A model generated the notes under the pieces. It had not been told where the DNA came from and ran no database searches. It was given only the letters and a program-made list of their open reading frames with translations. A program made the translations under genes and the position numbers. 24,000 nt of DNA, taken from the NCBI RefSeq assembly GCF_965226985.1, contig NZ_OZ245712.1, positions 915,261 through 939,260 of the forward strand, written 5' to 3'. This document shows positions 1 through 24,000 of this stretch, piece after piece; position 1 is the stretch's first letter; each line of letters begins with the position of its first letter. Source of the DNA: Algihabitans sp. (GTDB lineage: Bacteria; Pseudomonadota; Alphaproteobacteria; Kiloniellales; DSM-21159).

Positions 1-987
1 AGAGAGGTGGAGTCTGCGGCCGGTCCGATCTTGCGCGACAGCCTACCCGACTTCGACCGTCTCGCGCGTAGCTTTGCGAGCGCTGGGATCGACACGCGCT
101 ATTCCGTAGCTCCGCTCGATTGGTTCGCTCGTCCGGGAGGGTGGCATGAACGGATGACGCTGTTCCGGCAGGGCGCGGGCACACTCTTTCTCGAGGCCGC
201 CGCTGCGGCCCTGGCCGAGGCCTCCCTCCGGCCCGAGGATGTCGATTGTGTCGTGACCGTTTCCACCACCGGTATCGTCACCCCCAGCCTGGACGCTCAG
301 GTTCTGGAGGCACTGGGATTGCGGCGAGACGTGACGCGAGTCCCGGTCTTCGGGCTCGGTTGCGCTGGCGGCGTCAGCGGTCTGTCGATCGCACGGCGGA
401 TGGCTGCCTCCCATCCCGGCTCCAACGTGCTGCTCGTGGCCGTCGAGGCCTGCACGCTTTCCTTCCGCCGCGACAATCCGCGCAAGGCCGACATGATCGC
501 GACCATGCTGTTCGGCGACGGCGCGGCGGCCGTGTGCCTGTCCACCGCGGCGAGCGGCGCCGTTCTCGGCGCAGGTGTCGAGTTCACCTGGCCCGCTACG
601 CTGGAGATCATGGGCTGGGACATTCAAGACGATGGCCTTGGCGTGGTTTTCGACCGGTCCATCCCCGCGTTCCTGGAGCAGCACCTTGCCGAAGCGGTCG
701 AGACGAGCTTGCTGCGTCTCGCGTTGTATCGGTCGCAGATTACGCGCTTCGTCTGTCATCCCGGCGGTGCCAAGGTGATTCGCTCGCTCGAGTTGGCGCT
801 GACGCTGCCGCGGGGCGCGCTGGATCACGAACGCTCGGTTCTGCGCCGCTACGGCAACATGTCTTCGCCAACAGTCCTCTTCGTGTTGCGTGAGGTTCTG
901 CGCGAGGCACCTCGCGGCTGTCTGCTCCTGACCGCTTTGGGGCCGGGCTTCACGGCCGCCTTGCTCCCGGTTCATGCCGATGGCTGA
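1..987 (+). CDS. Type III polyketide synthase (chalcone/stilbene synthase superfamily), 5' end cut by window edge
   Basis: The frame is open from nt 1; track ORF 7..987 begins at an internal GTG. The translation carries the type III PKS Cys-His-Asn triad in its usual contexts: FGLGCAGG (nucleophile Cys), RFVCHPGG (His) and RRYGNMSSPTVLFVL (Asn), plus the C-terminal LGPGFTA loop. The active-site Cys lies only about 119 aa into the visible ORF, so some N-terminal residues are probably outside the window. Confidence 0.9.
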   Translation, partial: REVESAAGPILRDSLPDFDRLARSFASAGIDTRYSVAPLDWFARPGGWHERMTLFRQGAGTLFLEAAAAALAEASLRPEDVDCVVTVSTTGIVTPSLDAQVLEALGLRRDVTRVPVFGLGCAGGVSGLSIARRMAASHPGSNVLLVAVEACTLSFRRDNPRKADMIATMLFGDGAAAVCLSTAASGAVLGAGVEFTWPATLEIMGWDIQDDGLGVVFDRSIPAFLEQHLAEAVETSLLRLALYRSQITRFVCHPGGAKVIRSLELALTLPRGALDHERSVLRRYGNMSSPTVLFVLREVLREAPRGCLLLTALGPGFTAALLPVHADG

Positions 988-1468
988 GGGTGCTCTTCTG
1001 CTCGCCGTAATCACGCTGCAGCGTATCCTGGAGCTAGGTCTGTCGGCGCGTAACACGCGCCGGCTGCTGCAACGCGGCGCCGTCGAGATCGCTCCGGGTC
1101 ACTACCCTTTGATCGTCGCCCTCCATACAGCGTGGCTCGGTGTCTTGTGGGTTGTGGGATGGAACCTGGAGGTCTCTGGTGTCTGGCTGACTGCCTATCT
1201 TGCGCTGCAGCTTTTCCGTCTCTGGATCCTGGCCAGCCTCGGGCAACGTTGGACTACCCGCATCATCGTTTTCGACGAGCCTCTGGTACGGCGCGGTCCC
1301 TATCGCTTCCTGCGGCACCCCAACTACCTTCTCGTGGTCCTGGAAATCGCGGTCGTGCCTCTCGCACTCGGCTTGCCCTGGCTGGCCGTGATCTTCTCGC
1401 TGCTGAATGCCGGGGTCCTCCTCGTTCGCATCCGCGCCGAAGACCGGGCGCTTGCCGCTTTTCGATAG
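974..1468 (+). CDS. Isoprenylcysteine carboxyl methyltransferase (ICMT/PEMT-like) family membrane methyltransferase
   Basis: 164-aa hydrophobic multi-helix protein with the ICMT-type motif RGPYRFLRHPNYLLVVLE. ATG 974 (alternative ATG 980) overlaps the PKS stop codon (985-987), indicating translational coupling. GC3-rich codon usage. Confidence 0.8.
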   Translation: MPMAEGALLLAVITLQRILELGLSARNTRRLLQRGAVEIAPGHYPLIVALHTAWLGVLWVVGWNLEVSGVWLTAYLALQLFRLWILASLGQRWTTRIIVFDEPLVRRGPYRFLRHPNYLLVVLEIAVVPLALGLPWLAVIFSLLNAGVLLVRIRAEDRALAAFR

Positions 1469-1753
1469 CGGTTTGAAGCTTTGCGGTTCTGATTCGCCGC
1501 CATTTCACGGCGGCACGTTCCGACGATCGCAATCGGCTTTGGCCGCCGCCGTCGAGCTCTGCATATCGACCGCCTTCCTACGAACGCGCTTTGCGATTCC
1601 CTAATGCCGCAATCCGCTCTAGAAACTCGGGCTAGTCTGGGGCAGTCATCTAGGCCGGTCATAGGCCGATTGTCCGAATGGGTCTTTGGACCCGACCGTT
1701 TGCCTGCCCGGCGCTGCCAGGGCGCTTCCTCCCCACACTGTGAGACAGGACTC

Positions 1754-2281
1754 ATGGACATTACGAAGATCTCGGTGGGTCACAATCCGCCGCAGGAAAT
1801 CAACGTCATCATCGAGGTGCCCCTCGGCGGCGATCCGGTGAAATACGAATTCGACAAGGAGTCGGGGGCGATCTTCGTCGACCGCTTTCTCCACACGGCA
1901 ATGTTCTACCCCTGCAACTACGGTTTCGTTCCCCATACGCTGGCCGACGATGGTGATCCCGTGGATGTGTTGGTTGCCGGGCCCGCGCCCGTCGTTCCGG
2001 GGGCCGTGATCCGCTGTCGGCCTGTCGGCGTGTTGGTGATGGAGGACGAAGCTGGCCAGGACGAGAAGGTCTTGGCGGTCCCGGTCGACAAGCTGCACCC
2101 CTATCACACGGATATCGAAAGCTACCGCCAGTTGCCCGAGATCCTGCTGGAGCAGATCGCGCACTTCTTCGAACACTACAAAGACTTGGAGCCCGACAAG
2201 TGGGTCAAGATCAACCACTGGGGCGATGCCGACGAGGCGCGCAAGATGATCGCGGCCGCTATAGAAGCGGCCAAGCGTTAA
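1754..2281 (+). CDS. ppa: Inorganic pyrophosphatase, family I
   Basis: The internal ATG at 1754 of track ORF 1604..2281 gives 175 aa resembling soluble PPases over the whole length ([44 protein letters not shown]). The 50 upstream codons are Arg/Pro/Ser-rich and have no PPase counterpart. Confidence 0.93.
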
Positions 2282-2434
2282 CCTCGACACATCTCCAGGT
2301 TAAGTAGAGGAACGGGTGTATTTTCTGTGCTCCGGCGTGTTGTTTTTGTCCTGCCGGATGGTCAAAAGCTGCTACTGGGCAATGATCCTTCGAGACTCGA
2401 TCTAGATCAAAAGCTTCGACTCCAAGAACTCTTG

Positions 2435-2449
2435 TTTCTGTCACAGAAA
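2435..2449. promoter_or_regulatory. Perfect palindrome TTTCTGT-C-ACAGAAA in the low-GC leader of the LuxR-type regulator
   Basis: 7-bp arms with a 1-nt centre, about 150 bp upstream of ATG 2599, inside a 317-bp region visibly less GC-rich than the flanking genes. Confidence 0.4.
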
Positions 2450-2598
2450 AATTACAACTAGTCTTGTCTCTGCCTCTGACGAACTATTCCATCTCCTAAG
2501 GGGCTGGTGTAGCCTTCTACTATTGGTGTCTTCTGGCAGGATCGGCAGGTGCGCGTCGGGGGACGTTGCGAGCTCCCAGTAGGTAGGAGAAGCGTCTT

Positions 2599-3306
2599 AT
2601 GCCCGAGTCGAGCGTTGCCGTCTTGAAGAGCGAATCCGATCAGAGGATCGACATTGCCCTTGTCGACGGTACCAACCTGTTTCGCGAGGGCGTTCTGCGT
2701 ATCCTCAGCGGAACCCAGTTCCGTGTTGCCCGTCACGTCGAGGCGATCGACGATCTTCTCGCACTAGGGGCCGGGGACTGTGACTACAGTCTGGCGATCA
2801 TCTCTCTGCCAGACGACGATGAGACGTTCGGTGAAAAACTCGGCGAACTGCACCGGATCTGCCCGCAGGTTCGCCTCGTCACGCTGGCCGAGACTTTTGA
2901 CGTCGATGCTGTGCGCCACTGTTTCATGGCCGGCGTTGACGGGTTTCTTCTCAAGACGATCTCCAGCCGTGCTCTGCTGAACTCGCTGGAGCTGGTCATG
3001 CTGGGTGAGCGCGTCTTCCCGCGCCAGCTCGTCAATCTGCTGCTGCCGCGCAGCTTCGCGGGACGGTCGGCGTCGCCTCTGCTCAACGGCGACCTTCGCA
3101 AACTGTCCGAACGCGAAATGGAGATCGTTCGCTGCTTGGTTGCCGGCCACTCCAACAAAGTGATCGCTGCGCAACTCTCGATCACCGAAGCGACCGTCAA
3201 GGTTCACCTCAAGTCGATCTTACGCAAGATCGGCGCGTCGAACCGGACTCAGGCCGCCATCTGGGCGCTGCATAACGGCGTCCAACCTCTGGAATCGGCA
3301 GCTTGA
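2599..3306 (+). CDS. LuxR/FixJ (NarL)-family response-regulator-like transcription factor with a degenerate receiver domain
   Basis: C-terminal LuxR-type HTH: LSEREMEIVRCLVAGHSNKVIAAQLSITEATVKVHLKSILRKIG. The N-terminal half has a receiver-like layout (IALVDGTNLFREGV ... GVDGFLLK). AGGAGAAG lies 8 nt upstream of the ATG. Confidence 0.85.
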   Translation: MPESSVAVLKSESDQRIDIALVDGTNLFREGVLRILSGTQFRVARHVEAIDDLLALGAGDCDYSLAIISLPDDDETFGEKLGELHRICPQVRLVTLAETFDVDAVRHCFMAGVDGFLLKTISSRALLNSLELVMLGERVFPRQLVNLLLPRSFAGRSASPLLNGDLRKLSEREMEIVRCLVAGHSNKVIAAQLSITEATVKVHLKSILRKIGASNRTQAAIWALHNGVQPLESAA

Positions 3307-3334
3307 GGTTTCTCGAGAGGTGAAACGTCGCCTT

Positions 3335-3877
3335 TCAGGCCGGACTCCTGGCCTCTGACGGGGCCTGGCAAACGGCGCAGACCCCCGTTACCTCGACAAC
3401 CTGACGCTCGATGGTGAATCCCGAACGCGCGGCATGTTCGGCGATTGTCCCAGCGACCCCAGGGTCGTGCAGTTCGTCCGTTGCTCCGCAGGCCTTGCAG
3501 ATTAAGAACTGGGTTGCGTGGGGGCGGTCCGGATGGGGGCAGGCGACGAAGGCGTTCAGGCTTTCGATGCGGTGAACCAACCCTTCCGTCTGCAGGAATT
3601 CCAGGGCGCGATAAACGGTCGGCGGGGCCGTACGTCCGCGTTCGCCCGTCAGGCGGTCGATCAGTTCGTAAGCTCCGACCGGGTGATTCTGTTCGGCGAT
3701 CAGTTCCAGCACGCGCCGGCGAAGAGTCGTCAACTGCCGGCCGCGTTTTACGCAGAGCGCCTCTGCCGCTGTCAGCATGTCGTCGAGCGCCTGGTGACAG
3801 CCTTTGGGACTGTGTGCTGTCATCTTCTTCAGCCCGCCCTGCGTCTCCGATGGCTGGCGGTGCTGCGCCTCCGTCAT
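3335..3877 (-). CDS. zur: Zinc uptake regulator, Fur family
   Basis: Winged-helix segment TAPPTVYRALEFLQTEGLVHRIESLNAFVAC, as I recall for alphaproteobacterial Zur, plus two CxxC pairs (CKAC, CAVC). The start is set at ATG 3877 because it forms an ATGA overlap with the upstream gene's stop; ATG 3823 is an alternative. The track extension to 4060 overlaps the upstream gene and is not used. Confidence 0.85.
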   Translation of the reverse strand: MTEAQHRQPSETQGGLKKMTAHSPKGCHQALDDMLTAAEALCVKRGRQLTTLRRRVLELIAEQNHPVGAYELIDRLTGERGRTAPPTVYRALEFLQTEGLVHRIESLNAFVACPHPDRPHATQFLICKACGATDELHDPGVAGTIAEHAARSGFTIERQVVEVTGVCAVCQAPSEARSPA

Positions 3878-4194
3878 GACTTCGGTGCGCTGTCGCTCAG
3901 ATCCGTGGCCTCGGCCAGATTGCAGCCGCAATAGGGGCAGGACAGCCGACTCAAGGCCTGCCGCACGGCGTCCGGTGTCGTCGCGACTCCTTCGCTGTCG
4001 AGCAGCGTCACAACTTCCTTCACCAGGTCGTCGTGAAACAGTGGGTTTCGCGCCGTACAAGCATTGCGGTAGATCTCGGCGGACCCAGCGTCCAGAGGTT
4101 CGACCGAGAACGCGCGCGCGCCGGACGGCAGAGCGATGGCTCCGCCGGCCAGGCCGGCGAGCAGCTGGCGTCGAGAGGGGCGTTGCATTGTCAT
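3874..4194 (-). CDS. Small Tat-signal (periplasmic) protein with a C-terminal CPYCGC motif, function unknown
   Basis: An internal ATG (4194, or 4188) of track ORF 3874..4326 gives MTMQRPSRRQLLAGLAGGAIALPSGARA, a twin-arginine signal with an AxA site. The mature part is about 80 aa with 4 Cys (NAC..., SCPYCGC). GC3-rich. The stop overlaps the zur start (ATGA). No clear SD, so the start is uncertain. Confidence 0.6.
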   Translation of the reverse strand: MTMQRPSRRQLLAGLAGGAIALPSGARAFSVEPLDAGSAEIYRNACTARNPLFHDDLVKEVVTLLDSEGVATTPDAVRQALSRLSCPYCGCNLAEATDLSDSAPKS

Positions 4195-4325
4195 GAGCAG
4201 AAGATAGCCGGAGTTCTGTGGCGGGAAAAGGGCGGTCCCTGTATGCTTAGACCTTGATCCGACGCCGCCTCTGCCGACATGTGCCCTGTATGACAGCAAC
4301 TGCATCCTGAATCGACGAGACTGCA

Positions 4326-4580
4326 ATGATCCTGCGCAGCCTTTTTTGGTCGGCCGCGCGCCGTCTTGCCTCCGACGAACGCACGCGCGCCAAGGCTGAG
4401 AAGTTCATCCAGACCGAAGTGCGACCCCGCGCCGTCGAGGCCGCGCGTCGGGCGGGACAGGCTTACGGAGAGGTTCGTGCCGACTGGGCTCAGCAGACAG
4501 ACAAACCGGCCGCTTATCGCGCCGGGCGGATGCTGCGCAACTTCTCCCGGCGTCTTGGTGACGGCGGCGAGGGGCGATGA
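4326..4580 (+). CDS. Hypothetical small basic protein (84 aa)
   Basis: ATG-initiated ORF with GC3-rich codons. Its stop overlaps the hspQ ATG (ATGA at 4577-4580). No recognisable motif, so the coding status is uncertain. Confidence 0.4.
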   Translation: MILRSLFWSAARRLASDERTRAKAEKFIQTEVRPRAVEAARRAGQAYGEVRADWAQQTDKPAAYRAGRMLRNFSRRLGDGGEGR

Positions 4581-4894
4581 GCCCAAGCCGGCCACTCTTC
4601 ATGATCGGCGAAATCGTCAATCACGTGAAGTTCGGCTATAGGGGCGTGGTGGTCGACGTCGACCCCGTCTTCGGCCTGACGGAAGAGTGGTACGACCAGG
4701 TGGCCCGCTCGCGTCCGCCCAAGGACAAGCCTTGGTATCATGTGCTGGTCGATGGTGCCCAGCACGTTACCTACGTGGCCGAGCGGCACCTACAGCCCCA
4801 TCCGGACAAGACGCAGATCGACCACCCGGAGCTGGGCCGCTTTTTCAGCCGCTACGACGGCCATCGCTACATCCTGCGCGAGACGGCCCACTAG
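4577..4894 (+). CDS. hspQ: Heat shock protein HspQ (YccV / hemimethylated-DNA-binding domain)
   Basis: The 105-aa protein has F.IGE.V.H..FGYRGVVVDVDPVF...PWYHVLV....TYVAERHL, matching the HspQ pattern (E. coli: FGIGQQVRH..LGYLGVVVDIDPVY...PWYHVVM...YLAEAQL). Confidence 0.88.
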   Translation: MSPSRPLFMIGEIVNHVKFGYRGVVVDVDPVFGLTEEWYDQVARSRPPKDKPWYHVLVDGAQHVTYVAERHLQPHPDKTQIDHPELGRFFSRYDGHRYILRETAH

Positions 4895-4951
4895 AGTAGG
4901 ATTCATGCCTCCGATGCGAGCTATGCCGCTCACATCAAGGGTGATGGTGTT

Positions 4952-6121
4952 CTAGGCGCCTTGTCTGCGACGCCCGACCAGGGCCATCGCCAGAGCGCCG
5001 ACCAGCGCGGCCGAGACCATCGCGACGACGAAGCCGTGCGGTTGCCAGACGCCCATGGCGACGCCGCCGACGGACGGACCAACCATGGCGCCCACCTGAT
5101 AGGTGATTAGGAAGGCGGCATTGGCGACCGCCAGATCCCGCACTGGAACTTTCTGTCCGATGAAGGTCAGGCCGAGCGTATAGAAGCCGATACCAAGACC
5201 GCCCATGACGAAGACGGCGGCAGCCCGCCAGACCGGATCGATGGTCAGAGGCAAGGTCGCGGCAATAGCGGCGAACAAGAAAGCGCCGCCGATCAGCACG
5301 ACCCGTGCCGAGGCCCGGTCGGCCAGCCAGCCGACGACGAGCTGCAGGGCGATCCCGCCGACCATGAAGAGTGTTAGAAGCCGAAGGGCCTGGTCCTCGG
5401 TCGCGCCGTTCTGCAGGGCGTAGATCGGCAGCAAAGCGAAATGCCCGAGTTCGAGCAGTCCGCCGACGACGCCGGCCACCATAGCGACGGGTGCCAGCAG
5501 AAAGGCCCCGAAGACGCCCGTGTCGGGGTGTTCGGGCATGCTGGGCGCCAGAGCCGCCGCCGCGATGATCGGCACCACAGCCAGCAGGATGCCGGCCGCT
5601 CCGATCACGAAGGGCGTCCAGCCGACGATTCCCACCTGGTCCAGGATAAAGGGTCCGGCGGCGAAGCCGCTAAAGAGCGCGATCGCGTAGAGGGCCAGCA
5701 TACGGCCGCGAATCCTGTCGTCGGCCACAGTGTTGATCCAGGTCTCGCCGACCAGCCAGGGCAGGGCAATGCCGGCCCCCATGATGAAGCGCAGGATCAG
5801 CCAGGCTTCGGGCGAGGGGAAGAGCGGCATGAGCAGGAACCCGCTGCCGACCAGAACGCAGCCCAGCGCCATGGCGCGGATGGTGCCGAGATAGCCGACC
5901 AGTTTCGGGAAGAAGGGCAGGCAAAGCAGGATCGCCAAAGCCGGTGCGGACCCTACCAGACCGTTCAGCCAGGTCGGCGCGCCCCACTGTTCGAAGGTCA
6001 GTGCTGTGATGGGATAGCCGATCCCGTAGGAGATGCCGACGCCGATGGTCGAGGCAACGACGGCGGCGATGCTGAGGAACCTCTGGCGCGGTGTGAGATC
6101 GAGAGCAGTTGCAACGGACAT
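4952..6121 (-). CDS. MFS transporter (about 12 TM)
   Basis: 389-aa highly hydrophobic protein with two six-helix halves. It has an MFS-like loop motif (DDRIRGRMLALYA, WLADRASARVV). It is divergent from a TetR-family gene. Confidence 0.88.
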   Translation of the reverse strand: MSVATALDLTPRQRFLSIAAVVASTIGVGISYGIGYPITALTFEQWGAPTWLNGLVGSAPALAILLCLPFFPKLVGYLGTIRAMALGCVLVGSGFLLMPLFPSPEAWLILRFIMGAGIALPWLVGETWINTVADDRIRGRMLALYAIALFSGFAAGPFILDQVGIVGWTPFVIGAAGILLAVVPIIAAAALAPSMPEHPDTGVFGAFLLAPVAMVAGVVGGLLELGHFALLPIYALQNGATEDQALRLLTLFMVGGIALQLVVGWLADRASARVVLIGGAFLFAAIAATLPLTIDPVWRAAAVFVMGGLGIGFYTLGLTFIGQKVPVRDLAVANAAFLITYQVGAMVGPSVGGVAMGVWQPHGFVVAMVSAALVGALAMALVGRRRQGA

Positions 6122-6155
6122 GCGGCACTCCTGTCGATAGCCGGGGCGGCGATCT

Positions 6156-6196
6156 TATTTCTACGATGAAGAAATATAATCTCTACAATACAGAAA
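6156..6196. promoter_or_regulatory. Two adjacent operator-like sites (TCTAC-N5-AGAAA) upstream of the MFS gene
   Basis: TATTTCTACGATGAAGAAATA (palindromic arms TATTTCT/AGAAATA at 6156-6162 and 6170-6176) and TCTACAATACAGAAA (6182-6196). They lie 35-75 bp upstream of the MFS start, in the divergent TetR/MFS intergenic region. Confidence 0.5.
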
Positions 6197-6322
6197 AAAC
6201 AAGCCTCTTTCTGCGACCCCGGGATCAATCTCTCTGAACCCTGATCCGCGACTCTCACATTGCAGCTTATGGCGGTGTTCGGCGGTCTCCAGCGGAGAAG
6301 CGTTGAGCTTCTCAGGGAAGAA

Positions 6323-6347
6323 CTATAGTCTCTACGAAGTAGAAAAT
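6323..6347. promoter_or_regulatory. Third operator-like site next to the tetR-family start
   Basis: CTATAGTCTCTACGAAGTAGAAAAT. It contains the palindrome TCTAC-gaa-GTAGA (6331-6343). It is about 18/23 identical to ATATAATCTCTACAATACAGAAAA at 6174-6197. Confidence 0.5.
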
Positions 6348-6352
6348 AGGAG

Positions 6353-7018
6353 GTGTTCGTCTTGCCGAGGAAGGCCGCGCGGCCCGGCCCCAAAGGTCTG
6401 GCGCCCGCTGAGATCGTTAAGTCTGCAATAGCCTTGCTGGAGAAAGAGGGAGAGGCGGGCTTCAGCATTCGCAAGGTCGCCGCGGCAGTCGGCTGCGATC
6501 CCATGGCGGTGCTCTATCACTTCAAATCGAAAGCCGGTCTTGAACGAGCGATGGCCGATGCGCTCAATGCCGAACTCCAACCTGTCGACCCTACGGCCTC
6601 TTGGCGCGAGCGTCTTGCGGGCTTGGCGCATCAGTACCGCAAGCTGGCGCTGCGCCACCCGCGCACCTTTCCGCTGCTTCTGCGCTTCTGGGTGACCGGC
6701 CCCGCCGACTACCGTCATGCCGAGATGATCTATCAGGCGCTGGCCGACGCGGGTTTCGACGACCGCCGAACGGTCGATATCTGCTTCGGTTGGTACGCCA
6801 GCATTCTCGGTCTGGCCGCGGCGGAGGTGGGGGGCCTGCTGCAGCCGCCGAGTGCGGAAATTCTTGAAGAGGTGCGCGGTCTCGACGCTGCCGACTTTCC
6901 GGCGACGACCCGTCTGGCCGCGACCTTCGCCGACCAGGAACCGGGCCAGATCTACGACCTGATGATCGAGACCTTCCTGCAGGGCCTGGAGCGGTCGCTC
7001 GAAGCCGGTAGGGCATAG
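6353..7018 (+). CDS. TetR/AcrR family transcriptional regulator
   Basis: N-terminal TetR HTH (EIVKSAIALLEKEGEAGFSIRKVAAAVGCDPMAVLYHFKSKAGL) and a helical C-terminal ligand domain. The GTG at 6353 directly abuts AGGAG, so TTG 6362 (9 nt after AGGAG) may be the true start. Confidence 0.88.
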   Translation: MFVLPRKAARPGPKGLAPAEIVKSAIALLEKEGEAGFSIRKVAAAVGCDPMAVLYHFKSKAGLERAMADALNAELQPVDPTASWRERLAGLAHQYRKLALRHPRTFPLLLRFWVTGPADYRHAEMIYQALADAGFDDRRTVDICFGWYASILGLAAAEVGGLLQPPSAEILEEVRGLDAADFPATTRLAATFADQEPGQIYDLMIETFLQGLERSLEAGRA

Positions 7019-7019
7019 C

Positions 7020-7042
7020 GCGGGCGGGGCGTCGCCGCCCGC
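7020..7042. terminator. GC-rich hairpin between convergent tetR-family and decarboxylase genes
   Basis: GCGGGCGG-ggcgtcg-CCGCCCGC (8-bp stem) sits in the 23-nt gap between the two convergent stop codons. There is no U-tract on either side, so function as a terminator is uncertain. Confidence 0.4.
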
Positions 7043-8670
7043 TACTGCTGCCCGCGACCCTTCTTCACCCCTGCGACGAAGCGCGAGAGGGTGTCCGACA
7101 TGGCGCCGCGCTCCAGCATGACCTCGATGAGCTGGAAGCGGCCGCGCGTCGTCATCGCCTTGTCCAGGGCGGCCTTGAGGTCTGCCTTGGTGCGGACCCG
7201 CACACCGTCGCCGCCGAGCGGCCCGGCCATCTCGGCGAAGCGCCAGTCGGACAGGTCGTTGAAGTCGGACTCGGGTTGGAAGGCGCGCAGCATCTCCCAG
7301 CTTTCGTTGTTGTAGACGATGACGATGGGGTCCCAGCCGTAGCGCCGGCAGTTACCCAGCTCCCAGCCCGTCATCTGAAAGGCGCCGTCGCCGACCAGGA
7401 TGAGCGTCCGCTTGCCGCTCGCGGCCTGACCGCCCAAGCCACCCGGTACGCCGAAGCCCATGCCCGCGTAGTAGCCGTTGGCCGCCAGCTCGGTGTTTTC
7501 CATCTCCATCGCGGTGAAAAGGCAATCGCCTACATCGCTGACGATCGGGAGAGGACCGTGCTGGCGCATCAGGTCGTTGACCGCCCGTGCGATGTCTGTC
7601 GGCTGAACCGCCTCGTCCGTGCTTTCGAGCATGGCGGGATAGCTGGCGGCGGCAATCGGCTGGCCGCGCTGCGCGTTCACCGGCGTGGCGCGCTCCAGCA
7701 GTGCCTCGACCAGGGCCTCCAGGGGGACGTCGCCGTAAACGTGCCGGCTGACCCGAACCTCGCGACCTAGGGCATGCATCGCCGTGCCGAGATTGATCTG
7801 CTTTTCGGAGACGCCGAAGTTGGTGTCGCAGAGGATGACGCCCAGCAGCAGCAGCCCGTCCGAGGTCTCGACCAGCTCGCTGATTTCGGGCCGTCCCGCC
7901 GCGCCCAGATAGGTTCCTAGAGGTTGTGCCGGCGTCTCGGCGAGCAGGCCGCGCCCCATGAAGGAGGTCACAACGGGCAGCCCAAGCGTCTCGGCCAGGC
8001 GGGCCACCTTGTCCTCCAGTCCGAAGCGGCGGGTCTCCACCCCCACCATCAGGGCCGGCCGCTCGGCCTTGGCCAGACGGTCCAGGATCTCGTCGGCGCA
8101 TTCGGCCAGCGCCTCGGCATCGGTCGGCGTGACCGGCAGGGCCTCGGTCGGCGCCGTTTCCGCGAAGACCAGATCGCGCGGCACCTCCAGATAGACCGGC
8201 ATCGACTGCTCGACCGCTGACCGCAGCACCCGGGCGATCTCCGCTGGCGCCGTGGCGGGATCGTCCAGCACCGCCTGATCGCAGGTCAACTCGGCCATCA
8301 CCCGGAACTGGCTGTCCAGGGTCTTGGCCTGATGATGCAGCAACAGGCCGGAGGTCCGTTCGGCCCGGCCCGGCGCGCCGGAGATCACCACCAGCGGCGA
8401 GCGTTCGGCCAAGGCGCAGGCGACGGGATTGACCAGATTGAAGGCGCCGGCACCGTAGGTCACCGCCGCCACACCCAGCCGGCTGCCGAAGCGCGCCGCG
8501 GAGTCGGCGGCGAAGCCAACCGCCGGTTCGTGACTGAAGGTGTAGAGCGGAAGGATGCCCGTCTGCTCCACCGCCTTGAAGAAGGGCAGGGCGAAGTCGC
8601 CCGGAATGCCGAAGATCTCGCGGGCGCCATGGTCCTTCAGGGCGTGCAAGAGGGATTCCGCAAGGTTCAT
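7042..8670 (-). CDS. Thiamine-diphosphate-dependent 2-keto-acid decarboxylase (indolepyruvate/phenylpyruvate/pyruvate decarboxylase family)
   Basis: The 542-aa protein starts with FGIPGDFALPFF and has SHEPAVGFAADSAAR (catalytic Glu context). The ThDP-binding motif is GDGAFQMTGWELGN...VYNN. Length and domain order fit the PDC/IPDC family. Substrate cannot be assigned from sequence alone. Confidence 0.85.
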   Translation of the reverse strand: MNLAESLLHALKDHGAREIFGIPGDFALPFFKAVEQTGILPLYTFSHEPAVGFAADSAARFGSRLGVAAVTYGAGAFNLVNPVACALAERSPLVVISGAPGRAERTSGLLLHHQAKTLDSQFRVMAELTCDQAVLDDPATAPAEIARVLRSAVEQSMPVYLEVPRDLVFAETAPTEALPVTPTDAEALAECADEILDRLAKAERPALMVGVETRRFGLEDKVARLAETLGLPVVTSFMGRGLLAETPAQPLGTYLGAAGRPEISELVETSDGLLLLGVILCDTNFGVSEKQINLGTAMHALGREVRVSRHVYGDVPLEALVEALLERATPVNAQRGQPIAAASYPAMLESTDEAVQPTDIARAVNDLMRQHGPLPIVSDVGDCLFTAMEMENTELAANGYYAGMGFGVPGGLGGQAASGKRTLILVGDGAFQMTGWELGNCRRYGWDPIVIVYNNESWEMLRAFQPESDFNDLSDWRFAEMAGPLGGDGVRVRTKADLKAALDKAMTTRGRFQLIEVMLERGAMSDTLSRFVAGVKKGRGQQ

Positions 8671-8764
8671 GCCTAGGCTGCTCCCTTAGGTAGATTTCGA
8701 CTGCAGAAACATATCGCAGTGGCGGCGGTCTAAGGAAAGCTGGGAAATGGGATAAGGGTGAACG

Positions 8765-8797
8765 GAAAACGGGCGGCGAGGATACCTCGCCGCCCGT
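8765..8797 (-). terminator. Rho-independent terminator of phoX
   Basis: On the minus strand: ACGGGCGGCGAGG-TAT-CCTCGCCGCCCGT (13-bp perfect GC-rich stem) followed by TTTTCC. It lies about 27 nt after the phoX stop. Confidence 0.7.
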
Positions 8798-8823
8798 CTG
8801 CAGTGGCAAGTTTGCGGTCGCGA

Positions 8824-10827
8824 TCAGACGCCGATCTTGCCGCCGTCGTCTTTGGTGATGGTCACCACGGAGGGACGCGGGGGCATGCCCTCCTGGAAGT
8901 CCGGCCAGCGCGTGGCGGGATCCTCGAAGGTCGAGTTCCGTTCGAAGCCCGGGTAGGCCTTGGTACCGTCGGTGGCCGGATGCTGAACCGCGACAAACAG
9001 CGTGGTGTCGTCGGGCGTAAACTTCGGCCCGCACATCTCGGCACCCACGGGCACGCGGAAGAACATCTTGCCGGTGCCGCGCAGGTCGCCCTCTGTTTCC
9101 ATCGCCCAGACGCCGTCGGCGGTGCCGCTGAGCGACCAGCCGCTGCCCTGGTCCGTGGTGATCCAGAGACGTCCCTGGTTGTCGACCGCGCAGTTGTCCG
9201 GAGAGGCGAACCAGCCGTTCTCCGTCGTCGCCGGGTTCCACATGGCGCCGACCTCGCCGTCCGCGGGATCGCCGCAGACGACAAGCATGTCCCAGGTGTC
9301 CTCGGTGGAGGCGTGGTCGCCGTTGGCGGCCGTGATCTCGACGATCTGACCGAAGCGGTTCTCGGCGCGGGGGTTGGCTGCATCCACCTGCTCGGCGGTC
9401 CGACGGCTGTTGTTGGTCAGCATGACGTAGATCTTGTCGGTCGCCGGGTTGGCCTCGACGTCCTCGGGCCGGTCCATCGGCGTGGCGCCCAGGGCGTCGG
9501 CGGCCAGGCGGGCGTTGATGACCACGGTGGCCTGATCGGGGAAGCCGTTCTCGGCCGTCAGCGGTCCTTCGCCCTGGACCAGTGGCAGCCAGGCGACGGT
9601 GCCGCCCGCATCGAAGCGCGCCACGTAGAGCGTGCCCTCGTCCAGCAGGTCCATGTTGGCAGCACGGTCGTCAGGGTTGTAGGTCCCGGCGCTAACGAAC
9701 TTGTAGAGATAGTCGAAGCGCTGATCGTCGCCCATGTAGACCACGATGCGGCCGTCCCCGTTGACGATCGACTCGCCGCCCTCATGCTTGAAGCGGCCGA
9801 GCGCGGTGCGCTTCTTCGGCGTCGAGGTCGGGTCGAGGGGGTCGACCTCGACGATCCAGCCGAAACGGTTGCTTTCGTTCGGCTCCTTGGTGATGTCGAA
9901 GCGGTCGTGGAACTTGCCCCAGGCATACCAGGCGCCGGGTACGCCGTAGCGCTCCAGGGCGGCCTGCTGCGGATGACCCTCGACGTCGCCCCAGAAGTAG
10001 CCGTGGAAGTTCTCTTCCGCCATCAGGTAGGTGCCCCAGGGGGTGATGCCGCCGGCGCAGTTGTTGATCGTGCCGACGACCCGGGTGCCGCCTGAGTCGA
10101 CGGAGGTCTTCATCAGGTCGTGACCCGCGGCCGGCCCGGTCAGGTCCATCTCGGTCTCGAGCGCGGTGATGCGGCGGGCGTAGTCGCTGCCCGAAACCAC
10201 GTTCCAGGCGCCGTCCACCTTCTCGATCTCCAGGATGGAGCCGCCGTGCGCGGCCATCTCCACCTCGACCAGGTCCTTGGTCATGCCGGCGAACTCGGCG
10301 TCGCCGTCCTGCTTGCCCAGGCCCGGGAACATCACCTCCTCGTTGGTGTATTCGTGATTGACGCAGAGCAGACCGCGCTCGGCGTTGTCCGAGCCGAAGG
10401 GCAGGCCGATGTAGCCGACGTAGTCGTTGTTGTAGCCGAACTGCTGCGCCTGAGCGGCAGCCGTCTGACTCATCGGATCGAACTCTGGCGCATCGGCCAG
10501 AACCGGATCGCCCCAGCGGATCAGAACCTCGGCGCTGTAGCCGGGCGCGACGTGGTGCGTCTCGTCGACACCATGGGAGATTTCGCTGAAGTTGAAGGAG
10601 GCGGAGGCAGCTAGTGCCTTCTTGCCGCCCAGGGCAGCCAAACCGCTGCCGGCGACCGCGCCGATGGCGGCGACGCCCAAGGCGCCCTTCAGGACGTCGC
10701 GGCGGCCGAAGCGGCGGTTGATGACGTCGCCGATGGTCGGCCTGTCCGAGCGGTTGGAGGGGGTGTCTTCGGAAGCTTCGTAGGCCTCCGCGCGGCAGGA
10801 ATAGCGCGACAGATCGCTGTTCTTCAT
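8824..10827 (-). CDS. phoX: PhoX-family alkaline phosphatase, Tat-exported
   Basis: The 667-aa protein has a twin-arginine signal (NRRFGRRDVLKGALGVAAIGAVAG). PhoX/DUF839-type segments are present: NNCAGGITPWGTYL, NRFGWIVEVDP, RPEDVE, FASPDN. A GC-rich hairpin terminator follows the stop. Confidence 0.9.
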   Translation of the reverse strand: MKNSDLSRYSCRAEAYEASEDTPSNRSDRPTIGDVINRRFGRRDVLKGALGVAAIGAVAGSGLAALGGKKALAASASFNFSEISHGVDETHHVAPGYSAEVLIRWGDPVLADAPEFDPMSQTAAAQAQQFGYNNDYVGYIGLPFGSDNAERGLLCVNHEYTNEEVMFPGLGKQDGDAEFAGMTKDLVEVEMAAHGGSILEIEKVDGAWNVVSGSDYARRITALETEMDLTGPAAGHDLMKTSVDSGGTRVVGTINNCAGGITPWGTYLMAEENFHGYFWGDVEGHPQQAALERYGVPGAWYAWGKFHDRFDITKEPNESNRFGWIVEVDPLDPTSTPKKRTALGRFKHEGGESIVNGDGRIVVYMGDDQRFDYLYKFVSAGTYNPDDRAANMDLLDEGTLYVARFDAGGTVAWLPLVQGEGPLTAENGFPDQATVVINARLAADALGATPMDRPEDVEANPATDKIYVMLTNNSRRTAEQVDAANPRAENRFGQIVEITAANGDHASTEDTWDMLVVCGDPADGEVGAMWNPATTENGWFASPDNCAVDNQGRLWITTDQGSGWSLSGTADGVWAMETEGDLRGTGKMFFRVPVGAEMCGPKFTPDDTTLFVAVQHPATDGTKAYPGFERNSTFEDPATRWPDFQEGMPPRPSVVTITKDDGGKIGV

Positions 10828-10953
10828 GGAATGACCTCTCCCGAAAGGGCGCGCGCGGCGTTCACCGCGGCGCTCGTTGTTTGATACATGACGGGCGGCC
10901 GAGCGTTCAGGGCTTGGCCTTGGAAGGAGAGGTACGCGGCAGGTTTGACGGTT

Positions 10954-10971
10954 CTGTTACGGCTCTGTGAA
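10954..10971. promoter_or_regulatory. Pho-box-like direct repeat upstream of phoX
   Basis: CTGTTAC-GGCT-CTGTGAA: two CTGT-heptamers with 11-bp periodicity, as in the E. coli-type Pho box CTGTCAT-N4-CTGTCAT. It lies 127-144 bp upstream of the phoX ATG, but is written on the opposite strand and the match is imperfect. Confidence 0.25.
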
Positions 10972-11107
10972 GTTCCGCCTTCATTTGTGCGCAATTGTTT
11001 GGTCAACACAGAGTTGAGCCGCGATTATCCCCGGAGATCTCACTGTTTGTAATGTCCCAGCGGTCCTTGCGACCTTTTGGCCGGGGCTTTGCCGATCGCG
11101 ACCGGAT

Positions 11108-11389
11108 CTACCAGAGGTACTTCGGAGCCCCGCATTCCGGGCACTCCCAATCGTCGGGCAGATCCGCGAAGGCGACCCCTGGCGGGATGTCGTGCTCCGG
11201 CACACCGATCTTGGGATCGAAGAGGTAGCCGCACTCTGTCTCCGGGCAGCGATAACGCTTCAGCTTGGCTGCGATGGCGACGCTGGGGCCGCGGATGGCC
11301 AGAATCGGTAGGGCGGCTGTGACGATCACCAGGCTGCGCAGCAGGGCACGGCGCGTCGGGCCGCCGCCGTCGGTCTCACGGTCTGTCAT
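11108..11389 (-). CDS. Rubredoxin-domain protein with an N-terminal twin-arginine-type signal peptide
   Basis: The N-terminus is [40 protein letters not shown]|AK. It is followed by a ~53-aa rubredoxin fold pattern: [14 protein letters not shown]...[22 protein letters not shown]. The gene starts 21 nt after the stop of the upstream molybdoenzyme. Confidence 0.8.
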
Positions 11390-11410
11390 CGTTGGGCTCT
11401 CTCGGGCGTG

Positions 11411-13837
11411 TCAGGCGACTTCGGGGGGATCGTAGGCGGTGATGTCCGGCAGCGGCCCGTCGGTTTTCTCGATCTGGACAAGCGCGCTCTGCGCGGCACA
11501 GGCTTGGCTCAAGCGTGAACTGCCGATGTCCCAGGTCACGAGATTCGGGTTCCCGTGCTTGTCGAGGGACCCCGGGACGCCCGGCTCCAACGGATCGATC
11601 CAGGCGCCCTCGTGGATCATCGCGACACCCGGCCGGACGCGGTCGCTGACGATGACGCCGACCTGGCAGGCCCCTCGCGCATTGAAAAGCCGCGCCACGT
11701 CGCCTGTCTCAAGACCACGTTCCGACGCGTCGTCGGGGTGCAGCCACAACGGCTCGCGCCCCTGGATCTTGCTGGCGCGCGCCAGCGGGCCGTTGTCCAT
11801 CTGACTGTGCAGACGGTGCTGCGGATGACTGGAGATCAAGTGCAGTGGCGTGTCCTCGTTGGCCCTGCCTAGCCATTCCTCAGGCTCCAGCCAAGTGGCC
11901 TGACCGGGGCAGTCGTCGTATCCCATCGCCGCGATCTTCTCCGAGAAGAGCTCGATGCGGCCACTGGGGGTCCGCAGGGCGTTGGCCTCTGGATCGGCTC
12001 GAAAGTCCGCCAGATAGACATACTGGTCTTCCGGGCGCGGCATGACGACTAGGCCGTCTTCCCAGAAGGTTTCGAAGTCGGGCAGCACCAGTCCCTCGGC
12101 AACCGCCCGTTCGCGCGCCCGGCCGTAGAGGTGCCGCAGCCAGCCCATCTCGTCCCGGTTCTCCGTAAAGTCGGCGCGGTAGCCCAGCCGCTCCGCAAGA
12201 TCGGCGTAGATGTCGAAGTCGTTGCGCGCCTCGCCGACCGGCGCCACGAGCTGCGGCATGGCGAAGATGTAGCGATCGCGCGGGCTGGCGCCGATGTCGT
12301 TGCGCTCCATCGTTGTCGTCGCCGGCAGCACCAGGTCGGCGCGCCGCGCGGTCGGGGTCCACCAGGGCTCTTGCACGATGACCGTCTCCGGCTTGGCCCA
12401 GGCGCGGGTCAGCCGGTTCAGGTCCTGATGGTGGTGGAAGGGGTTGCCGCCGGCCCAGTGGATCATGCGTATGTCGGGGTAGGACATCCGCCGACCGTTG
12501 AATTCGAACGGCTGACCGGGCTGCAGCAGCATGTCGGCGATGCGCGCCACCGGGATGCGCAGCTTGACCGGATTGCGACCGCGCGAAAAGCCTGGAACGC
12601 TGACGTTATTGGGCGGAAAGGCATAGCCGTTGATCGAGGTGTAGCTGAAGCCGAAGCCTCCGCCAGGCAGGCCGATCTGCCCGAGCAGGGCCGCCAGCAG
12701 GACCGTGCCCCACCAGGGCTGTTCGCCGTAGCGCGCCCGCTGCAGGGACCAGGCGGTCATAATCATGGTCCGCCGCGCCGCCATCTTGCGAGCAAGATCG
12801 CGGATCCAGTCGGCCGGCACCTCGGTCAGCTCGGCCGCCCAGTCTGCGTCCTTCGGCTGACCGTCGCTCTCGCCCAGCAGGTAGGGCCGCGCGCGCTCGA
12901 AGCCGACGGTGTAGCGCTCTACGAAGGCGAGATCGGCCAGGTGCTCGGTCAGCAGCGTGTGACAGAGCGCCAGCATCAGCGCGATGTCGCTGTTCGGCCG
13001 GATCGGGCGCCATTCCATGCCGAGCACGCCGACTTCGTCTTCGCGCACCGGGTTGATGGCGATCATCTCGATCCCGGCGGCCTGGCACTGGCGCAGCCAT
13101 TTTTCCGTCGTGTGCTCGCCGCTGCCGCCCCAGGTAACCTGTGCGTTCTTGAAGGTCGCGCCGCCGAACATGACGATCAGCTTCGTATGCCGGACCAGCG
13201 ACGGCCAGGTGGTGAAGGGGCCGCCGATCGCCTGATTGCTGCCGAGCAGATGGGGCAGCAGCACCATGCCCGCGCCGAAGGAGTAGTTGGTCAGATCGTC
13301 GACGTAGCCGCCGTGCAGCGCATAGAGCCGGTTCGTCATCTCGTCGCAGGCGTGGAAGCGGCCGCCCGAGGCCCAGCCGTAGCTGGCCGCGTAGAAGGAC
13401 TCGTTACCGTAAGCGGCCTTTACGCGCTGCATCTCCTCGGCGGCGATGTCGAGCGCCTGATCCCAGTCCAGCTCGACGAAGGCTTCCTTGCCGCGATCCG
13501 CGCCGTCGGACTTCTCGCGCTTCTCTAGCCAGGACTTGCGGGCCATCGGCTTGGCGATCCGGGACTTGTCGTAGAGGATCGCTGGGAAGTTCTGGATCAT
13601 TGCCGTGGGGAAGGGGTCTCGCTCGAAGGGCGCGACCGAGACCAGCCGCCCGTCGACGACGCGCGCGCGAAACGCGCCCCAGTGGCTGGAGGTCAGAAGT
13701 TCCCTATCGTTCGGCAGAGCGAAGCTCGGCTTGAGGCTGCTGGCTGCACAGGCGGCTGCCGCACCGCCGGCTAGCAGAAACCGGCGGCGGTCCAGAGAGG
13801 GTCCGCGAGCGATTCCGAAGAGATCTCGCACCGCCAT
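11411..13837 (-). CDS. Molybdopterin (bis-MGD) S-/N-oxide reductase, DorA/TorA/BisC subgroup, Tat-exported
   Basis: The start is moved to ATG 13837 because GGAGGAGG lies 7 nt upstream. The N-terminus MAVRDLFGIARGPSLDRRRFLLAGGAAAACAASSLKPSFA is a Tat signal. There is no N-terminal Fe-S Cys cluster. The mature part begins SSHWGAFRARV. The NYSFGAG segment corresponds to the Ser Mo-ligand region of DorA/TorA (from memory). The C-terminal HGNPNLVTWDIGSS...ALVQIEK is typical of this subgroup. Confidence 0.88.
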   Translation of the reverse strand: MAVRDLFGIARGPSLDRRRFLLAGGAAAACAASSLKPSFALPNDRELLTSSHWGAFRARVVDGRLVSVAPFERDPFPTAMIQNFPAILYDKSRIAKPMARKSWLEKREKSDGADRGKEAFVELDWDQALDIAAEEMQRVKAAYGNESFYAASYGWASGGRFHACDEMTNRLYALHGGYVDDLTNYSFGAGMVLLPHLLGSNQAIGGPFTTWPSLVRHTKLIVMFGGATFKNAQVTWGGSGEHTTEKWLRQCQAAGIEMIAINPVREDEVGVLGMEWRPIRPNSDIALMLALCHTLLTEHLADLAFVERYTVGFERARPYLLGESDGQPKDADWAAELTEVPADWIRDLARKMAARRTMIMTAWSLQRARYGEQPWWGTVLLAALLGQIGLPGGGFGFSYTSINGYAFPPNNVSVPGFSRGRNPVKLRIPVARIADMLLQPGQPFEFNGRRMSYPDIRMIHWAGGNPFHHHQDLNRLTRAWAKPETVIVQEPWWTPTARRADLVLPATTTMERNDIGASPRDRYIFAMPQLVAPVGEARNDFDIYADLAERLGYRADFTENRDEMGWLRHLYGRARERAVAEGLVLPDFETFWEDGLVVMPRPEDQYVYLADFRADPEANALRTPSGRIELFSEKIAAMGYDDCPGQATWLEPEEWLGRANEDTPLHLISSHPQHRLHSQMDNGPLARASKIQGREPLWLHPDDASERGLETGDVARLFNARGACQVGVIVSDRVRPGVAMIHEGAWIDPLEPGVPGSLDKHGNPNLVTWDIGSSRLSQACAAQSALVQIEKTDGPLPDITAYDPPEVA

Positions 13838-13894
13838 GACCGAACCTCCTCCCTGATGTCCAAAGCTTGGTCGTGGGCGGTAATCTGCAAGTTG

Positions 13895-13912
13895 CAATGC
13901 GCAAAAGCATTG
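13895..13912. promoter_or_regulatory. Inverted repeat CAATGC-N6-GCATTG upstream of the molybdoenzyme gene
   Basis: 6-bp perfect arms, 58-75 bp upstream of ATG 13837, at the edge of an AT-rich intergenic block (13898-14026). Confidence 0.3.
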
Positions 13913-14026
13913 AGATGAGTCAAGTTTAACTGTGTACGAACTCCATGTTACTTATCTAGTTCATCAAATATAAATAAAACTGTCATATTTCATTTGGTTC
14001 GGGGAAAGTCGGACGTATGCGCTGCG

Positions 14027-15199
14027 TCAATCCGAAAGGTGTTCCGCAAGAGCTGCCAAGTCGCTGTCGCGGCCTGGTTCCGCGATGAGAGACAGTCCGA
14101 CCGGGCCGCCCGTGACCCTGCCGGCCGGCATTGTGACCTGCGGCGCTCCAGACAGGCCGGCGATGCAGGTCAGTTGCGCGATTCGCGGCCAGTCGCGGTA
14201 GGCTTCGGTCGCGGAGGCGCTGCGTTTCGGGGCCGGATCGGGAACGGTCGGCAAACAGAGCAGGCTCTCTTCGTCCAGGCATTCCAGCACGGCGCTGCGC
14301 ATCGCGGGCCAGCCATGGACGGCGGCTTCGTGGACCTGCGGATCCAGTCCGGCACCGGCCGCGAAGTTTGCGGCGACGTTGTAGGCGAAGCGCGGGTTCG
14401 TCTCCAGGATCCAGCTTTGCAAGGTCGCCCAGGCCTCGCGTTGCTGCAGCGCGATCTGACGGTCGCGCCAGACCGTGAGGCCCTCGTCGGCAAGCGTTCT
14501 CCGCTCGACCTCCGTCGCGGCCTGCATCAGCTTGTCGAGATGCGGTTGGAGCGCCTGCCGCGTTTCCTCGCTCACGACGGCCCAGGCGTCCTCCGGCAGC
14601 AACAGCTTGAAGGACTTGGCCTCGCCGCTTCCGAACACGGTCTCTGTCGTTCTGCGCAGAGTTTTCGCATCCCGGGTCATCCAGCCCAGCGTGTCGAAGC
14701 TGGGGGCCTGCGGCAGCACACCCTCGAACTGCAGACGGCCGTGGCTGCAGCGCAGTCCGTAGAGGCCGCAGTAGGCTGCCGGTACGCGCACCGAGCCGCC
14801 GGTGTCGGTGCCGAGCCCGATGTCGGCCAGGCCGCCGGCGACGGCAGCTGCCGAGCCGCTTGAGGAGCCACCGGGAAGGCGGTCCGGAGCGGCTGGATTG
14901 ATCGGCGTGCCGTAGTGGGCGTTCAACCCGAAGATTCCGCGCGACAGCTCGTCCGTATGGGTCTTACCGATCAGATCCGCACCGGCCGCGAGCAGGGTTT
15001 CGATCAGGCTCGCGCTTCGCTCGGCGGGCGGATGACTGGCTGCCCAATCGGGATTGCCGCCACCGGTCACGTCGCCGGCCGTGTCGTAGAGATCCTTGGC
15101 GACGAAGGTCAGGCCCGTCAGCGGGCCGCCCGCCTGCCCCTTGATGGCACGTCGCGGTCCCGCGACGAAGGCGCCGAAGTCTTCGGACGCTTGGGTCAT
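14027..15199 (-). CDS. Amidase-signature (AS) family amidase
   Basis: The AS motif is intact: FVAKDLYD (Lys), GGSSSGSAAAVA (cis-Ser) and GTDTGGSVRVPAAYCGLYGLR (nucleophile Ser). The start ATG forms an ATGA overlap with the stop of the upstream dioxygenase (15196-15199). Confidence 0.9.
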   Translation of the reverse strand: MTQASEDFGAFVAGPRRAIKGQAGGPLTGLTFVAKDLYDTAGDVTGGGNPDWAASHPPAERSASLIETLLAAGADLIGKTHTDELSRGIFGLNAHYGTPINPAAPDRLPGGSSSGSAAAVAGGLADIGLGTDTGGSVRVPAAYCGLYGLRCSHGRLQFEGVLPQAPSFDTLGWMTRDAKTLRRTTETVFGSGEAKSFKLLLPEDAWAVVSEETRQALQPHLDKLMQAATEVERRTLADEGLTVWRDRQIALQQREAWATLQSWILETNPRFAYNVAANFAAGAGLDPQVHEAAVHGWPAMRSAVLECLDEESLLCLPTVPDPAPKRSASATEAYRDWPRIAQLTCIAGLSGAPQVTMPAGRVTGGPVGLSLIAEPGRDSDLAALAEHLSD

Positions 15200-16026
15200 G
15201 CCTCGACCTCGGCAGCCCCGGACGTAAGCCCCGGAAACAGGGGCGCTAAGGTCTTGTCGTAGGTCTGGAGGTAGTCCCGGAAGGAGGTGCCGCCTGTGCC
15301 GACCTCGACGCCGACGATCTCGAGCTGCCGCGTCGCTAGCTGCAGATGCGCGCGATGAAACTGCAGTTGATGGCGGTCGTAGGCGGCGAATTCGGCCAGC
15401 AAGGCCGCCGTGGCCTCGTCCCGGCGCAGCTCCGCCAGGGCGGCGGAGACCTCCTCGGCGGGTGCATTCTCCAGCAGCCGCCGATAGTAGTGGGCGAGCC
15501 CGTGATGCCGGTAGCGCTCCAGCCAGTTACTCACCTGTGCGCCGTAGCGCCTCTCGAACTCGCTCTCGGCGATATGAACCGCCCCGGACGCGTCTGCGGT
15601 GCCGCCCTGCCAGTAGCGCGGAACGCCGCTCATGATTTCCAGTTGGCGAAACTGGAACGACTGGAAGCCGCTGGTCGGGCCGATCGAGGTACGAAACTCG
15701 GCAAAGGCACGCAGGCCGCCCAGGATCGGCATGGTGGCGTTGACCGTTCGCCACAGCTTGTTGACCCTCTTCAGGAAGTAGACCGCTTCGTCGCGCTCCG
15801 GGACGGCGAGGGCGTCCAGGGTGCGCTCCAAGTCCAGGATCATCTGATGAAAGGCCAGCTCGCAGATCTGGTGGATCGCGATGAAGAGATCTTCGTCCTG
15901 GGAAGCCGTGATCGGTTGTTTGCAGGCCAGCAGACTCTCGAGACTGTGATAGCTCCAGTAGTGATTGTCCTCCGCGCGCAGATCCGGATCGCGTGGCGGG
16001 AGCGGTTTGGCATCATAAGGCTTCAT
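15196..16026 (-). CDS. Tryptophan 2,3-dioxygenase-like haem dioxygenase
   Basis: TDO family motifs are present: DEDLFIAIHQICELAF, FRTSIGPTSGFQSFQFRQLE, a proximal-His region (QFHRAHLQ) and GTGGTSFRDYL. An AAAGG(T)G SD-like sequence lies about 7 nt upstream of ATG 16026. Confidence 0.8.
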   Translation of the reverse strand: MKPYDAKPLPPRDPDLRAEDNHYWSYHSLESLLACKQPITASQDEDLFIAIHQICELAFHQMILDLERTLDALAVPERDEAVYFLKRVNKLWRTVNATMPILGGLRAFAEFRTSIGPTSGFQSFQFRQLEIMSGVPRYWQGGTADASGAVHIAESEFERRYGAQVSNWLERYRHHGLAHYYRRLLENAPAEEVSAALAELRRDEATAALLAEFAAYDRHQLQFHRAHLQLATRQLEIVGVEVGTGGTSFRDYLQTYDKTLAPLFPGLTSGAAEVEA

Positions 16027-16112
16027 GGCGCACCTTTGGCGATCCGGCTTCAGTCTTCGGGGCCGCTAGGCTATGAGGCCGCCGTCGGCCGCACAACTGT
16101 AGGATTGTTAGG

Positions 16113-17144
16113 ATGACTGCCGCTGCTCCTCCGCCCTACGAGGTCTTCGAGGAGACCGATTGGCCGCTGGTCGGCGGCCAGCGGCTGCCACGCGCCCGAC
16201 TGGCCTACCGGAGCCACGGACGGGTCGGCGAAGGCCTGCCGATCCTGACCTGTACGGCCTTTGCGCAGACGCCCGCCGACCTGGACTATCTGGTCGGACC
16301 CGGCCGACCGTTGGATCCGACGCGCCACTGGCTGATCCGGACGGAGCTGCTGGGTAACGGCCGCTCGTCGTCTCCCTCCAACACGCCGCCGCCGTTCGAC
16401 GGTCCCGACTTTCCGCCGGTGACAATTCGCGACAACGTCGCGCTTCAGGCCCGGCTACTCGATCATCTTGGTGTGGGGCGCCTCGGGGCCGTCGTCGGGG
16501 CCAGCATGGGCGGGCAGCAGGCGCTGCAGTGGGCGGTCAGCCATCCCGATCGGGTGGCCCGGGCGGTCGTTCTGGTCGGATCGGCTCGTGCCGGCCTGCA
16601 CCAGCAGCTCTTCCTGCACAGCCTGGAGCGGGCCCTGACCGCCGATCCCGCCTTCGCGGCCGGCCGCTACGACGCACCGCCGCTCGAGGGGCTGTCGCGC
16701 CTGTCCGAAACCTGGGCGCCCTGGGCCCTGTCTCCGGACTTCTTCCGCCTCGGCCATTATCTCGAGTACGAGGATACCGCTGCCGGCGACCTGGAGGGCT
16801 TTCTCGCGAAGTGGCGCCGCCGCTACCATGATCGCGATGCCAATGACCTGATCTGCCACCTACGCACTTGGCGGGCTCATGACATCGCAGGGGCGGGAGG
16901 GGATTTCGCTTCGGCCGCCGCCGCGGCGCGTCTGCCGATCCTTTTCCTGCCGTCTGCCAGCGACGCCTACTTCACGCCGGAACAAGTCATAGCCGAGGCG
17001 GCGGCTTTCCCGCAGGCACGCGTCCAGGTGATCGAAAGCCTGTCCGGTCATGCCGCCGGATTCGGACGGTCGGACTCGGATCGCTCCGCAGTTTTTCAGG
17101 CGATTTCAGACTTTCTTAACCATGATGATCATCCACTCGGCTGA
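16113..17144 (+). CDS. Alpha/beta hydrolase, homoserine O-acetyltransferase (MetX)-like
   Basis: The 343-aa protein has a nucleophile elbow GASMGGQQALQWAVSHPDRV. Candidate Asp (PSASDAYF) and His (LSGHAAGF) complete a Ser-Asp-His triad. The overall layout resembles the MetX family. Confidence 0.8.
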   Translation: MTAAAPPPYEVFEETDWPLVGGQRLPRARLAYRSHGRVGEGLPILTCTAFAQTPADLDYLVGPGRPLDPTRHWLIRTELLGNGRSSSPSNTPPPFDGPDFPPVTIRDNVALQARLLDHLGVGRLGAVVGASMGGQQALQWAVSHPDRVARAVVLVGSARAGLHQQLFLHSLERALTADPAFAAGRYDAPPLEGLSRLSETWAPWALSPDFFRLGHYLEYEDTAAGDLEGFLAKWRRRYHDRDANDLICHLRTWRAHDIAGAGGDFASAAAAARLPILFLPSASDAYFTPEQVIAEAAAFPQARVQVIESLSGHAAGFGRSDSDRSAVFQAISDFLNHDDHPLG

Positions 17145-17195
17145 GTCTTACGTATCACTTCCTATATGAGAGGTGATTGGGCCAGCGAGCGCCCT

Positions 17196-17243
17196 TGTCA
17201 CGCGGATCCCCTGTCACGCAGATCCCCCGTCACGCGGATCTGT
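17196..17243 (+). repeat. Three tandem copies of a 16-bp direct repeat (plus a degenerate fourth)
   Basis: TGTCACGCGGATCCCC / TGTCACGCAGATCCCC / CGTCACGCGGATCTGT, followed by a degenerate CGTCCGC... The repeat lies in the intergenic region 35-80 bp upstream of ATG 17278. Confidence 0.85.
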
Positions 17244-17277
17244 CGTCCGCTCCGATGGCTTCGAGAACGAGGACGTT

Positions 17278-18021
17278 ATGACCCTGAAAAGACCTCTGCT
17301 CCTGCGCACGGCGATTGTGGGTGGCCTTGCCGCTGCCCTATGCCTTCCGGCGGTCGCGTCCATCCCGACGGACGGCGGTCTCGACTTCCGTGTTCTGCGT
17401 GGCGATTCTCCGTTGGGCGAGCATCGCCTGAGCTTTACGGAGCGTGACGGCCAACTGGAAGTGCTGGTTACCATCGATCTGGAGGTCACAGTCGGACCCT
17501 TCACCTTCTTCCGATACAGCCACGAGAACCGAGAGATCTGGCGCGACGGACAACTCGTCAGTCTGGTGGCGGAGACCAACGACGACGGTGACGACTACTT
17601 CGTGCGTGCCCAACAGACGCCGGAGGGCATGCGGATCGAGACCAAGGACGGTAAGGAGGTGGTGCCGACGTCGCTTCTAACCACCAGTTACTGGAACTAC
17701 GACATGGTGGAGGCCGAACGCCTGCTGGACACCCAGAAAGGCCAGGTTCGGGAGGTCTCGACCGAGCTGGTCGGACCGTCGGACGTGTGGGTCGATGGAG
17801 AGGTCATCGAGGCACGTCACTACCGTATGAGCGGCGATCTCGATCTCGATATCTGGTACGACGCCAACAATGAGTGGGTGAAGACCGCGTTCGAGATCAA
17901 CGGCGAGCAGATCGAGTATTTCCGAGGCGGCATCCCCGAGGACCTGGAGCGGGTCAGTTTCTTTGCCGGCCAGGAGGAGGAACGCGAGAACTCGCTGCTG
18001 AACAATCAGAACGACCGCTAG
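17278..18021 (+). CDS. Secreted hypothetical protein (Sec signal peptide, beta-rich; possibly a DUF6134-like family)
   Basis: The internal ATG 17278 has GAGGA 5 nt upstream. It gives MTLKRPLLLRTAIVGGLAAALCLPAVA|SIP, a signal peptide. The mature part has alternating beta-strand-like patterns. The family assignment is from memory and is weak. Confidence 0.7.
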   Translation: MTLKRPLLLRTAIVGGLAAALCLPAVASIPTDGGLDFRVLRGDSPLGEHRLSFTERDGQLEVLVTIDLEVTVGPFTFFRYSHENREIWRDGQLVSLVAETNDDGDDYFVRAQQTPEGMRIETKDGKEVVPTSLLTTSYWNYDMVEAERLLDTQKGQVREVSTELVGPSDVWVDGEVIEARHYRMSGDLDLDIWYDANNEWVKTAFEINGEQIEYFRGGIPEDLERVSFFAGQEEERENSLLNNQNDR

Positions 18022-18036
18022 GTTTTCTTCGCACCT

Positions 18037-19602
<1,566 letters not shown>

Positions 19603-19618
19603 CGAGACACAAGGGGCC

Positions 19619-20413
19619 ATGACGGTGACGGGGAAGTCGAACGGCTGCGTCTGGATCACCGGGGCCTCTCAGGGACTGGGCCGGGCCTTGGCGCTGGAGC
19701 TGGTGCGGCGCGGCCGGACGGTGGTCGCCAGCGCACGCGGCGCCGACAAGCTGAACGAACTCGCCACCGAGGCTGCGATCCTTCAGGGATCCGGCCGTGT
19801 CGTGCCCTGGGCGTTGGATGTCACCGACGGTCCGGCGGTTGCGGAGGCCGTCCGGAAGATCGAAAGCGACGTCGGACCGATCGAGACGGCGGTGCTCAAC
19901 GCCGGCACGCATAGGCCCGTCGATGGCCGGCGGCTCAAGGCCGAGGACTTTCGCAAGCTACTCGACATCAACGTCATGGGGACTGTGCTCTGTTTGGAGC
20001 CCATCATCGCCGCCATGACGGCGCGCCGACGCGGGCGGATCGCCGTCGTGGCGTCCTTGTCCGGCTATCGCGGTCTGCCCTCTGCGGCCGCCTACGGCCT
20101 GACCAAGGCCGGGCTGATCAACATGTGCGAGTCGATGCGACCCGAACTGGCGCTCGCCGGACTGACCATGCAGGTGGTCAACCCCGGTTTCGTCCGGACG
20201 CCGCTCACCGACAAGAACGACTTCCCCATGCCCTTCCTGATGGAGCCCGAAGATGCCGCGCGAGCTTTCGCCGACGGCCTGGAGTCCGATCGCTTCGAAA
20301 TCGTCTTCCCGCGGCGCTTCGCCTACCTGCTGAAACTCTTGCAGCGCCTGCCGTATCGTCTCTACTTTCCGCTCGCTCGCCATATGGTCAAGGATCGGGA
20401 GCTGGCGGAGTGA
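19619..20413 (+). CDS. Short-chain dehydrogenase/reductase (SDR) family oxidoreductase
   Basis: The internal ATG 19619 follows AAGGGG. TGASQGLGRALA is the TGxxxGxG cofactor motif, followed by NAG and then SAAAYGLTKAG (YxxxK). It lies 16 nt after the photolyase stop. Confidence 0.9.
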   Translation: MTVTGKSNGCVWITGASQGLGRALALELVRRGRTVVASARGADKLNELATEAAILQGSGRVVPWALDVTDGPAVAEAVRKIESDVGPIETAVLNAGTHRPVDGRRLKAEDFRKLLDINVMGTVLCLEPIIAAMTARRRGRIAVVASLSGYRGLPSAAAYGLTKAGLINMCESMRPELALAGLTMQVVNPGFVRTPLTDKNDFPMPFLMEPEDAARAFADGLESDRFEIVFPRRFAYLLKLLQRLPYRLYFPLARHMVKDRELAE

Positions 20414-20844
20414 CGCCGGAGGAAACGTTCGAGCGCTACGCGAGGGCGTTCGAAGAGATGACGCCCGACACCCTCGACGACCTGGGGCAGTTGGTCGGTG
20501 ACGATCTCCATTTCGTCGATCCTTTCAACGACCTGCGCGGCCGCGAGGCTTTTCTCGATATCTTTCGCGAGATGTTCGGCCGATTGCAGGACCCGGCCTT
20601 CGCTGTCTCCGATGCGGCCATGGGACGACAGGCGGGCTACCTGCGCTGGTGCATGACCTTTCGAACCAAGCCGGGTGGGCCCCTATGGCAGATCGATGGA
20701 ATGTCCGAGCTTCACTTTGGTCCGGACGGTCGCGTCACGGCGCACATCGACCATTGGGATGCCGGCAGCCAGTTCTACGGCAAGCTGCCGGGTCTTGGAT
20801 GGCTGATCGAAAGGATACGTCGCCGACTGTCCCATGACGGATGA
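20410..20844 (+). CDS. NTF2-like (SnoaL-like) small protein
   Basis: GTG 20410 overlaps the SDR stop (GTGA). The 144-aa product (FERYARAFEEMTPDTLDDLGQLVGDDLHFVDPFNDLRGREAF...GRVTAHIDHWD) has the usual NTF2/SnoaL-like layout. The upstream 95 codons of track ORF 20125 overlap the SDR gene in another frame and are rejected. Confidence 0.75.
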   Translation: MTPEETFERYARAFEEMTPDTLDDLGQLVGDDLHFVDPFNDLRGREAFLDIFREMFGRLQDPAFAVSDAAMGRQAGYLRWCMTFRTKPGGPLWQIDGMSELHFGPDGRVTAHIDHWDAGSQFYGKLPGLGWLIERIRRRLSHDG

Positions 20845-20855
20845 CGTTGATCAGA

Positions 20856-20942
20856 CACGACCAGGGACCGAGTCCTGTCTATAGTCTTGGGCTAGGCCCT
20901 GGTCGTGCACCGTCTTCTTCCAGCCGAACCAAGAAGAAGGCG
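20856..20942 (+). terminator. Two consecutive stem-loops after the NTF2-like gene (possible operon terminator or structured element)
   Basis: CACGACCAGGG (20856-20866) pairs with CCCTGGTCGTG (20897-20907): 11-bp perfect arms with a 30-nt partly self-complementary loop. This is followed by CGTCTTCTTC (20911-20920) paired with GAAGAAGGCG (20933-20942). There is no U-tract, so it is not a canonical intrinsic terminator. Confidence 0.35.
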
Positions 20943-21158
20943 GCGCGCGATGTCGCGTCATGATCTCGATGATGCCTCTCGGCCCTTCATATTGGCAGTA
21001 TAAATACAAAATCCATATCTCTGGTCGAATTGGACTGCGCTCTTGGCAGCTTCCGATGGATAAATGCTTGTTCGGTAAGTCAAGGTTTATGCCGCATTAA
21101 TGAATTTGCGCCACTTTTGATGCGAATAGAATCAACATTTATTTGAGATCTATCGCCG

Positions 21159-22484
21159 ATGTCGAAGATGCTCCCGGCCGCATCGCAGGTACCGATCCCC
21201 TTCAACGAGCGCTATCGGCTGAGTGTTCTCAACGTCTGCGATGTGCTCGATCAGCCCGTCGATCCCGATTTGCAGCGGCTCGTAGAGCTGGCGTCCCGTC
21301 GCTTTGCCGTTCCCATAGCGCTCGTCTCCTTAATCGACGAGGACCGGCAGTGGTCCTTCGCACAGGTTGGCCTGACCGCCCGGGAAACGCCACGCGATCA
21401 AGCCTTTTGCGCGCATGCGATCGTTGCGGAGTCTCCCGTGATCGTGTGCGATGCGACCCAGGATCCACGTTTTCGCGACAATCCTCTGGTCGTCGGCCCT
21501 CCCTACATTCGGTTCTACGCCGGTGTGCCGCTTCTCGTCGAAGGCGCCGCGCTCGGCACGCTCTGCATCATCGATTTCGAGCCGCGAGCGCCTCTGAGTT
21601 CGGAAGAGCTGACCGATCTTCAGGATCTGGCGGGGCTGGCGACCGGCTTTTTCAAAGTGCGCCGCGATGCCCGCGGTGCAGCGCAGCAGAGACAGCCGGA
21701 GCAGGAGAAAGAGCGGATCCAGGCTCTGGCATTGCTGAGTCATGAACTGCGCACGCCGCTGAACGCGATTGTCGGCTTTGCCGAGTTGATTGCGGGGGAA
21801 ATCAACGGACCGATCCAGCCTCCCGTCTATCGCGAGTATGCGGAAGCCATGCGCGATGGCGGCCGCCGACTGGAGCGCTTCGCCGACCGTGTTCTGTCCT
21901 ACACGGAGATCGTCTACGGTCAGGTTCGGGTCCACGAGGAAGAGATCGGAGCACGAAACGTGGCTGAGCGTGCCTGCCGTCTGGTGGCGGCCAGAGCGGA
22001 GGCGAAGGGCATCTCGCTCCGGATCGAGCCCGATGGGCCGGCCGCCGATCATCTAACTCTACGTGTCGATCCTGCCTTGCTGGAACAAGCCCTGTTTCAG
22101 GTCCTGTCCAACGCGGTTGAACATGGAGTAGCGGAAAATCGTGGGACCAGCGAAGACGATCCGGTTCGGCCGGTCATCTTGATCTGGGGGCTGCACAACG
22201 GCGTCGCCAGCTTCGCGGTTCGTGACAGAGGAGTGGGGCTGTCGCCGGACAATTGGGAGAGCCTGACTTCTCCCTTCCATTGTGGAGACGGTGCCGGCAG
22301 ACAGGGTCAGGGAGACAGCAGCGACTGTGGGAACCTGGGGCTCGGACTGGCGCTCGCCAGACGTTTGGTCGAGCTTCACGGAGGGCGGTTGACGTTGGAT
22401 GACTGCAGTCTTGGTGAGGGCTGTACCGTGCGCTTGAACCTTCCACCCTGGCGGGTCGTCGACAACGGGCATCCTGCCGCCTGA
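21159..22484 (+). CDS. Soluble GAF-domain sensor histidine kinase
   Basis: N-terminal GAF domain: ERYRLSVLNVCDVLDQPVDPDLQRLVELA...FCAHAIV...DPRFRDNPLV...IRFYAGVPL. H-box LSHELRTPLNAIVGFAELI. N-box LSNAVEHG. G1 RDRGVGL. G2 GLGLGLALARRLVELHGG. No TM segments. No adjacent response regulator. Confidence 0.88.
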   Translation: MSKMLPAASQVPIPFNERYRLSVLNVCDVLDQPVDPDLQRLVELASRRFAVPIALVSLIDEDRQWSFAQVGLTARETPRDQAFCAHAIVAESPVIVCDATQDPRFRDNPLVVGPPYIRFYAGVPLLVEGAALGTLCIIDFEPRAPLSSEELTDLQDLAGLATGFFKVRRDARGAAQQRQPEQEKERIQALALLSHELRTPLNAIVGFAELIAGEINGPIQPPVYREYAEAMRDGGRRLERFADRVLSYTEIVYGQVRVHEEEIGARNVAERACRLVAARAEAKGISLRIEPDGPAADHLTLRVDPALLEQALFQVLSNAVEHGVAENRGTSEDDPVRPVILIWGLHNGVASFAVRDRGVGLSPDNWESLTSPFHCGDGAGRQGQGDSSDCGNLGLGLALARRLVELHGGRLTLDDCSLGEGCTVRLNLPPWRVVDNGHPAA

Positions 22485-22553
22485 CAAAGGCCCGTGCCAG
22501 TAGCCATCTTTGTACCAGCGGTTTGGACTGCGAGCCTGCGTCCGGTCGAGGCG

Positions 22554-23138
22554 TTACTCCGCGGCGCGTTGCAGGTCCGCGCCGCTCTGCTGTATGTCTG
22601 CCGCGGCGTCATCCTTCTGGAAGAAGATGGTCGCCGATCCGATTTGAAAGCCCCACTTGCTGACGTAGGCGCGGTTCACCATGGTCCCGTCTTCCTGCAG
22701 GAACATCCAATCCTCGAAGTGGACGTTCCAGGTCCGGCCGCCGACCTCCAGGTCCAGGTTGTAGCTCCAGGTGAAGGCGTTGCCGGCGGTCTGGCCGCGC
22801 GCAATGCCGGTTACGTCGTCCGCCGTGCCTTCGTAGGTGTTCTCGCCTGTCTTCGTCAGAGTCCAGATTCGTTGATCGATCTCTCCGTCGGCATAGAAGA
22901 AATCTTCGACCAGTGTCAGGGTCTGGCCATCCCAGGTGCCTTCGATATCGACCTTGAACTGACGACGCAGATTGCCGAAACGGTCCTCGAAGATTCCCCA
23001 GGCTCTAGTCTGCCCGGCGAAGAACTCCTCCAGGACCAGTTTTGGTTCGCGACCTTCAAACTCCTCGATATCCATCGATCCGCATCCTGAGATGGCAAGG
23101 GTGGCGAACAGTGCCGCTGCCAGTGACAGACGTTTCAT
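22554..23138 (-). CDS. DUF3833-family lipoprotein
   Basis: Lipobox LAISG|C after MKRLSLAAALFAT. The body (LEEFFAGQTRAWGIFEDRFGNLRRQF...DGEIDQRIWTL...YEGTADDV.G.A.G...GNAF.W.Y...FEDWMFL....VNR...KWGFQIG..TIFF) matches my memory of DUF3833 proteins. It starts 9 nt after the upstream MFS stop. Confidence 0.8.
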   Translation of the reverse strand: MKRLSLAAALFATLAISGCGSMDIEEFEGREPKLVLEEFFAGQTRAWGIFEDRFGNLRRQFKVDIEGTWDGQTLTLVEDFFYADGEIDQRIWTLTKTGENTYEGTADDVTGIARGQTAGNAFTWSYNLDLEVGGRTWNVHFEDWMFLQEDGTMVNRAYVSKWGFQIGSATIFFQKDDAAADIQQSGADLQRAAE

Positions 23139-23147
23139 GTTTAAGTC

Positions 23148-24000
23148 CTATGTACGTTGCAGCTCGCGTCTTTGGATCAGCCGCTGAATGCGGGCCTGGG
23201 TTTGCGGTCCGATCGGGAAGCCCGCCACGGTCCAGATGCTGGCGAGCTTGAAGGCGACGGGGAGCAGGGCGTAGAGCGCGGCGAGGGCGAAGAGTGCGGA
23301 GGCGTCGTTGACCTCGGCCTGCGGATCGAAGCCGAAGAGATCGAGCAGCGGGAAGGCCAGCCCGGCCGCGAGCGCCAGCGAAAGCTTGTTGGCCATGCCC
23401 CAGAGCGCAAAGTACAGCCCGGCGCGCTGCCGCCGCGACTTGAGCCGGTCGAGATCGATCACATCCGCCTGCATGGAGGAGGGAAGCGCCTGATCGGCGC
23501 CCAGACTGACACCGCTGAGCACGGTGATCAGCAGAAACCACCAGACGTCGCCTTCACCGAGGAAGGGAACCCAGACGAACACCAGACAGGCCCAGACGAT
23601 CGAGAAGATCCAGGTCCGGTGCTTTCCGAAGCGGTAGGAAAGACGCAACCAGATCGGAACGGCGGCCACCGCGCTGAGGAAGTAGGTCAACAGCAGCACC
23701 GCCTGCCAGACCTCGCTTTCCGGGCGCAGAACGTGACCGATGAAAAGCAGGAAAAGGCTTGCCGGCAGGCCGTTGGCCACGCCGTTCAGGAAGTAGGCGC
23801 CGATCAGGCGGCCGAAGGGTTTGTTGCCGACCAGTAGGCGAAATCCCTGGCGCAAGCTGAAGCTGCCGGTTGCCCGCCGCGCCGGAGCGTCCGGGACGCG
23901 CCACAGCGCTAACGCCACGAAGAGCGGCAGAGTCAATGTGAAGCCCCAGGCGATCAGCCGCATTGTCTCGCCGACGTCGCCTCGGGTCACCATCAGCAGC
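23148..24000 (-). CDS. MFS transporter (GPH/sugar-cation symporter-like), N-terminus outside the window
   Basis: The frame stays open to nt 24000 (..LLMVTRGD..). The visible 280+ aa are polytopic and hydrophobic, with a central loop (PARRATGSFSLRQGFRLLVGNKPFGRL) typical of GPH-type MFS proteins. Confidence 0.85.
   Translation of the reverse strand, partial: LLMVTRGDVGETMRLIAWGFTLTLPLFVALALWRVPDAPARRATGSFSLRQGFRLLVGNKPFGRLIGAYFLNGVANGLPASLFLLFIGHVLRPESEVWQAVLLLTYFLSAVAAVPIWLRLSYRFGKHRTWIFSIVWACLVFVWVPFLGEGDVWWFLLITVLSGVSLGADQALPSSMQADVIDLDRLKSRRQRAGLYFALWGMANKLSLALAAGLAFPLLDLFGFDPQAEVNDASALFALAALYALLPVAFKLASIWTVAGFPIGPQTQARIQRLIQRRELQRT

What the first reader, a model, noticed from the sequence alone, without database searches (positions are those of the whole stretch)
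11108..13837. Tat-signal rubredoxin encoded directly behind a Tat-exported DorA/TorA-type molybdoenzyme: a possible new periplasmic electron-transfer pair
Seen: the 93-aa ORF has an n-region, TRRALL, a hydrophobic core [13 protein letters not shown], and RGPSVAIA|AK. This is followed by about 53 aa ([52 protein letters not shown]). That part matches the canonical ~54-aa rubredoxin pattern (Y.C..CGY.YDP..G....I.PGT.F.DLPDDW.CP.CGA.K) end to end. The exception is the first Cys knuckle, which is C-x4-C (CPETEC) rather than C-x2-C. The ORF begins 21 nt after the stop of an 808-aa Ser-type bis-MGD S/N-oxide reductase that has its own twin-arginine signal (DRRRFLLAGGAAAA). Established: rubredoxins are classically cytoplasmic. 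Periplasmic DorA/TorA reductases are normally fed by membrane-anchored multihaem c-type cytochromes (DorC/TorC) and matured with TorD/DmsD-type chaperones; none of these is encoded in this window. Inference: a pre-folded, iron-loaded rubredoxin is exported by Tat, or anchored by an uncleaved signal, to serve as the dedicated redox partner of the reductase. I cannot match this architecture to a described system. The substrate of the reductase is also open.
Basis: partly seen in the sequence, partly recalled or inferred. Interest (0 to 1): 0.75.

Follow-up and report, generated by a model that had tools for sequence, protein, structure and literature searches.

The report
Exported rubredoxin paired with periplasmic molybdoenzyme
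A small iron protein (rubredoxin) that normally works inside the cell here carries an export signal. It is always encoded right behind an exported molybdenum S-/N-oxide reductase, so it probably replaces the usual haem cytochrome as that enzyme's electron supplier, an arrangement found in no paper of the library searched.

Summary
Both genes lie on the minus strand: an 808-aa Ser-ligated bis-MGD S-/N-oxide reductase (11411-13837) with a twin-arginine signal, a 21-nt spacer, and a 93-aa protein (11108-11389). The small protein has TRR, a 14-residue hydrophobic core and A-I-A, followed by a complete rubredoxin domain whose first knuckle is C-x4-C.

The pair is a conserved two-gene module. In 13 distinct lineages, with at least 9 unrelated gene neighbourhoods, every signal-bearing reductase of this clade is followed directly by such a rubredoxin. 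All 13 rubredoxins keep RR, a hydrophobic core, small-x-small, Cx4C and a C-terminal Trp. The nearest reductase relatives (54-57% identity) lack a signal, and the two I examined lack the rubredoxin.

No multihaem cytochrome or TorD gene occurs in any of 11 loci. An FNR/FixK-type box (TTGA-N6-TCAA) sits at a conserved distance upstream in 9 of 10 operons, which suggests induction at low oxygen.

Most likely the rubredoxin is loaded with iron in the cytoplasm, exported by Tat, and passes single electrons to the molybdenum site in the periplasm. What reduces the rubredoxin, and which substrate the enzyme takes, remain unknown. I found no description of a periplasmic or Tat-exported rubredoxin in the literature held. 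I call it a new variant of a known kind. The evidence is purely comparative.

The parts
13910..13923 (.). FNR/FixK-type palindromic box. It reads TTGAGATGAGTCAA on the + strand and TTGACTCATCTCAA in gene orientation, 73-86 nt upstream of the reductase ATG.
   Evidence: It is the only exact TTGA-N6-TCAA in the 24-kb window. An exact box sits at -86 to -105 in L001, L002, L010 and L003. One-mismatch boxes sit at -86, -88 and -89 in L014, L015 and L016, and at -145 in L007. L012 has none. That a regulator binds here is inferred, not shown.
13845..13853 (-). Shine-Dalgarno sequence GGGAGGAGG, 8-16 nt upstream of the reductase ATG.
   Evidence: Read directly from the sequence.
11411..13837 (-). 808-aa bis-MGD S-/N-oxide reductase of DMSO-reductase family type III, with a serine ligand to Mo. 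It belongs to a signal-bearing clade distinct from DorA, TorA, TorZ and BisC.
   Evidence: Pfam and NCBIfam matches. The best solved relative is Rhodobacter DorA 1eu1, E 4e-219. Equivalents of DorA Y114, W116, Y146 and S147 are conserved in 18 of 18 clade members, while Y165, Q167 and Y360 are replaced.
13718..13837 (-). Twin-arginine signal peptide of the reductase, residues 1-40: ...LDRRRFLLAGGAAAACAASSLKPSFA|LP.
   Evidence: Read from the sequence. Every full-length member of the clade, P0010-P0028, has an RR signal, and the sister clade has none. The cleavage site is inferred from the S-F-A motif.
11390..11410 (-). 21-nt spacer between the reductase stop and the rubredoxin ATG, with a weak GAGAGAG ribosome-binding site.
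   Evidence: In orthologues the spacing runs from an 11-nt overlap to 50 nt, which fits co-transcription.
11108..11389 (-). 93-aa rubredoxin precursor.
   Evidence: Pfam Rubredoxin, E 5e-16. Orthologues follow the reductase directly in all lineages examined.
11270..11389 (-). Signal peptide of the rubredoxin, residues 1-40: n-region with T-R-R-A-L-L, core [14 protein letters not shown], c-region RGPSVAIA|AK.
   Evidence: RR is invariant in the 13 partner rubredoxins and nearly invariant in 21 more diverse signal-bearing rubredoxins. This part of the AlphaFold model has low confidence (block-mean pLDDT 43-51). The Tat route and the cleavage after A40 are inferred.
11111..11269 (-). Mature rubredoxin domain, residues 41-93. 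The Fe ligands are C48, C53 (CPETEC, C-x4-C), C83 and C86 (CPEC). The protein ends early, at an invariant C-terminal Trp (..PKYLW).
   Evidence: Alignments to solved rubredoxins, Foldseek TM 0.80-0.84, and invariant columns in the family alignment. Iron binding was not tested.

Best explanation
The two genes form one operon that encodes a periplasmic two-component S-/N-oxide reductase.

1. Both proteins are made in the cytoplasm, where they take up their cofactors: Mo-bis-MGD in the reductase and one Fe in the Cys4 site of the rubredoxin.
2. Each is exported folded through the Tat pathway by its own twin-arginine signal. The signal is probably cut at a small-x-small site (S-F-A and A-I-A), which would leave a soluble 53-residue rubredoxin.
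3. In the periplasm the rubredoxin plays the part that the haem domain of DorC/TorC plays for DorA/TorA. It docks on the reductase and delivers two electrons, one at a time, to the molybdenum centre.
4. The molybdenum centre then reduces a sulfoxide or N-oxide. Tyr114 is retained, so an S-oxide such as DMSO, methionine sulfoxide or biotin sulfoxide is possible.
5. An FNR/FixK-type box upstream suggests that the operon is switched on at low oxygen.

What is shown: the gene structure, the conserved pairing, the conserved signals, the conserved catalytic residues, the absence of cytochrome and chaperone genes nearby, and the conserved box.

What is inferred: the Tat route, signal cleavage, iron binding, direct electron transfer, its direction, and the regulation by oxygen.

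What is unknown: what reduces the rubredoxin, and what the substrate is.
For: (1) A rubredoxin gene lies directly downstream of every signal-bearing reductase examined. That covers the window, L001, L002, L009, L010, L003/4, L005/7, L008, L012/13, L014, L015 and L016/17. The flanking genes are otherwise unrelated.

(2) All 13 partner rubredoxins keep RR, a hydrophobic core, small-x-small, Cx4C and a C-terminal Trp.

(3) The signal-bearing reductases form one clade. Its sister clade (54-57% identity, about 770 aa) has no signal, and the two members examined have no rubredoxin gene. So the rubredoxin appears together with export, where NAD(P)H is not available (that the periplasm lacks NAD(P)H is from my own knowledge).

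(4) Gene spacing runs from an 11-nt overlap to 50 nt, as expected for co-translated partners.

(5) No ORF with two or more CxxCH motifs, and no TorD family gene, occurs in any of 11 loci.

(6) The rubredoxin fold and the alignment of the four Cys are confirmed.

(7) The Mo ligand Ser and the equivalents of Tyr114, Trp116 and Tyr146 are invariant.

(8) An FNR/FixK-type box lies at a conserved distance upstream in 9 of 10 operons.

(9) The rubredoxin couple is listed at 57 mV in PMC10746228; the stored text drops the sign, which I read as -57 mV. By my own knowledge the DMSO and TMAO couples lie near +130 to +160 mV, so transfer from rubredoxin to substrate would be downhill.
Against: There is no experimental evidence of any kind.

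- The curated Tat-signal HMMs do not recognise the window's rubredoxin. TIGR01409 matches only 3 of 13 partners and Pfam TAT_signal matches none.
- The hydrophobic core of the window's signal is unusually hydrophobic (mean Kyte-Doolittle 2.54, against 1.2-2.3 in the orthologues). Export by Sec, or retention as a membrane anchor, cannot be excluded.
- The segment after the core carries five basic residues. A positive-inside argument could read this as a cytoplasmic C-terminus.
- No reductant for a periplasmic rubredoxin is encoded nearby. Ubiquinol would be an uphill donor.
- Co-evolution between the two proteins could not be shown (r about 0 among deep lineages).
- At least one related signal-bearing rubredoxin, P0159 of Siculibacillus lacustris, stands alone without a molybdoenzyme neighbour.
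- I could not model the complex.
Confidence: 0.6

Rival explanations
1. The pair and the role are the same, but the rubredoxin signal is not cleaved. The protein stays tethered to the periplasmic face of the inner membrane and works as a membrane-bound relay, perhaps next to an unidentified quinol-oxidising complex.
For: The core [14 protein letters not shown] of the window's protein is very hydrophobic (KD 2.54). Being tethered near the membrane would help explain how the rubredoxin gets reduced.
Against: The core is only 13-14 residues long in the window and contains Pro, which is short for a membrane helix. Twelve of the 13 orthologues show a small-x-small motif just after the core by my home-made rule, and the thirteenth, L010, reads V-W-A there. 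Most orthologue cores are Gly/Ala/Thr-rich and only moderately hydrophobic.
Confidence: 0.15
2. The small protein is not an electron carrier. It is a structural or maturation subunit, for example a Zn-binding ribbon, that stabilises or escorts the reductase and stands in for the missing TorD-type chaperone.
For: No TorD/DmsD gene lies in any locus. Rubredoxin folds can bind Zn. FdhE, a rubredoxin-like iron protein, is needed for periplasmic formate dehydrogenases (PMC10609526).
Against: The domain matches true rubredoxins end to end, including the aromatic core and the DLPDDWxCPxCG motif. A cytoplasmic chaperone would not carry its own conserved export signal. The signal-less sister enzymes, which also need cofactor insertion, lack it.
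Confidence: 0.1
3. The enzyme runs in the oxidative direction, for example DMS to DMSO. The rubredoxin would then be its periplasmic electron acceptor and pass electrons on to cytochrome c.
For: The hosts are marine Alphaproteobacteria. From my own knowledge, Rhodobacter DMSO reductase shows DMS:acceptor activity in vitro. This direction would remove the problem of finding a low-potential donor.
Against: All characterised type III family members are reductases (my own knowledge). The conserved FNR/FixK-type box points to expression at low oxygen, as for respiratory reductases. A typical rubredoxin potential lies well below the DMSO/DMS couple, so it would be a poor acceptor.
Confidence: 0.08
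4. The hydrophobic segment is an N-terminal anchor that leaves the rubredoxin domain in the cytoplasm, so it does not meet the exported reductase after export.
For: Five basic residues follow the hydrophobic segment in the window's protein (R33, K42, K44, R45, R47). The Tat HMMs do not score it.
Against: The invariant RR lies on the N-side, in 13 of 13 partners and in 20 further clusters. Basic c-regions are a known Sec-avoidance feature of Tat signals (my own knowledge). In most orthologues the N-flank is at least as basic as the C-flank. The rubredoxin occurs only with the exported form of the enzyme.
Confidence: 0.04

Closest known systems
DorCA(D) of Rhodobacter and TorCAD / TorYZ of E. 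coli (periplasmic type III DMSO/TMAO reductases)
   Same: A Tat-exported, single-subunit bis-MGD enzyme with a Ser ligand and no Fe-S cluster. It is 45-46% identical to DorA and TorA, and Tyr114, Trp116 and Ser147 are conserved. Low-oxygen control by an FNR-type regulator, as known for dor, is likely.
   Different: The neighbouring genes differ. E. coli torCAD and torYZ encode a multihaem quinol dehydrogenase, and torD encodes a chaperone. Here none of 11 loci has either, and a rubredoxin gene follows instead. The enzyme also falls in a separate clade with a different substrate funnel (Y165G, Q167P, Y360S).
Cytoplasmic BisC-type biotin/methionine sulfoxide reductases and the unnamed signal-less sister clade (P0029-P0129)
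   Same: These are the closest sequence relatives (54-57% identity), with the same domain order and catalytic residues. JGI annotates many of them as 'biotin/methionine sulfoxide reductase'.
   Different: They have no signal peptide and, in the two loci examined, no rubredoxin neighbour. E. coli BisC itself is only 41% identical.
Classical cytoplasmic rubredoxins and the C-x4-C 'type 2' rubredoxins (Desulfovibrio Rdl / Rd-2)
   Same: The same fold and four-Cys site. From my own knowledge, Desulfovibrio Rdl and Rd-2 have C-x4-C spacing in the first knuckle. Rdl is listed as a rubredoxin-like electron donor in PMC545781.
   Different: Those proteins have no signal peptide and work in the cytoplasm. 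This protein has a conserved RR signal, ends early at an invariant Trp, and scores below the NCBIfam rubredoxin equivalog cut-off (60 against 90 bits).
Small exported one-electron carriers (HiPIP, cupredoxins, cytochromes c) and predicted Tat-secreted superoxide reductases (TAT-SOR)
   Same: The same logic applies: a small metalloprotein loaded in the cytoplasm is exported by Tat and serves a periplasmic redox enzyme. Seven SORs with twin-arginine signals were predicted in SORGOdb (PMC3116461).
   Different: The fold and the metal centre differ. None of these is a rubredoxin, and as far as I know none has been described as partner of a DMSO-reductase-family enzyme.
MsrPQ (periplasmic methionine sulfoxide repair)
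   Same: A Tat-exported molybdoenzyme that reduces sulfoxides in the periplasm with a dedicated, non-cytochrome-c electron supplier (my own knowledge).
   Different: MsrP belongs to the sulfite-oxidase family, not the bis-MGD family. Its partner MsrQ is an integral membrane haem-b protein.

Membership tests
Rubredoxin (Pfam PF00301) | The family HMM scores above the gathering cut-off. | tested here: met
   58.9 bits against 23, E 5e-16, residues 45-90. All 13 partners match.
Rubredoxin (Pfam PF00301) | Four Cys in two knuckles that align with the Fe(Cys)4 ligands. | tested here: met
   C48, C53, C83 and C86 align with the ligand Cys of solved rubredoxins and are invariant in the family.
Rubredoxin (Pfam PF00301) | Canonical C-x2-C-G spacing in the first knuckle. 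| tested here: not met
   The knuckle is CPETEC, that is C-x4-C. The same holds for 13 of 13 partners and most other signal-bearing rubredoxins.
Rubredoxin (Pfam PF00301) | Rubredoxin fold. | tested here: met
   The AlphaFold core has block-mean pLDDT 75-86. Foldseek against the PDB gives rmsd 1.2-1.4 A and target-normalised TM 0.80-0.84.
Rubredoxin (Pfam PF00301) | Binds one Fe and cycles between Fe(III) and Fe(II). | not testable with these tools
   This needs the purified protein (UV-vis, EPR, potentiometry).
Rubredoxin equivalog (NCBIfam NF045768) | Score above the curated cut-off. | tested here: not met
   60.2 bits against 90. None of the families listed in the NCBIfam scan of the partners is a model specific to this subfamily.
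Tat (twin-arginine) substrates | An (S/T)-R-R-x-F-L-K-like motif in the n-region. | tested here: met
   T-R-R-A-L-L at residues 12-17. RR is invariant in 13 of 13 partners. The reductase has D-R-R-R-F-L-L.
Tat (twin-arginine) substrates | An uncharged core of about 12-20 residues, then a c-region with small-x-small, often basic. | tested here: met
   A 14-residue core, R33, and A-I-A at 38-40. Twelve of 13 partners pass a home-made rule, but that rule also passed 2 of 17 unrelated window proteins.
Tat (twin-arginine) substrates | Recognised by curated Tat-signal models (TIGR01409, PF10518). | tested here: inconclusive
   The window's rubredoxin gets no hit. TIGR01409 matches 3 of 13 partners (best E 0.006) and Pfam matches none. 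PF10518 is a weak hit on one partner reductase. These short models are insensitive.
Tat (twin-arginine) substrates | Export depends on TatABC, and the protein is periplasmic. | not testable with these tools
   This needs fractionation of a tatC mutant. TatP and SignalP were not available.
MGD-containing S/N-oxide reductases (TIGR00509; DMSO reductase family type III) | The family HMM and the three-domain architecture. | tested here: inconclusive
   996.4 bits, just under the cut-off of 1017.55. Molybdopterin_N, Molybdopterin and Molydop_binding are all present.
MGD-containing S/N-oxide reductases (TIGR00509; DMSO reductase family type III) | A Ser ligand to Mo, and the Tyr114/Trp116 pair of S-oxide-competent members. 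| tested here: met
   Equivalents of S147, Y114, W116 and Y146 are invariant in 18 of 18 clade members. TorA lacks Y114, as expected.
TorA equivalog (NF011682 / TIGR02164) | Score above the equivalog cut-off. | tested here: not met
   793 against 909 bits, and 772 against 1465 bits. The enzyme falls in a separate clade in the tree.
Dor/Tor-type respiratory systems | An adjacent TorC/DorC multihaem quinol dehydrogenase and a TorD/DorD chaperone. | tested here: not met
   Neither is found in the window or in 10 orthologous loci. E. coli torCAD and torYZ are shown for contrast.
BisC (cytoplasmic biotin sulfoxide reductase) | Cytoplasmic, with no signal peptide. | tested here: not met
   The enzyme has a 40-residue RR signal and is 41% identical to E. 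coli BisC.

The most novel reading that the evidence does not exclude
Tat-exported C-x4-C rubredoxins would be an unrecognised class of periplasmic one-electron carriers, so far seen mainly in Alphaproteobacteria. About 20 clusters at 50% identity carry a conserved RR signal. One subfamily has become the dedicated donor of a periplasmic bis-MGD sulfoxide/N-oxide reductase that evolved from a cytoplasmic BisC-like enzyme. In that system the rubredoxin replaces the multihaem cytochrome c of all known Dor/Tor systems. Other members stand alone and may serve other periplasmic enzymes.
Probability: 0.5. Interest if true: 0.8.

Novelty: new variant of a known kind. Interest (0 to 1): 0.72.

Why it matters
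Rubredoxins are textbook cytoplasmic proteins, and periplasmic molybdoenzymes of the DMSO/TMAO reductase type are textbook clients of membrane-bound multihaem cytochromes. A conserved operon in which an exported rubredoxin takes the cytochrome's place would matter in several ways:

- It would add a new kind of electron carrier to the periplasm.
- It would show how a cytoplasmic, probably NAD(P)H-linked sulfoxide reductase can be moved to the periplasm by gaining two signal peptides and a small iron protein.
- It would raise a sharp, testable question: what reduces a rubredoxin outside the cytoplasm?
- It may point to a haem-sparing way of scavenging or respiring sulfoxides and N-oxides (DMSO, TMAO, methionine or biotin sulfoxide) in marine bacteria at low oxygen.

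Algihabitans albus is cultured and has a complete genome, so the system can be studied directly.

Tried and rejected
- **Co-evolution.** I compared pairwise identities of the rubredoxin core and the reductase over 10 pairs. This gave r = 0.57 (Mantel p = 0.006), but r fell to about 0 once close relatives were collapsed. The 47-residue core is too conserved to carry signal.
- **Curated Tat-signal HMMs.** They gave almost nothing on these short signals. My own rule is sensitive but not specific.
- **Profile search with 21 diverse signal-bearing rubredoxins.** It was swamped by multi-domain rubredoxins and yielded no usable single-domain hits.
- **Strict DNA motif for CPExEC.** It found only 5 species genomes and 1 metagenome contig. 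It missed four partner rubredoxins that I later found from the reductase side, so these counts are lower bounds. The metagenome locus L011 ends 64 nt upstream of the rubredoxin gene and cannot show the neighbour.
- **Context look-ups of other signal-bearing rubredoxins.** P0162 lay on a 614-bp contig, which tells nothing. P0159 stands alone.
- **Terminator.** No intrinsic terminator was found after the rubredoxin gene. The downstream RNA fold is not better than shuffles (z = -1.4).
- **Literature.** No paper holds the phrase 'periplasmic rubredoxin'. Nothing relevant came from 'rubredoxin' combined with Tat signal, twin-arginine, biotin sulfoxide reductase or DMSO reductase family. I could not confirm the C-x4-C precedent (Rd-2, Rdl) from held papers, so it rests on my own knowledge.
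- **Complex modelling.** I did not attempt it. The structure tool gives no inter-chain confidence and accepts only single chains.
- **In-frame arrangement.** The rubredoxin ORF is in the reductase reading frame, 7 codons after its TGA. I considered read-through and rejected it, because L001 and L002 are out of frame.

Full report
**1. Observation**

Both ORFs exist as described, but on the minus strand.

The 93-aa ORF (11108-11389) has three parts. Its n-region contains T-R-R-A-L-L. A 14-residue uncharged core follows ([14 protein letters not shown]), and then RGPSVAIA|AK. Residues 45-90 match Pfam Rubredoxin (58.9 bits against a cut-off of 23).

HMMER alignments to solved rubredoxins put C48, C53, C83 and C86 on the four iron ligands, with a two-residue insertion inside the first knuckle (CPETEC). 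In an AlphaFold model, residues 41-93 are confident (block-mean pLDDT 75-86) and the N-terminus is not. The core superposes on solved rubredoxins at 1.2-1.4 A, with target-normalised TM 0.80-0.84.

The upstream gene (11411-13837) encodes an 808-aa protein. Its domains are Molybdopterin_N, Molybdopterin and Molydop_binding, and it scores 996 bits on TIGR00509. It opens with the signal ...LDRRRFLLAGGAAAACAASSLKPSFA|LP. The spacer between the two genes is 21 nt.

The 20 main ORFs of the window include no cytochrome c and no TorD family. No ORF in the window has two or more CxxCH motifs.

**2. Where the window comes from**

The window is syntenic, gene for gene, with Algihabitans albus (Rhodospirillales), loci L001 and L002. 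The reductase is 87-92% identical and the rubredoxin 73-82%.

**3. The pair is a conserved module**

I searched from the rubredoxin side first. A word-index search found only nine relatives. A degenerate DNA pattern for the CPExEC knuckle found 5 of 185,579 species genomes and one metagenome contig. In every locus that holds the upstream DNA, tblastn finds the reductase gene immediately upstream.

I then searched from the reductase side. The best hits, P0010-P0028 (58-87% identity, 799-835 aa where full length), all carry an RR signal. Four of them that the DNA pattern had missed were looked up (L012, L014, L015, L016). Each has a rubredoxin gene directly downstream, and their flanks are otherwise unrelated.

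Altogether there are 13 distinct rubredoxin partners. All have RR, a hydrophobic core and small-x-small, then Cx4C (CPETEC, CPEHEC, CPEQEC, CPENEC, CPEEEC or CSETGC), and an early end at an invariant Trp. Twelve of the 13 pass my sequence rule for the signal. The thirteenth, L010, has only a 10-residue core.

One gene call (P0007) seemed to lack the RR. An upstream ATG that overlaps the reductase stop restores ...LGRRDVLRR....

Spacing between the two genes runs from an 11-nt overlap to 50 nt.

**4. The rubredoxin goes with export**

The next-best reductase hits (P0029 onward, 54-57% identity, about 770 aa) have no signal. A neighbour-joining tree puts the signal-bearing enzymes in one clade, sister to these signal-less ones. 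Both are separate from E. coli BisC/TorZ, Rhodobacter DorA and E. coli TorA, to which the window's enzyme is 41-46% identical. So 'DorA/TorA-type' is correct only at family level.

Two signal-less sisters were looked up (L018, L019), and neither has a rubredoxin neighbour. Two is a small sample, but the direction is clear: the enzyme and the rubredoxin carry signals together or not at all.

**5. Catalytic core**

The equivalents of DorA Ser147 (the Mo ligand), Tyr114, Trp116, Tyr146, Trp322 and His649 are invariant in 18 of 18 clade members. TorA lacks Tyr114, as expected. DorA Tyr165, Gln167 and Tyr360 are replaced by Gly/Ala/Ser, Pro and Ser.

The enzyme therefore looks competent for S-oxides but has a different substrate funnel. 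The substrate stays open. Neighbourhood hints are weak and inconsistent: BioY follows the rubredoxin gene in L005/L007, and amidases recur nearby.

**6. Regulation**

This was not part of the original finding. The only exact TTGA-N6-TCAA in the 24-kb window lies at 13910-13923, 73-86 nt upstream of the reductase ATG.

- Exact boxes lie at -86 to -105 in L001, L002, L010 and the unrelated L003.
- One-mismatch boxes lie at -86, -88 and -89 in L014, L015 and L016, and at -145 in L007.
- L012, where the reductase gene follows phoX closely, has none.

From my own knowledge, this is the FNR/FixK/CRP-family consensus. The position fits a class II activator site about 40 nt upstream of a transcription start. 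I infer induction at low oxygen, which favours a reductive, respiratory or scavenging role.

**7. Localisation**

The case for Tat export rests on sequence features:

- an invariant RR in the n-region, in 13 of 13 partners and nearly invariant in 21 more diverse signal-bearing rubredoxins;
- short uncharged cores, often rich in Gly, Ala and Thr;
- small-x-small motifs just after the core;
- basic c-regions, a known Sec-avoidance trait (my own knowledge);
- a cofactor that is normally inserted in the cytoplasm.

There are weaknesses. TIGR01409 matches only 3 of 13 partners and not the window's protein, and Pfam TAT_signal matches none. The window's core is unusually hydrophobic (KD 2.54). My own rule also passed two unrelated window proteins. 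A tethered form with an uncleaved signal, or export by Sec, cannot be excluded.

**8. Mechanism**

The most likely picture is as follows. Both proteins are loaded with their cofactors in the cytoplasm and exported by Tat. The mature 53-residue rubredoxin then hands single electrons to the Mo centre, as the haem domain of TorC/DorC does in known systems.

The thermodynamics allow it. The rubredoxin couple is listed at 57 mV in PMC10746228; the stored text drops the sign, which I read as -57 mV. By my own knowledge the DMSO and TMAO couples are near +130 to +160 mV.

The main gap is the reductant of the rubredoxin. Nothing suitable is encoded in any of the 11 loci, and ubiquinol would be an uphill donor.

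**9. Known or new**

No paper in the held library contains 'periplasmic rubredoxin'. Searches that combined rubredoxin with Tat signal, twin-arginine, biotin sulfoxide reductase or DMSO reductase family found nothing relevant. The nearest idea is the set of predicted Tat-secreted superoxide reductases (PMC3116461).

The C-x4-C knuckle has a cytoplasmic precedent in Desulfovibrio Rdl and Rd-2. That detail is from my own knowledge. Rdl is named as a rubredoxin-like donor in PMC545781.

The NCBIfam scans listed no model specific to this subfamily, and the window's protein scores below the rubredoxin equivalog cut-off (60 against 90 bits).

A full HMMER scan of 1.84 billion representatives found 3,457 rubredoxin hits. 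Among the best 150, about 20 clusters carry an RR signal and mostly Cx4C. They include proteins from cultured Pseudovibrio and Nesiotobacter, and from Siculibacillus. The Siculibacillus gene stands alone, so exported rubredoxins may serve more than this one enzyme.

**10. Verdict**

The result is a new variant of a known kind: a periplasmic type III molybdoenzyme with an unprecedented partner. All evidence is comparative. Iron binding, export, electron transfer and the substrate still need experiments.

Noticed in passing
window 8824-10827 (-); L012 3909-5909: A Tat-signal alkaline phosphatase PhoX lies next to the reductase-rubredoxin pair in two different arrangements. It is downstream in the window, in Algihabitans and, judging from the ORF sequence, in L009. 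It is upstream in the distant L012, whose reductase is 64% identical. This may be coincidence or a functional link between exported metalloenzymes.
   Followed up: partly
window 14027-16026 (-); L005 4601-5923; L019 1208-2551 and 9022-10359: An amidase-signature enzyme recurs near these reductases. In the window it overlaps a tryptophan 2,3-dioxygenase gene by 4 nt, as in a kynurenine-type operon, directly upstream of the FNR-type box. In L005 it lies two genes downstream. Two amidases flank a cytoplasmic sister enzyme in L019.
   Followed up: no
L005 2870-3463 / L007 (same organism): A BioY biotin-transporter gene follows the rubredoxin gene directly. This is a single hint that biotin sulfoxide could be a substrate.
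   Followed up: no
window about 13955-13988: A second conserved upstream block, ATATGACAGTTT...TTTGATGAA(n)TA, lies about 45-65 nt upstream of the FNR-type box. It is shared by the window, L001 and L002, with weaker echoes (CATGAAATA, GTGACA) in L003, L010, L007, L015 and L016. It may be the site of a second regulator.
   Followed up: partly
L003, L011 and L015 rubredoxins: Three partner rubredoxins carry a fifth Cys in a C-D-L-P motif six or seven residues before the first knuckle, just after the predicted cleavage site. The window's protein lacks it.
   Followed up: no
L024/L025 5001-5246 (Siculibacillus lacustris); P0141 (Pseudovibrio/Nesiotobacter): RR-signal Cx4C rubredoxins also exist outside the reductase pairing. 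The Siculibacillus gene stands alone between unrelated genes.
   Followed up: partly
window 11108-13837 (-): The rubredoxin ORF is in the same reading frame as the reductase. The two starts are 2448 nt apart, and 7 sense codons follow the TGA. L001 and L002 are not in frame, so this is probably coincidence and not programmed read-through.
   Followed up: yes
L003 3175-3492; L014 4352-8235: In L003 a 105-aa Cys-rich ORF with a signal peptide and no Pfam match follows the rubredoxin gene. In L014 a xanthine-dehydrogenase-type operon (FAD_binding_5, Fer2, MoCoBD) plus ThiS follows it.
   Followed up: no
window 7-1468 (+): A type III polyketide synthase (chalcone-synthase-like) overlaps an ICMT-family methyltransferase gene. 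From my own knowledge, this resembles alkylresorcinol (srs/ars-type) operons.
   Followed up: no
The signal-bearing rubredoxin P0135 and the reductase P0024 are both reported from a JGI contig of 20,319 bp. They are probably the same contig, which would be one more pair. I did not verify this.
   Followed up: no
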